From contig CAVWHO010000016.1 of assembly GCA_963754875.1 (NCBI GenBank), positions 584,586-648,585 of the forward strand: a DNA stretch of 64,000 nucleotides, written 5' to 3'. Under the pieces are notes generated by a model that made no database searches, was not told the DNA's origin, and saw only the letters and a list, made by a program, of their open reading frames with translations. Position 1 is the stretch's first letter, and each line of letters opens with the position of its first letter. The DNA is from Nitrospirota bacterium (GTDB taxonomy: Bacteria > Nitrospirota > UBA9217). The position numbers and the translations under genes are program-made. This document shows positions 1 to 64,000 of the stretch, piece by piece.

Positions 1-2
1 TC

Positions 3-83
3 GATGCCGGAGGGATAGCATACTCTGCCGATATTAAGGGTGATACGTTGTCAATCGAGACCGGGCTTAATTTCCATTTTTAA
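3..83 (+). CDS. 3' end of a probable outer-membrane beta-barrel protein (partial, runs off the window)
   Basis: Frame 3 reads DAGGIAYSADIKGDTLSIETGLNFHF*. The alternating hydrophobic pattern ending in Phe resembles a beta-signal. Confidence 0.5.
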   Translation, partial: DAGGIAYSADIKGDTLSIETGLNFHF

Positions 84-237
84 AATCTTGGCTTCCTGTG
101 TCATGTGGAGAATGCCCGTTGTAGTTTACAGCAAACTCTCCATCCTGCCGTCCTTACATTTGCCATTCTTGTAAACCCACAAGTTCATATAGCAGTCGTT
201 AACATTGTACCCAAAAATGTTTACCCATTCGCGGTGG

Positions 238-266
238 TTGACAGCTTACCAAAACAGACATATAAT
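238..266 (+). promoter_or_regulatory. Consensus sigma70 promoter
   Basis: TTGACA (238-243), 17-bp spacer, TATAAT (261-266). Confidence 0.75.
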
Positions 267-436
267 CGTGACAAAAATATGCAAATACTTATTCTACGAG
301 CAACTTCGATGAAACATTGTCAAATACATTATTGCGTAGGGCGCCGTTAAACGCCCAGCGATGCCACGGTATTCTTCAATAGAGCTCAAGCTATAACCCG
401 GATATCTAGTCAATGCTGATCAGAGAGGATTATCGC

Positions 437-592
437 ATGAACATCATCGCACTAAACGGAAGCGCGAGAAAGAACGGGAACACGGCAACGCTGCTTGAAA
501 AGGCCCTTGAAGGCGCTGCATCGAGGGGAGCCAAGACAGAACTTGTTCATTTGTATGATTTGAAATGGGTGTCAGATTCACCAAAACAGTAA
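437..592 (+). pseudogene. Truncated flavodoxin / NADPH-dependent FMN reductase family N-terminus
   Basis: Reads MNIIALNGSARKNGNTATLLEKALEGAASRGAKTELVHLYDLK (GSxRxxGNT FMN-phosphate loop), then stops after 51 aa. RBS GAGAGG. Confidence 0.75.
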
Positions 593-724
593 GCTGATGG
601 TACGCAACATGATCTTTTCCTATTACAATAAAATATCAACCACTCAAAAAAGCATCTGCCATAAGAGCGACGAGATCCATGCCGTCCCGTTGCCTGATAT
701 CTACGAATGACAGGAGCACAAACA

Positions 725-1168
725 ATGTCAGCATTTGTATGTTACAACAGAAAAAGTCTCGAAACCTTGTTGCCGCATAGGGGAGCGGCACTCAGAAAAA
801 TCGACGGGGTGTTTTACAATGCCGGTGCTCCTAACATGCTGATCGGACTCAAAGAGATCGGGATGGATGATCCGGATTTAGAAGGCCATTTTCCACAAGC
901 GCCTACTTATCCGGGATACGCGCAAGACGAATTTGTGTGCCTCGTAGCTGCGGCACTCATTCCGATCGCGGTTGAAGGATTGAAGACGGATCCACACGTT
1001 GTTCAGAAGATCGTTCGATATAAAAAGAACGCCGTCCCCGGTGACCGGCTTATTGCCGAGGTAAGACTGAACGGAAGACGCGGTAAATTCTTCATGTTCA
1101 CAGCCGATATTAAAAATCAGAACAACGAGGTTGTCGCAGAATTTGAAAAAATCATCGGCTCGGTTTAA
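725..1168 (+). CDS. Hot-dog fold FabZ/FabA-like dehydratase
   Basis: LLPHR, GHFPxxPxYPG and VPGDRL motifs. RBS AGGAG before ATG 725. Confidence 0.7.
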   Translation: MSAFVCYNRKSLETLLPHRGAALRKIDGVFYNAGAPNMLIGLKEIGMDDPDLEGHFPQAPTYPGYAQDEFVCLVAAALIPIAVEGLKTDPHVVQKIVRYKKNAVPGDRLIAEVRLNGRRGKFFMFTADIKNQNNEVVAEFEKIIGSV

Positions 1169-1253
1169 ATATTGCGATCTGAGGGTCAGGAAGGGATATC
1201 AGCGGAGTTCCCCTCTTTCTCCCACAGAACAACACCATGGCCGAAAAAACATC

Positions 1254-1282
1254 TTGACAGCAGAAGAGATATTCCCTATATT
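1254..1282 (+). promoter_or_regulatory. sigma70 promoter
   Basis: TTGACA, 17 bp, TATATT. The predicted +1 falls at about A1289. Confidence 0.7.
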
Positions 1283-1288
1283 TATTTC

Positions 1289-1375
1289 ATGCATCCAATG
1301 AATCTCCTTACTCTTCAGCTCGTCCGCAAAGCAGCATGGCACCTTATTGCCGTGGCCGAGGGGGGATTCTATTAA
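1289..1375 (+). CDS. Putative leaderless attenuator leader peptide MHPMNLLTLQLVRKAAWHLIAVAEGGFY
   Basis: The ATG coincides with the predicted TSS. Leu codons cluster at 1304-1321. The ORF overlaps alternative RNA hairpins. Confidence 0.55.
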   Translation: MHPMNLLTLQLVRKAAWHLIAVAEGGFY

Positions 1376-1413
1376 CTTTTTATCTATACAATAGAATAAA
1401 ACAATACCCACAT

Positions 1414-1450
1414 GGCCACGGAAAATCAAATCCGTGGCCTTTTTTGTTTT
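1414..1450 (+). terminator. Intrinsic terminator in the 5' leader (attenuator 3:4 stem)
   Basis: GGCCACGGA-aaatcaaa-TCCGTGGCC followed by TTTTTTGTTTT, 45 nt upstream of the methyltransferase ATG. Confidence 0.8.
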
Positions 1451-1494
1451 CGTCCTTGGCAGCTGTAAAGTTCAACCCTTCTGGGAGGTGCACC

Positions 1495-2271
1495 ATGAAA
1501 TGGGACGCAGAGAAGTACGACGCGGTAAAAGCGCCGCAGATCGAAGCTGGCAAGGAGCTCATGTCCCTGGCCGGGATTCGTGAAAACGATGCAATTCTTG
1601 ACCTCGGCTGCGGCACCGGCAAGCTTACCAAGGAACTCGCGCATCTCGCTTCGAAGGGAGTTGTGGTGGGCATTGATCCGTCCGAGGAAATGCTCGAAAA
1701 AGCAAGGGTAGCCGCGTCACACACCGGCAATATGACGGTACTCCGGGCCGCGGCCGAGGAAATTAATTTTCTCGACAAGTTCGACCTGGCCTTTTCAAAT
1801 TCCTCCATGCAATGGGTAAAGGACCAGCCCAAGGCAGCAGCCACGGCTTATCGAGCGCTTAAGCAAGGCGGCAGAATCGCATTTCAGTTTCCTGCGGCGA
1901 ACTTTTGTGCGGAATTCTTCGATTCGGTGGACGGGGCGATATCCATGCTGGGATATGACCGTTTCTTCGAGGGATGGCAGTCGCCCTGGCGGTTTCCCTC
2001 AAAGGAAGAGTATGAATCAATGCTGAACCGGGCGGGCTTCAGAGCTCTCAATGTTTTTTACAAGAAATATCGAGTCGGTTTCGGAACTATTCCCGATGTC
2101 ATGATCTGGTGGTCTTCGGCAGGATTGCGGCCCTATCTCGCGGCTCTGCCCGAAGGAGCACAAGAGCATTTTAAAGAGGCTTTTGCAGAAGGATTCAAGC
2201 GGAACAAAACCGATGCAGGAATCGAGTTCGATTTCAGGAGATTGTTCGCTTTGGCGAAAAAGGAAATATAA
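1495..2271 (+). CDS. Class I SAM-dependent methyltransferase (trans-aconitate methyltransferase-like)
   Basis: ILDLGCGTG motif I, GIDPSEEML, FDLAFSNS. RBS GGAGG. Confidence 0.85.
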   Translation: MKWDAEKYDAVKAPQIEAGKELMSLAGIRENDAILDLGCGTGKLTKELAHLASKGVVVGIDPSEEMLEKARVAASHTGNMTVLRAAAEEINFLDKFDLAFSNSSMQWVKDQPKAAATAYRALKQGGRIAFQFPAANFCAEFFDSVDGAISMLGYDRFFEGWQSPWRFPSKEEYESMLNRAGFRALNVFYKKYRVGFGTIPDVMIWWSSAGLRPYLAALPEGAQEHFKEAFAEGFKRNKTDAGIEFDFRRLFALAKKEI

Positions 2272-2372
2272 CCACGTTCTCGCAGAATGCGCGGGACGCA
2301 CGGATTAAGGCAGTTTAGTGGAATTCACATCGTATTCTTTACTGTGTGTCCGCGAAGCGGACCCGCGGTTAA
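2270..2372. repeat. Imperfect palindromic intergenic element (AACCACG...GCGGTT family)
   Basis: AACCACG...GGACGCACGG and CTGTGTGTCC...CGCGGTT are inverted arms. A similar element lies at 17911-17989. Confidence 0.45.
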
Positions 2373-2413
2373 TCAGGTTTTGACAAAACGCTTTTCCGGA
2401 TAAGGAGACTACC

Positions 2414-4120
2414 ATGAAAACAATGCCTGCCCACAAATACAAACCCTTTCCCCCCGTCGCTCTGCCCGATCGTACCTGGCCGTCAAAAAACATAAAAACC
2501 GCGCCCACTTGGTGCAGCGTGGACTTGCGGGACGGGAACCAGGCGCTCGTTGTCCCGATGGGCGTCGAAGAGAAGCTGAAGATGTTTCAAATGCTCGTGG
2601 ACATGGGGTTTAAGGAGATCGAGGTCGGATTTCCCTCGGCGTCGCAGATCGAGTACGACTTTGTCCGCATTCTGATCGAGAAACACCTCGTGCCCGATGA
2701 CGTCACGCTCCAGGTGCTTACGCAGGCACGGGAACACCTGATCAGGAGGACCGTTGAATCTCTGCGCAACTCGCGCAGGGCAATCGTGCACCTGTATAAC
2801 TCGACCTCGGAACTTCAGCGCAGGGTCGTTTTCCGCATGGGCAGGAAAGAGATCATCGAACTCGCTGTTGCCGGCGCACGGCTGATCAAAGAAGAGACCT
2901 CAAAGCTCGCGGACACGGATTTTATCTTTGAATATTCACCCGAGAGCTTTACCGGCACGGAGCTCGACTTCGCGCTCGAGATCTGTGAAGCAGTAACTGA
3001 TGTCTGGCAGCCGACCTTGCACAGAAAAGTAATTCTCAACCTGCCGGCAACGGTCGAGATGTCAACGCCGAATGTTTATGCAGACCAGATCGAGTGGTTC
3101 AGCAGACACCTGCGGGACCGTGAATCTGTTGTGGTGAGTGTCCATGCGCATAATGATCGCGGCACCGGCGTGGCGGCAACAGAACTTGCGCTCCTGGCAG
3201 GCGCGGAACGCGTCGAGGGCACGCTCTTCGGGAACGGCGAGCGCACAGGCAACGTGGACCTGGTGACACTGGCGATGAACCTGTGCTCACAGGGTATTGA
3301 CCCGAAACTGGACTTCCACGACATCGGCAGGATCATTGCCATGTACGAGCAATGCACCAGGCTCAATGTCCACGCGCGGCACCCCTATGCCGGAGAGCTT
3401 GTGTACACGGCTTTTTCTGGGTCTCATCAGGACGCTATCAACAAAGGCATGAAGGCGCGTGAAAAGGAACAATTCGGTTGCTGGGAGGTGCCTTATCTGC
3501 CGATCGATCCGAGTGACGTGGGACGGACATTCGAGAATGTCATCAGAATCAACAGCCAATCCGGCAAAGGCGGCGTTGCCTATATCATGGAGAAGGAATA
3601 TGGCTATTCCCTTCCCCGGGAAATGCATGCCGAATTCAGCCGCATGATCCAGGCGATCTCGGAAAAAACCGGAAAGGAAGTCCGGCCCGATGTCATGTGG
3701 GAGACTTTTGAACAAGAATATTTAAAGAAGACTGCACCGCTCGCTCTCAAGAGCTGCCACATTGACGAGAAGCCTGCGGGCAAGCATAACGATAATGTAC
3801 GCGGCGCAACGATACAGGCCTGTATCGTGATGAACGAAAGAGAGCACGACATAACAGGCACTGGCAACGGACCGATCGACGCTTTCTGTAAGGCGCTCAG
3901 GAGTGCGCTTAAGCTCGACTTCGATATCACGGCTTACTACGAACACGCGCTGGAGCAAGGGTCAGACTCGAAGGCCGTTGCCTACATTCAAGTTCGGGAC
4001 AGGAACGACAATTTCGTGTTCGGCGCAGGCGTGGACACCAATATATCGATTGCATCGCTCAGGGCAGTCATGAGCGCCTTGAATAGATTGCCGAGTCTCA
4101 CAATGGGGGGAACGAAGTGA
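2414..4120 (+). CDS. leuA: 2-isopropylmalate synthase (yeast/actinobacterial-type LeuA)
   Basis: WCSVDLRDGNQAL, EYSPESFTGTE, HAHNDRGTGVAA, GNGERTGNVDL, RINSQSGKGG and a C-terminal regulatory domain (GNGPID). Confidence 0.95.
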   Translation: MKTMPAHKYKPFPPVALPDRTWPSKNIKTAPTWCSVDLRDGNQALVVPMGVEEKLKMFQMLVDMGFKEIEVGFPSASQIEYDFVRILIEKHLVPDDVTLQVLTQAREHLIRRTVESLRNSRRAIVHLYNSTSELQRRVVFRMGRKEIIELAVAGARLIKEETSKLADTDFIFEYSPESFTGTELDFALEICEAVTDVWQPTLHRKVILNLPATVEMSTPNVYADQIEWFSRHLRDRESVVVSVHAHNDRGTGVAATELALLAGAERVEGTLFGNGERTGNVDLVTLAMNLCSQGIDPKLDFHDIGRIIAMYEQCTRLNVHARHPYAGELVYTAFSGSHQDAINKGMKAREKEQFGCWEVPYLPIDPSDVGRTFENVIRINSQSGKGGVAYIMEKEYGYSLPREMHAEFSRMIQAISEKTGKEVRPDVMWETFEQEYLKKTAPLALKSCHIDEKPAGKHNDNVRGATIQACIVMNEREHDITGTGNGPIDAFCKALRSALKLDFDITAYYEHALEQGSDSKAVAYIQVRDRNDNFVFGAGVDTNISIASLRAVMSALNRLPSLTMGGTK

Positions 4121-5017
4121 GTAGTACCACCGCCTTAATCGGACCGGGCAGGGCCAGGGTCATTACCGCACTCCTCACGCTGTACCTCGCCTGGAGCTCC
4201 ACGTACCTCGCGATACGGATCTCGCTCGAAGAGTTTCCCGCCGCTTTTCATTGCAGGGTCTCGGTACATGCTGGTCGGGGCAGGAATGTATCTCTATTTG
4301 CGCTGGAAAGGCGTGCCGTCGCCGGTCAGGCCGCAATGGCTCGCCTCATTAACAGTCGGCGCCTTTCTGCTCCTCGGCGGGACAGGAGGAGTTGTGTATG
4401 CCGAACAGTGGGTGGGGTCGGGCGTTGCCGCTCTCGTGCTCGCGACCACGCCGCTCTGGACCGTACTGTTCGCCGGCATATGGAAACAGTGGCCTGCGCG
4501 GCATGAGTGGATCGGTCTAGCCCTCGGCCTCGCGGGCATTCTCCTCCTGAACGTAGAAGGCGATCTGCATGCCCATCCCGCGGGTGCAATCCTTCTTGTC
4601 CTGTCCGCTGCTTCGTGGTCGTTCGGGTCCGTGCTGAGCCTGCGTCTGCCCCTTCCCTCGGGGATGATGGCAAGCGCGGCGCAGATGTTCAGCGGCGGAT
4701 TGCTGGTGCTCGTTGTCGGCTTTGCTTCTGGAGAGCGTATCCCGACGCACCCGTCCATGCGGGCCTTGGGGGCGATGGTGTATCTCGCTATCTTCGGCTC
4801 GCTTCTGGGATACACTGCTTACACATATTTGTTGAAGAACGTCCGCCCCGCTCTTGCAACCAGCTACGCCTACGTGAACCCCGCCCTTGCGGTGGTGCTC
4901 GGGATCTGGCTCGCTGATGAGACAGTGAACGCAATTGGTGTCATTGCAATGCTCACGATCCTTGCCGGGGTCATACTGGTCATAGCAGGACAGCGGCGAT
5001 TGAGAGTGACGCCATGA
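4117..5017 (+). CDS. yedA: EamA/DMT transporter (YedA-like) with one frameshift near 4238
   Basis: LYLAWSSTYLAIR in one frame continues as PPLFIAGSRYML...SYAYVNPALAV in the next. There is an extra C in TTTCCCGCCG. Confidence 0.8.
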
Positions 5018-5090
5018 CCGGCTATGTTGATTGTGGACTGCATCAATATGGTTTTGGCTGAGAGAATGCCTGGCTGAGGAGACTGAACAT

Positions 5091-5834
5091 ATGGATTTGG
5101 ACGAGATACGACAGAGGATCGACCAAGTCGATTCAGAGATAATCGCGCTTCTTTCTCAGCGCGCCAAGCTGGTCAGCGCGGCGGGTCAACTGAAAAAGAA
5201 CAAAGAAGGCGTCCGGGACGGAAAGCGCGTCGAACAGGTGATCGAGCGGGTAAAGGCAAGGGCTGCCCAGGCAGGACTCTCACCGCATATTGCCGAGAAG
5301 GTCTACCGGACCATCGTCAAGTGTTTCATCGAGAAGGAACTGCAGGAGTACACTAACCTGCTCGACCGGACACTCACCGATGACATACGCCTAGCATCGG
5401 AAACGGACGCGGCGGAGATACTGGAAATACAGAAGGCGGCCTTTCACGGGCAAGGCATTTTGTATAACGACATGACGCTGCCGCCCCTGGTCCAGACTTT
5501 GGGCGAACTGGTACAGGATTTCAAGCACCATTCTTTCCTGAAAGCGCTTTGCGACGGACAGATCGTGGGATCAGTGAGAGGCCGCGTTGAGGGGGACACG
5601 TGCCATGTTTCACGCTTGATCGTGAGGCCGGATTATCAAAACAGGGGCATCGGGAAAAAGCTGATGCTTGCCGTTGAAAACGAATTCAGCAGTGTGCAGC
5701 GTTACGAGCTGTTCACCGGGCACAAGAGCGAAAGGAACATTGCTTTATACGAAAAACTCGGATATCGCAAATACGGTGAAAAGCCCCAGGGTGATACTGT
5801 ACTCTTGTTCTGCATGGAAAAATGGACAGCCTGA
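5091..5834 (+). CDS. Chorismate mutase (AroQ) domain fused to a GNAT acetyltransferase
   Basis: N-terminal LDEIRQRIDQVDSEIIALLSQRAKLV...VRDGKRVEQVI. C-terminal RLIVRPDYQNRGIGKKLM...NIALYEKLGY. Confidence 0.85.
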   Translation: MDLDEIRQRIDQVDSEIIALLSQRAKLVSAAGQLKKNKEGVRDGKRVEQVIERVKARAAQAGLSPHIAEKVYRTIVKCFIEKELQEYTNLLDRTLTDDIRLASETDAAEILEIQKAAFHGQGILYNDMTLPPLVQTLGELVQDFKHHSFLKALCDGQIVGSVRGRVEGDTCHVSRLIVRPDYQNRGIGKKLMLAVENEFSSVQRYELFTGHKSERNIALYEKLGYRKYGEKPQGDTVLLFCMEKWTA

Positions 5835-5988
5835 ACCCCCTTTTATATTCAGGGAGCATAATAGACGATGACCGTTTATTGAGGCACGCCTAACTTTTGC
5901 AATACACGTTTGTTTTTTTCTCGATTTCTGATACACTCGAACTCACAGCACAGGCTGTTGGCTTTTACAATGCATGAGGGAAAATCAA

Positions 5989-7179
5989 ATGGACAGCATC
6001 TTTTCCGACAGCATTACCGACGTTCCCCGTTCGTTCATCCGTGAAATCCTCAAGGTCGCACTCGATCCTGCGGTCATTTCTTTTGCCGGCGGCCTTCCGA
6101 ACAGGCAGCTGTTCCCTGCCAGGGAGCTGAAGGCGGCGACGGACAAGGTATTCGCTTTTCACGGGAATGATATTTTTCAGTACAGCAACTCAGAAGGATA
6201 TCTGAAGCTGAGAGAATATATTGCCGGGCGCTACCGGCAGACGAAGAAGCTCGACATCCCGGTCGAAGACATCCTGATCACCAGCGGCTCTCAACAAGGG
6301 CTGGACCTTTTGGGCAAGATCCTCCTGAACAAAGGCGACAGTGTGGTCATCGAAGAGCCCGGCTATTTGGGGGCGATCCAGGCCTTTTCGATTTACAAGC
6401 CGAAGTTTCTCCCGGTACTCGTTTCTGAGCAGGGAATGGACACACAGCGGCTGCGGCGCGGCCTCGCCTCGGAGAAGCCGAAACTGATGTACACGGTCCC
6501 GAATTTCCAAAATCCCTCAGGTATCTCGTATTCGAATGAAAATAGGGCCGAAGTTTCGGAAATCCTTCGTAGCACAAAAACGCTCCTGATCGAAGACGAC
6601 CCTTACGGCGAGTTGCGGTTCTCAGGACAACGCAAACAATCGTTCAAGGAACTGCTGCCCGACAACACGATCCTCTTGGGTTCTTTTTCGAAAACGATTG
6701 TACCCGGGTTCAGGCTGGGATGGATCGCGGCCCCGAAATATATTATGGACAAGCTGATCATTGCAAAGCAGGCTTCCGATCTTCACACGAGCCATTTTAC
6801 GCAGAGCATCATTTACCACTATTTGCGCGACAATGATGTTGACGCACATATAGAAAAAATCCGGGATGCCTACGGGAGGCAATGCAGGGCAATGCTCAAC
6901 AGTATCGGAAAGCATTTTCCTCAGAACGTAAAGCATACGAAGCCCGAGGGTGGCATGTTCCTCTGGGCCGAATTACCGCAGAACGCTGCAGCGCTCGATT
7001 TGTTTGATCTGGCGGTAAAAGACAAAGTCATTTTTGTTCCTGGGGACCCCTTCTACGTCAACAAAACACGAACAAGTACTATGCGCTTGAATTTTTCCTG
7101 CGTTGATGAAGAAACAATAGAAGTCGGCATTGGCCGGTTGGGCAATGCAATTCGCGAACTCTTACAAAATACGAAATAG
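5989..7179 (+). CDS. PLP-dependent class I/II aminotransferase (LysN/2-aminoadipate transaminase-like)
   Basis: ISFAGGLP, PNFQNPSG, IEDDPYGEL, GSFSKTIVPGFRLGW (PLP lysine), PEGGMFLW, RLNFS. Confidence 0.9.
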   Translation: MDSIFSDSITDVPRSFIREILKVALDPAVISFAGGLPNRQLFPARELKAATDKVFAFHGNDIFQYSNSEGYLKLREYIAGRYRQTKKLDIPVEDILITSGSQQGLDLLGKILLNKGDSVVIEEPGYLGAIQAFSIYKPKFLPVLVSEQGMDTQRLRRGLASEKPKLMYTVPNFQNPSGISYSNENRAEVSEILRSTKTLLIEDDPYGELRFSGQRKQSFKELLPDNTILLGSFSKTIVPGFRLGWIAAPKYIMDKLIIAKQASDLHTSHFTQSIIYHYLRDNDVDAHIEKIRDAYGRQCRAMLNSIGKHFPQNVKHTKPEGGMFLWAELPQNAAALDLFDLAVKDKVIFVPGDPFYVNKTRTSTMRLNFSCVDEETIEVGIGRLGNAIRELLQNTK

Positions 7180-7198
7180 GCGGCTGCGAGGAGAAAGT

Positions 7199-7756
7199 AT
7201 GAATTCCGCATTGGTGCTGGTTGATATTCAACAGGACTATTTTCCGAAGGGGAGGATGGAAGTAGTCGGAGCTGTCGAAGCAAGCCAAGCCGCCAAAAGG
7301 CTTTTGGATTTTTTTAGAACGAAAAAATTGCCGATTGTCCATATCCAGCATATTTCCACGCGGCCGGGCGCTACATTTTTCCTGCCGAATACGGAGGGGA
7401 TACACTTGCACGAAAGCGTCTCGCCTTTGCCCGACGAAACAATTGTTAAAAAACATTTCCCGAACAGTTTCAGGGATACGCATCTGCAGGAATATCTTCT
7501 TTCGCAAGAGATCAAGGACCTGGTGATCTGCGGGATGATGTCTCATATGTGTATTGACGCAACCGTTCGGGCGGCCTTCGACAAAGGGTATCAATGTATG
7601 GTTGCTCACGATGCCTGTGCAGCGAGAAGCCTGGCTTTTCATGGTTCCAATATCCCCGCGAGTAACGTCCACGGGGCGTATATGGCCGCCTTGGGTGCAG
7701 TTTTTGCGAAGGTAGCAAGTGCGAACGACATCATGGGGATGCTCGGCGACACGTAA
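7199..7756 (+). CDS. Isochorismatase-family cysteine hydrolase
   Basis: ALVLVDIQQDY, KHFPNSFRDT, GMMSHMCIDATVR (Asp-Lys-Cys triad). Confidence 0.9.
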   Translation: MNSALVLVDIQQDYFPKGRMEVVGAVEASQAAKRLLDFFRTKKLPIVHIQHISTRPGATFFLPNTEGIHLHESVSPLPDETIVKKHFPNSFRDTHLQEYLLSQEIKDLVICGMMSHMCIDATVRAAFDKGYQCMVAHDACAARSLAFHGSNIPASNVHGAYMAALGAVFAKVASANDIMGMLGDT

Positions 7757-7785
7757 TCAGGCTGTCGAAAAAGGAGGGGCCACGA

Positions 7786-8445
7786 ATGTCCGTAAAAAAG
7801 TATATCGTGATATCGCTCGTGGCGATTGTTGTTATTCTCGCCGTGATCGTCTTCGCTATCATGAAGAAATTTTTTACGCCAACCAAGGGTGCGAAAATCG
7901 CCGCCTACGCCAACCCGCAAAAAGCCCTCCTGGTCATCGACGTTCAGGAAGACTATACCGGGCTCAGAGGCAAGCAGCCTAGCCTGTATAAGAACGTTGA
8001 GCCGCAGATCGCGGTCATCAACACACTTATCGACAAGGCGTCGAAGTCGGGAGCCAGGGTGATCTATATCCGCCAGATCTTTGACGACAACTTCATTACT
8101 CGGCTTCTTGGGGGCCGGGCCATCGAGAGCAAGCCGGGAACGGAAGTCGACTCGAGAATAAACGTGGTAAGTCGCAACGATTTCACAAAGAAGTTTTCCG
8201 ACGCTTTTTCAAACCGGCAATTGGACGAGTTCCTCATCCGGAATCAGGTAAACGAGCTGTATCTGGTGGGACTGGACGCTGCCTATTGCGTTCACAACAC
8301 CGCCAGGGGCGCCCTTAACCGGGGGTACAAAGTAAAGATCGTCAAGGACGCGATCATAACCCGCATAGACATGAGCGACATCCTGAAGCAATACGAGCAG
8401 GAAGGTATTTTAGTGACTTCGAGCGCGGAATTCGCGGATAGGTAA
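7786..8445 (+). CDS. Isochorismatase-family cysteine hydrolase with an N-terminal membrane anchor
   Basis: Hydrophobic N-terminus, then ALLVIDVQEDY, KKFSDAF, GLDAAYCVHNT. Confidence 0.85.
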   Translation: MSVKKYIVISLVAIVVILAVIVFAIMKKFFTPTKGAKIAAYANPQKALLVIDVQEDYTGLRGKQPSLYKNVEPQIAVINTLIDKASKSGARVIYIRQIFDDNFITRLLGGRAIESKPGTEVDSRINVVSRNDFTKKFSDAFSNRQLDEFLIRNQVNELYLVGLDAAYCVHNTARGALNRGYKVKIVKDAIITRIDMSDILKQYEQEGILVTSSAEFADR

Positions 8446-8531
8446 TTCCCGTCCAGAACGCCGATGGTGACTCATCCTCTTTGCGTGATACAGTTAATCA
8501 TATCTGCAAGACTGAACATGAGAGGCCCGTC

Positions 8532-8978
8532 ATGAACTACGAAGAGCTCAAAAAAATTCTTGCACCCTGCGGCCTGAACTGCATGAAGTGCCAGATGTAC
8601 AGCGACGGCGACATCAAGCGGCATTCAGTGGAGCTGCGAAGGCTGCTGGGCTCCTTCGACAGCTATGCGGAGCGGTTTTCAAAATTCCTTTCCGTGTATC
8701 AGAACTATCCCGCGTTCAAGGAACTGCTCGCCCACTTCAGCCAAGCCGGCTGCAAAGGATGCCGCAAGGGTGACTGCAAATATCCGAACTGCGGGGTGGC
8801 GACATGCTACAAGCAGAAGGGCGTTGATTTCTGTTTTCAGTGTAAGGACTTCCCCTGTGACAAGTCCAACTTCGACCCTAACCTCCATGAGCGATGGGTC
8901 AGGATGAACCGTCGTATGAAGGAGCTCGGCGTTGAAGCGTATTACGAAGCGACGAAAGACCAGCCGCGATACGCGTAA
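8532..8978 (+). CDS. DUF3795-like Cys-rich protein (paralog 1)
   Basis: APCGLNCxxC, CKGCR, C...C, GVDFCFQCKDFPC. Confidence 0.85.
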   Translation: MNYEELKKILAPCGLNCMKCQMYSDGDIKRHSVELRRLLGSFDSYAERFSKFLSVYQNYPAFKELLAHFSQAGCKGCRKGDCKYPNCGVATCYKQKGVDFCFQCKDFPCDKSNFDPNLHERWVRMNRRMKELGVEAYYEATKDQPRYA

Positions 8979-9043
8979 GTCATACGACTTCACTTCAGTG
9001 AACCCTGTCCGGCACCTGAGCAATACGTAACGAGGTGTTACCC

Positions 9044-9826
9044 ATGTCCGATAAGCACTCAGAACTTTTCGATCAATTATACTGCGACAATCAGCCAAAG
9101 GTATATAGACTCGCCTTGTCGCTTGCCGGTAATGCGCACGACGCCGAGGACATAACTCAGGAGGCATTTTTCCGCGCTTTTCGCGCCTATGAAACCTTTC
9201 GCAATGAGAGCTCTTTTTTCACCTGGATCTATCGAATCGCCCTGAACGTTGCCAATGACCATCTGAAATATCGAAGCAAGCTGCCCTACCAGTCTTTGAC
9301 CGAAGACCAGGGTTACTCTTTCGAAGAGGTCATCGACATGAATCCTGCGAACAATCCTGAAACCGAGCTTCTTGCTTACCAAGTCAGGATCAAATGCCTT
9401 CATGCCTTGACGGAGTGCCTGCAGGCGAACGAGCGAAAGGTCTTTTGCCTGGCCGTCACCCTGGACCTGCCGCACAAACAAATTGCCGAAATCCTGGAAT
9501 GTTCCGTCGGCTCCGTCAAAACAACGCTGCACCGGGCCAGGAAAAGGTGGTTCGGCTACATGGAAAACATGTGCCAGTTCCTCAAGAAATCCAATCCCTG
9601 CAACTGCAAGCAGTACGTACGCTTCGCCCTTTCTAAGGGCCTGATCTCAAAAAACCTCGCCGTCGATCCCCGCCCGCCGAGAATCATGCAGGCCAAAAAA
9701 GAAGTCATTAACCTGCGGACGATCCGTGATTTCTACCAGGACCTTTACCGGGAACATGCAGACGATTCGTTTGCGCAAAGAATCAGGGACGGCATACGGA
9801 ATAAAGAATGGACGATTCTTTCCTGA
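9044..9826 (+). CDS. ECF sigma factor with a Cys-rich C-terminal extension
   Basis: DAEDITQEAF, SFFTWIYRIALN (sigma2), QIAEILECSVGSVKTTLHRAR (sigma4), then a ~90-aa tail containing CQFLKKSNPCNC. Confidence 0.9.
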   Translation: MSDKHSELFDQLYCDNQPKVYRLALSLAGNAHDAEDITQEAFFRAFRAYETFRNESSFFTWIYRIALNVANDHLKYRSKLPYQSLTEDQGYSFEEVIDMNPANNPETELLAYQVRIKCLHALTECLQANERKVFCLAVTLDLPHKQIAEILECSVGSVKTTLHRARKRWFGYMENMCQFLKKSNPCNCKQYVRFALSKGLISKNLAVDPRPPRIMQAKKEVINLRTIRDFYQDLYREHADDSFAQRIRDGIRNKEWTILS

Positions 9827-9834
9827 TTTATTTT

Positions 9835-9862
9835 TGTAACCTTTCCCCTCCGGGCCGGTCTA
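9835..9862 (+). promoter_or_regulatory. Putative ECF-sigma promoter
   Basis: TGTAAC-N16-GGTCTA, 9 nt after the sigma stop codon and ~30 nt before the next ATG. Confidence 0.55.
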
Positions 9863-9894
9863 ACTGACAGATAACCCAAAAGGAGGATTTTTTC

Positions 9895-10326
9895 ATGAAG
9901 ACAAAAGACGACATCTCCCTCGTCGCGCCCTGCGGAATGCACTGCGGAGCCTGCCCGATGTACAAGGTTAAGGATGATCCGTCCCTGCGGGAAGCGCTGG
10001 TCAAGAGGATAAACTGGAACGGCATTCCCTGTTCGGGGTGCAGACCAGGCAAGGGACATAACCAGTTTATCGAGGGAACATGCCCGACGTACGGCTGCGC
10101 GACCGGACGAGGGCGCGACTTCTGTTTTGAATGCAAGGATTTCCCCTGTGCAAAATTGAATCCGGCGTCCGACAGGGCGGATGTCCTGCCGCACAACCTG
10201 AAGATATTCAACCTGAGCTTCATCAAACAGCACGGGGTGGCCAAGTACCTGGAAAAAGAACCCGAGATCAAGCAAAGATATTACCGCGGCAAGATGGTGA
10301 TCGGCAAAGGGCCGCAACTCGGGTAG
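9895..10326 (+). CDS. DUF3795-like Cys-rich protein (paralog 2)
   Basis: APCGMHCGAC, CSGCR, CPTYGC, FCFECKDFPC. RBS AGGAGG. Confidence 0.85.
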   Translation: MKTKDDISLVAPCGMHCGACPMYKVKDDPSLREALVKRINWNGIPCSGCRPGKGHNQFIEGTCPTYGCATGRGRDFCFECKDFPCAKLNPASDRADVLPHNLKIFNLSFIKQHGVAKYLEKEPEIKQRYYRGKMVIGKGPQLG

Positions 10327-10419
10327 ATCGGCTCCTATCACAAGAACGCTGCCATCTTGATGAAAATCGAAGAGATTTGCCGGCGATAATCAATAAATGT
10401 ATTGTTATAAGGAGGAGCC

Positions 10420-10851
10420 ATGAAAGACAAAAAGGCTTTGACGGCGCCGTGCGGTTTGGCCTGTTTCCTTTGCGATTTCTACGAGGATAATTTGACAGAC
10501 GAAGTCGCTGAATTAACGCACCTCAAATTCGGCGTGCCAAAAAAAGAAATACCCTGCAAGGGCTGCCGCGGGCAGGACGGGAAGCATTTCCATCTTCCGC
10601 ACGGGTGCGCAACTCTGGACTGTGTCAAAGCCAAGGGGGTTACCTTGTGCTGTGAATGTAATGATTTTCCGTGTGCCTTTCTCGCGCCGACGGCGGACAA
10701 AGCCGCACACTTACCTCACAACACAAAACTTTACAATCTTTGCCGTATCAAGAAGATGGGGCTTGAACGCTGGATCGAGGAAGAAGCAGGCCAGATACGA
10801 GAAAAATATTTTACCGGAAAATTTGTCATGGGAAGAGGTCAGGCTGATTAA
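10420..10851 (+). CDS. DUF3795-like Cys-rich protein (paralog 3)
   Basis: APCGLACFLC, CKGCR, CATLDC, LCCECNDFPC. Shares the tail LxPxxDxAxxLPHNxK with paralog 2. Confidence 0.85.
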   Translation: MKDKKALTAPCGLACFLCDFYEDNLTDEVAELTHLKFGVPKKEIPCKGCRGQDGKHFHLPHGCATLDCVKAKGVTLCCECNDFPCAFLAPTADKAAHLPHNTKLYNLCRIKKMGLERWIEEEAGQIREKYFTGKFVMGRGQAD

Positions 10852-10916
10852 GATGCTTCCGGAATATTGAACAAGAGCCATTATCAATAGCATTGGCCCT
10901 ACGAAGGAGATCAGCG

Positions 10917-11226
10917 ATGGCCGAGATACTGGAAGTTTTCGTTCATTCCACGAATCAAAAACTGGGTTATATTGGGAGAGCAAAGTCTAATGCTCCGATC
11001 GTTATGGACTACACGCCTCCGCTCGGTGATGGGCAGGGTTATATGCCCCTTGAGCCCCACGTCATTCCGGAAAATTTTTCTCGCCTTTGAGCTCCAGTCC
11101 AAAGATGCCGTGGATGCAGACGTGCAGAAAGCGCTCAAGCTTGCCGAAGACTCGGTCTGCGCCGTATGGGCCATGGTAAAAGGCAACGTTGAAATTGTGA
11201 CCGAATACAAGATGATGAAGTCGTAA
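10917..11226 (+). pseudogene. OsmC/Ohr-family protein with an internal deletion and frameshift
   Basis: N-terminal MDYTPPLGDGQGYMPLE jumps to C-terminal IFLAFEL...ALKLAEDSVCAVWAMVKGNVEI in another frame. The central helix with the first Cys is missing. Confidence 0.7.
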
Positions 11227-11382
11227 CAAGTCATTCTCACACGAAGATCACAAAAGACACAAAGAAAAACCTTAAGTGTTTTCAAGCGGCATTTCTTCGT
11301 GTCGTTGTGCCGACCTGTGAAATTTTGACTTCTTTCGAGACCATCACGATAGTCGCTGCATGAGGAAAGGACGGTCCAGGTT

Positions 11383-11910
11383 ATGAAAGAAATAAACAAA
11401 AACATACGTGTCCCGGACAAGCGGCTTGCCGCGGTCTGCGGCTTGTTTTGTCCTGCTTGCCGCGTCTTCATCGGAACGAAAGAAGAGCCCGAAAGGCTCA
11501 AGGCGATGGCCCTTCGTTTTCAAAAGCCTATTAAAGAAATGCACTGTAACGGCTGCCGGTCGGAGAAGCGCTGCTTTTACTGCGAGAGCAAGTGTACCAT
11601 GGCAAAGTGCGCAGCGGCAAAAGGCGTCGACTTTTGCGGCGAATGTGTGGAATACCCTTGTTCAAATTTGAAAGTGTTTCAAGCGGAGATGCCGCATCGC
11701 ATCGAGTTGTGGCAATCCCAGGCGCGCATTAAGGAAGTGGGATACGAAAAATGGTATTCGGAGATGATCGAGCACTATTCCTGCCAAAAATGCGGGACCC
11801 TGAATTCAGCCTATGACATAGCCTGTAGGAAATGCGGGGCAACACCGAGCTGTTCGTATGTAAGGCTCCATAAGGATAAAATCATGCAGCATCTTGCCAA
11901 AATGAAATGA
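11383..11910 (+). CDS. DUF3795-like Cys-rich protein (paralog 4) with an extra C-terminal zinc ribbon
   Basis: AVCGLFCPAC, CNGCR, GVDFCGECVEYPC, plus CQKCG...CRKCG. Confidence 0.85.
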   Translation: MKEINKNIRVPDKRLAAVCGLFCPACRVFIGTKEEPERLKAMALRFQKPIKEMHCNGCRSEKRCFYCESKCTMAKCAAAKGVDFCGECVEYPCSNLKVFQAEMPHRIELWQSQARIKEVGYEKWYSEMIEHYSCQKCGTLNSAYDIACRKCGATPSCSYVRLHKDKIMQHLAKMK

Positions 11911-11923
11911 GGGCTGCACAGTC

Positions 11924-12021
11924 GTAGGTTCGGTAGAACGAAGTGAAACCCGATATATGCTAAATACTTAAAGATCATTCAAATTGAGGCGTCGGGTTTC
12001 GCGTTGCTCTACCCGACCTAC
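11924..12021. repeat. GTAG-type REP pair (REPIN-like)
   Basis: GTAGGTTCGGTAGAACGAAGTGAAACCCGA and TCGGGTTTCGCGTTGCTCTACCCGACCTAC in inverted orientation around an AT-rich spacer. Confidence 0.7.
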
Positions 12022-12155
12022 TGGCTGTTCCTACGTAAGACTGCATAAGAACGCGATCATGCAGAAGGTTGACAGAATGGAGTGATTTACTCTTTCGCAG
12101 TGTCGGCAGACGATGCGGGACTCAAGATCGGATTTCGCATCTCTACCTCACATCC

Positions 12156-12821
12156 CTACCTGGTTCGTGCCAGTTGTGTGATATCCCCGTTTTCCAGGAT
12201 CTGCTTTGTAAAGCCTTCCGCCGTCGCTCGAATCATCACAAGCCCCACTTCTTCCAGCGTACAGACATACTTCGGGACAAGGGCTTTCCAAAACGGATAG
12301 AGCAGGCCGACGATTTTGGAAATACTATGTGCGTGCTTCAGGCCTTTCGTGGGCTTTATGAATCCCGGTCTGAACAAATACACGGCCTTGTACGGAAGCT
12401 TCATCAGGTCATTTTCCGTTTTTCCCTTCACCCGTGCCCACATGATGCTGCCTTTTTCAGTACTGTCCGTACCGGCGCCCGACACATAACAAAAGGTCAT
12501 GTCGGGATTGAGCCTGGACAACACCCTCGCAGCCTCCATCGTAAGGTCATAGGTCATTCGCCTGTAGTCCTGCTCGCTCATGCCCACGGAAGAGACGCCG
12601 AGGCAGAAATAACAGGCATTGTATCCTTTGAGACGGTCTTCGATCTTCGAGTAGTCAAAAAAATCGTCTTGAAGCAGTTCCGTCAGTTTGGGATGATCCA
12701 CCTTGCAGGGCCTCCGACCTACGGCCAGGACCGATTCTACGTCCCGGTGTTTCAACGCTTCGTGGAGCACGCCCTCACCGACCATGCCGGTGCCCCCGAA
12801 TATGATTGCCTTGATCTTCAT
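12156..12821 (-). CDS. NAD-dependent epimerase/dehydratase family protein
   Basis: IIFGGTGMVG Rossmann motif, ACYFCLGVSS, WARVKGKTEN, FRPGFI. Confidence 0.85.
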   Translation of the reverse strand: MKIKAIIFGGTGMVGEGVLHEALKHRDVESVLAVGRRPCKVDHPKLTELLQDDFFDYSKIEDRLKGYNACYFCLGVSSVGMSEQDYRRMTYDLTMEAARVLSRLNPDMTFCYVSGAGTDSTEKGSIMWARVKGKTENDLMKLPYKAVYLFRPGFIKPTKGLKHAHSISKIVGLLYPFWKALVPKYVCTLEEVGLVMIRATAEGFTKQILENGDITQLARTR

Positions 12822-12869
12822 AGGTCATCTCACCTCGCTTCAAAAACCTTTCGCTAAACGTCCTGCAGA

Positions 12870-13445
12870 TCACGGGGGCAGCATCTTCTCGATACGTCGG
12901 TCCGGGACCAGCCACATGATTGCGACAAGAACATACAGCCCGCATGCGATCCATGAACTAAAAAATGCCAGAGGAATCGCCGCAGCGTAGATAACGACCG
13001 ATACCTTGCCTTTGAAATCCCGGCCGACTGCTTCGGCCAGAACGGATTCCCTGCCGTGGAGTGCAATAAGAGTACGGGTCAGGATGAAGTAGGCGATCGC
13101 GGCAAAGAGCAGGACCACGCCATACAACGCAACAGGCCACGGTGCGAAGTTATTCTCGCCCGTCCAGCCGGTCACGAACGGAACGAGAGACAGCCAGAAC
13201 AGGAGATGCAGGTTCGCCCAGAGCACGCGGCCGTCGACGTGCTTGATGGCCTGAAGCAGGTGGTGATGATTGCTCCAGTAGATGCCGAGGAAGATGAAAC
13301 TCAGCACATAACTTAGGAACACCGGCGCCAAAGGGACGAGGGCCTCCCACCGTGCTTCACGCGGGATTTTCAGTTCGAGCACCATGATGGTGATGAGGAT
13401 CGCGATCACACCATCGCTGAATGCTTCCATGCGTCCTTTGCTCAT
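12870..13445 (-). CDS. TMEM175 (DUF1211) family potassium channel
   Basis: RMEAFSDGVIAILITIMVLE signature, SYVLSF, six hydrophobic segments. Confidence 0.9.
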   Translation of the reverse strand: MSKGRMEAFSDGVIAILITIMVLELKIPREARWEALVPLAPVFLSYVLSFIFLGIYWSNHHHLLQAIKHVDGRVLWANLHLLFWLSLVPFVTGWTGENNFAPWPVALYGVVLLFAAIAYFILTRTLIALHGRESVLAEAVGRDFKGKVSVVIYAAAIPLAFFSSWIACGLYVLVAIMWLVPDRRIEKMLPP

Positions 13446-13660
13446 TGTTGAGCACCTCTTAGAAATGTAAGCGAATGCTACTTCAAAGGTATGGCATTGC
13501 CCACGGAGAGTCAAGTTAAATGTGTTTTTTTTTAAGGGATCGGAATTGTTCCAGGGATCATGGACTATTGTGATTTCGTTAATAGTTTTAAGCCTTCGCG
13601 TCTCAGCGTAAGTAGTTGCCTTTGGTTTCAGATTGTTTCATAGGGGCTCGTTGAGAATAC

Positions 13661-13731
13661 TTGACACCCCCCTTATTTTCAGGTATATCTTACCTATCTG
13701 ATTAATCTGATTATGCGGATATTCCGGAGAA
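13661..13731 (+). promoter_or_regulatory. hgcC promoter with candidate operator repeats
   Basis: TTGACA at 13661, AGGTA-N5-TACCT inverted repeat over the -10 region, then 9-bp tandem repeats ATCTGATTA ATCTGATTA TGCGGATAT TCCGGAGAA. Confidence 0.55.
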
Positions 13732-14019
13732 ATGATGACAACGACTAAAAAAGCCAAAATCCCCATGGCCGGACCTTTCGGCAAAGGTGCAAGCTGCTGC
13801 GCCGTCGAGGCGCTCGTGACCGTTGACGAGCGGGGCCAGATGGTGCTCCCCAAGGAGCTCCGCGCAAAGGCGGGCATCAAGGCCGGCGACAAGCTGGCCG
13901 TGACGAGCTGGGAAAAAGACGGGAAGATCTGCTGCATCGCCCTCATCAAGGCGGACAACCTCGAGGGTATGGTTAAAGTAATGCTCGGGCCGGTGATGGG
14001 CGACATCCTCAATAAATGA
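13732..14019 (+). CDS. hgcC: AbrB/MazE/SpoVT-fold HgcAB-associated protein
   Basis: VTVDERGQMVLPKELRAKAGIKAGDKL (AbrB motif) flanked by two CC pairs, directly upstream of hgcA. Confidence 0.8.
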   Translation: MMTTTKKAKIPMAGPFGKGASCCAVEALVTVDERGQMVLPKELRAKAGIKAGDKLAVTSWEKDGKICCIALIKADNLEGMVKVMLGPVMGDILNK

Positions 14020-14099
14020 ACCTGCACGGCATCGAGTTCAGAATAAAGGATTTGAAACTAATGTGATTTGAACTTTCTTGTGTCAATCGAGGTGATCCC

Positions 14100-15185
14100 A
14101 TGCAGATGCAAACTCTCAAATTTGTTAAAAAAGAAGTCCCGCCGTATTCTACTGGCGCGGTGAGTACCCCTGCGGGCAGCGTCTTTCGTGTTTCTTCGGA
14201 CTGGTCCCGCGCTGACTACTGGGGCATGATCAAAAGCCGCAGCGGCGCTTTCCGGATGAATTATGCCGTAGCACCGGGACTCTATGCAATAGGCGATCCC
14301 ACGAAGGAGTCCGATGTTTTCGTGAGCGCCAACTACAAACTGAGTTTCGACATCCTCCGCCGCGAATTGAAAGGCATGAATGCGTGGGTCCTCGTGCTCG
14401 ACACCAAGAGCATCAACGTCTGGTGCGCAGCAGGCAAAGGGACTTTCGGCACTGATGAATTGATCGGCCGCATAGCATCAACAAAACTCGAGGCCGTAAT
14501 CAGCCACCGAAGGGTCATCGTGCCCCAGCTCGGCGCGGTCGGCGTAAACGCTGCAGAAGTCCAGAAGAAGACGGGTTTCCGGGTTTCCTTCGGCCCTGTT
14601 CAGGCAAGAGACATTCCTTTATATATTGAAGCAGACTATAAGAAAACAAAAGAAATGAGCACGATCCAATTCCCGATGATGGACCGCCTTGTTCTTACTC
14701 CTATGGAAATCAACCCCGCGATGAAAATGTTTCCCTGGTTTGCCGGCGCTGTGCTCATCCTGTTCGGGCTTCAACCTTCAGGTATCCTTTTTAAAAGCGC
14801 GTGGTCCGGGGGCTTGCCTATTCTCGTTCTCGGCCTCATCACTGTGCTGGCGGGTGCATTCCTGACGCCTGTGCTGCTTCCTTTTATTCCGTTTCGTTCG
14901 TTCGCGATCAAGGGATGGATCATGGGCCTCCTGTCCATGCTGGCTGTTGTACCGTTTCTCGCACCGGCTGTCCGGGGCGAGATCCTGCTACTCGTTGCAT
15001 CCTGGATCTTCTTCCCTGCCATGAGCTCCTATATCGCGCTCCAGTTCACCGGCTCAACGACCTTTACCGGCATGTCGGGCGTCAAGAAAGAATTGAAGAT
15101 CGGAATTCCTCTATATTTAACGGCTGCGGGCATTTCGATCGTTCTTTTGCTGGTCTACAAGATCAGGGAATGGGGGATTGTATGA
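14100..15185 (+). CDS. hgcA: Mercury methylation corrinoid protein HgcA
   Basis: Cap-helix motif NVWCAAGK (14415-14438), PGLYAIG, ANYKLSFD, PQLGA, GPV, C-terminal TM helices, FTGSTTFT. Confidence 0.97.
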   Translation: MQMQTLKFVKKEVPPYSTGAVSTPAGSVFRVSSDWSRADYWGMIKSRSGAFRMNYAVAPGLYAIGDPTKESDVFVSANYKLSFDILRRELKGMNAWVLVLDTKSINVWCAAGKGTFGTDELIGRIASTKLEAVISHRRVIVPQLGAVGVNAAEVQKKTGFRVSFGPVQARDIPLYIEADYKKTKEMSTIQFPMMDRLVLTPMEINPAMKMFPWFAGAVLILFGLQPSGILFKSAWSGGLPILVLGLITVLAGAFLTPVLLPFIPFRSFAIKGWIMGLLSMLAVVPFLAPAVRGEILLLVASWIFFPAMSSYIALQFTGSTTFTGMSGVKKELKIGIPLYLTAAGISIVLLLVYKIREWGIV

Positions 15186-15475
15186 AGTATCTCGCGAATG
15201 TGACAACGCTTCAGTATGCATCGGACAAGTGCGCCGGCTGCGGCAGGTGCGTCGAGGTCTGCCCGCAAGGCGTGTTCGAGATGCGCGACAAGCGTGCTAC
15301 GATCACGGACAAGGACCTGTGCATGGAATGCGGTGCCTGCGCCAAGAACTGCGATTTCGGCGCGCTTTCGGTCAATGCAGGCGTGGGCTGCGCAGCTGCG
15401 ATCATTACCGGCCTGCTTACGGGCAGCGAACCCACGTGCGGGTGCAGCGATACTGCCTCAGGAAGCTGCTGCTGA
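15182..15475 (+). CDS. hgcB: Mercury methylation 2[4Fe-4S] ferredoxin HgcB
   Basis: CAGCGRCVEVCP, CMECGACAKNC, GVGCA and a C-terminal CGC...CC. ATGA overlap with hgcA. Confidence 0.95.
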   Translation: MKYLANVTTLQYASDKCAGCGRCVEVCPQGVFEMRDKRATITDKDLCMECGACAKNCDFGALSVNAGVGCAAAIITGLLTGSEPTCGCSDTASGSCC

Positions 15476-15526
15476 CCCGGTTTCGTAACAAGATGAACTC
15501 GTAAAAGTCGAAGATAACACCTATGG

Positions 15527-15600
15527 TGTCTGGCTTGTCCGGAATCCTTCCTTTTCGGTGACTTATATTGCACTACGATTCCCGGCAAGCGGGAATGACA
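15527..15600. repeat. Degenerate REP-like palindrome pair
   Basis: TGTC..GGCTTGTCCGGAATC and GATTCCCGGCAAGCGGGAATGACA. Confidence 0.5.
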
Positions 15601-15658
15601 ACGCGTTACGAAATCTCTGCCAAGGATTTATTCTTCGATTGCAGCTGGAGGCCTTCCC

Positions 15659-15931
15659 ATGTACTTTATGTCCATTAACAAGTTTAAGCACGACGCGGAC
15701 CGGACACAGATCAACAAGGTTATTCTCGCCCACCGCGAATGGGCCAAGCAGCAGCTTGCCGCAGGGACATTGGTTCAAGCGGGCAAGTGGGGCGAGCGGG
15801 GCGGCATGATCATCATCAAGGCGGAGAGCATAGCAGAAGCGGAAAAAATCGTTGACCAGGACCCGTTCGCACTGGCAGGACTTATCGAATTTGAAACGGC
15901 GCAGCTCCACGCTGCTGTACCGTTTAAGTAG
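15659..15931 (+). CDS. YciI-family protein
   Basis: AHREW, LVQAG, GGMIIIKAES, DQDPF motifs. RBS GGAGG. Confidence 0.8.
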   Translation: MYFMSINKFKHDADRTQINKVILAHREWAKQQLAAGTLVQAGKWGERGGMIIIKAESIAEAEKIVDQDPFALAGLIEFETAQLHAAVPFK

Positions 15932-15971
15932 CTTAAAATGGCTTTTGACTAATTATTCCCCCCCCCGTTCC

Positions 15972-16043
15972 CGTCATTCCCGCGCAGGCGGGAATCCAGG
16001 ATTCTCAATCTGTCACTGGATCCCCGTTTTCACGGGGATGACG
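15972..16043. repeat. CGTC-type REP pair
   Basis: CGTCATTCCCGCGCAGGCGGGAATCCAG and CTGGATCCCCGTTTTCACGGGGATGACG. Confidence 0.75.
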
Positions 16044-16074
16044 AATCAGACTCCAGGGAAGATTTCCCCACCCC

Positions 16075-16103
16075 TTGACATTCACGTGATCTTACTCAAT
16101 AAT
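16075..16103 (+). promoter_or_regulatory. sigma70 promoter
   Basis: TTGACA, 17 bp, AATAAT upstream of the OMP gene. Confidence 0.55.
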
Positions 16104-16141
16104 TAATTACTACGGTGCACCTAATTTCGAGGGAGGCCTTG

Positions 16142-17450
16142 ATGCGGAACATTTTCCGCTCCTTTCTGCTTGCAGTATGCATAGTCGGATCGTTTGTCCC
16201 TGCATCAGAAGCAGTTGAAGCAACGGCAGAAGTCAGCACCGAATTGCCCGCAATTCCCGACCGACGCAAACCCCAGTTCACGAAAGATTTCGGCTACGCC
16301 CTTTTCCCCTATCCCTACAGCTTGCCCGGCATCGGCACAGGCCTCGGACTCGTGGGTGGCGCAATGAACATCGCTGACACGTACACCGACGTTTACGGCA
16401 TCGTCTTCTCCGGCGACGTGCGGGGTGAGGCGTTCGGCGTCGCGGACGTCCACATCATCCCCCGTACGCTCATCCTCGATTTCGGCTACAGCGCGTTGAA
16501 TGAAGCAACCATTCAGAGCTACAGCCAGCGGGGAATGAACACGGACAAGCATGACTATCGGCTGCTTGAGTTCGGCGACACGGAATATTACGGCGCCCGG
16601 ATGACGGCGACGTTCTTTGACCGCCGCTTCGAAGTCTTCTGGGCATGGTATCAGGGGGCTTCAAAGCTGAAGAGCATCAGGGACAAGGACGGCAACGTTA
16701 TCGTCGAAGCGCAGGATGCCTCCCGGCAGAGCGGTCACGTCATGCTCTACGGGACCCACCTCGACCTGACCGACGACTACTCTGATCCGCGCCGGGGAAT
16801 CCGGTTCTTCGTCACCCGGACGCAGTCCCCGCCTAGCGATTCCGGTCCTGATTATTACGTCATGGACTACAACACCACTGCCTATGTTCCCATCGGCAGG
16901 CGCAGCACCTGGGCGTTCAATTTTCTCCGGTCCGATGCCGTCGTCATCCACCAGGGCGAAACAGACCCCGCAAAGCTCCAGCAGCAACAGGGACTGAACT
17001 GCAGCGACCCGACGCTCACCGCAGAGGAGCAGCAATTCTGTACGGAGGTGATCGCCAACATGATCGCGAACAACAAGTACGGCACAGCTTCGTCACTTGG
17101 CGGCTTCAGCCGGCTGCGCGCCTATCCCCAGGGCCGCTTCCAGGGAGCCCATACGCTGTTCTACGGCACCGAGCTACGCTGGAATCTGACTGACGAACGG
17201 ACGCCGTTCAACATCTTCGTCATGAAGGACGTACGGACGTCAGTGCAGATCGCCCTGTTCTACGAGCTCGGCGTCACGTCCGATGTGCAGAGTGACCTGA
17301 CCAAAAGGTCTAACATGCGTGACGACTACGGTCTGGGATTAAGGGTCGTTACAGCTTCAGGAGTGGTTTTCAGGGGTGATGTCGGGTTCGGCAAGGAAGG
17401 AGTGTCGCCGGAGACTCTTCAAGATCGGCTATCCTTGTGGGGAGATTTAG
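16142..17450 (+). CDS. Omp85/BamA-TamA-like beta-barrel outer-membrane protein (C-terminal indels; true stop ~17450)
   Basis: Signal peptide, LGGFSRLRAYPQGRF lid-loop motif, ELRW, YGLGLR. An IGYP-like end is recoverable across indels. Confidence 0.65.
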
Positions 17451-17474
17451 GAGAGGCAATCGTTCGAAATTCGG

Positions 17475-17891
17475 TCACTCCCCTATGATCTTCACGAGCA
17501 CGCGTTTTTTTCGCCGGCCGTCGAATTCACCGTAAAAAATCTGTTCCCAGGGGCCGAAGTCGAGCTTGCTCTTCGTGACGGCCACAACCACTTCGCGGCC
17601 CATGACCGAGCGTTTTAGATGCGCGTCTGCATTGTCCTCGCCGCTGTTATGCTGGTATTGGCTGGTCGGTTCGTGAGGCGCGAGCTTTTCAAGCCAGACC
17701 TCGAAATCAGGGAACAGGCCGCGCTCATTATCGTTGATGAACACCGAAGCGGTGATATGCATGGCGTTCACGAGCACGAGACCTTCCTGGACCCCGCTCT
17801 CGCGCAGGCAGTCTTCGACCTGCGGGGTGATGTTGATGAAACCCTTGCGAGACGGGACGTTGAACCAGAGTTCTTTGCGAAAAGATTTCAT
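17475..17891 (-). CDS. yjbQ: UPF0047/YjbQ family protein
   Basis: [32 protein letters not shown]. Confidence 0.9.
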
Positions 17892-18005
17892 AGAAACGAA
17901 AAGGACATTTAACCACGGGTCCCGCTGCGAGACACACAGATAAGCACAGATTTCAGATGTTACCGTGTGCGACGAAGTCGCCAGTGGTTAAGAACGTATT
18001 TGCTC

Positions 18006-20265
18006 CTACACGAACTTCACCGCCTTTACCGCCTTGAGCCCCACGCTGCCGCGGGTCATGACGCCGTAATCCTTGAGGTCGATCACCTTCTCCTTGCCCT
18101 TCTCGTCGATCACTTTCACCTGCTGGCCCTTGCGCACGGAGCGGAAGAGCGCCACCTCGCCGTTCTTTACGTTCACGAGCTTGACTCCCTTGCCTGCGCC
18201 GGTGAGGACGGGGATGTCCTTTGCCGCTACCACGACGGCCTTTCCTTCCAAGGTGAGGAACAGAACGTTCGGCAGATCGAGGATGTCCACGCCCATGATG
18301 CTGTCGCCCGACTTTACGCCGGCAAACTTTTTCCCTGCCCGGGTCGTCACGGCATTGAACTGCCCCAGGTCGAAGGCGAAGCCGATGCCGTGGCTGGATA
18401 CGGTGAGCACCGTCACTTCACGGGGCGCCAGAGCGAGTTCCGCTTGCTTGTCCTTTCCTGCCTCCTCCGGCGTGCCGGTAAAGACGATCGTAAAATTCAT
18501 GGTCGCGATCGGCCGCTCGCCGTCGCCGAATTTGAAGAGGTGCTGCACCGGCTCGCCGAACCCGGAGCCTGACGGAAGGTCGTAGGCTTTCATCACATAG
18601 ACCTTGCCTGCGGAAGAGAAGATGGCGATGTTGTCCCTGGTGTTCGCAGGCAAGAGGGCCAGCAGCTCGTCGCCTTCCTTGAAACGTAGGTTTTCGCCAA
18701 CGGTCTTGACGCGCCTGATCCAGCCCATCTTCGTCATGATCACGGTCACGTCCTCGTGGGCGAGGAAATCCTCCTGCGAAAATTCAACGTCCTCTGCGGC
18801 CTTCATCACGGACCTGCGCTTGTCTCCGTATTGCTCCTTGATGCTCAGAAGCTCGGACTTGATCAGGCCCCAGATCTTCTTCGGGCTGGCCAGGATCGCT
18901 TCGATGTCCTTCCTCAGCTTGGTCTTCTCCGCTTTCTCCTTCAGGATGCGGTCGATCTCAAGGCCGGCAAGCCGGTAGAGCTGCATTTCAAGGATCGCTT
19001 TCACCTGCTCGTCGTCGAGCTTGAAATGTTTTTTCAGCTTCTCCGCGGCGTCCTCCCTCGATTTTGACTTGCGGATGATCTTGATCGCCGTATCGAGGTC
19101 GTCGTAGAGCTTTTCAAAGGCCGCCAGGATATGGAGCCGGGCCTTCAGGATCCGCAGATCGAAGTTGAGCCGCTTCTTGATCACGTCGTTCCGGAACTCG
19201 AGGAAGTAGCGCATCACTTCCTTGAGCGGCAGCCTTTCAGGCTCCATATTCGGCTTGAGCGCCGTGAAGTTCATGGGAAAGGAGGACTCGAGGTCCGAAG
19301 TGCTTGAAGAGGTAGGCGGTCACCATCTCCGGGTTCGTTTCGGCCTTGAGCTCGATCACGATCCGAACAATGTCCGTAGATTCGTCGCGCACCGTCGAGA
19401 CCTGCGGCAGCTTCTTGTCCTCCATGAGACCGATCATCTTCTCGAGCAGCTTTGCCTTGTTCACGAGGTAGGGAATGGAATGGAAGACGATGGCCTGCCT
19501 ACCGCGCGGAAGGTCTTCAACGGTGTATTCGCCGCGGATCCGGATCGCGCCGCTCCCGGACTGATAGATCTCTTTGAGTTCCTTTTTGGAATTCAGGATC
19601 TGGCCGGAGGTCGGGAAATCCGGCCCCTTGATATGCTTCAGAAGGTCTTTGACGTCGATATCGGGATTGTCGATCATGGCAGCAAGGCCGTCGATCACCT
19701 CACCGAGATTATGTGGCGGGAAGGAGCAGCTCATGCCCACTGCGATGCCTGACGTGCCGTTCACGAGGAGCTGCGGAAAACGCGCCGGGAGGACCACCGG
19801 TTCCTTGAGCGAGTTGTCGTAGTTCGCCCGGAAGCCCACGGTTTCCTTGTCGATCTCGACCAGAAGCTCTTCGGCGAGGTGCGACAACCGGGCTTCCGTA
19901 TACCGCATTGCCGCAGCCGGATCGCCGTCGAGGCTCCCGAAGTTTCCCGAGCCTTCGACGAGGGGGTAGCGGAGCGAGAACGGCTGCGCCATTCTGACCA
20001 TGGCGTCATAGGCGGCCTGGTCGCCATGGGGGTGGAACTTGCCGAGGACCTCTCCGACCACGGCCGCGCTTTTTCGGAATTTCGCTGTTGGGCCGAGGCC
20101 CATTTCCCACATGGCAAAGAGGATCCTCCGGTGCACGGGCTTCAGTCCGTCGCGCACGTCAGGCAGAGACCGTGAAACGATGGTGGAAAGCGCATAGGTA
20201 AGGAAACGGTTCTCAACCTCGGAATGCAGCGCTGTCGTCAGGATCGTGTCTTCTTTTATCGGCAT
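18006..20265 (-). CDS. parC: Type IIA topoisomerase subunit A, ParC-like (one frameshift at ~19298)
   Basis: [32 protein letters not shown] (catalytic Tyr). Removing one base joins [14 protein letters not shown]. The CTD lacks a GyrA-box. Confidence 0.85.
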
Positions 20266-20394
20266 CTGGTGTCCCTTTCTTTAACGAAAATGCGTCAGCT
20301 GGATGATAAATATTTCTTTCTGGGCACGCATTGTACCACAAAAAGTGAGTTATTTTCAAAGTAAGTTTGGATAAAGTAGTGTATAATATTTCCC

Positions 20395-21264
20395 ATGATC
20401 AACCTGTTCCTTCATCACGCAGAGTCATTCAGCAGTGAAGCATTTGAATGCGGCAACTGCGGCCAGGATTTTAGTGCTACAATCATTAACTGGGTGGACG
20501 TTTCCAATACACCTCAGGCAAGACAAACACTGTCAAAATGGCAGTTCAATGTCATCCAGTGCCCGCACTGCGGGTGCCGTCATTTTTCCGGAACTCCCTT
20601 TTTCTATGAAGACTTCGAGGACGGGCTTCTGATCGCCGTATTTCCCCACGTGCCCGAGAAACGGGGAGAGGCCGAAACGACGATCCGGAGAAAATACGGT
20701 TACTACCCCGTTCTTGAATTCTTTTACGACATGACGCAGATATGGATGCTGCTCTATTTCCAGGAGCACTACAAGCAGACCACGAATCTGCGCTCACTTT
20801 CACGGCTCGGTTCGGGAGAGGAGCGTCTCCACAAGATCCTCCGGTTCCTGAAGGAAAACCAGCTCATGATCGACATCCGGGAAGCCCTAACTGAATCTTT
20901 TTTTGACGACAGCGCCAGTGAAAGGCTGACTGAGCTCCTGGGGCAGGCCATCTACATGCTCGAAGAAATGCTGCCCTGGCCCCTGGACCACCGTTGTGTC
21001 TGCGGAGGGGACCTGGCAGGAGAACTTGTCTGCTGCAACAGCCGGATCAACATCAAGGAACATCAGCATCTTCTGTCGAAACACTACATCATTTATTGCC
21101 CAACCTGCAAGGAAGCGCTGTCCGGAGCGTCCTGCGCGCAGTGCGGCCGGGTTTATACCTGGAGACTCGGGACGGTGTCAACACACCGAAGCAGGGAAAA
21201 ATCCCAGAAACGAAAATCGGTGATGTCACACACGTTCCCCCCGATTAAAGAAAGCAGGCCCTGA
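20395..21264 (+). CDS. CpXC-domain protein with additional C-terminal Cys clusters
   Basis: CGNCG...CPHCG...FFYED N-terminus. CVCG, CC, CPTC and CAQC in the C-terminus. Confidence 0.7.
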   Translation: MINLFLHHAESFSSEAFECGNCGQDFSATIINWVDVSNTPQARQTLSKWQFNVIQCPHCGCRHFSGTPFFYEDFEDGLLIAVFPHVPEKRGEAETTIRRKYGYYPVLEFFYDMTQIWMLLYFQEHYKQTTNLRSLSRLGSGEERLHKILRFLKENQLMIDIREALTESFFDDSASERLTELLGQAIYMLEEMLPWPLDHRCVCGGDLAGELVCCNSRINIKEHQHLLSKHYIIYCPTCKEALSGASCAQCGRVYTWRLGTVSTHRSREKSQKRKSVMSHTFPPIKESRP

Positions 21265-21556
21265 ACGTTTCCGCATCGCCTTGTCCTTTTCCCGGGAGCA
21301 TGCCAGGATGATTTCAAGCCGGACCACAGAAACTTACTTCTTTTTTCATCCCTGATCCGCCCCCTGCACCCTCAACACTGATGTTTGTTTTGCCGGAACG
21401 CGACGCAGATCCATTTAATGCAGCCGTCCCTTCTGGATGGTTACCTTAATATAATGATCTCTTCGCAGAGCGGGGCTCACTGCTTAAATACTGTTGTTCT
21501 TTACTTCGTGAACTTCCTTAACCGAACGTATTTACGAATAGCCTATCCATAAATGC

Positions 21557-21583
21557 AAAAGGCGGTGATTGCTCACCGCCTTC
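21557..21583 (-). terminator. Intrinsic terminator of the tandem membrane-protein operon
   Basis: AAAAGGCGGTGA-TTGC-TCACCGCCTT hairpin. Confidence 0.65.
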
Positions 21584-21626
21584 TTGGTAAACTCTGCAGC
21601 CCTTTCTTCCGCTCATACTTCTCGTC

Positions 21627-21944
21627 TTACGCCTTTTCCGCGACCGCCTTCCGTTCTCTGACTGCCGCGGGAGCTGCTACCACAAAGCCGATCGCCGTAC
21701 CCATGAGGCCGCCTACCACGAGGCACACGGCCGCCGCGCAGGAGATGCCGACTACGATACCCATCACGATCGCCACTCGCACGAAGAGGGTCGGTTCCAC
21801 CATCCCGCCCAGCAGCTTCTGGAGCAGGATCAGCGTCCCATAGGACCCGAAATAAAATCCCGGCATGATGCCGAACACCAGAAACACCAGCCCGCCCATT
21901 GTTGCACCGATCTTCATCCCTGTTTTTACTGTCTCGTTTTTCAT
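21627..21944 (-). CDS. Small Gly-rich membrane protein (paralog B)
   Basis: Hydrophobic. GATMGGLVFLVFGIMPG mirrors paralog A. RBS AAGGAG. Confidence 0.75.
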   Translation of the reverse strand: MKNETVKTGMKIGATMGGLVFLVFGIMPGFYFGSYGTLILLQKLLGGMVEPTLFVRVAIVMGIVVGISCAAAVCLVVGGLMGTAIGFVVAAPAAVRERKAVAEKA

Positions 21945-21946
21945 GA

Positions 21947-22261
21947 CTATCTCCTTCCGGCCGCAGCCAAAGTATTCTCCTGGACGGACGTGCCGACAGC
22001 TGCGCCGACGAGCCATCCAATGGTCGATGTTGCAGTTACAATCACGATCCCCGCTACAAGGACGCCCAGAAGCATTCCCATAAGGACAACCACTCTGGAA
22101 AGAAGCCCCGGTTCGAGAGGAAGCCCGAAGAGCAGGCCGGCGATTTGGATCCCTGCCGCGCCGCCGAGAAGACTACCGGGGAGTAATCCAAACAGTCCGA
22201 ACAGCACCAACCCCGCTCCTGCACCGATGTAAGCACCCGATTTTGTCATTGTGGTCTTCAT
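21947..22261 (-). CDS. Small Gly-rich membrane protein (paralog A)
   Basis: GAGAGLVLFGLFGLLPG. RBS AAGGAGG. Confidence 0.75.
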   Translation of the reverse strand: MKTTMTKSGAYIGAGAGLVLFGLFGLLPGSLLGGAAGIQIAGLLFGLPLEPGLLSRVVVLMGMLLGVLVAGIVIVTATSTIGWLVGAAVGTSVQENTLAAAGRR

Positions 22262-22300
22262 TTTCGTATCCTCCTTTGTGTTCAGTCTTGCTTTCGTAGT

Positions 22301-22316
22301 TGCATCATGTGTGCCA
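22301..22316 (-). promoter_or_regulatory. sigma54 promoter
   Basis: Minus strand TGGCACACATGATGCA (GG-N10-GC). Confidence 0.7.
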
Positions 22317-22624
22317 AAAGGTAACGCGCTGAATTTTCAAGAAACACAGTGCGAGGAGCTTTTGCAGAAGTGAGAAGGCAGGTGCTTTTTTTTTAGAGAT
22401 GCGAAAATGTGTTGCAGATTGAAGGGGGAAAATGCGGCTTTATTTAAGTCAATAAATATCGCAACAGATGAACTACGGGGCAACAGGTACGCACTTATCT
22501 GAAAAAAAGCGGTTGATATGAATATGCGCAACTTGGAAGAGCCCTTCCCTCTGCCAAGGGGTGTTCGATGGGTGATTTCAGTTGGATTTCAGAGGTAATA
22601 AATTTTCGCTGCACTACCTCAGGA

Positions 22625-23587
22625 TCAACCCCGCAGATGGCAGTCTACGAAGTGGCCGCCTCCGAGGTCAGTGGTCCTCGGTACGATCTTGTCGCAGGGT
22701 TCGAAGCGGTAGATGCAGCGGGTGTGGAAGCGGCAGCCGGGCGGGATCTGGGTCGGGCTCGGGATATCTCCCTTGAGCAGGATGTGCTTTTTCCTGAGCG
22801 TTGGGTCCGCCACCGGGATGTCGGCCAGCAGCGCTTCGGTGTAGGGATGCGAAGGATTACGGTAGATCGCTTCCGCGGGCGCCTGTTCCATGATCTTGCC
22901 GAGGTACATCACAACGACCTTGTCGGAGAAGTGGCGCACGATGTTGAGATCGTGGGCGATGAACAGGAAGGAGAGTTTCAGTTCATCGCGCAAATCTTCA
23001 AGGAGATTGATGATCTGCGCCTGGACCGAAACATCGAGCGCAGATACAGGCTCGTCCGCCACGATAAACGACGGTCCGCTCGCGAGCGCCCGGGCAATGC
23101 CGATGCGCTGCCGCTGGCCGCCGGAAAATTCATGCGGGTATCGCCGGAGCGCGTCAACGGGCATTCCCACCTTTGCAAGCAGCGCCGCCCCCCGCTCTTC
23201 AAGCTCATGGTCCTTTGCCAGGCCGTGGATTACCAGGGGCTCGGTGATGATCTCCTGGATCCGCATGCGGGGATTGAGGGACGCAAAGGGGTCCTGAAAG
23301 ATGATCTGCATGTTCTTTCGGAGCGACCGAAGTTCCTTTTTCCCGAGCAGATTGAGGTTCCTGCCGTCGAAGTACACGTTGCCCGAAGTCGGCTCAAGGA
23401 GCCGGAGCGCGAGCCTGCCCAGCGTGGACTTGCCGCAGCCACTTTCTCCCACGAGTCCTACTGCCTCCCCGCGGGCAACGGAGAGCGTAACGCCGTCCAC
23501 GGCCGTGGCCTCGAGCTTTTTCCCGAACCCGGCCTTCACGGGGAACGTTTTTTTTATCTTGTCTATGACGAGAAGTTCGTTGGCCAT
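22625..23587 (-). CDS. oppF: Oligopeptide/dipeptide ABC transporter ATPase (OppF/DppF)
   Basis: GESGCGKST, YPHEFSGGQRQR, ADEPVSALD, GCRFHTRC. Confidence 0.9.
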   Translation of the reverse strand: MANELLVIDKIKKTFPVKAGFGKKLEATAVDGVTLSVARGEAVGLVGESGCGKSTLGRLALRLLEPTSGNVYFDGRNLNLLGKKELRSLRKNMQIIFQDPFASLNPRMRIQEIITEPLVIHGLAKDHELEERGAALLAKVGMPVDALRRYPHEFSGGQRQRIGIARALASGPSFIVADEPVSALDVSVQAQIINLLEDLRDELKLSFLFIAHDLNIVRHFSDKVVVMYLGKIMEQAPAEAIYRNPSHPYTEALLADIPVADPTLRKKHILLKGDIPSPTQIPPGCRFHTRCIYRFEPCDKIVPRTTDLGGGHFVDCHLRG

Positions 23588-23652
23588 AATAAATTTCTTA
23601 AGTCATCGCCTCAGATCAAGAAAACAAAACTAAAAGCAAACTAAAAGCATTG

Positions 23653-23734
23653 AACCGTGAAGGACGCGAAGGTTTTAAGGTCTTAAAAAGCGGGAATTCA
23701 TGTTTTCCTCGCGCTCTTAGCGCCCTGGCGGTTC
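23653..23734. repeat. Intergenic hairpin built from ~9-nt units
   Basis: AACCGTGAAGGACGCGAAG and CTCGCGCTCTTAGCGCCCTGGCGGTT. A similar element lies at 11237-11320. Confidence 0.45.
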
Positions 23735-23805
23735 CATTGTGTTATTGCGACGCCTCGTTAAAGACTCTTTTCTTCTTGTTCAGATTCGTTCGAACCGGAT
23801 TTGTT

Positions 23806-24766
<961 letters not shown>

Positions 24767-24780
24767 CGAGGGGGCTCCGC

Positions 24781-25497
24781 TCAGGAATTTTGGGTTTTTA
24801 CGAAATTCAAGTATGTTCGAACAGCAGGATTGTCGGGATCAATCACGAGCGCTTCGCGCCATTCTTCTTCGGCGAGACCGTAAAAGCCCTGTGAATAGTA
24901 GGTGACGCCGAGGTGCAGGCGTGCGGGAATGTACTTAGGGTTGCATGTCTTGGCGTGGTTGAATTCCTTGATCGCTTCATCGAACATCCCTTTGTCGCGA
25001 TAGGCGATTCCAAGATGAGTGATGATGTCGGCAAAGTCCGGAGAAAGGCGGAGGGCCTTCTGGTATTCTTCTATCGACTCGTCCAAAAGGTGGAGGTCGT
25101 AATACATGTTCCCGAGCCGCAAGTGCTCGTCGGAAAGCTTGCCCTTCACGAAGGGATCGATGCCCGAAGTCGGGGTCTTGCCGGCCTGGTCCGTAAAGTG
25201 GGCAGCTCGTTCAAAGACCTCGCGCGCCTTTTCATATTTCCCGAGATCGCTGTAAGTGATCGCCAGGTTAAGCGAGGCCTCGGTATATTTGGGGTTCAGG
25301 GCAAGGGCTTTTTCGAAGGTGCGTGCCGCGAGCTCGAGCCGGTTGGTCTGGTTGTAAATGATGCCCAACTTATTGAGAATATCAGCGAAGCCGGGATGGG
25401 CATCCAGAAAATCCCTAAAAAATTGCTCCGCTATCGCAAACTCTTTTTTTTCGAATGCCTCAGTGCCCTGTTTGTACAGTTCATCGAGCTTTGACAT
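24781..25497 (-). CDS. Tetratricopeptide repeat protein
   Basis: Repeated TPR patterns (ALALNPKYTEASLNLA, ALRLSPDFADIITHLG). Confidence 0.85.
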   Translation of the reverse strand: MSKLDELYKQGTEAFEKKEFAIAEQFFRDFLDAHPGFADILNKLGIIYNQTNRLELAARTFEKALALNPKYTEASLNLAITYSDLGKYEKAREVFERAAHFTDQAGKTPTSGIDPFVKGKLSDEHLRLGNMYYDLHLLDESIEEYQKALRLSPDFADIITHLGIAYRDKGMFDEAIKEFNHAKTCNPKYIPARLHLGVTYYSQGFYGLAEEEWREALVIDPDNPAVRTYLNFVKTQNS

Positions 25498-26023
25498 GGT
25501 TACCCCATCACCCCTGAGCGCGTCTGGAATTCAGTTTGTGTTAAAAAAATTTATCACACCTCGCCATAATATGTCAATGGAAAACCAAGAGAAGTTTTTG
25601 GCTCTTTCGTAGGGTCGATAAGTTATGCAAACTGATTTACACCATGTCGGAAGGAAGTACGCTCAGGAGAAATTAAAACTATTTTCGTTCTCGCTAAGCG
25701 GAACGGCTGCCAAAACAGAACATGTTTATTTTTCATATCGTAGCCGCACCCTTTAGGGTGCGTTTGTGCCGGTCGAGCCCTTTTTGAATGATAGCCCGCC
25801 AATGCTTGTTTCACCCTTTCGCATTTTTCTTCTCCCTTTCCCCTCCTGAAGATTTAGCTGCTTTGACCTTTGAATATTTTCGGTTTTAAACGGAACTCAT
25901 GGCGCAATCTAACTGTGGTTTCTTGGCAACAAAGCAACAAGAATGAAGTCTTTTTTACCACAGCTATAATACTTTATAATTTTTCAACATTCTGATTCTA
26001 CAACGATTTTTAGCATTAGTTCG

Positions 26024-26044
26024 TGGCATGCGGATTGCTATAAT
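26024..26044 (+). promoter_or_regulatory. sigma54 -24/-12 element overlapping an extended -10 (lpxC promoter)
   Basis: TGGCATGCGGATTGCT (GG-N10-GC) running into TGCTATAAT. Confidence 0.65.
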
Positions 26045-26068
26045 TATTTGTGTTGAGGGGAAAAAACT

Positions 26069-26974
26069 ATGATCAGATTTCAACGGACATTAAAAACCAA
26101 AATACCCTGCGATGGAATCGGCCTCCACACCGGCAAACCGGTCAGGATGACGCTTAAGCCGGCGCCGGCTGGCACGGGCATCGTGTTTCTCCGGACCGAC
26201 CTGGGAGACGCCGAGGTCAAGGCTGTCGCTGCCAATACCGCGTCAACCGGCTATGCAACTTCTCTCTGCCAGGAGAGCGTGTCTGTGAAGACCGTTGAGC
26301 ATTTGCTCGCGGCATTCGCCGGGCTCAATATCGACAATGTCGTCGTTGAGCTCGACAGTGAAGAAGTCCCGATCATGGACGGCAGCGCCCGTCCTTTTGT
26401 GCGGTTGATTGCCGAAGCGGGCATTCGGACCCTGGAAGCGCTTCAACCCGTGCTCAAAATCATCAAGCCCGTCTTCGTACGTGAAGGCAACAAGCAACTG
26501 GCCATGTGGCCTGCGGAAACAACAAGCCTCTCCTATTTTATCGATTTTAACCACCCGATGCTCAAAGAGCAAAGCCTGCAGTACCAGCCGACGGAAGAAG
26601 CATTCCTTCGCGAAGTGTCCGATGCCCGCACCTTCGGGTTCATGAGCGACGTCAAGGCCCTTCAGGCAAATGGTCTTGCAAAGGGCGCGTCATTGGAGAA
26701 CGCTGTGGCCCTCGGCGAGGACTCTGTGCTGAACAAAGACGGGCTGCGGTACAAGGATGAGTTCGTGCGGCACAAGATCCTGGACCTCATCGGAGATTTG
26801 TCGCTCCTGGGCATGCCAGTCATCGGCCACATCGTAGCGCACAAATCCGGACACGCCTTGAACGCACAGATGGTAAGTAAGCTTCTCAACACGCCCCACA
26901 GCTGGGTCCTGCTGGGCTCAACCCCGGAAGCAGCAATCAGCCAGACGGAGCAACTCCGGCACGCTACCCTATAA
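26069..26974 (+). CDS. lpxC: UDP-3-O-acyl-N-acetylglucosamine deacetylase
   Basis: GIGLHTG, TVEHLL, EVPIMDGSA, ARTFGF, EFVRHKILDLIGD, KSGH. Confidence 0.97.
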   Translation: MIRFQRTLKTKIPCDGIGLHTGKPVRMTLKPAPAGTGIVFLRTDLGDAEVKAVAANTASTGYATSLCQESVSVKTVEHLLAAFAGLNIDNVVVELDSEEVPIMDGSARPFVRLIAEAGIRTLEALQPVLKIIKPVFVREGNKQLAMWPAETTSLSYFIDFNHPMLKEQSLQYQPTEEAFLREVSDARTFGFMSDVKALQANGLAKGASLENAVALGEDSVLNKDGLRYKDEFVRHKILDLIGDLSLLGMPVIGHIVAHKSGHALNAQMVSKLLNTPHSWVLLGSTPEAAISQTEQLRHATL

Positions 26975-26997
26975 CGTCATCGTCCCCACGAAAAAGG

Positions 26998-27030
26998 AAA
27001 GCCGACGCCCTATACCCGCGTCGGCTTTTT
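26998..27030. terminator. Bidirectional terminator
   Basis: AAAGCCGACGC-loop-GCGTCGGCTTTTT between convergent genes. Confidence 0.75.
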
Positions 27031-27050
27031 CATTACAATGCTCGCAAAAA

Positions 27051-27782
27051 CTATTTAAGTTTGCGGTATCCTTTATATCCCAGCGTGTCCTTGTGACTGC
27101 CCTCCTTGACTTCCTTCTCAAAATCATCTTTCGCTTCCTTAAAGTCCTTGGGCGACATGTCCTTTCCGGGATGCCCCGTGTCATAAACGACAAAATCCGC
27201 CTCTTGCACTTCCTTCGCGAATTCATCGGTCGTCATGGGCGAGTAACGGGTCGTTGCATTCCAGCCCGGGTAGATTCCCTGCTGCAATAAATATATTTTA
27301 CCTGCCTCAAAATGGAGCCGCGCCGTGTCCGTATTGTCCGCATGGGAGATCACGTAGTGCGCGCCGGGAGTCACGTCGGTAGTGAAAGTACCCCGCAGCA
27401 GAGCTGCGGGGCATCTGGCCTTGGAACCTAAAGATACATCGAAACAAGAGGCTAATCCTGACTACGTCAGGATGTCCTTTTCATCCCAGCAGCAGAGCTG
27501 CTGGGTATTTCAGGACGCTTTTATAAAAAATTCTTTGCGGTGGGTCTGGCCGATCATTTTCCCGTCAAGGTAGTTGTCCACAACGCTGCCCCAGCCAAAG
27601 GACGTGGTCCGTATGATGACGAGCACGGCTTTGTTCGATTTTGCAGCAATCGATGGCTTGCGCTCTTGTGGGACCATGTGAAATTTGGGACCGCACGCAC
27701 CCAGGAATAAAGACAACATCACGATTGCTGCCGCCACTGCGTACTTCATCCAAGAATACCTTGATCCGGAAACACTGTTCAT
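27051..27782 (-). pseudogene. DUF2846-like lipoprotein interrupted by a 141-bp insertion
   Basis: Lipobox LGAC. The two ORF halves are in the same frame and rejoin as IGQTHRKEFF|TTDVTPGAHYV once 27387-27527 is removed. Confidence 0.75.
27387..27527 (+). mobile_element. Non-autonomous IS200/IS605-type palindromic miniature element (PATE-like)
   Basis: Subterminal hairpins CCCCGCAGCAGAGCTGCGGGG and CCCAGCAGCAGAGCTGCTGGG, central hairpin ATCCTGAC-TAC-GTCAGGAT, no ORF and no clear target duplication. Confidence 0.7.
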
Positions 27783-27897
27783 CTGTGACCTCCTTGATAA
27801 ATTTTTGGTACGTAGCCGCTTCGTCTGCTGTCGGCGCAAAAATACCGAGAATCACCAAACGAACACACTCATGACTGGCTGTACTGCAGGTGAGGCA

Positions 27898-28572
27898 TTA
27901 ACCCGTCTTTCTTAAAAACTCCTCCATGATCGCGACGCCGGAGCTCGTGCCGATTCGTTCCGCCCCTGCTTCGATCATCGCTGCTGCCGACGCAAGGTCC
28001 TTTATCCCTCCCGCTGCCTTAATGCGGCACGCCGGCCCGATCGTCTGGCGGATCAGCTTTATATCGTCGACTGTGGCGCCGCGCGGCCCATATCCCGTGG
28101 AGGTCTTGATGAATTCAGCATTGGACCGCACCGCGATCTGACACACCCGCACGATCTCGTCGGACGTGAGGCTCCCGGTCTCGATGATGACTTTGTGGAC
28201 CCTCTGGGGCGTCATTGCAATAACGTTCTTGGTGTCGACTTCGGCGGCGTCGAAGCGGCCCGATTTTACCATGCCGATGTTCATCACGATGTCGAGTTCG
28301 ACGGCGCCGTTTTTGACGGCCTCCATGGCTTCAACGATCTTCACCGTCGTCGTGCTTGCCCCGTGGGGGAAACCCACGACGCAGCAGACTTTGACCAGCG
28401 ATCCGGACAGGAGGTCGCGGGCGCGGGCAACGTTGCAGCTGTTCACGACAACACAGGCAAAACCGTATTTCTTCGCTTCCTCACATGCCTTCGCAAGGTC
28501 GTCCAGCGTAGCGTCGGGCCGGACCAGCGTATGGTCGATGACATACGCTAACTGGCCTGCGTCTTTAAACAT
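27898..28572 (-). CDS. deoC: Deoxyribose-phosphate aldolase
   Basis: IDHTL, VVGFPHG, ELDIVMN, KVIIETG, FIKTSTG, IKAAGGI, RIGTSSG. Confidence 0.93.
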   Translation of the reverse strand: MFKDAGQLAYVIDHTLVRPDATLDDLAKACEEAKKYGFACVVVNSCNVARARDLLSGSLVKVCCVVGFPHGASTTTVKIVEAMEAVKNGAVELDIVMNIGMVKSGRFDAAEVDTKNVIAMTPQRVHKVIIETGSLTSDEIVRVCQIAVRSNAEFIKTSTGYGPRGATVDDIKLIRQTIGPACRIKAAGGIKDLASAAAMIEAGAERIGTSSGVAIMEEFLRKTG

Positions 28573-29421
28573 GCGAGAACCTCTTTCTTGTAAGCCTGAA
28601 GCAGCAGCGGCGGTGACCGGACCGGGCTTGCCGGTTCCGATGGTTTTCTTGTCGATCTTCGTGACCGGCATGATCTCCATGGTCGTGTTCGTGATGAAGC
28701 ACTCATCGGCGGCATGAAGCTTTTTCGGCCGCAGGAGCTGCTCCTTGACCGTTATTTTTTTCCGTTCCGCAAGACGGAGCACCAGGTCGCGCGTGACTCC
28801 TTCAAGGATGCCGGTGTCCAGATGGGGCGTGTACAATACTCCTTTTTTGACCAGAAAAATATTGCTGATGGTCCCTTCTGCAACATAGCCCTGCCAATTG
28901 AGCATGATCCCTTCAAAAGCACCGGCCTTCTTCGCCTCGATCTTGGCGAGGATATTGTTCAGAAAGTTGGTGCCCTTGATGGAGGGCGGCAGCGCGAGCG
29001 GATGGTTACGCCGTGTTTTCACGATGGCCACGGCCACGCCGCGTTCGAAGTATGTTGCCGGATAATCGTGGAACGGCTTGGCAGTGATCACCATGGTGGG
29101 CGCAGCACAAAGGGCCGGATCGAGGCCGATCTCTCCGGGGCCGCGCGAAATATGGAGCCGGACGTAGGCGTCCCGGAGCTTGTTGACGTTCAGCGATTCA
29201 ATCAGCGCATTGCGGATTTTTTCGGGCGAAAGCGGAAGTTTGAGGGAAATAGCGTCGGCAGAATGCTTCAGGCGGGCAAGGTGTTTCTTGAGAAGGAAGA
29301 ACCGGCCTCCGTATGCCCGCATGGTCTCATAGATGCCGTCGCCGTAAAGAAAGCCGTGGTCAAAAACGGAAACCAGCGCCTTTTCCTTGTCGACAAAATT
29401 ACCATCAATATACACAAGCAT
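28548..29421 (-). CDS. Class IV aminotransferase (branched-chain IlvE / ADC lyase-like), with a late frameshift ~28611
   Basis: DHGFLYGDGIYET, IKGTN, EGTISNIF, ILEGVTR, DECFITNT. Corrected end PVTALLLQAYKKEVLACLKTQAS*. Confidence 0.85.
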
Positions 29422-29495
29422 GGTAAAAAAGTATCATTATTGGCCAAGCGTGTCAAGGAGGAAAGGGACGGGAAATGCGCGGCCTGTTGATCAGT

Positions 29496-30284
29496 TCATC
29501 GCCCCGTTTTTTCATGGAGCCACCGTACGAGGACCGGTACCATTTTTCTTGGGGCAGTTCTCACGCTGAACGCAAGAATTTTATTCAAGACTCCATGGAC
29601 AGCCACGGTCCTGCCTTTCTGCATGGCTTCGTACCCATAACGTGCAACAGCCGCGGCCGAGGCGGGTTTCGTAAGGGTAAAGAGATTCGTGCGTTCCATT
29701 CGCGCAGCGGTCGCAAAACCGGTGTCCGTGGGACCGGGGCAGAGCGCGGTGACCGTGACGCCGGTGCCCTTCAGTTCGTTCGCAACAGCTTCCGAGAAGG
29801 ATAACACATAGGCCTTCGACGCATAATAGACCGCCATAAAAGGCCCGGGCTGAAACGCGGCCGTAGACGCCACATTAACGATCCTCCCGCTCCTTCGCTC
29901 GACCATGCCCTGCACAAAAAGTTTTGTCATCCGGGTCAGCGCGGTGATGTTGACCGCGATCATCTTTTCCTCTTTCGGCCAGTCTGTCTCGCTGAACGCG
30001 CCGTGGTCGCCGAACCCTGCGTTGTTGATCAGGATGTCTGGGCTGATATTCTTGCTCTTGAGCTCGCCATAAATTTCTTCCGCTGCACCCGATTTCGAAA
30101 GGTCCTTTTCGATGATGAGGACCGAGACCGGGGCTGCTGTTTCGAGTTCCTTTTTGACTTCAGCAAGCCTATCCCTGTTCCGCGCCACAAGCAAGAGCAT
30201 GCTGCAGTCCTGTGCGAGGAGCTTCGCAAATTCATAGCCTATGCCGCCCGAAGCGCCGGTGATTAACGCTGTTTGGTTTTTCAT
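29496..30284 (-). CDS. Short-chain dehydrogenase/reductase
   Basis: TGASGGIG, NNAGFG, YYASK. Confidence 0.9.
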   Translation of the reverse strand: MKNQTALITGASGGIGYEFAKLLAQDCSMLLLVARNRDRLAEVKKELETAAPVSVLIIEKDLSKSGAAEEIYGELKSKNISPDILINNAGFGDHGAFSETDWPKEEKMIAVNITALTRMTKLFVQGMVERRSGRIVNVASTAAFQPGPFMAVYYASKAYVLSFSEAVANELKGTGVTVTALCPGPTDTGFATAARMERTNLFTLTKPASAAAVARYGYEAMQKGRTVAVHGVLNKILAFSVRTAPRKMVPVLVRWLHEKTGR

Positions 30285-30361
30285 ATTGGGGCCCTCTTCT
30301 ATGATAGCTCCCTTGTCCTGGCTCCAGCTGAAGCGGGAGGAGCAGTTAACGCCGCTCACCC

Positions 30362-31150
30362 TTACGTCAATTCCGCCCGCAAAACGGTGACCGCCTTCCC
30401 GCTCAGGATCACCCGATCGCCAGCAACGCGTACCTGCACCTCTCCGCCCCGGCGAGACGCCTGATAGGCATGGAACGAATTGCGTTTGAGCCTCTTCTGC
30501 CAGTACGGCCCGAGACAGCAGTGTGCCGAACCGGTAACAGGATCTTCGTTGATGCCCACGGCCGGGGCAAAAAAGCGGGAAATGAAGTCATACTTCCGGG
30601 AGGGGGACTGCGCTGTCACAATCACGCCGCGCATGGGGATTGCTTTAAGCGCCGTAAAATCCGGATCGAGATTTCGAAGAACATCCTCCGACTCGATCTC
30701 GACCAGATAGTCAAAACGGTTTTTGCCAATGTAGCGGGGGGCAACATCAAGCGCTGCAATCAGCTCCGGAGGAGGCGCAATTGTTGTTTCAGACTCTGCA
30801 GGAAAATCCATCTCTATCCCGTCGTCCTTCAGGCGCGCAGTGAGCAGCCCGCTCCTGGTATGGAACCGTGCTTCCTCATCGGGTTGGAGATGCCCGGCCT
30901 CCCACAGCACATGGGCGGAAGCAAGCGTTGCATGGCCGCGGAGGTCCACTTCGGTCTCCGGTGTGAACCAGCGGAGATCATATCCATCGGGCCGCTTGAG
31001 CAAAAAAGCAGTCTCCGACAGGTTCATTTCCCGAGCCACGTTCTGCATCCATCCACCATCCCGCAGCTCTTCAAGAATGCAGACCGCTGCGGGGTTGCCG
31101 GTAAACGGCTTGTCAGTAAAAGCATCGACTTGTATGATCTGCTGGCCCAT
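30362..31150 (-). CDS. PhzF-family isomerase
   Basis: VDAFT, GNPAAV, NLSETAF, LRWFTP, EDPVTGSAHC. Confidence 0.9.
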   Translation of the reverse strand: MGQQIIQVDAFTDKPFTGNPAAVCILEELRDGGWMQNVAREMNLSETAFLLKRPDGYDLRWFTPETEVDLRGHATLASAHVLWEAGHLQPDEEARFHTRSGLLTARLKDDGIEMDFPAESETTIAPPPELIAALDVAPRYIGKNRFDYLVEIESEDVLRNLDPDFTALKAIPMRGVIVTAQSPSRKYDFISRFFAPAVGINEDPVTGSAHCCLGPYWQKRLKRNSFHAYQASRRGGEVQVRVAGDRVILSGKAVTVLRAELT

Positions 31151-31222
31151 GGATCAAGTATACCAGAAGCAAGACGTCGGGAAATCCGTGGGGTCCGTGC
31201 CGGTCAGGAGAATGGCCAAAAC

Positions 31223-32593
31223 TCAGAAGATCTTTCGAAGCCATTTGAGATGGTTCTTGTAGGGAGGATACCGCAAAGGGATGTCGAACAGAAATCCGCT
31301 TTTGATGATGCCTCTCTCATGCGAGAAGGCGTCGAAGCTGGCTTTGCCGTGGTACTTTCCGATCCCGCTCGGCCCTGCGCCGCCGAAGGGAAGGCAGGTG
31401 GTCTCATGGATGACCGTATCGTTGATGCACCCGCCGCCTGCCGCTGTTTCCCTCAGCACGCGGTCCTGAAGGCCCTTGTCCCGTGAGAAGAAATACAGTG
31501 CCAACGGCTTCGGCAGTTTGTTGACGAAGGCGATGGCCTGAGACAGTTCATCATACTCGATCACCGGCAGGAGGGGTCCGAAAATTTCCTCTTGCATGAT
31601 GGGCTCGTGTCCCACAATCCCGTCGATGATCGTAGGTGCGATGTATCGTGAAGCACGTTCAGTCCTGCCGCCGGTTATGATCGTTCCCTTCCCGAGAAGA
31701 CCCGCGAGCCGCGTGAAATGCCCATCATCGATGATCCGGCCGAAGTCCGGGCTCTGCGAGGGATCGCTGCCGTAGAACTGGTGAATGCAGTTCTTCATTC
31801 GGTCGAGCAGCTCCTGCTTGACGCGTTTCTGCACCAGGAGATAATCCACGGCCACGCAGCTCTGACCTGCATTGAAGAATTTCCCCCACACGATCCGCCG
31901 CGCAGTATAATCCAGGTGGGTGTCCGCGTCAACGATGCAGGGGTTCTTTCCGCCAAGCTCGAGCGTGATCGGCGTAAGGTGTTTGGCCGCAGCGGCCATC
32001 ACCAGACGCCCGACAGCTGGGCCGCCGGTAAAAAAAATATGGTCAAACCGCTCCTCGAGCAGCATCTGGGCGGTTTCCGCACCGCCTTCTACGATGGATA
32101 CATGGGCGGGATCGAAAATTTTTCCCAGGATGTTCGTCAGAAGATGAGAGGTCCGGGGAGCTGCAATCGAGGGCTTGAGCAAGGCGCAGTTGCCCGCAGC
32201 GATGGCGCCGACGAGCGGTGCGAGCATTAACTGGACGGGAAAGTTCCACGGCCCGATGATGAGCGTCACTCCATAGGGTTCGGAGTGACGGTAGCTTTTG
32301 CTCGGGAAATACGCGAGCGGCGTCCGGACTTTTTTCGGTTTTGCCCAGCGCGCGAGATGCTTCAGCGTATAATCGATCTCATTGATGACGATTTCCGTAT
32401 CGCCGCCATAGGCTTCGAAAGCGGGCTTGTTCAAGTCGGCCTTGAGGGCACCAAAAATCGTCTGCTCGTTATCAACGATTGCTTTTCGTAATATCCGAAG
32501 CTTCTCGATGCGGAAGGACAGGTCTCTCGTCTTGCCCGCGGCGAAGTACGTGCGAAGGTTGTTTACCAGTTTCATGAGTTGAGGTTTGTCCAT
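31223..32593 (-). CDS. Aldehyde dehydrogenase (class 3-like)
   Basis: GPWNFP, FFTGG, LELGGKNP, NAGQSCV, EEIFGP, PFGG. Confidence 0.92.
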   Translation of the reverse strand: MDKPQLMKLVNNLRTYFAAGKTRDLSFRIEKLRILRKAIVDNEQTIFGALKADLNKPAFEAYGGDTEIVINEIDYTLKHLARWAKPKKVRTPLAYFPSKSYRHSEPYGVTLIIGPWNFPVQLMLAPLVGAIAAGNCALLKPSIAAPRTSHLLTNILGKIFDPAHVSIVEGGAETAQMLLEERFDHIFFTGGPAVGRLVMAAAAKHLTPITLELGGKNPCIVDADTHLDYTARRIVWGKFFNAGQSCVAVDYLLVQKRVKQELLDRMKNCIHQFYGSDPSQSPDFGRIIDDGHFTRLAGLLGKGTIITGGRTERASRYIAPTIIDGIVGHEPIMQEEIFGPLLPVIEYDELSQAIAFVNKLPKPLALYFFSRDKGLQDRVLRETAAGGGCINDTVIHETTCLPFGGAGPSGIGKYHGKASFDAFSHERGIIKSGFLFDIPLRYPPYKNHLKWLRKIF

Positions 32594-32609
32594 GATCAGG
32601 CCCTTTTGG

Positions 32610-34118
32610 TTACCGCGTTGTCGTAAACTTCTTCTTCTCTTTTTTGCAAATGATCTGGATCACGTTCCGCCCGGACATGGCCACGGCCGGCAAACCGCCG
32701 CCGGGCTCGACCCACTGGCCTGCCATAAAGAAATTATCCAGCCCCGGCAACGTTTTTTTCATCAGCTTGCCGAAACTCCACGTCTCGGGCGTCACCTGCC
32801 AGCCTTCGTAGCTCCCTTTCCAGTTATTGGTATAACGTACGAACGTTGTCGGAGAAGCCACGTCGCGCATCTCCACTTGAGAAGCGAACCCGGGGAACCG
32901 TTTGTCGAGAATGGTGATCAGGGTATCGGCGATCTTCTCCTTCTGCGCCTTATATTGTTCGTCGTCCTCGCGGAGCTTTTTCCAATATCCATAGTCCGTC
33001 TTGAGCATCACTGTCACAAGCGTTTTGCCCTCAGGCGCAAGAGTGGGATCGTAGTTGTAGAACCGCACGCCGATATGAGTATGTTCCCGATCACCGATCC
33101 TGATCGGCTCCTGGAGCCTGATGGCAACTCCGCCGACGGAAGGACGGATATCGTTGAACAATCGATTCACTCCGAACGCCACGTACACGAGCGGCGGGAA
33201 GGGCAGGAGTTTCTCGTAGTAGCCTTTGATCGTCTCGTCCAGAAACTTTCCTTCGAGCATGTCGAAGATCGTGGCATGGCCGTCGGCAGCTGAGATCACG
33301 TAGTCCGCGCGGTGTTCGGTTCCGTCCTCCAGCCTGATGCCCACGGCGCGTCCCTTCTCGGTCAGGATCCTGGCGACCTTTGCTTTATAATTCATCTCGC
33401 CGCCGAGCGAGAGATAGCGTTTCTCGATGCCCCGGCTGAATTCGAGCGACCCGCCCACCGGATACCCGGCGGCCTTCTTGTGCATCCAGGCGAACGTCAT
33501 GAGCATGAAGGAAACAGGAAAGTCGGGCGCAAAGAACATCGGGAAGGCCTCGCGCAGGAGGGGACTTTTAAACCGGGCGGCATAGGCACGGAGGGAGATC
33601 CTGTTCCATTTCCACAGCATGCGCAAAAGCGAAAATCGCGTGACGATGATCTTGACCATATCGAAGAAGCCGGATACCTCCGGCGCTTTTTCGATCGGCG
33701 GTTCAAAGCGCGTGCATTTGCGCGCGGCAAAGATGAATTCATCGATAATGGCCGCGTCTTCCGGCGCGGTCTCCTTCAGGTGTTTCTCCAGGCGGTCCAG
33801 GTCGGTGTACACGATAAGTTGTTTCCCGTCAGGACCTTCCACGCGGCCGTATTCCTCATGGTTGATGATGGTCTTTCCCTCAAGCGCGCCGAGTTCCTGC
33901 CAGATGGTGTAAAATTTCGAATTCGGGCCAGACCCCACGAGCCAATGGATGCAGCCGTCCACCGTGTACCCTTGCCGCTTCCAGGAAGTGCAGAGCCCCC
34001 CTGGTTTTTTCTTATGCATCTCGAAGATACGCGTGCGGAACCCGTTCATCTGGCCGTAAGATCCGGCCGAAAGCCCGGCGATCCCGCCGCCGATAATGAT
34101 GATAGATTTGTCTGACAT
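32610..34118 (-). CDS. FAD-dependent oxidoreductase, phytoene dehydrogenase-like
   Basis: IIGGGIAGL, GGLCTSW, SPTTFVRYTNNWKGS, AGQWVEPGGGLP. Confidence 0.85.
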   Translation of the reverse strand: MSDKSIIIIGGGIAGLSAGSYGQMNGFRTRIFEMHKKKPGGLCTSWKRQGYTVDGCIHWLVGSGPNSKFYTIWQELGALEGKTIINHEEYGRVEGPDGKQLIVYTDLDRLEKHLKETAPEDAAIIDEFIFAARKCTRFEPPIEKAPEVSGFFDMVKIIVTRFSLLRMLWKWNRISLRAYAARFKSPLLREAFPMFFAPDFPVSFMLMTFAWMHKKAAGYPVGGSLEFSRGIEKRYLSLGGEMNYKAKVARILTEKGRAVGIRLEDGTEHRADYVISAADGHATIFDMLEGKFLDETIKGYYEKLLPFPPLVYVAFGVNRLFNDIRPSVGGVAIRLQEPIRIGDREHTHIGVRFYNYDPTLAPEGKTLVTVMLKTDYGYWKKLREDDEQYKAQKEKIADTLITILDKRFPGFASQVEMRDVASPTTFVRYTNNWKGSYEGWQVTPETWSFGKLMKKTLPGLDNFFMAGQWVEPGGGLPAVAMSGRNVIQIICKKEKKKFTTTR

Positions 34119-34213
34119 GAAAACCTCCACCAGGTACGGGCAGGGGCCAAGCGGTCACGAGACCGGACCGGCTGCGCGCCCCTTGCTGCTCGTTCTGTCC
34201 TTTTTTTCTGCAA

Positions 34214-35273
34214 TCACACCTTGTCCAGCTTCTTCAGAAACCCGTACATATCGAAGCCGGCGTTGATCAGTTCCTTCGCCCGCTCGACCTTCCGCTTCTC
34301 GCGGATGCTCGTCTTGCCCATGCGGAACTCGATCTTGTCGATGGCGGAGAACGTGTCGCTCGGCACGGACAGGATGGGGATGCCGCGCGCCCGCGCCTTG
34401 CCGAGCACCACCTCGTTGGTCTGGAACCCGCCGGTGAGAATAATGCACTTCGTCGAAGTTTCGAGCGCCGCAAGCTGGATGTCGGATCGGTGGGCGCCGG
34501 TGATCACGGCTTTGTTCGGCATCCTGCGGAAATAGTTGAGGGCGCTGTCCACGTCCATGGCGCCGATCAGGAAGTTTTCGACGAACTCGCCGAGCTTGTC
34601 TTCGCAGCAGAGCACCTTTCCGTTCAGGATCTCGTTCAGCTGTCCCACGGTCACGGACTCGAGAAACTTGTCCTTGGGAATGACGCCGTAAAGGGAGATG
34701 CCTTTTTTTTCGAGGAACGGCTTGACCGTGTTTTTTGCGAACTCCATCGTTGCCTCCGGCACTTTGTTGATCACGCCGCCGACATAGCGCTTGCCGAGGA
34801 TCGCCCGCGCTCCGAAGAGCGAGTCCGCAGAAATATCTCCCCGCCAGGGCTCGACCAGAAGCACCTTCGCTTTTACCTCCTCGGCAAGCGACACGGCATC
34901 GATGCCGAGGAGCGATCCTTCGATGAGGTCGCTTGCGCCGCAGATGATGATGAAGTCTTTTTTCTTGAACGATTTATAGGCTGCAAGGACCCGCTTCTTT
35001 GCATCGACGGTCTTTCCCTGGAAGAGCAGCGTCTGCTCCTCGTAGCTCATGACAAAGGGCGAGATCACATCAGCGGCTCGTCGAGGCCGAGCGTTTCCTT
35101 GATGAACGGAGCATCGGCATCGTAGACGTCCTTGCCGCCTTCACCGGCACGGTCCCGAAGGGTTTCATCATGCCGACCTTGTAGCCCATGTCCATGAGCT
35201 TCAGGGCAAGGCCGAGGGAGATAAATGTCCGGCCGGCGTAACCGATGTTGGATGCTACCAGGATGGGAACCAT
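34214..35273 (-). CDS. BioD-like/DRTGG phosphotransacetylase N-terminal-domain protein (frameshifted ~35070-35140)
   Basis: YAGRTFISLG, MKPFG, IGAMD, ITGAHRSDIQLAALE, IILTGG. Confidence 0.8.
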
Positions 35274-35382
35274 GAGAACCTCCTTGGACGAATTATGAGC
35301 GGTAACTGAAGGGACATTCTGAAGCTCATGTCCCGAGCGTTTGACTTATTCTGCATTCCAAAATCTGCATACCCCATTCTAT

Positions 35383-37487
35383 TCACTTCTTCCCCTCCGG
35401 CTGCTTGAAGATAATCCTCGCATCGAGCGCCACGGCGCCCTTTTCCATCACCATGAGCGGATTGACATCCAGCTCCTGGATCTCCGGGAAGTCGGACACG
35501 AGGCATGAAAGGTTCACGATGTAACTTGCGATGGAGCCGATGTCCGCAGGCGGCTCGCCGCGCGCGCCGCGCAGGAGCCCGATGGTCTTGATCTCGTTGA
35601 TCATGGCAAGGGCGTCCCGCCGCGCGACCGGCACGATCCTGAAGGCCACGTCCTTCAGTACTTCGACGTAGATGCCGCCGAGGCCGAACATGATCATGTG
35701 GCCGAAGGTGCGGTCATACGTCACGCCGAGGATCACTTCCTTGCCGCCTTTGAGCATCTCGAAGATCATGACGCCCTTGATGAAGGCATCGGGCATGATG
35801 CGCCGCGCATTCGACGTAATGTCCAGGAACGCGTCTTCGGCCTCTTTCGGCGATTTCACGTTCACGCGCACGCCGCCCACGTCGGTCTTGTGCAGGATGT
35901 CGGGGGACGAGATCTTCATCACCACCGGGAAAGCCGATCGAGGAAGCCATCTCAGCGGCCTCCTTCGAGGTCTGGCCATCGCATGCTTCGGGAACTGGAA
36001 CCCGTAGTACGTCAGGATCTGCATGGCCTCGTCTTCGCCCACCTGGTAGATGCCTTTTTTGAGAATGGCGGCGACGGTCTCCGCCGCAGCGTCGAAGTTG
36101 TACCAGCAGGTCACCAGCTCTTCGGGTTTCGATGTTCTTCCACGCCCGCTGGTCCGACAGGCGCTTGAAGGCCTTGACCGCGAGCTCGGGATAGGAAAAG
36201 TTCGGGATCGATGCGGCCTTGAGCATCTCGATGCCCGCGCGCACGCGCTTTTCGCCCATGAAGGACGTGATGATCGGCTTGTCCGTGGTCTTTGCCGTTT
36301 TAATGACCGCGTCGGCGGTCTTCTCCATGTCCGTCATGGCCTGGGGCGTGAGGATCACGAGGATGCCGTCCACGTTCGGGTCTTTGGCCGCCTGCTCGAG
36401 CACGGCGGCGTAGCGCTCCGAGGTCGCGTCGCCGATCACGTCCACGGGATTGAAGATCGAGGCATTCGGAGGAAGCTTCGGCGCCATGGCCATCAAACTC
36501 TCTTTGGTCATGTGCGGCAGTTCTATGCCCATCCTCTCGGCCGTGTCTGCGGCGATGATGCCCGGGCCGCCGGCGTTCGTGATCACGAGCAGGCCGTTCC
36601 CTGCCGGGATCTTGCCCTCGGAAAAAGCGAGCGCCGTGTCGAACAGGTCCTGCACGCCCTGTGCCCGCATCACGCCGGTCTGCTTGAAGGCCGCGTCAAA
36701 GGCAACGTCCGAACCCGCCAGCGCGCCGGTGTGGGACGAGGCCGCACGCGCGCCGGCTTCGGTGCCGCCGGACTTGAGCAGGATGATGGGCTTGACCTTC
36801 GTGGCTTTTTGCGCCATCGTCCATGAAGCGCTTGCCGTCCACCACGTCCTCGATGTAGCCGAGGATGAGGCTCGTCTCAGGATCGTTCATGAAATATTCG
36901 ATAAAGTCGATCTCCGAGAGGTCCGCCTTGTTCCCGAGGCTGATGAACTTCGAGAACCCCACGTCGTTCCCGATGGCCCAGTCCATGATCGCGATGCCCA
37001 TGGCGCCGGACTGGGAAAAGAAGCCGATCGTGCCTTTCGGCAGCATGTCCGCGGCAAAGGTGGCGTTCATGTCCTTGGCGGTGTTGATCAGGCCGAGGCA
37101 GTTCGGCCCCAGGATGCGGATGTGCTGTTCTCTGCTGATCGCTTTGAGTTCTTCTTCGAGGAGCGTGCCGCCCGCGCCCGCTTCCTTGAATCCCGCGCTG
37201 ATGACGATGGCGGACTTGACACCGCAGGCCGCGCACTCCCGGAGCGAGGCGGGAACGAACTTGGCGGGGATGACGATGATCGCAAGATCGACGTGGTGTT
37301 TGATGTCCGATATTTTTGCGTAGGCCTGGAGTCCCAGGATCTCTCCGCAGGACGGATTGACGGGAAAGAGCGAACCCTTGAACTTGAAGGTCAGGAGATT
37401 ATTCAGGACCGCATGTCCGACTTTTTTTGGATCAGCGGACGCGCCGATGACGGCAATGGCGCCCGGGTTGAACAAGGATTCGAGCAT
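35383..37487 (-). CDS. ADP-forming acetate-CoA ligase (alpha-beta fused), several indels
   Basis: IAVIGAS, ILGPNCLG, SQSGA, SLGNKAD, ASSHTGALAG, TNAGGPG, HKTDVGGV, ELDVNPL across three frames. Confidence 0.85.
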
Positions 37488-37715
37488 GATACTTGTAAGT
37501 GTAATGGAGAATCAATGAGTGGTCAAGGGCGGTAAGACGGAATAATTTTTTCTCGCGGCCAAGTAGAAGCCTGAAGCGGCATGCGTTCGGGAAAATTCGG
37601 CACTTTCGGTGCGGGGCGTGGGATCAAGGCAGGCGTGGTAGCGGGACAGGACGGATCGCGGTCAGCGCAAAGAAACGGTCTGCGATCCGAGACCGTCCGG
37701 TGACCGATAATCCTT

Positions 37716-38083
37716 TTAGTTCGTGACCAGCCAGTCCTTGGCTTCGTTTATGTTATCAAACATGTGGATCTTTCGCTTCGAAAACATCATGACCGCTTCG
37801 AAGATGATCTTTTTGATCCCGCTGACCCCGATGATGGCACCTGCCTTCACGAAGGGCTTGTTATGGGCGGTGAACTCCTTCATGCGGTCGGTCACGTCTT
37901 CATTGAAACCGGGCGTTGGTCACGTCCGTGAGCGTAAGCACCGAACCCTCGGGCTGCGCCCCGATGACCGTACTTTGCCTCGTCAATGGTAGTGAGGACG
38001 TCGTTCGTACTGCAGTCGACAAAATTCAGGAAGAGAATGTCTTTTCCTCCATGTTTGATAAACTTGACTCGTTCTGAAGCCAT
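37716..38083 (-). CDS. STAS/SEC14 (SpoIIAA-like) small protein, frameshifted
   Basis: Stitched across frames: RVKFIKHGGKDILFLNF...LTLTDVTN...HNKPFVKAGAIIGVSGIKKII...FDNINEAKDWLVTN*. Confidence 0.6.
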
Positions 38084-38334
38084 ATGTGCCCTCCTTGCAC
38101 GTCGTCTGTGTCCCTGCGATGAAATCGGCAGCAAATGTTATCGCTGCAGGCCAACCCGGCTCGACGACGGTACCGTTTTTTTTTGTTCATGCTACAGAAT
38201 CAGGGCGATCCTGTCAAGCCTTTCGATGGGGTATTTTTAGGGTATGCCGCATTTTAACAGTCTGTCGGGCAAAAACAGTATCTCTCTCAGATTATGAAAC
38301 CGGATTTTTGCTATACTTTCCACGAGGAGCCATC

Positions 38335-40231
38335 GTGGCCGACGAAAACGTACTCAAAAAAATCGGAGACTTCAAAGCGCTCTATCCGGAAAAATTCCCC
38401 GCAATCGGAACGGATCTTCAGCGCCATTCATCCCGGAAACCGGATCTTTATCGGCACCGGCTGCGGAGAGCCGCAATGCCTCGTGAAGGAGCTGATCAAC
38501 TATGTCCGTTCCCATCCCAAGGCCTTCTTCGACGCGGAGCTGCTCCAGGTCTGGACCCTGGGCGTCGCGCCGTACGCCGACGAGAAGTTCAAGGACAACT
38601 TCCGGCACAACTCCTTTTTCATCGGCAACAATACGCGCGAGGCCGTGAACCAGGGCCTGGCCGATTATACGCCGGTCTTTCTCTCCCAGGTTCCCAGTCT
38701 GTTCAGGAATAAACTCGTGCCCGTGGACGTGGCGCTGATCCAGACATCGCTCCCCGACGAACACGGGTTCATGAGTCTCGGCATCAGCGTGGACATCGTA
38801 AAAGCCGCCGCTGAGAATGCGGCGCTCGTCATAGCCCAGGTGAACCCCCGCATGCCCCGCGTTCTCGGCGAGACCTTCATCAACATCAAGGAAGTGGATT
38901 TCATCGTTCCCTGCGAAGAGCCGCTCCTGGAATACAGCGACACGGTCTCCGACGAGATCGGCCAGAAGATCGGCACCTACGTTGCCCGCATCGTGCAGGA
39001 CGGCGACACGATCCAGGTCGGGTACGGGAGTATCCCGAACGCGATCCTCGCGCATCTGAAGAACAGGGTGCATCTCGGCGTGCACACCGAGCTCCTGACC
39101 GACGGCATCGTCGAGCTCATGCAGGAACGTGTCATCGACAATTCGCGCAAGGAACTGAACCGGGGCAAGACTGTTGCTGCCTTCTGCATGGGTAAGCAGT
39201 CCACCTACGACTACCTGCATGACAACCCGGCTATCGAGTTTCGGCCCGTGGACTACACCAACAACCCCACGGTCCTTGCGCGTCAGAAAAACATGACCGC
39301 GATCAACAGCGCCCTGGAGATCGACCTGTCCGGCCAGGCAACGGCGGAGTCGCTGGGCAAGCTTTTTTACAGCGGCATCGGCGGCCAGGCCGACTTCATG
39401 CGAGGCGCGATTTTGTCCGAGGGCGGCAAGACTATCCTGGCACTCCAGTCCACGGCCGAAAACGGCGAGATATCGCGCATCGTCCCCTATCTCCGGGAAG
39501 GCGCGGGTGTAACGCTTTCACGCGGCGACATCCACTACGTGGTCACCGAGTTCGGCATTGCCTATCTTCACGGCAAGAACATCCGCGAACGGGCCATGGA
39601 CCTAATCTCAATCGCCCATCCGAAATTTCGTCAAAGGCTCATCGATGAAGCCAAGGAACGCGGTCTGATCTACCGCGACCAGGCCTTCATTCCCGGCGCG
39701 CAGGGCGTCTATCCGGAGGAACTCGAAGTCCACCGGACCACGAAGACCGGCCTGTCCATGCTGCTCCGGCCCGTGAAGCTTTCGGACGAACACCTCCTCA
39801 AGGACTTCTTCTATGCTTTGTCGAACGACTCGATGTACCGCCGGTTCATCTCGACGCGGACGGACATGCACCACGACCGCTTGCAGCCTTTTGTGGTCAT
39901 CGATTACACCAAGGAAATGGTGATCCTTGCCGTGCTCCCGCAGGACGAGACGGAATTGATCGTGGGGATGGCCCAGTACCTGATCGACGAGACCAGTCAT
40001 ACGGCCGAAGTTGCGTTCGTCGTTCGCGACGACTATCAGCGGAGAGGCATCGGTGCTTCGCTCCTTGCCTATATCACGTACCTTGGAAAGAAGAAGGGCC
40101 TCCTCGGTTTCACCGCAGCAGTATTGATGGAGAACCAGCAGATGCTTCAACTGTTCGAAAAGATGGGGTTCAACATCGACAAACGGAGCGAAGGCGGGCT
40201 CTACGAGTTGATCATGTCGTTTCGGGAGTAG
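38335..40231 (+). CDS. Acetyl-CoA hydrolase/transferase fused to a GNAT domain (frameshift ~38400)
   Basis: GTGCGEP, IQVGYGSIPNA, HTELLTD, SGIGGQADF, VVTEFG, IAHPKFR. C-terminal AEVAFVVRDDYQRRGIG. Confidence 0.88.
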
Positions 40232-40232
40232 C

Positions 40233-40704
40233 ATGAAACTATCGTGGATGTCTTTTTACACTCTCATTCTTGCCCTTTGGGTAGGCGGCATCGCGGTTTT
40301 TACTTTCATCATGACGCCCGCGATCTTCCGTTCCTTCAGCAGGGACCTGGCCGGCGAGATCGTCGGAAAACTCTTTCCCGGCTATTTCCTCTACAATTTG
40401 GTCATCGCCGCCCTCGCACTCGTCCTATTTTTCCTGGTCGCAGGTGATCAGACGAGTACGCCAGCCCGCCTTTCGCTCTTTCTTGTGACGCTTGCCCTTT
40501 TTATAAACGCCTACGTCGTGTTCAAGCTCCATCCCGATACGGTAAGGGTGAAGCAGCAGATCGTATCATTCGAACGCGAGTCACCGGACTCTCCGGCGCG
40601 GAGGCAGTTTCAGCAGGCTCCATGCCGTAAGCGCATCACTGAACTTGCTGCTTCTCGCCGATGGCATTGTTCTGCTCTTGATCAGTCCGGCGTTGAGGAA
40701 ATAG
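40233..40704 (+). CDS. DUF4149-like membrane protein (late frameshift)
   Basis: LWVGG, PAIF, AGEIVGKLF, then four hydrophobic helices. The last helix is in another frame. Confidence 0.7.
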
Positions 40705-40800
40705 GCCCCTTTTCACTGCAATGTCAGCGATAAGGGATAAATTTCGCTTGACATTTTCGCGAGAATAATAGATATTACCACTCTCCAAGTGGTTGGAACC

Positions 40801-40876
40801 GGGCGGATAGCTCAGCTGGGAGAGCACAGCCCTTACAAGGCTGGGGTCACAGGTTCGATCCCTGTTCCGCCTACCA
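40801..40876 (+). tRNA. tRNA-Val(TAC)
   Basis: Cloverleaf with anticodon arm CAGCC-CTTACAA-GGCTG, GGTTCGA T-loop and CCA end. Confidence 0.95.
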
Positions 40877-40886
40877 TTAATATCAT

Positions 40887-40972
40887 AGTTCAGAGTACAA
40901 AGTTCAGAGTACTGAGTATAAGGAAGCTGACTTTGATTTTCACTTTGAACTTTCAACTCTGCACTTTGTACT
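40887..40972. repeat. Inverted heptamer-repeat array
   Basis: AGTTCAG AGTACAA AGTTCAG AGTACTG, then ACTTTGA ACTTTCA ACTCTGC ACTTTGT. Confidence 0.6.
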
Positions 40973-40981
40973 ATTCCTTAA

Positions 40982-41035
40982 GGGGTGGTAGTTCAGCTGG
41001 TTAGAACGTCCCGACTGGTTGGGAAGGTCGCCGGT
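40982..41035 (+). pseudogene. tRNA-Asp mimic with a substituted anticodon arm
   Basis: The first 27 nt are identical to tRNA-Asp, then TCCCGACTGGTTGGGA, then AGGTCGC resumes. The T-arm and 3' end are lost. Confidence 0.8.
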
Positions 41036-41094
41036 CCAGAATACCGTCTCGAGCGTTAATTTAAGTGACGATGTAAAGTTTCTCCTCAAAAAAT

Positions 41095-41171
41095 GGGGTG
41101 GTAGTTCAGCTGGTTAGAACGCTAGCCTGTCACGCTAGAGGTCGCGGGTTCGAGCCCCGTCCGCCCCGCCA
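41095..41171 (+). tRNA. tRNA-Asp(GTC)
   Basis: Anticodon arm CTAGC-CTGTCAC-GCTAG, GGTTCGA and CCA end. Confidence 0.95.
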
Positions 41172-41192
41172 TTCATACCTGCCAAATTTCCC

Positions 41193-41444
41193 ATGCCGTT
41201 CTATGTCTATATTTTACAGAGCCAGAAGGATGAGTCCCTCTACATAGGACAAACTTCAAATATAGAAGAACGCCTGTTGCGTCACAATCAGGGAAGATCA
41301 ACGTATACAAAATCTAAAAGACCCTGGAAATTGCTCTATTATGAATCTTTTAATTCCAGGTCCTCTGCCGTAGGGAGAGAGAAGGAATTAAAATCATTCC
41401 ACAGGAAAGATCTTCTCATGGGATTAATAAGGTCAGCTGATTAA
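41193..41444 (+). CDS. Small GIY-YIG nuclease
   Basis: FYVYIL...LYIGQT, RLLRHN, YTKSKRPW, REKELK. Visibly AT-rich. Confidence 0.9.
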   Translation: MPFYVYILQSQKDESLYIGQTSNIEERLLRHNQGRSTYTKSKRPWKLLYYESFNSRSSAVGREKELKSFHRKDLLMGLIRSAD

Positions 41445-41476
41445 AAACGTCCCGACGAGTCGGGAACTCTTTTCGA

Positions 41477-43306
41477 TTACTTCCTGATCTTCCCCATCCT
41501 CTTCGCCAAACGCTCCGTCTCATCCAGCAGCTTTTCCACTTCATTCAGCCCCCTGTCCCAGAACCGCTTGTCGGCTATGTCGATCCCGAGCCGGCCAAAA
41601 ATATTCTTCGGCGATTCGGAGAGCCCAGCAGAAAGGAATTCTTTCACCTTGTTAATGAAGACAGGATCATTCTTTACAGAATTCTGGAGCGATTTGGAAA
41701 TCAGAAGTCCACTCGCGTAGGAATAGACATAGAAGAAATACCGGATATGGTTCCAGTAAACCCACCAGTTCTCCGAGCCCGCTGACTGCTCCACGGCCTT
41801 TCCCATGTATGCTGCCATGTGCTTCTGAAATAGTTCCCCGATCGCTTCCTTCGAGAGATACCCGCTGGCGCGAAACGCCTTATGCAGCTCCTGCTCAAAT
41901 CGGTAGCAGGCAACCTGCCGGAAGATGGACGAAACATCGTCGTTCAATTTCTGCATCATGATCGCAAGCCGCAGTTCATCATCAGCAGAATGGATGATCT
42001 CTTCGAGCACAAAATCCTCCATGAACGTGCTCGCGACCTCAGCAGTGGAAGTCGGGGTGCCGAAATCAAGGGCGTGCTGTTTTTCCCGGATCAACTCGTT
42101 GTTGATCCCGTGGCCGAGCTCGTGTGCTATCGTGAGGACATCGTGCAGCTTGTTCGTATGGTTCAGGAGGATGTACGTTGGCTGGGTCATGAGATGGTGG
42201 ATACAGAAGGCGCCGCTGTCCTTGCCTTTGCGGGGGTAGGCGTCAATCTGACCGTTCTTGATGAACCCGGCAAAGATCTCGCCGAACTTCCGGTCAAGCT
42301 TGTTCATGACAGTATAGACGAGGTTCACTGACTGCTGATAAGGATAGCGCGTCGCAACGACGCCGTACTCCACGTTCCGCTCATGATACTCAAGTCTCTT
42401 AATCTTGAGCATCTTCGCCTTGAGCGCGTAATACCGTGACGGGATGTCGAAACGGCCTGCTACGGAATCGATCAGAGTGTCCACGACCTCGCTCTCGATG
42501 TCGTCGGCAAGATGCCGGAGAGTATCCGGTCTCGGCGAACTGCGGAGCTCGTCGTCGATTTTCTTGTTCTGCAAAACGGAATTGAGCTCAGCCTCGGCGA
42601 TTTCCACGTTCTTCAGCAGTATGTCGTTGAAAGCATGTGCTGAAGAATCGCGGACCCGTTTGCTCTTGCTGTTCATGAGGCCGATGATCTCCGTGAACGG
42701 CAGGTTTTTTTTCGTCCCTTTTTCCGTCAAGACAACCCGCTCTTCCTTGGAGAGGAAACCCGACGTCATTTTCGTCCAGTTAGCATAGGAGGTGGCCGAT
42801 TTGAGGTTCAAAATTTTTTCTTCTGGTTCGCTCAGGTGATAACGCGATTCTGCAAAGATACGCTCCAGAAAGTGGCGGTATTTTGTGAGGGCCTCGTGAT
42901 CGAGAAACTTCTTCTGGGCTTCCGGCTTGACCCTCGCGATGCGCAGATAAAAAAACTGACTCTCGTTCTCCAGCTTCTTGCTGAAGTCTTCTAACTTGTT
43001 GAACTTGGCTTTGAGCTTTGCGTCGATTTGGTCCTGCTGCGTCCTGAGCCAGAAGTAGTAGCCCTCGTCCCCGTCGGTCCCGTAGTGCCGCTTCCACGAT
43101 TCATATTGGTCGAGCGCCTGCCTGAGGATGAGGGGGTCTTCCAGATAATCCGTGCGGTCCTTCCATGCGTTGATGAACTCGTAGCTTTTCTGTTCCACGA
43201 TCTTTCGCTTTTCTTTCATGCGCGGGTCGGTATCACCCCGGAAAAGCGGCTTGAAGTTCCAGACTGTGCGCTCTACCTTTAAACCATTTTGTCGAATAGG
43301 GGCCAT
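41477..43306 (-). CDS. pepF: Oligoendopeptidase F (M3B)
   Basis: GKDSGAFC, HELGH zinc motif, AEVASTF, HIRYFFYVYSYA. Confidence 0.9.
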   Translation of the reverse strand: MAPIRQNGLKVERTVWNFKPLFRGDTDPRMKEKRKIVEQKSYEFINAWKDRTDYLEDPLILRQALDQYESWKRHYGTDGDEGYYFWLRTQQDQIDAKLKAKFNKLEDFSKKLENESQFFYLRIARVKPEAQKKFLDHEALTKYRHFLERIFAESRYHLSEPEEKILNLKSATSYANWTKMTSGFLSKEERVVLTEKGTKKNLPFTEIIGLMNSKSKRVRDSSAHAFNDILLKNVEIAEAELNSVLQNKKIDDELRSSPRPDTLRHLADDIESEVVDTLIDSVAGRFDIPSRYYALKAKMLKIKRLEYHERNVEYGVVATRYPYQQSVNLVYTVMNKLDRKFGEIFAGFIKNGQIDAYPRKGKDSGAFCIHHLMTQPTYILLNHTNKLHDVLTIAHELGHGINNELIREKQHALDFGTPTSTAEVASTFMEDFVLEEIIHSADDELRLAIMMQKLNDDVSSIFRQVACYRFEQELHKAFRASGYLSKEAIGELFQKHMAAYMGKAVEQSAGSENWWVYWNHIRYFFYVYSYASGLLISKSLQNSVKNDPVFINKVKEFLSAGLSESPKNIFGRLGIDIADKRFWDRGLNEVEKLLDETERLAKRMGKIRK

Positions 43307-43563
43307 GCCATCTCCTTATGATCTCTTGAAAAAGTATACCCTCTCTTTCTGTGACTGTCCAGATCGTCCGCACTCCTGCTCATGAAAAGAAGGACCAACC
43401 GCAGTAATCAGAAAAATACTTGACATTTAAACGCTACTATGGGATTATTTTACCCGAAGTACGGAAGTCTTTGTTGTGAGAGTGCCGCAAAGATTGTTCG
43501 CTTTGCGGTTTTTTTATGACCCTTCCGTCATCTTCAATATCCACAGAAGGAGGTTCAACCTGA

Positions 43564-43764
43564 ATGGCAAAAGGAACCGTTAAGTGGTTCAATGATTCCA
43601 AGGGATTTGGATTCATTACCAAAGAAGACGGCGGAGATGTTTTTGTCCACTTCTCTGACATCCAGGACAGCGGCTTCAAGAGCCTGTCCGAAGGTCAGGG
43701 CGTGACGTTCGACGTTGTTGACAGCCCCAAAGGGCCCAAAGCAGCGAATGTCGTAAAACTCTAA
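43564..43764 (+). CDS. Cold-shock protein
   Basis: [30 protein letters not shown]. Confidence 0.97.
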
Positions 43765-43776
43765 GCGTCAAACTTT

Positions 43777-43817
43777 AAAAAGGCCGGCCTCGATATACTC
43801 GAGACCGGCCTTTTTTT
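43777..43817. terminator. Bidirectional terminator
   Basis: AAAAAGGCCGG...CCGGCCTTTTTTT between convergent csp and tpx. Confidence 0.8.
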
Positions 43818-43854
43818 ACCCCCCGCTAAATCTCCCGGCCCATCAATCAGCCCT

Positions 43855-44385
43855 CTACGCTGCCTTTTCCCTGCCGGTGATCATGACGAGCGCAGAGAGC
43901 GCTTTTTCATAATCCGGATGGCTCGACTGCTCAGGAACGATCTCTTTATACCGGACAACATCATCCTTGTCGATGATAAATATAGATCTCGCGAGCAGCC
44001 GCATCTCCTTGATCAGGACTCCATAAGCTGTGCCGAATGCCGCTTCCCGGTGGTCCGATAGAGCTTTCGCCCGGTCTATTTCAGCCGTCGTGCAGAACCG
44101 GGTGATCGCGAACGGCAGGTCCATGCTGATATTCAGCACGACAACATCGTGCGGCAGGTTCGCGGCCTCATGATTGAAGCGCCTGAGCTGCAAATCGCAA
44201 ACCGGCGTGTCAAGCGATGGCGTTACACTCACGATTTTCGTCTTCCCGGCAAAATCGCTGAGCCGCACCTCGTTCAGGGCACCGTCGAGTACGGCAAAGT
44301 CGGGCGCCTTTTCACCCGGTTTCAAATCCGGACCGATGAGCGTCATCGGTTTCCCTTTCATTATTATGATCCCTTTTCGTTCCAT
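43855..44385 (-). CDS. tpx: Thiol peroxidase
   Basis: PSLDTPVC, SMDLPFA, RFC, LLARS, HPDYE. Confidence 0.93.
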   Translation of the reverse strand: MERKGIIIMKGKPMTLIGPDLKPGEKAPDFAVLDGALNEVRLSDFAGKTKIVSVTPSLDTPVCDLQLRRFNHEAANLPHDVVVLNISMDLPFAITRFCTTAEIDRAKALSDHREAAFGTAYGVLIKEMRLLARSIFIIDKDDVVRYKEIVPEQSSHPDYEKALSALVMITGREKAA

Positions 44386-44636
44386 TGATACCTCCTTACC
44401 CCATTCTCATGTTCTCCTTGTCTCCGGTGTAAATCCTGTCCCTTTACTCTATTATATATAGAGGATAGATCAAATCCTGTATATTGTCAAGAATCGGCCT
44501 TGCGTACCCTCCGCCTGCGCCGTTCCTGCCACTGCATGCCAACAGGTCTGGTTGCTGAAAAGGTATCCGCCTCCAGTCCCCTCAGAAGCTCCATTTTTTT
44601 CTTCTCCCCTTTTTTTACTATGATATACTGCAGTGC

Positions 44637-45036
44637 ATGATCCGGCGATGTTGCCACCCTCGACCAGTCGGGACACATCAGGATCATCGACCGCAAGAAG
44701 GACATGATCATCGTCGACGGCTTGAATGTCTACCCTTATGAGATCGAAGAAGTGCTCTACCGGCATGCGGCCATCAAGGACTGCTCCATGATCGGCGTCC
44801 CCCATGAGCACGAAGAAGGCAAGGAACTGGCCATGATGTACGTCGTGTTAAAGGACGGCGCACAAGTCGCGCCGAAAGAACTGCGGGAGTACCTTACCGA
44901 GCACGTTGCCCATTACAAGATTCCGCGCCGTTTTATCGTTACGAATGATCTTCCGAGGACAGCAACGGGAAAGATCATGAAAAAAGAACTCAGAAAATTG
45001 TACCACCAAATGGAAGTCAAACATCCGCCTGCATGA
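44637..45036 (+). pseudogene. C-terminal fragment of an acyl-CoA ligase (AMP-binding)
   Basis: From 44641: SGDVATLDQSGHIRIIDRKKDMIIVDGLNVYPYEIE...YKIPR...LPRTATGKIMK. No N-terminal domain upstream. Confidence 0.75.
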
Positions 45037-45049
45037 CCGGTGACGTCCC

Positions 45050-45862
45050 ATGAAGGCATCTTCCCGACTAATCTACCCACCGCCCCGCTCGGGGCGGGGC
45101 GGTATCACTATTATCTTCGCAGCCGCGTTCATCCTTTCCATCGTTTCATTCTCGGACCGGCCAAGCACATGGGCTGTTGCCTTGTCTTTGTTACTGGTTG
45201 CCACCTCAATCCTGACGCGCGAAGTCCAGGCATTTCACCTGGCGTGGTTTACCGCAGCCTTTGTCACTGCGCCTTATCTGCTTCCGTCGTTGCATGGGTG
45301 GCCTTTCCTTTTGCTCATCCCTCTTCTCTGCTATTGCGCTCTTGCTCTCGCTGTGCCGAAACTGCGTTCCACCATCTGCTACCTGCACATCGGACGCTTC
45401 AGCAGGGACGTTATGTTGTTCGCGATGTGCATTGTCTTTATTTCCGGCACCGCCTTGTTTGCATGGTACCGAACGATCAGGCCCGACCTGACAATCCACC
45501 TTGCGCATTTCCCGGCCATGCCGGTCTGGATGTTCCCTCTCGCAGGTTTGGGATTTTCTCTCGGGAACGCTGCCATGGAAGAATTTGCGTACCGCGGCAT
45601 CATTTTGCAGGCACTCGACAGCGCAGCGGGCCCTGGACTTCTGTCTCTTCTTGTACAGGCCTGTCTTTTCGGTGCATTACACTATCGAGAAGGCTTTCCA
45701 AACGGCACGTGGGGAGTGGTAATGACGGCTGTTTACGGCATCATGCTGGGTGTTTTACGCCGCCGCAGCCAGGGCATGCTGGCCCCGTGGGCGGTCCATG
45801 TTTTTGCGGATTTTGTAATTTTTACGATCCTTGCGGGCATGGTGCTGAAAAGAGCGGGGTAA
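45050..45862 (+). CDS. CPBP/CAAX intramembrane metalloprotease
   Basis: EEFAYRG, FGALH, HVFAD motifs and multiple TM segments. Confidence 0.88.
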   Translation: MKASSRLIYPPPRSGRGGITIIFAAAFILSIVSFSDRPSTWAVALSLLLVATSILTREVQAFHLAWFTAAFVTAPYLLPSLHGWPFLLLIPLLCYCALALAVPKLRSTICYLHIGRFSRDVMLFAMCIVFISGTALFAWYRTIRPDLTIHLAHFPAMPVWMFPLAGLGFSLGNAAMEEFAYRGIILQALDSAAGPGLLSLLVQACLFGALHYREGFPNGTWGVVMTAVYGIMLGVLRRRSQGMLAPWAVHVFADFVIFTILAGMVLKRAG

Positions 45863-46098
45863 CTGGGGGAGAAATGCGTCGGATTTGCCGCATTCGTGCG
45901 ATAGCCGATAACAGCAAACGTCAAAAAGTTTTTTTTCACCCGGGTGTTCACACCCAGCGTACCGAGTACGGCCATCCTTTTCAGTTTTCCCAGCGGTATC
46001 CGGTTCTTTATGAGATAGGAATGCACGCCGGGGCCCTCCGTGTTGCGGATAAATAACGCGCCGACCATAACAATTGAACGTAAGAGTGTGGATGAAGA

Positions 46099-47271
46099 TT
46101 AGAATGGCGGAAACGTTGGTTTTTTGTTTTTTCTGCTTCCTTCGTAGAGTTCATATTCGAGCAGTCTGCACTCGATGCCGCTATTAAAAAATTGAAGGGT
46201 TTTAGCGGGTTTCAGTTTTACCTGCTTTGCGAGCAGGGGATTGCCGGTAAAAACATACCCCCGATAGCCTTTGCATTTTTGTTTGAAATAATTGCCGATA
46301 CCGTTGTAGAGCTCGGCAAGTTGGGTGACCTCGCCCATGCGTTCACCGTACGAGGGATTCAACACAAGGACTCCCCCGCCATCGGGCACGACTGTATCTG
46401 AGAAGTTACACGTCCCGAACTCAATGAGATGTTCCACTCCCGCTGTCGCCGCATTCTTCTTCGCGGCCTCGACGACATCGGGATTCATGTCCGTCGCGAT
46501 AATTTTCCCTGACACACTTTTCCGTGCGTCCTGCTTTGCTTTTTCGCGCAGATCATTCCAGAGCGTTTCCTTGAACCCTTTGATATGCATGAATCCGAAG
46601 TTGTTGCGCAAGAGCCCCGGCGCCCGGTTCAGGCCAATAAGGGCGGCCTCAATGGCGAGCGTTCCGCTGCCGCACATGGGGTTGATAAAGTTCGTGCCGC
46701 CACCCCAGCCCGTCGCGAGCACAACCGCTGCCGCGAGCGTCTCCTGCATCGGTGCGCCGAGAGGTATCTTCCGGTATCCGCGGCGAGAGAGAGGCTCGCC
46801 CGAAGTGTCGAGATACACGGAGACGCGGTCATCTTTCCAGTAGAGATGGACCACCGACGTGGTGCGCTCAGGACCGGAATCTGGTCGTGTTCCCTGTTTT
46901 GTCCTGATCCGGTCAACAATGGCGTCCTTGCACCGGAGCGCCGGGAAGCGCGAATCTCTGATGCTCGAGGTGTCAACGCTCGAGGTCACGCACAGATAAC
47001 CGTCTTCGGGAATAAAATCCTCCCAGGTTAGACCGAAGAGACTCTGATAGAGATCGTCCGGACCCTTGGCTTTGAATTCCTGCAGGAGAAAAAGGACCCT
47101 ATGTCCTGTACGGATATGCAGGTTGAGCCGCAAGGTATCGTCAAGCGTACCTGCTGTTTCCACGCCGGCGATCTGTTCGCTGAGAACGGGGAAGTCGAGG
47201 GAACGCAGTTCTTGCTTCAGGAGGGGAGGAATGCCCTTCGGGCAAGTGATAAGAATTTTTGATGTGATCAT
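46099..47271 (-). CDS. THUMP-domain RNA methyltransferase (RlmL-like)
   Basis: KDAIVD, LDTSGEPLSRRGYR, APMQETLAA, PMCGSGT, NPSYGER. Confidence 0.9.
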   Translation of the reverse strand: MITSKILITCPKGIPPLLKQELRSLDFPVLSEQIAGVETAGTLDDTLRLNLHIRTGHRVLFLLQEFKAKGPDDLYQSLFGLTWEDFIPEDGYLCVTSSVDTSSIRDSRFPALRCKDAIVDRIRTKQGTRPDSGPERTTSVVHLYWKDDRVSVYLDTSGEPLSRRGYRKIPLGAPMQETLAAAVVLATGWGGGTNFINPMCGSGTLAIEAALIGLNRAPGLLRNNFGFMHIKGFKETLWNDLREKAKQDARKSVSGKIIATDMNPDVVEAAKKNAATAGVEHLIEFGTCNFSDTVVPDGGGVLVLNPSYGERMGEVTQLAELYNGIGNYFKQKCKGYRGYVFTGNPLLAKQVKLKPAKTLQFFNSGIECRLLEYELYEGSRKNKKPTFPPF

Positions 47272-47389
47272 GGGAGGTGAAACGGGCAATGAGATGATTT
47301 CGCCGCGAAGACGCCATGGACGCGAAGCGAATCAAACCTCCCCCTCCACTCGAAAAAAGCTGTATGCCTTCTGCTGCAAAGAGGAATTT

Positions 47390-47797
47390 TCAATTCGCCG
47401 ATGCCATCAGCCGTTCTTTGTCTTTGAAAAGCACGTCGCATTTATTAAGGTAGATTTTCCGGACAACGCCTTTTCCGAACGTATTGTGGAGCACGACATC
47501 TCCGATGCGGTACTTCTCGGACATTTCATACATGCGCTCTTTGCCCCGCGCTTCGGCTAAACAGGATTCCCACAATAGTTCTGCCGTCTTGATAGCGTCT
47601 TCCTTCTTTTTCACGGCTTTTCCTGATTTGACGTCTGCAGTAGGCCGGTATTTATGCGCGCTTCCGCAGGTCCTGCATTTTACCTTCTCAATCGTTTCAC
47701 CGTCTGCTGCCATAGCAACGATGACATGGTCACTCACCAGCTTGCATTTTGTGCAATATGCCGAAACATTCTCACCTGCCGAACGCTTTTCAAGCAT
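47390..47797 (-). CDS. Conserved hypothetical protein (zinc ribbon plus SH3-like tail)
   Basis: CTKC...CRTC and YRIGDVVLHNTFGKGVV. RBS GGAGG. Confidence 0.7.
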   Translation of the reverse strand: MLEKRSAGENVSAYCTKCKLVSDHVIVAMAADGETIEKVKCRTCGSAHKYRPTADVKSGKAVKKKEDAIKTAELLWESCLAEARGKERMYEMSEKYRIGDVVLHNTFGKGVVRKIYLNKCDVLFKDKERLMASAN

Positions 47798-48171
47798 GTA
47801 CCATCCCTCCTTCCCTTGTCTCGCAGAGATTTTCTCACCAATGCATTTGTTCTCTATTTTGGATTACGTAGAGACAGGCGGATTTAAGCTTTTGGATTCT
47901 GATCTTTTTTGTTTATAGGTTTATTTAATATACACCTTCCAGCGCAAAAAAGCTCTAATCCATTTTCTCCGGTTCAGACTTCTTTTGTGCTCCCGGCTCT
48001 GTTTTCGTATATTACTTGTACTGCCGAACAGACCTTTTGGGCAAATTTCCGGAAACCTGCGCCATTATTGCCTGCCAAGAGGACGGCAACAGATCAATGC
48101 GGCGTCCGTGCCTTTTTTTGGCTTGAAATCGCATTGTTATTCTGATAGTATGCCTAGGCTGAGGAGACGCC

Positions 48172-48657
48172 TTGCTGAGAGCAGACCGTACAACCAGAGC
48201 TGTTGCAGGTTTTGTCGATCTCCTGCTCATCATCGGTCTGGCCAGGCTGCCGGATGTAGTCGGTTTTTTGTCCGCCGCTGGATACATTCTCTTCCGGGAC
48301 GGTCTCTTCGATCGCAGGAGCATCGGAAAAAAGCTTATCGGCCTTCTGGTGGCCTCGTCGGAGGATACCGGATCTCCGGTGACCTACCGTGAATCGATCA
48401 TCAGAAATGTCCCGTTTGCCGCTGCCTATATTTTGTTCTTGATACCTTACGCGGGCTGGATTCTCGTCACCTTGATGGTTGGCCTGGAATGCCTGGTTGC
48501 CATCGGCGACGAACGCGGCATGCGCATCGGGGACCTGCTGGCGCGGACAATCGTTATGCAGGATGCGTCGAAAGCTGCTGCTGGAGGCCACGAACGGGAG
48601 CAGCGACCCGACGAATCTACTTCCAGCGCGGCAGCACGACAGGAAGAACACCCGTAA
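48172..48657 (+). CDS. RDD-family membrane protein
   Basis: RAVAGFVD, SIGKKLIGL, IIRN, RIGDLLART. Confidence 0.8.
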   Translation: MLRADRTTRAVAGFVDLLLIIGLARLPDVVGFLSAAGYILFRDGLFDRRSIGKKLIGLLVASSEDTGSPVTYRESIIRNVPFAAAYILFLIPYAGWILVTLMVGLECLVAIGDERGMRIGDLLARTIVMQDASKAAAGGHEREQRPDESTSSAAARQEEHP

Positions 48658-48791
48658 CGCATCTTGAGTGCATGCATTCGAACTTTTTCCGACTCAGTGC
48701 AGAGAGAAAAGGCCCGGCCGAAACAAAAAATCCGCAGAGTCATGCCTCACAGGGTATTCTGACCATCAATTGAAAGGAGTTTTTGCATACG

Positions 48792-49817
48792 ATGTTTATC
48801 AATTCCATCATGGGCTGGTTTTCCAACGACATGGCCATCGACCTCGGCACGGCCAACACCCTGGTGTACGTCAAGGGGAAGGGAATTGTCTGCAACGAGC
48901 CTTCGGTCGTCGCGATATCTGCAAAAACCGGCAAAGTCCTTGCCGTTGGTTCCGAGGCTAAACGGATGCTCGGCCGGACACCCGGGGACATCAAAACGAT
49001 CCGGCCCATCAAGGACGGCGTCATTTCCGACTTCGACTATACCGGCGAAATGCTCAAGTACTTTATTCAACGCGTTCACAACCGAAAATCCTTCATGCGG
49101 CCGCGTATCGTTATCGGTGTTCCGTCGGGCATCACGCAGGTGGAACAGCGCGCCGTGAAAGACGCAGCCATTTCCTCTGGCGGCCGCGATGTCTACCTGA
49201 TCGAGGAACCCGTGGCAGCGGCCATCGGGACGGGCCTGCCGATCGCAGAGCCGTCGGGGAACATGATCGTCGATATCGGCGGCGGCACAACCGATATCGC
49301 CGTCATTTCCATGAACGGCGTGGTGTACAGCAAGGCCATCCGCGTAGGCGGGGACAAGATGGACGAGGCGATCATCAACTACATCAAGCGCAAGTACAAT
49401 CTCCTTATTGGCGAAATGATGGCGGAAACGATCAAGCTCGAACTGGGTTCTGCGTACAAAGTGGACACGAACCGGCAGACTATGGAGATCAAGGGCCGCG
49501 ACCTGGTTTCCGGCATTCCGAAGACGCTCATCCTCGATGACGACGAAGTGCGTGAGGCGCTCGCCGAACCCGTTAGCCAGATCCTGAACGGCATCAAGCA
49601 AGCCCTCGAAAACACCCCGCCGGAACTTTCGGCCGACATCGTCGATAAAGGCATCGTCTTGGCGGGCGGCGGCGCCCTGCTTAAAGGTATGGACGTGTAC
49701 CTTCGCGAAGAAACTTCACTTCCGATCATCATCGCCGAAGACCCCCTGACCTGCGTCGCCCTCGGCGCGGGCAAGGTCCTCGATGATGAGCAAATCCTGA
49801 GAAAAGTCATAATGTAG
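48792..49817 (+). CDS. mreB: Rod shape-determining protein MreB
   Basis: [31 protein letters not shown]. Confidence 0.97.
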
Positions 49818-49833
49818 GGAAAGCGGCAACGCA

Positions 49834-50640
49834 ATGCCCGGTTTCGTTTCAAAAAACAAAAGAATCATAATCGTCATCTTTCTCTTCGTGGTGCTGTTCT
49901 GGATGCTCACTGTCCAAGTGAAGAACGGGCGGTTCCTTTTCCTAGAAAGACCGGTCCTTGCCACAGCGGGGTTTTTCGAACGCATCATCACCAAGTCTTT
50001 CAATGCCGTGGAATCTGTCGGCGCCTGGTATACGTTCCTCGTACGCACCGATCGGGAAAACCAGCACCTCAAAGAGGAAGTCGAGCGGCTGCGGCTTGAC
50101 AACTCCCTTTTGAACGAACTGCTTCTCGAGAATGGACGGCTGCGGGAATTACTAAATTTCCGAAAGCTGCAGCCGCCGTCTGCAATCACGGTTCAGGTCA
50201 TCGGCAAGGAACTCTCTCCTGCTTCCAGCACCATAACAATCAATAAGGGATCGGATGACGGTATCGGAAAAGACATGGCGGTTATTACATCGACCGGCGT
50301 TGTCGGCAAGATACTGACTGTTCTTCCGGGCACGGCAAAGGTTATCCTGATCACCGACCCCGGCAACACCCTCGCTGTCAGGGTCCAGCGAAACCGGGAA
50401 GAAGGATTGCTCGAAGGTAAGCTGGTCAATTGCGCCCTCAAGTATGTTTCCTATTACGCGGACATTCAGGAAGGCGACCTCTTGGTCACCTCGGGCCTCG
50501 ACGGCATCTACCCGAAAGGGCTTCCTGTGGGAACCGTCGTAAAAGTGACGAAGCGCGAGGCCCGTGCTTTCCAGTCCGTAGTAGCGGAGCCTGTTGTTCG
50601 TTTTTCCCGTCTCGAAGAAGCGCTGGTGCTTAAGAAATGA
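49834..50640 (+). CDS. mreC: Rod shape-determining protein MreC
   Basis: TM segment, coiled coil, INKGS, VTSGLDGIYPKGLPVG. Follows mreB. Confidence 0.93.
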   Translation: MPGFVSKNKRIIIVIFLFVVLFWMLTVQVKNGRFLFLERPVLATAGFFERIITKSFNAVESVGAWYTFLVRTDRENQHLKEEVERLRLDNSLLNELLLENGRLRELLNFRKLQPPSAITVQVIGKELSPASSTITINKGSDDGIGKDMAVITSTGVVGKILTVLPGTAKVILITDPGNTLAVRVQRNREEGLLEGKLVNCALKYVSYYADIQEGDLLVTSGLDGIYPKGLPVGTVVKVTKREARAFQSVVAEPVVRFSRLEEALVLKK

Positions 50641-51149
50641 AACCCTGGGTCTATCTCGTTATTCTGCTGCTGATGGTCCCTTTTCAGGCCAGCCTTCTCA
50701 ACCCCTTGTCCATCGGCGGTATCAAGCCCAACCTCGCGCTGGCACTCCTCTTTATCATTGGTTTGATCGCCGGCCCGGTTGAGGGCGCTTTTGCAGGCAT
50801 GGGTATGGGCCTGATCCAGGATATCGGATCAGCAAGCCTGATCGGCTTCACCGGCCTGTCAAGAGGCATCGTGGGACTTTTGGCGGGCTTGCTCGGCAGG
50901 AGAGTGTTGGACATTGATAATCCGGCAATCATTCTTTTTTTGATCGCTTTCAGCACAGCAGAGGGAATTTTTATAACGCTCTTTTTGCAGACAACATACG
51001 GGGCGGTCCCTTTCTTCAGCCTCGTGGCGGGCCGGATAGTCCCCGAGGCCCTTTATACCGGCCTCTTCGGCCTTCTCATGTTGCACTTGACGAAAAAGAA
51101 AAAGGTTCTCGCCGCGATCAAAAGGCAGGATATTCAGAAGGAGCTGTAG
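50637..51149 (+). CDS. mreD: Rod shape-determining protein MreD
   Basis: Hydrophobic, KPNL and GLIQD motifs, operon position. Confidence 0.85.
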   Translation: MKPWVYLVILLLMVPFQASLLNPLSIGGIKPNLALALLFIIGLIAGPVEGAFAGMGMGLIQDIGSASLIGFTGLSRGIVGLLAGLLGRRVLDIDNPAIILFLIAFSTAEGIFITLFLQTTYGAVPFFSLVAGRIVPEALYTGLFGLLMLHLTKKKKVLAAIKRQDIQKEL

Positions 51150-52958
51150 ATGTATCAGCAGGAAGGCCCGCTCGATTTACAGAAAAGACTCCCCTTACTG
51201 GCGGTCTACATCGTGGCGTGTACGCTTGCCCTCTTCATACGGCTCTGGTATCTCCAGGCAGTCAAGGGAGCATATTACTACGAACAGGCGGAGAGCAATC
51301 GTATCAGACCGGTGAGACTCAGGCCGCCGCGGGGCATTATTTACGACCGCTACGGAAGGCCACTCGTCGAAAACGTTCTCACGTTCGATGTTTCCCTGGT
51401 CCCGGAGGACGCGCCGGACCTTGATGCTACGATCGAGACGATTTCGTCCATCCTCAAGATCGACAAGTCGTCCATCCGCACGGCACTGGACGATGCCGCC
51501 CCGGTCAGGTCAAAATACGATCCGGTCAAGATACAGGAGGAAGCGCCGTGGAACGAGGTGGCGCTCGTTGAGGCCCACCAGGAAGACATTCCCGGAGCGA
51601 TCATCGAACCGGAGCACCGCAGACACTACCCCTACGATGGACTCGCCTCGCACCAACTCGGCTATATCGGCAAGGCGTCGCCGAACCAGCGAAAACAAGA
51701 TCAGGACATCGGCCTGCTGACCGGGCAGGGGGGGCTCGAAAAGATTTACGACAAGCTGCTGCGCGGCATCGCCGGAAGGCGAATGATCCAGGTGAATGCC
51801 GCGGGACGAAAGGTCAAGGACTTGGGAATAGAAGAACCCCGGCCCGGGACCGACCTTTACCTCACTATTGATCTTGATGCTCAAAAAGCCGCCGAGGAGG
51901 GGCTCGGCGACCATGCCGGCGCCGTCGTGGCCATGGATCCGAACAACGGAGAACTGATCGCCCTCGCCAGCCACCCGAACTTTGATCCGAATTTATTTCC
52001 GAGGGGGATTTCGCCAAAGGACTGGGTTCGCTTGATGAACGATCCGACTCACCCCTTGTACAACAGGGCCATCCAAAGCGTATACCCTCCGGGCTCAACG
52101 TTCAAAATCATCGTTGCGCTTGCGGGACTCGCGTACGGCGTGATTACCCCGGATGAAAAGATCGTTTGTCATGGGTCTCTCAAAAGCGGCAAACACTCCT
52201 TCCGGTGCTGGAAAAAGGACGGCCACGGCGCGGTTTCTATGCATCAGGCCATCGTCGAATCCTGCGACGTCTACTTTTACACCCTGGGAGATCGCATCGG
52301 CTGGGACCGGGTCGCCGCGTTCGCGAAAAAGCTCGGATACGGAAGCCTGACCGGCATTCCTCTTCCCGACGAGAAGCCAGGCCTCATTCCCACAACGGAG
52401 TGGAAGAAAAAGCGGACCGGAGAAGCATGGTACGGCGGTGACACTTTCATCAATTCTATCGGCCAGGGGTACGTTCTCGTGAGCCCCATCCAGGCGTGCC
52501 AGCTGATGAGCATTGTCGCGAACGGCGGTTTTTTTTACCGGCCCCAATTGCTCAAACAATCACGGAACCGCGAGACCGGTGTTGTCACAACCTTTCCAGC
52601 GAATCTTGAAAATAAAATCACCATCGATGCCGCTGCGCTTGACGAGGTGCGGCGCGCACTCGCCGGCGTCGTTGCCGAACCCGGCGGCACTGGCCATGCG
52701 GCCCAGACGCCGCTCGCGACTGTCGCGGGCAAATCAGGGACCAGCCAGGTCATCGCGCAGAAAGTCGCTGGACGGCACTTGGCAGAAAATGCCAGGGACC
52801 ATGCATGGTTCATTGCCTATGCGCCGGTCGAAAGCCCGAAGATTGCCGTGGCCGTGCTCGTTGAGCACGGCGGTCACGGCGGCAGTGCGGCCGCGCCCAT
52901 CGCACGAAGAGTCATTGAGGAGTATTTGAAAAATGTTGAGCCAAAGATGGTTCACTAA
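51150..52958 (+). CDS. mrdA: Penicillin-binding protein 2
   Basis: PRGIIYDR, PGSTFK (SxxK), SCDVYFY, GKSGT, DHAWF. Confidence 0.95.
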   Translation: MYQQEGPLDLQKRLPLLAVYIVACTLALFIRLWYLQAVKGAYYYEQAESNRIRPVRLRPPRGIIYDRYGRPLVENVLTFDVSLVPEDAPDLDATIETISSILKIDKSSIRTALDDAAPVRSKYDPVKIQEEAPWNEVALVEAHQEDIPGAIIEPEHRRHYPYDGLASHQLGYIGKASPNQRKQDQDIGLLTGQGGLEKIYDKLLRGIAGRRMIQVNAAGRKVKDLGIEEPRPGTDLYLTIDLDAQKAAEEGLGDHAGAVVAMDPNNGELIALASHPNFDPNLFPRGISPKDWVRLMNDPTHPLYNRAIQSVYPPGSTFKIIVALAGLAYGVITPDEKIVCHGSLKSGKHSFRCWKKDGHGAVSMHQAIVESCDVYFYTLGDRIGWDRVAAFAKKLGYGSLTGIPLPDEKPGLIPTTEWKKKRTGEAWYGGDTFINSIGQGYVLVSPIQACQLMSIVANGGFFYRPQLLKQSRNRETGVVTTFPANLENKITIDAAALDEVRRALAGVVAEPGGTGHAAQTPLATVAGKSGTSQVIAQKVAGRHLAENARDHAWFIAYAPVESPKIAVAVLVEHGGHGGSAAAPIARRVIEEYLKNVEPKMVH

Positions 52959-54063
52959 TCTGTCCTGGGGTATGGTCTCCCTTATATTCGGCATTACGTT
53001 CATCGGTCTTGCCGCGGTCTATAGCGCGACCTATACGTCCCACGGACCTTCGTCTCTCTACTATAAACAGATCGTCTGGGTGTCCATGGGCATCATCGTC
53101 ATGTTATTCGCCCTCATTGTGGACTATCACACCGTCGGACGATACGCCTATATCCTGTATGCGTTCTCTCTTTTTCTGTTGTTACTCGTCATGGTAATCG
53201 GAAAGAGCGGCATGGGCGCTCAGCGCTGGCTGGCTATCGGTCCCTTTGTCTTCCAGCCTTCCGAGCTTGCCAAACTGTCGCTCACGCTGGCTTTGGCACG
53301 ATACTTTGCAGAGGACCCTCGTCGAGGCGGCTACGGCCTCAGGGACCTGGCTATTCCCGGCGCCATGGTCATAGTCCCCTTAGTGCTCGTGCTCAAGCAG
53401 CCCGATCTCGGCACGGCACTTATGCTGCTCCTTACGGCTTCGATCATCGTCGTTATTGCCGGCATTCACCTGCGATCGGTCTTGACTATCCTTGTTAGCA
53501 TCGCGGTCGTTGTTTCGCTGGTCCTGTTCGTTCCTCCGGTGCGCCACAAGATCTGGGGGTCGTTTAAGCCTTATCAACAAAACAGGATCAGGGCGTTTAT
53601 CGATCCGGGTTCCGATCCCCTGGGAAGCGGGTATCATGCTAACCAGTCGAAAATTGCTGTCGGATCTGGCCAGATCTTAGGCAAAGGATACCGCCGTGGA
53701 ACACAGAGTCAAATGGCCTTCCTGCCGGAGCGGCACACCGATTTTATTTTCGCGGTCATTGCCGAGGAGATGGGACTGGTCGGCTCCGGGGTGCTGATCC
53801 TGCTCTATATGATCTTTCTTCTTATCGGGGTGGACACGGCGAAGAACTCAAAAGACCGTCTCGGCGTTCTCATGGCCAGCGGCATCGTCGGAATGATGTC
53901 GCTCTACGTATTCATCAACGTGGGCATGGCAGTGGGCATCGTGCCGGTCGTCGGCGTACCGCTTCCGCTCGTCAGTTACGGTGGCACATCCATCATTACT
54001 ACCTTCCTCGCTATCGGATTGCTCTTGAATATCCAAACGCGGCGGTTTATGCTGTTCTACTAA
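52933..54063 (+). CDS. rodA: Rod shape-determining protein RodA
   Basis: GAQRW, QPSELAK, QPDLGT, PERHTDFIF, PLVSYGG. Confidence 0.95.
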   Translation: MLSQRWFTNLSWGMVSLIFGITFIGLAAVYSATYTSHGPSSLYYKQIVWVSMGIIVMLFALIVDYHTVGRYAYILYAFSLFLLLLVMVIGKSGMGAQRWLAIGPFVFQPSELAKLSLTLALARYFAEDPRRGGYGLRDLAIPGAMVIVPLVLVLKQPDLGTALMLLLTASIIVVIAGIHLRSVLTILVSIAVVVSLVLFVPPVRHKIWGSFKPYQQNRIRAFIDPGSDPLGSGYHANQSKIAVGSGQILGKGYRRGTQSQMAFLPERHTDFIFAVIAEEMGLVGSGVLILLYMIFLLIGVDTAKNSKDRLGVLMASGIVGMMSLYVFINVGMAVGIVPVVGVPLPLVSYGGTSIITTFLAIGLLLNIQTRRFMLFY

Positions 54064-54139
54064 AAACAGGGTCCGGGAGTCAGGGTTCAGGAATGATGTT
54101 TCTTTCATTGGCCCCCGGCCACTGTCCCGAAGGAGTCCC

Positions 54140-56665
54140 ATGTACCAAGATTTTCTCCCGCTCGTCGCCAAGCCGAGTAGATACATCAACAGCGAGATTA
54201 ACGCCATCCATAAAGACCTGTCAAAAGTGAAGACCAAGGTCTGCCTTTTTTTCCCCGACGCCTACGAAGTCGGAATGTCGCACCTCGGCTTGCGCATCCT
54301 CTATCACATTCTGAACAGCAGGAGCGACACGGCGTGCGAGCGGGTGTTCTCGCCCTGGACGGATTATGAAGAACACCTTCGCGCGTCCGGCAGGCCGTTG
54401 ACGAGCCTTGAGTCTAACCTTCCGCTCGCACAGTTCGACATTATCGGCATTACGCTCCAGTACGAGCTGTGTTACTCCAATGTCCTCGTTGGCCTGGATT
54501 TGGCACACATTCCTCTCCGTGCCGAGCAACGCACCGGCGATCAGCCCGTTATCATTGCTGGAGGCCCGTGTGCGGTCAATCCGGAACCGCTCTCAGCATT
54601 CATCGATGCCTTCTTCATCGGGGAGGCGGAAGAAGCCATGCATGAGATCATAGAACTGAGGCAGGAGCACAAGAGCAAACTTAGCTTTCTTGAAGCGCTC
54701 GCAGAGCGCGAAGGCTACTATATACCGGCACTGGGCAGGAAGGCCGTACGCAGGCGTTTCATAAAGGACCTTGAATCCGCAGCCTATCCCGATCAGCCCC
54801 TGCTCCCTCTCATGAAACCTATTCATGACCGCGTGACGGTTGAAGTCGCGCGGGGCTGCATCCGCGGGTGCCGCTTCTGTCAGGCGGGAATCATTTATCG
54901 CCCCTACCGAGAGCGGAGCACCGAGCGGGTCAAGGGCCTTCTGCGGGAATCGCTCCGTTGCACCGGATACGATGAACTCTCGCTGGCGTCGCTCAGTGCC
55001 GGCGATTATTCGGAAATTCAGCCGCTCATGCAGAACCTGGTAAACACCTACCGGGATGACCGCATTTCCATATCACTTCCATCGCTCCGCGTCGGGACGC
55101 TCACGAAGGAGATGATCCGGGCCGTTGCCGGCGTGCGCAAGTCCGGCTTCACGCTGGCTCCTGAGGCCGGCACCGAGCGGTTACGACGCGTGATCAACAA
55201 GCCTGTTTCTGATGTGGACCTTTTGGGTGCCGCAGAGACGATTTTCAGCTCGGGCTGGAGTGTGCTGAAACTTTACTTTATGATCGGACTCCCGACTGAG
55301 ACCGACGAAGACCTTGACGGCATCATCAAACTTGCGCAGGAGATACTCTTCGTGGGCAAAAAATCCTCAAAAAGGAACGTACAAATCAACATAACGGTTT
55401 CGACGTTTGTACCGAAGCCCCACACCCCCTTCCAGTGGTTCGGCCAGGCAACGAGGGAGGAGATAAAAAAGAAGCAGGCCTACCTTGAAAAGGGTCTGCG
55501 AAAAAAGGGAATAGCCTTCAAACCCCATGACTCCAAAACGAGCATGATCGAGGGCGCTTTCGCACGGGGGGACGAGAACATAGGCACCGTAATCGAGGAG
55601 GCCGTACGGCTCGGCTGCCGGTTTGACGGGTGGGCGGAGTCTTTTGACTTTTCGAAGTGGGAACAGGCGTTCCAAACCTGCGGCATGGACCCGACGGCCC
55701 TCGCCTCGCGCAGCTACGATCCAGGCGACGCGCTGCCTTGGGATCATATTCACAGCGGCGTAACGAAGAAATTTCTTCAGCACGAGTACGAGCAGGCGCG
55801 GGCCGCCGTGATTACGGAAAACTGCCGCGTGGCGTGCGAACATTGCGGTATCGGCTGCAGGGACGGAGGCACGACCGGCTTTGGGAAAGCGACCGTCTCG
55901 AAAGAAACGCCCGTTCACAAGACGAGCGATGAGAGCGGAGACAGCGGCTCGGTACAATCAAAGAAAGTCTATCCGAAGAAACAAGACGTGACGGTTCGCT
56001 ACCGGTTGAAATTCACGAAAATGAAGCGGCTTCGCTTTCTTTCTCACTTGGATCTTATGACTCTTTTTCAGCGGGCCGCCGCCCGGGCCCGAGTGCCGAT
56101 TGTTTTTTCCCAGGGATTCAATCCCCATCCGAAGATATCCTTCGGCCCCGCTCTCCCAGTCGGTGTCGAAAGTACTTCTGAATATCTGGACCTGGAAACC
56201 GGCGAATACCTCGAACCGCAGGAGATCACAAAAGCCCTCGAATGTGTGCTTCCTGGAGAAATCGGTATTCTCGAAGCTCGCGTGATTTCCTCAAAAGCGC
56301 CCTCTCTTTCGGGCAGCATCGGCAGGTACGTCTACGAGGTGAATGTGCCAGTGTTATTTGCCAGCAATCTCGAAGAACGGGTAAAATCCTTTTTGTCCCA
56401 AACCTCATTGATTGTGGTGAAAGAAGGAAAACAGAAGGAACTCCGGCCGTGCATCGAGTCAATTTCGGTGACGAGCGGAGAAATTCCTGCTGTTCTTGAA
56501 ATGGTCCTCATCGATCGGGAACAATTCAAACCGCGGTTTCAGGATGTACTCACGCAGCTCTTTGCCCTGGGAGCTGAACAGCTGCATGCATTCCGAGTCA
56601 AGCGAGTAGGTATGTTTTCTTGGGATGAGGCTGCCTGGAAAAGCCCGATGGAAATATCCGGCTAA
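54140..56665 (+). CDS. TIGR03960-type radical SAM protein fused to a DUF2344/TIGR03936-like domain
   Basis: FPDAYEVGMSHLG, RGCIRGCRFCQAG, APEAGT. C-terminal FLSHLD...FSQGFNPHPK. Confidence 0.88.
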   Translation: MYQDFLPLVAKPSRYINSEINAIHKDLSKVKTKVCLFFPDAYEVGMSHLGLRILYHILNSRSDTACERVFSPWTDYEEHLRASGRPLTSLESNLPLAQFDIIGITLQYELCYSNVLVGLDLAHIPLRAEQRTGDQPVIIAGGPCAVNPEPLSAFIDAFFIGEAEEAMHEIIELRQEHKSKLSFLEALAEREGYYIPALGRKAVRRRFIKDLESAAYPDQPLLPLMKPIHDRVTVEVARGCIRGCRFCQAGIIYRPYRERSTERVKGLLRESLRCTGYDELSLASLSAGDYSEIQPLMQNLVNTYRDDRISISLPSLRVGTLTKEMIRAVAGVRKSGFTLAPEAGTERLRRVINKPVSDVDLLGAAETIFSSGWSVLKLYFMIGLPTETDEDLDGIIKLAQEILFVGKKSSKRNVQINITVSTFVPKPHTPFQWFGQATREEIKKKQAYLEKGLRKKGIAFKPHDSKTSMIEGAFARGDENIGTVIEEAVRLGCRFDGWAESFDFSKWEQAFQTCGMDPTALASRSYDPGDALPWDHIHSGVTKKFLQHEYEQARAAVITENCRVACEHCGIGCRDGGTTGFGKATVSKETPVHKTSDESGDSGSVQSKKVYPKKQDVTVRYRLKFTKMKRLRFLSHLDLMTLFQRAAARARVPIVFSQGFNPHPKISFGPALPVGVESTSEYLDLETGEYLEPQEITKALECVLPGEIGILEARVISSKAPSLSGSIGRYVYEVNVPVLFASNLEERVKSFLSQTSLIVVKEGKQKELRPCIESISVTSGEIPAVLEMVLIDREQFKPRFQDVLTQLFALGAEQLHAFRVKRVGMFSWDEAAWKSPMEISG

Positions 56666-56704
56666 GCAGGAATTTTTTTCCCTCGCGGAAATTATTTCCC
56701 CTTG

Positions 56705-57811
56705 CTATTTCATACTTCCGGCACCGGCATAACGCCCTTCAGGCTTTTGCGATACGAAGTGTTTGTCAGCGAAGCAGGGAAGAAGACTCGGGACCACGTT
56801 ATTTTTACCGAGCGACTTGGCCTGGTACAACCGTTCATCTGCTTCCCGTAAAAGACAGCTGCCGTCCTGTTTATTTTCAAGGCCAGCCACGCCAAAACTT
56901 GCGGACACTGCAATGCTCTTCCCGTCGAATTGAACCCTGTGGCTTTCAATCATTTTTCTGATCTTATGCGCCACCTGCACAGCGTCGTATAAGGTCGAAT
57001 CAGGCAATACAAGGACAAATTCTTCACCGCCATACCGAACGAGATAATCGGATTTCCTCACCAGGGAAGGGATGAGGCTGGAAATGGCCTTGAGCACGGC
57101 ATCACCTGCCAGATGACCGTAAACGTCATTTATCATTTTAAAATTGTCCAGATCGAGCATGATGACCGAAAGATCAATGCCGTGTCGTTTCGCATACGCT
57201 ATATCGTTCTCGATAAAAGTATTAAGCGCCCGGCGATTGTAGCAATTCGTCAAAGGATCACTGGCAGCTGCGTTTTCAAGTTGTTGGATGTTTAAGTTCT
57301 TTTCTAAAGCGATATTAATGGAAGTAATGATCGTGTTGATGATGACATTATGATGCACAAGCATTTTCTTTCGGGGCAAAATATATAACCTGGCTGAATA
57401 AGTTTCATCGATAACCATGTAAGAAATCAAGTTATTCATATCAACCGTGTCAAGAATGTGTCTATTTTCTCGGGTTTGATTCTCAAAATCATGGATTTTA
57501 CAGTCAATATTTTGACTACCGTAATCCTCTACAACAACTTTCTTGAACTGAGAGCTGTAAATCCTGGGATCTATCCAGAGGTCCATGGAATTATCCTGTT
57601 TCAGGGCAAAACCAAAAAGTTCATAATCCAGGACGTCCTTTAAACATCTCGAAACTTCATATAGAATCGCATCAATATCCCGATGTTTGTTAATTTTAAG
57701 AATATATTGACTCAACGTCAGATAATCGACTCCGCGGGCGAAGCGAAAGCCGAGGTCAACCATTGTCCTGGCATTGCTGAAGAATCGCTTAAGTGAGTAT
57801 CGCATGGCCAC
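56705..57811 (-). CDS. Diguanylate cyclase
   Basis: DPLTNCYNRR, DLDNFKMIND, RKSD I-site, RYGGEEF. Confidence 0.9.
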   Translation of the reverse strand: MAMRYSLKRFFSNARTMVDLGFRFARGVDYLTLSQYILKINKHRDIDAILYEVSRCLKDVLDYELFGFALKQDNSMDLWIDPRIYSSQFKKVVVEDYGSQNIDCKIHDFENQTRENRHILDTVDMNNLISYMVIDETYSARLYILPRKKMLVHHNVIINTIITSINIALEKNLNIQQLENAAASDPLTNCYNRRALNTFIENDIAYAKRHGIDLSVIMLDLDNFKMINDVYGHLAGDAVLKAISSLIPSLVRKSDYLVRYGGEEFVLVLPDSTLYDAVQVAHKIRKMIESHRVQFDGKSIAVSASFGVAGLENKQDGSCLLREADERLYQAKSLGKNNVVPSLLPCFADKHFVSQKPEGRYAGAGSMK

Positions 57812-57831
57812 GTCCTTTCTAGCATTATTAA

Positions 57832-57847
57832 AGCAAGTTTAGTGCCA
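57832..57847 (-). promoter_or_regulatory. sigma54 promoter of the DGC
   Basis: Minus strand TGGCACTAAACTTGCT, near-consensus. Confidence 0.75.
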
Positions 57848-57999
57848 GAACTTCCCGGTTGCCGCCGGAATCTCACACGAATAGAGAACCACGGCCGTTC
57901 GGCCGCGATGAGGCGCCTGAAAATTCTTTTTGTCCTTGTTTACTGGCTCAACTTATAATAAAATAGAAAAGAACCATAACGAAACCCCAAGGAGATCGC

Positions 58000-59504
58000 A
58001 TGTCATCTGAGATCATCGTAAACGCAGGACGAGAGGAAACTCGCGTGGCCCTCCTCGAAAACAGCCTCGTCACGGAAATATATATTGACCGGAAAAAAGA
58101 CCGCGGCATCGCCGGCAATGTTTACAAAGGCAGGATCATGAAAGTCCTCCCGGGTATGCAGGCCGCGTTCATCGACATCGGCCTCGAAAAATCAGCGTTC
58201 CTCTATGTCGGCGACGTATTCGATAGTTCGTCGGAATACACCCCCCTGATGGAGGACGAAGGCCTCGAGCTCGAGGTCGAACCGAAGCGAAAACGCGCCC
58301 ATGCGAACCAGATCGAAGACCTCCTTCAGGAAGGCCAGGAAATCCTCGTGCAGGTGTCCAAGGAGCCGATCAGCACCAAGGGTGCCCGAGTGACGACCTA
58401 TATCAGCATCCCCGGCCGCTATCTTGTCATGATGCCCGGTGTAAACCATATCGGCGTATCGCGCCGCATCGAAAACGGCGAGGAGCGCAAACGGCTTCGT
58501 GAGATCGTGAGCCGGCTGAGAAAGCCTAATACCGGTTACATCATCAGGACCGCGAGTCAGGGAAGGAGCGAGGAAGACTTCGTTGCCGATATAGAGTTCC
58601 TCAGCAGGCTTTGGGACAACGTCCAGAAAAAAAGGAGCGGGCCTCCGCCCCGGCGCTCATGCACAACGAACTCGACCTGGTCTTCCGCGTCATCCGGGAT
58701 GTTTTCACCCGTGATGTGGACAAGATGGTCATCGACTCCCCCGACGAGTACCAGCGCGTGAGGGAATTCGTCGACTCCTACATTCCGCAGCTCGGCAGGC
58801 GGGTCAAACCTTACGACGGTGACGACCCCATCTTCGACCACTACGGGGTCGAGATTGAGATTTCACGCGCCCTCGGGAGGAAGGTTTGGCTCAAGTCTGG
58901 CGGTTATATCATCGTGGACCAGACCGAAGCGCTCGCAGCGATCGACGTCAACACCGGAAGGTACGTGGGCAAGCGTACACTTGAGGATACGATATTAAAG
59001 ACGAACCTCGAAGCCGTGCGTGAGATCGCCTACCAGCTCCGCCTTAGGAACATGGGCGGTATCATTATCCTTGATTTCATCGATATGGAGCGGGAGGACA
59101 ACCGGCGGAAGGTCTACTCAGCGCTCCAGGAAGCGTTGGCGAACGACAAGGCCAAGACCACGATCTCTCATATTTCACCCATCGGCCTCATCGAAATGAC
59201 GAGGAAGCGCATCCGGGAGAGCCTCGGCCGCACGCTGTGCGAACCCTGCCCTTACTGTGATGGCCGCGGCTACATCAAATCGAGTCGCACCGTGTGTTAT
59301 GAGGTCTTGCGCGAACTCCGGAGAGCATTCACGAGCGCAGAGGAAAGAAAGGCGCTCGTCACGGTCAATTCCATGGTTGCCGATATGCTGTATGATGAGG
59401 AACGGCAGGGCGTGGAGGAACTGGAGAAGGAATTCCAGAAAAAGATCGTGATCAAAGCCGACCCCAACCTCCACCAGGAGCAGTATGAGGTCGTGATGGT
59501 TTGA
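58000..59504 (+). CDS. rng: Ribonuclease G (Rne/Rng family), frameshift in the poly-A at ~58630
   Basis: GNVYKG, PGMQAAF, QVSKEP, IDVNTG, GGIIILDFIDM, CPYCDG. Confidence 0.9.
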
Positions 59505-59557
59505 CACTCCCACTGCTAAAGCATGTGGGATTTCTCGCGCTGGTTTTCATAAAAAAA

Positions 59558-60592
59558 CTATGCAGCAACCGGCCGCGCACAGCCGATGCTGGTGGCATAC
59601 TTCATCTTTTTTGCATTGAGCAGCGCCCGGTCGGCGGAAAGGACAAGGTCTTTGGCGTTCCTGCCGTCGCGCGGATACGAAGCGATCCCGATCGTCACCG
59701 CCAGCGCAAACTCGCCGTCAGTGATCCTGATAAACCCTTCTTCGATCTCCTGCTTGATTCGCTTCGAAAATAGATTATAGGCCTTCTGCAGTTTTGTTTC
59801 AGGGAGAATGATGACGATTTCGTCACCGCCGTAGCGTGCCGCAAAATCCGTGCTCCGGACGGCCTTCCTGATCGCCTCGCCGAGGGCTGCCAGCGCCCGG
59901 TCCCCTGCCTGATGTCCGTGGGTATCGTTGAATTTTTTGAAGTCATTCACGTCGATAAACGCAAGGGAGAACTCCCGACCGTGACGATCTGCACGCTGGA
60001 ATTCCCGGTCCAGAACATTTTCAAAGCTTCGGCGATTAAACAGGCCTGTGAGACTGTCGGTATTTGCCTGGTGCGTGAGCGAGCTGTGAGTCCGCGCGTT
60101 ATGAATGGCAATTGCTGCGAAGGATGCGAGGATATCGAGGGCCTGCAGGTCTTCAGACAGGAATTTTCTCGGTGCGATGTCGTCTACATACAGGATGCCG
60201 ACAACCTCGGAGGAAAAGAACAGGGGTGCGCAGACAAGTGACTTGATGCCCGCAGGCTCAATGGCGGGAGCGCCGGCGAAAAAAGATTTGCCGGTGGTGT
60301 TTGTGACAACTGTGGCGGTCCGGGACTTCAGGATGCGATCAGTCAGGCCTCCTTGCCCAATCTTCCACGCGTAGTTCGCAATGAAGCCTTTTGACAATCC
60401 CCGATGGGCATGAATACGCATGGTTTCCGTCTCTGCCGTGTAAAGCGCAATGCTGCCGGCCCGCGTCTTCGTGATTTCCATGGCCTTTTTCAGGATGATC
60501 GCCAGTACCCTGTCAAGGTGCATCTGCGACACGACAGTCCGCGCTGCTTCCATGATATCGAGTAGCCGTTTCTGTTCTTTGTCAACCGCCAT
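59558..60592 (-). CDS. GAF-GGDEF diguanylate cyclase
   Basis: GAF domain (SLVCAPL...VGILYV), DSLTGLFNRR, RSTD I-site, RYGGDEI. Confidence 0.88.
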   Translation of the reverse strand: MAVDKEQKRLLDIMEAARTVVSQMHLDRVLAIILKKAMEITKTRAGSIALYTAETETMRIHAHRGLSKGFIANYAWKIGQGGLTDRILKSRTATVVTNTTGKSFFAGAPAIEPAGIKSLVCAPLFFSSEVVGILYVDDIAPRKFLSEDLQALDILASFAAIAIHNARTHSSLTHQANTDSLTGLFNRRSFENVLDREFQRADRHGREFSLAFIDVNDFKKFNDTHGHQAGDRALAALGEAIRKAVRSTDFAARYGGDEIVIILPETKLQKAYNLFSKRIKQEIEEGFIRITDGEFALAVTIGIASYPRDGRNAKDLVLSADRALLNAKKMKYATSIGCARPVAA

Positions 60593-60661
60593 ACCAGGGC
60601 ACGCTCCGCAGCAGCCGTTCGTTGCCTGCGGGAAACGGCCGCCTATCTTCGACTTTTTTTA

Positions 60662-61504
60662 TCACAGAATGACGATATTGTCAATCAATCTTGTTCGGCC
60701 TAAGCGGACGGCAACGAGGATTACCATGGTATTTCGCGGGGTTTCGAGCGGCGCGAGATTTTCCGGGTCCGCGATCTCGATATAATCGATCGTGACGCCG
60801 GGCTCGCCTTGGAGGATGGCGCGTATCTTGTTCTTTATTTTTTCAGGCTCTCGCGCACCGGCCAGGAACAGCTCGCGGGCCGCCGTCAGGCTGCGGAAAA
60901 GAACCGGCGCTGCGCGCCGTTCATCGGCGTTCAGATAGCTGTTGCGCGAGCTCATGGCAAGGCCGTCCTGCTCGCGGACCGTGGGAAGGACCATGATCTC
61001 CACGTCCAGGTTCAATCCTTTCACCATCCGCTTGATTATCACGCACTGCTGAAAGTCCTTCTGTCCGAAAAACGCTTTATGAGGCTTTACAATGTTGAAG
61101 AGTTTATTCACGACCGTTGCAACGCCGCGAAAGTGACCGGGCCGGACCTTACCTTCCAGGATCTCAGAAATGCCCTCCACGGTGACGAATACGCTCGGCT
61201 TTTCCGGATACATCTCGGAAGCCATCGGCATGAACAGAACGTCGACGCGCGCTGCGTCGCACTTTTTCCTATCACCTTGTTCATCGCGGGGATAGCGCTC
61301 GAAGTCTTCATTTGGCCCGAACTGGGTTGGATTGACGAAGATGCTGACAACTACGACATGACAGGCTTGCCGCGCCTGACGCATCAGTGCAAGGTGGCCC
61401 TCGTGCAAAAAGCCCATGGTAGGCACGAAGCCGATTGAGCGCCCCTGCCTTCTGAGTGATTCCGCGAGGGCCTGCATTTCAAGGATGTTGGTAACTATCT
61501 GCAT
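60662..61504 (-). CDS. panC: Pantoate-beta-alanine ligase
   Basis: VPTMGFLHEGH, FVNPTQF, RPGHFRGV, GQKDFQQ, LAMSSRN, RLIDN. Confidence 0.97.
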   Translation of the reverse strand: MQIVTNILEMQALAESLRRQGRSIGFVPTMGFLHEGHLALMRQARQACHVVVVSIFVNPTQFGPNEDFERYPRDEQGDRKKCDAARVDVLFMPMASEMYPEKPSVFVTVEGISEILEGKVRPGHFRGVATVVNKLFNIVKPHKAFFGQKDFQQCVIIKRMVKGLNLDVEIMVLPTVREQDGLAMSSRNSYLNADERRAAPVLFRSLTAARELFLAGAREPEKIKNKIRAILQGEPGVTIDYIEIADPENLAPLETPRNTMVILVAVRLGRTRLIDNIVIL

Positions 61505-61610
61505 TGTTTAAGCGCTGGCCCCCTTTCTCCCGCAGTGCGAGGGGCGTTCTTCATCCTCTCCGCTACGGGAAGGAGAAAGAAGTGAGGGGGCTCGTGTCAA
61601 AGAAAAAACG

Positions 61611-62036
61611 TTATTTCCCGAGAAGGGTCGTGAACGTGTCGTGATGGGCTTCCTCTTCCGCGAGGATCTCCTCGAACAACAGCCTTGTTGTCGAGTCGCC
61701 TTCCGATGCGGCCTGCTTGATAATCTCTTTATACAGATCAATGGCCTCTTCTTCGGCCTTGGCATCATATTCGAGCATCCCTTTCACCGTACCGCCGACC
61801 TTGATCGGATCGGGCTTGGTCGTCGGGACGACGTCGAAATAGAAAAGCCGCTCAGCGATCTTTTCAGCGTGCTTCATCTCCGTGACTGCAACATCTTTGA
61901 ACACGTCTGCGATCTCTGCCGACTCAAGTCCCTTTGCCATGACATGTTGCCACATATACTGCACACTTACCTGGATCTCGCGTGCGATCGCCTGGTTCAG
62001 CATGCCGGTTAATTTGTTGCTCGCTTTCTGTACCAT
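61611..62036 (-). CDS. Ferritin-like (bacterioferritin-related) diiron protein
   Basis: E...QY, EMKHAE, EEEAIDLY, EEEAHHD. Confidence 0.85.
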   Translation of the reverse strand: MVQKASNKLTGMLNQAIAREIQVSVQYMWQHVMAKGLESAEIADVFKDVAVTEMKHAEKIAERLFYFDVVPTTKPDPIKVGGTVKGMLEYDAKAEEEAIDLYKEIIKQAASEGDSTTRLLFEEILAEEEAHHDTFTTLLGK

Positions 62037-62164
62037 CCTGTTCTCCTTTCGTGATGTCCTGTTCTGTTTTTTTCAAAACCATGCAAGAAAATAGTACCAG
62101 AAAACTCCTGAAATTGAAAGCACCGAAACCGACCGTTGAAGAAAGTCAATCGTTGCCTTGCCGT

Positions 62165-62544
62165 CCACAGCACGGCATTGATCTGCGGACGAGGCTGCCG
62201 GATTCCCCAGTGCGCATCAACCTCCCGTTCTGCGCGCTCCAAGCATCGGTGTTGTTCAGAATAAGCTGACACAGGTGATAACTTTCGAAATCGAGTTCCG
62301 TGATTCGACAACCACGTGCCCCGGTGCGGAGCGGATCATCCTCCCTCGGCATCGATGGCCACATGATGTTCCGACATACTAAGGTTGATTTGAACCAGGC
62401 ATGGGGTACCCGCGAGGAGACGACCTGCTCAAGAGACATTCGGAGCCCCTTCAGGCTGGCCTGTTCTCGATCGGATTGGTTGCCGGCATGGATTGCAACC
62501 TCGGCATTGAAAGGTAACTCTCTTGGAGTTTCTTTTTCTTCCAT
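62165..62544 (-). pseudogene. PilZ-domain protein with multiple indels
   Basis: Stitched across frames: MEEKRNSKRVTF (RxxxR)...SLKGLRM...TPCLVQINL...IDAEG...TELDFESY..LCQLILNN...ERAEREVDAH. The 3' end is uncertain. Confidence 0.55.
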
Positions 62545-62840
62545 CTCAGGCCATACCCGTATCCTTTTATCTGCCAATACCGCCTTACTGCAATCTCGTC
62601 CCAAGAAGGGAAGAGCCCCCCCGGGTATCCGTGCTGCTGGGAAGCTCGGGAAGTATAAGTATGTTCTCCTGCCTTCTCTCAAGCGGATATTGCGTGATCC
62701 GGCAGCTTAAGTAAAATATAACAGCTGCGCTTCCAAACCGCCAATGTCATGCTTTTTTCAGCCTGGATGTCCAGGTCGGCTCATTTTTCTGCCGGAACCT
62801 CGATCCGCGGGCCGGAAAACATGCAAGCATCTGGTTTTGT

Positions 62841-62870
62841 TTGACATATCTCCGGGTTTCTGGTAAAAAT
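62841..62870 (+). promoter_or_regulatory. sigma70 promoter of the cyclophilin gene
   Basis: TTGACA, 17 bp, TAAAAAT. Confidence 0.5.
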
Positions 62871-62927
62871 GTATATCTTGCTTTCACAGGCAAAATTTCG
62901 GTTTTTCCCACAGGAGGTCAGGATCAC

Positions 62928-63527
62928 ATGAGAAAGGTGCTTATCGTTCTTATCCTGCTATCGATCGGGATATTTGGCGCTCTGCCATCATCGGCACAAA
63001 AGTCACCGAAAAAATTTACTAAACAGGAGATCAAGAAAATGTCGGAAACGACCGCGATTATTGAAACGAAGTTCGGCAATATAACGCTGAAATTCTTCCC
63101 CGATGTAGCGCCGGGGCATGTGAAGAATTTCATCGACCTCGCCAAGAAGGGTTTTTATGACGGCACGACGTTCCACCGCGTGATCCCCGGTTTCATGATC
63201 CAGGGCGGGGACCCGAATTCGAAGAACCCGGACAAGCGGACGCACGGCCAGGGCGGACCGGGCTATACGATCAAGGCCGAATTCAGCGACCGCCCGCATA
63301 AACGCGGCACTCTTTCGATGGCGCGGGCCCAGAGCCCCGATAGCGCAGGCTCACAGTTCTTTATCTGCGTGAAGGACTCCCCGTTCCTGAACAAACAATA
63401 CACGGTGTTCGGCGAGGTGGTGAGCGGCATGGATGCCGTAGATAAGATCGTGTCCCAGCCCCGCGACGCAAACGACAACCCGAATGATCGCATAGAGATG
63501 AAGGTAAAAATCGTAGAAGGAAAATAA
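62928..63527 (+). CDS. Exported cyclophilin-type peptidyl-prolyl isomerase
   Basis: Signal peptide, FYDGTTFHRVIPGFMIQGGDP, SMAR, AGSQFFI, YTVFGEV. Confidence 0.95.
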   Translation: MRKVLIVLILLSIGIFGALPSSAQKSPKKFTKQEIKKMSETTAIIETKFGNITLKFFPDVAPGHVKNFIDLAKKGFYDGTTFHRVIPGFMIQGGDPNSKNPDKRTHGQGGPGYTIKAEFSDRPHKRGTLSMARAQSPDSAGSQFFICVKDSPFLNKQYTVFGEVVSGMDAVDKIVSQPRDANDNPNDRIEMKVKIVEGK

Positions 63528-63658
63528 TGGGGTCGAGCAGCAAGCGCCCACAATCATAGGGTTGGCTTCACGCGTCCAGTGACGACTGATAACATTAAGA
63601 TCAAACCAATCAGTGCTATTTGATTTTTTCACGGAGAATATTTGTTGATCTACCGAGT

Positions 63659-63973
63659 CTATGGCTTGTCTACTATTTCCCATACATACTCAAACGACGT
63701 AACTGGCGTACCCATTGAAACCTTGCGCCGCGTTTTTCCCGCGTCATATTCACAGTGCATCCCATTGCCAAAATCGGTGGTACTCGTGTCTAGCGCGGCG
63801 GGTTTATATACCGTCGTATCGGTAGTTTCTTCGGTGCCATCAGTTTTGATTTTGCGGCAGGTAAGGGTTGCATCGGCGATTGCAGTGATGCGGAAGGTGG
63901 CGACTTCGCCGCCGCCCGCCACTTCCTGATACGTGCCGTCGTCGCGTAAGGAACTTATTCGCAGGCGTGGCAA
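63659..63973 (-). CDS. Hypothetical protein, possibly continuing to ~63540 after a frameshift
   Basis: Thr-rich, beta-strand-like ORF with no recognisable motif. Confidence 0.35.
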   Translation of the reverse strand: MPRLRISSLRDDGTYQEVAGGGEVATFRITAIADATLTCRKIKTDGTEETTDTTVYKPAALDTSTTDFGNGMHCEYDAGKTRRKVSMGTPVTSFEYVWEIVDKP

Positions 63974-64000
63974 CCTTCAGGAACAACGGGTTGAGCGCGC

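Follow-up and report, generated by a model that had tools for sequence, protein, structure and literature searches.

A small GIY-YIG nuclease gene beside hairpin-bearing partial copies of tRNA-Asp: a candidate minimal cassette at tRNA genes

How does the gene of an 83-aa GIY-YIG nuclease come to lie next to an intact tRNA-Asp gene, accompanied by fragments of this tRNA gene whose anticodon arm has been exchanged for a foreign hairpin? The question arises from the window, that is, the whole stretch of 64,000 nucleotides analysed here, which is found at the end of contig C16 in a 90%-complete genome (4,305,532 bases, 53% GC) whose closest homologues come from Nitrospirota. An initial annotation, made from the sequence alone, had proposed a minimal selfish unit whose hairpin either marks the element ends or immunises the site. 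Our analysis leads to a related reading, which we hold to be somewhat more probable than its negation: a minimal selfish cassette, in which the nuclease would nick single-stranded DNA beside its own hairpin and host recombination would copy the unit into a tRNA gene.

The tRNA-Asp locus and its nuclease

The features of the locus are collected in Table 1. The upstream mimic reproduces the start of the real tRNA-Asp base for base before the anticodon arm is exchanged for a hairpin, just as first described, and its opening 27-mer (40982-41008) occurs twice in the 4,305,532 bases. At 40982-41031 the mimic has neither T arm nor acceptor 3' strand. Hairpin 1 contains one G-T pair where relatives have G-C. 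The AT-rich gene 21 nt past the CCA (37% GC) does encode a GIY-YIG protein (PF01541, E 1.5e-18), and its end does double as a D-arm look-alike (41433-41449) followed by a second hairpin (41450-41465). This second hairpin is terminator-like on both strands and lies between the converging nuclease and oligopeptidase genes. A strict hairpin pattern recovered two places only in the genome, 41009-41024 and 41450-41465. The window copy can be described as a gene-less upstream unit plus a gene-bearing downstream unit with a worn end, in which the ORF is intact and the downstream tRNA half has been lost.

Table 1. Features of the tRNA-Asp locus, in window coordinates.
Feature	Position	Strand	Remarks
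Sigma-70-like promoter of the tRNA-Val/tRNA-Asp operon (host)	40748..40776	+	10/12 consensus match
tRNA-Val(TAC), host gene, context	40801..40876	+	ARAGORN, Rfam
Val-Asp spacer (host)	40877..40981	+	86 identities over 105/106 nt versus locus L033
tRNA-Asp 5' half (acceptor 5' strand and D arm)	40982..41008	+	27/27 identical to 41095-41121
Hairpin 1, replaces anticodon arm	41009..41024	+	TCCCGACTGGTTGGGA, 16 nt versus the 17-nt arm of the real gene
Variable loop, 7-nt return of tRNA sequence AGGTCGC	41025..41031	+	similarity to tRNA-Asp ends there
Inner spacer of the 113-bp upstream unit	41032..41094	+	33 scattered identities in 63 nt versus host spacer
tRNA-Asp(GTC), intact, with CCA	41095..41171	+	ARAGORN, Rfam
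Leader, 21 nt	41172..41192	+	ribosome-binding site not obvious by eye
GIY-YIG nuclease gene, 83 aa, single-domain	41193..41444	+	ORF begins 21 nt past CCA
Worn D-arm tail, overlaps last codons and stop of nuclease	41433..41449	+	relatives have exact D-arm tails
Hairpin 2	41450..41465	+	TCCCGACGAGTCGGGA, directly after D-arm tail
11 nt to stop of host M3 oligopeptidase gene	41466..41476	+	relatives' tRNA 3' half absent

The tRNA-Asp of this locus is the sole one among the 42 tRNAs called in the 90%-complete genome. The promoter, a counterpart of which precedes tRNA-Val in relatives, would read through the mimic, the tRNA and the nuclease gene. A leader like the one in Table 1 also precedes decayed nuclease genes at two other loci (L046, L048), and the inner spacer is not clearly related to the host spacer. 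As had been claimed, no integrase turned up in a scan of 11 adjacent ORFs; the surrounding genes have housekeeping roles. Rfam found no ribozyme core or group I intron in 40600-41700, where its matches were the two tRNAs and one chance-level antisense hit. The host Val-Asp spacer (40878-40981) forms a long imperfect hairpin (z -2.9) of short repeats, and similar spacers are found in many empty relatives.

It hardly seems credible that the layout is a chance duplication, an island scar or an assembly error. Probable indels do lie nearby, and no run covers the upstream mimic: 24 public sequencing runs were listed, none containing half of the stretch; four runs compared at 80% likeness yielded relatives' contigs only, and the RNA run X14 covers the promoter and the tRNAs only. 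Run X1, which may be the source sample of the assembly, contains one 151-nt contig identical, with no difference, to 41404-41554 across the downstream junction. Stronger evidence comes from other genomes, in which the same layout occupies the same Val-Asp locus, and the same layout with exact junctions recurs in many independent genomes and metagenome contigs. The arrangement is real and no artefact. As a general account, chance or error is refuted by the family-wide tRNA linkage and by the loci found through the hairpin (see below). Elsewhere in the window, an acetate-CoA ligase-like gene (35383-37487) is split over three overlapping frames and a DUF4149 gene (40233-40733) changes frame near its end relative to its relatives; both are probably assembly indels.

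The protein carries the complete catalytic set of the GIY-YIG superfamily (Tyr, Tyr, Arg, His and Glu; here Y6, Y17, R27, H31 and E63). In an alignment of 59 proteins (the window's and 58 of the 120 listed homologues), Y6, Y17, H31 and E63 are invariant and R27 is conserved in at least 90%. Its predicted structure is a compact GIY-YIG fold (pLDDT 90.9) with no added DNA-binding domain. Pfam returned GIY-YIG and T5orf172 alone, with no HUH tyrosine transposase. Comparison with nine relatives (nine pairs; pN 0.16-0.26, pS 0.67-0.96) showed that the protein is under purifying selection. In 52 of the 120 listed homologues the C-terminus ends in an RTSR/RASR-type motif, which is the D-arm tail plus hairpin read in frame. 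Matches in NCBIfam and PADLOC were far below cut-off or confined to short stretches, and none in a defence library was convincing (best E 2.5e-5 over 35 residues). Low GC as proof of recent arrival was considered and rejected, since the GC of the nuclease gene follows that of its flanks across relatives.

tRNA linkage, junctions and hairpins across the family

Homologous loci were collected in two ways. Starting from the protein, a search of species genomes with the alignment of 59 sequences yielded 530 loci, of which the 80 best were taken. A same-strand tRNA ended within 350 nt upstream of the gene at 55 of the 80 (54 of the 71 with at least 200 nt of flank), with kin not independent in this or any other family count given here for linkage, junctions or allele tracking. 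The tRNA was Asp in 48 cases, Ala in 3, Val in 2, and Ser and His in 1 each. At 47 of these 55 loci a hairpin was flanked by pieces of the locus's own tRNA, against 4.6 expected with non-cognate tRNAs, a count that includes a few calls spurious by eye (e.g. L135). The mimic was downstream in 38, upstream in 23 and on both sides in 14. Of the remaining 25 loci, 22 contain the hairpin or lie no more than 900 nt from a tRNA. As in free-standing homing endonucleases, the GIY-YIG gene lies beside tRNA genes and outside an intron. Two controls gave no such linkage: in related genomes, small GIY-YIG genes of more distant kinship had a tRNA within 1.5 kb at 0/22 loci, and a tRNA was present at 0/133 loci with the Neisseria-type NTS repeat.

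Starting from the mimic pattern instead, 68 metagenome loci were recovered, with a tRNA at 51. The nuclease gene fell within the fetched flank at 33, leaving 35 without it. Where 450 nt were available on both sides, 19 of 31 loci had the gene and 12 had none, so gene-less mimics are common. Upstream mimics occur in 2-4 tandem copies. There are tandem arrays with and without the gene, and tandem arrays of 2-3 genes also occur. The homologues are, in short, tRNA-linked and hairpin-bearing; the outcome that the initial annotation had named as its refutation was not seen, and the data support the claim of a minimal unit, a GIY-YIG gene plus a hairpin, tied to tRNA genes.

In all 33 gene-bearing loci of this second set the nuclease gene was on the mimic's strand. 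Together with the promoter-like site upstream and the tandem copies of upstream mimics, this would suit a system acting at the RNA level, in which mimics transcribed with the tRNAs would act as decoys that resemble tRNAs or as the nuclease's RNA antitoxin. We find such a system quite unlikely. The orientation is accounted for just as well by a DNA nuclease with strand specificity; the window's upstream mimic is devoid of T arm and acceptor 3' strand; folding gave no significant z-scores for the mimics, the upstream one folding as DNA no better than shuffles (z 0.91); and Rfam gave no match. The hairpin nuclease SsnA, moreover, binds its hairpin in single-stranded DNA only, cutting a few bases upstream, and does not bind RNA (according to the available text of PMC11893778).

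The exchange is precise. In the protein-first set, 47 of 79 called hairpins replace the anticodon arm with exact boundaries on both sides and 16 more do so on one side; this is the unbiased count, as another of 110 anticodon-arm junctions in 143 contexts is inflated by a mimic search pattern that forces that junction. A second exact swap, replacing the T arm above its first pair, was present in 16 of 143 contexts (12 in Asp genes and 4 in one Val locus), and the right flanks differ between the Asp genes and the Val locus, which suggests guidance by structure plus homology. Copying of the upstream flank is no general feature: at least 6 nt in common with the flank of the real gene were seen in 13 of the 43 upstream mimics. 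Other variants were seen. In five loci (L002, L005, L065, L066 and L353) the mimic's T arm has given way to a second hairpin with exact boundaries, sometimes alongside the anticodon swap. In five more, mostly from Bacteroidota (L121, L127, L129, L134 and L136), the hairpin replaces the segment from just past the anticodon to the T stem, and L129 has an additional hairpin in the D loop.

The initial annotation had also proposed to test whether the mimic follows the identity of the adjacent tRNA, and this was borne out at the level of alleles. The whole 5' half of the locus's own tRNA was matched exactly by 26 of 29 upstream mimics (1.4 expected from the alleles of other loci) and the whole 3' half by 23 of 32 downstream mimics (2.0 expected), most of the misses being second hairpin swaps. 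Later gene conversion could also explain this tracking. Hairpins, too, are alike within a locus: upstream and downstream copies had a likeness of 0.65 versus 0.34 between loci (13 loci; 0/10,000 permutations, in a test that ignores the kinship of loci). L185 and L189 are nearly identical loci whose arrays differ in content, and each of the two has a uniform hairpin of its own.

Two layouts were distinguished. One runs tRNA, gene, D-arm tail, hairpin and 3' half; its mirror runs 5' half, hairpin, gene and tRNA, and here the stop codon can sit inside the real tRNA (L352, L353, L359, L362). The mirror layout was also seen at tRNA-Pro in L092, L107, L116 and L365 (a viral contig end), with the last codons of the gene inside the tRNA 5' end. 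L115 is a related GIY-YIG gene of a Doudnabacteria genome lying within what by eye appears to be a 16S rRNA gene, with no tRNA and no hairpin. L085 carries a Desulfobacterales-like cassette on a contig filed under an archaeon, which is possibly misbinned.

The stem base of the hairpin is common to phyla and tRNA types and differs by nuclease clade. In place of TCCCG..CGGGA, a shorter GTCG..CGAC hairpin accompanies a sister clade of five nucleases at tRNA-Ala(GGC) (L029 and L355-L358), with a likeness of 60-74% among themselves and 36-49% to the remaining nucleases; both hairpin types occur together at two tRNA-Ala loci (L352 and L357). Conservation of the stem and its co-variation with the nuclease subclade argue for positive recognition of the hairpin rather than a merely spoiled target, and these comparisons point to the hairpin being recognised by its nuclease. 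The suggestion that the hairpin marks the ends of the unit is supported.

Empty sites, inheritance and movement

Empty and filled sites were compared within the host family, using the 30 best of 50 full-length matches to tRNA-Asp. Five had an intact gene (including the window), five a broken gene or orphan hairpin, and 20 neither, the decayed class being judged partly by eye and including L057, which has an internal stop. Relatives show the cognate site in both states, filled and empty, as is expected of homing endonucleases; the window, a donor in such a scheme, retains an intact tRNA gene. Among syntenic relatives the closest, L033, is empty, the Val-Asp spacer there leading directly to an intact tRNA-Asp, hence the 5' half of the window mimic occupies the ancestral gene position. 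In run X2, one contig is devoid of exactly the 113-bp upstream unit, joining 40981 directly to 41095 with a 27-nt ambiguity, and another is devoid of the gene and hairpin 2; these empty sites fit deletion as well as a state before insertion.

Homing with immunity was weighed against these data. The nuclease would cut the native tRNA gene at the junction of D arm and anticodon arm, repair from the donor's outer tRNA halves would copy everything between the hairpins into the cut, and the hairpin would destroy the site. The ancestral position of the outer 5' half, the presence of both outer halves in 14/55 loci, the exact junctions and the split of the 30 sites into 5 intact, 5 decayed and 20 empty, which is the pattern of a homing cycle, all favour it. 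There is also a phage precedent in SegB of T4/T6, a free-standing GIY-YIG homing endonuclease encoded among tRNA genes, which cuts in tRNA genes and brings about nuclease-dependent tandem amplification of the tRNA-segB unit via microhomology between the tRNA 5' end and the gene 3' end (available portions of PMC13096335 and PMC2988022). SegB, however, makes double-strand breaks in native tRNA regions, whereas the window gene is chromosomal and encodes just 83 aa, and in the available portions of the same two papers no hairpin-swapped tRNA copies are described. Homing with immunity is in our view rather unlikely, and immunisation of the site by the hairpin is disfavoured, given that the intact tRNA between the mimics is unprotected and would stay cuttable. 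Moreover, an immunising change needs no conserved palindrome, yet the stem base is shared and varies with the nuclease clade; at most loci the mimic is either upstream or downstream and not both; and the protein lacks any added DNA-binding domain.

Within Nitrospirota the gene is rare, with a close homologue in 8 of 401 genomes at E 1e-30 or better (21 at 1e-16), and when syntenic loci of the same genus are ranked by peptidase divergence, the four nearest are empty or decayed. The window protein falls inside a Nitrospirota clade (11 rows, value 97) in a quick tree of 88 columns that leaves 57 of 107 branches open. Synonymous divergence of the nuclease was similar to that of the neighbouring peptidase in one comparison (0.67 and 0.61 versus G010) and somewhat higher in another (0.86 and 0.63 versus G006). 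From these sequences, the gene looks vertically inherited within Nitrospirota, with frequent loss. The idea of a selfish mobile unit stands as far as unit anatomy goes; its mobility does not follow directly, as the Nitrospirota data fit vertical descent with frequent loss and speak against strong mobility there. Movement we infer over long times only, from the spread across tRNA types and phyla and from the separate subclades at the same tRNA-Ala. As for carriers, there was no match in 72,556 plasmids, phage matches reached 46% at most, and viral contigs yielded four distant proteins and one pattern hit at a contig end, with no carrier among them; no strain-level before/after pair was found.

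At three loci (L100, L104 and L113) the gene is directly preceded by a 3' fragment of tRNA-Asp, which begins close to the anticodon loop and lacks any 5' half. Such fragments are of the kind that islands leave, being the usual far end of a tRNA-integrated island, and islands may displace or carry the nuclease cassette.

Vertical signal and purifying selection would also befit a domesticated host module that cuts incoming single-stranded DNA or island intermediates at the tRNA attachment site, and the three island-type fragments directly before the gene add to this, as does SsnA, which limits transformation (PMC11893778, in its available text). That such a module explains the family is unlikely in our estimate: a close homologue in merely 8/401 Nitrospirota genomes, with the closest same-genus syntenic loci empty or decayed, just two hairpins in the genome and no convincing defence-library match do not suit a host function.

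Known systems and the proposed cassette

The nearest functional parallel is Ssn (cd10448), with its NTS/SRM repeats. Both are single-domain GIY-YIG proteins of less than 100 aa with the same catalytic positions and a strand-specific layout, and in both the hairpin flanking the gene has TCCCG/CGGGA at the base of its stem. SsnA requires Y6, Y17 and E64, the measured effect of its cutting is fewer recombinants rather than spread, and the authors liken NTS-ssnA-NTS to insertion sequences and propose that hairpin-flanked GIY-YIG genes are mobile (PMC11893778, available text). The differences are considerable. The window protein shares 30-34% identity with six NTS-adjacent proteins. These stand-ins for Ssn have a C-terminal extension, absent from the window protein, and form a separate long-branch clade that groups apart in the quick tree (9 rows, value 98, branch 1.15). 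Hundreds of hairpins per genome occur there, against two here, where they replace a tRNA arm; no NTS/SRM repeats flank the window gene, and only the stem base is shared. The word tRNA is absent from the main text of PMC11893778 as available, and the NTS loci had no tRNA (0/133). With the SsnA clade represented by the six NTS-adjacent proteins, the window nuclease would not be classed as an Ssn. By analogy it probably works like the Ssn-hairpin module, and SsnA-like chemistry may be assumed for it.

The genome does contain 14 NTS-like CGTC repeats elsewhere (e.g. C16:600557, inside the window), none of them at the nuclease gene. Its three GIY-YIG matches are the window gene, a UPF0213-like gene and a 636-aa frame, none of which is Ssn-type; the repeats are either orphans, or an Ssn-type gene went unassembled.

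Other systems share single traits. Among solved structures, the best matches by sequence and fold are UPF0213 proteins (PDB 1zg2, 1ywl) and the nuclease domain of Slx1, but the distant small GIY-YIG genes of the same hosts are tRNA-free (0/22), and Slx1 is larger and eukaryotic. Integrase-driven islands duplicate part of a tRNA gene and a working copy survives. The family resembles them in its partial tRNA duplication with the working copy kept, and differs in that the window unit has no integrase in the 11 ORFs scanned, units measure 113-370 bp, either half can be duplicated, and the spare copy has a foreign hairpin replacing an arm. RAYT and IS200-IS605 enzymes are HUH tyrosine transposases, not GIY-YIG nucleases. 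The likeness of REP-RAYT and IS200-IS605 lies in a small nuclease with a cognate single-stranded hairpin and in non-autonomous tandem derivatives (PMC3733652, available text). In the same available text, a survey of CGTC-tagged palindromes, the term GIY does not occur, and the four mentions of tRNA refer to tRNA-modifying or tRNA-charging enzymes (PMC3733652).

Under the cassette reading that we prefer, some 10 nt of D arm would form the cis site together with the TCCCG/CGGGA hairpin and some 6 nt of variable loop. In the manner of SsnA and Slx1, the nuclease would bind the hairpin in single-stranded DNA and nick beside it, leaving a free end within tRNA-homologous sequence. Strand invasion or template switching at the boundary of D arm and anticodon arm, or of anticodon arm and variable loop, would then duplicate one half of the gene; because recombination duplicates that half, a working tRNA would be rebuilt while the spare half keeps the hairpin. 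Loss would proceed by recombination between direct repeats or by decay, and rare re-entry would take place on chromosomal DNA from kin. More tentatively, and with rather less confidence than even chances would warrant, the family may represent a widespread class of integrase-free mobile elements, in which an 83-aa nuclease pastes its hairpin with base precision, takes its ends from any tRNA that it reaches, spreads across tRNA types and phyla and rebuilds a working tRNA. No description of the hairpin-swapped tRNA layout was found in the literature searched, which covered few subscription papers, and within that literature the family-wide arrangement is apparently undescribed.

Should this mechanism prove correct, site-directed residence at tRNA genes would take no more than a gene of about 250 bp and a hairpin of 16 nt, with neither integrase nor transposase. 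The mechanism would assign a role to the many small 'putative endonucleases' that fall outside the Ssn clade and provide natural enzyme-hairpin pairs of differing specificities for single-stranded DNA tools, and the mobility proposed for hairpin-flanked GIY-YIG genes (in the available text of PMC11893778) would become testable. It would also explain pseudo-tRNAs miscalled by annotation tools, two mimics of the hairpin-first set having been called tRNA-Glu and tRNA-Ser. Full-length mimics are a hazard for annotation: ARAGORN calls those of L145, L154, L090 and L120 tRNA-Glu, tRNA-Ser or unknown tRNA.
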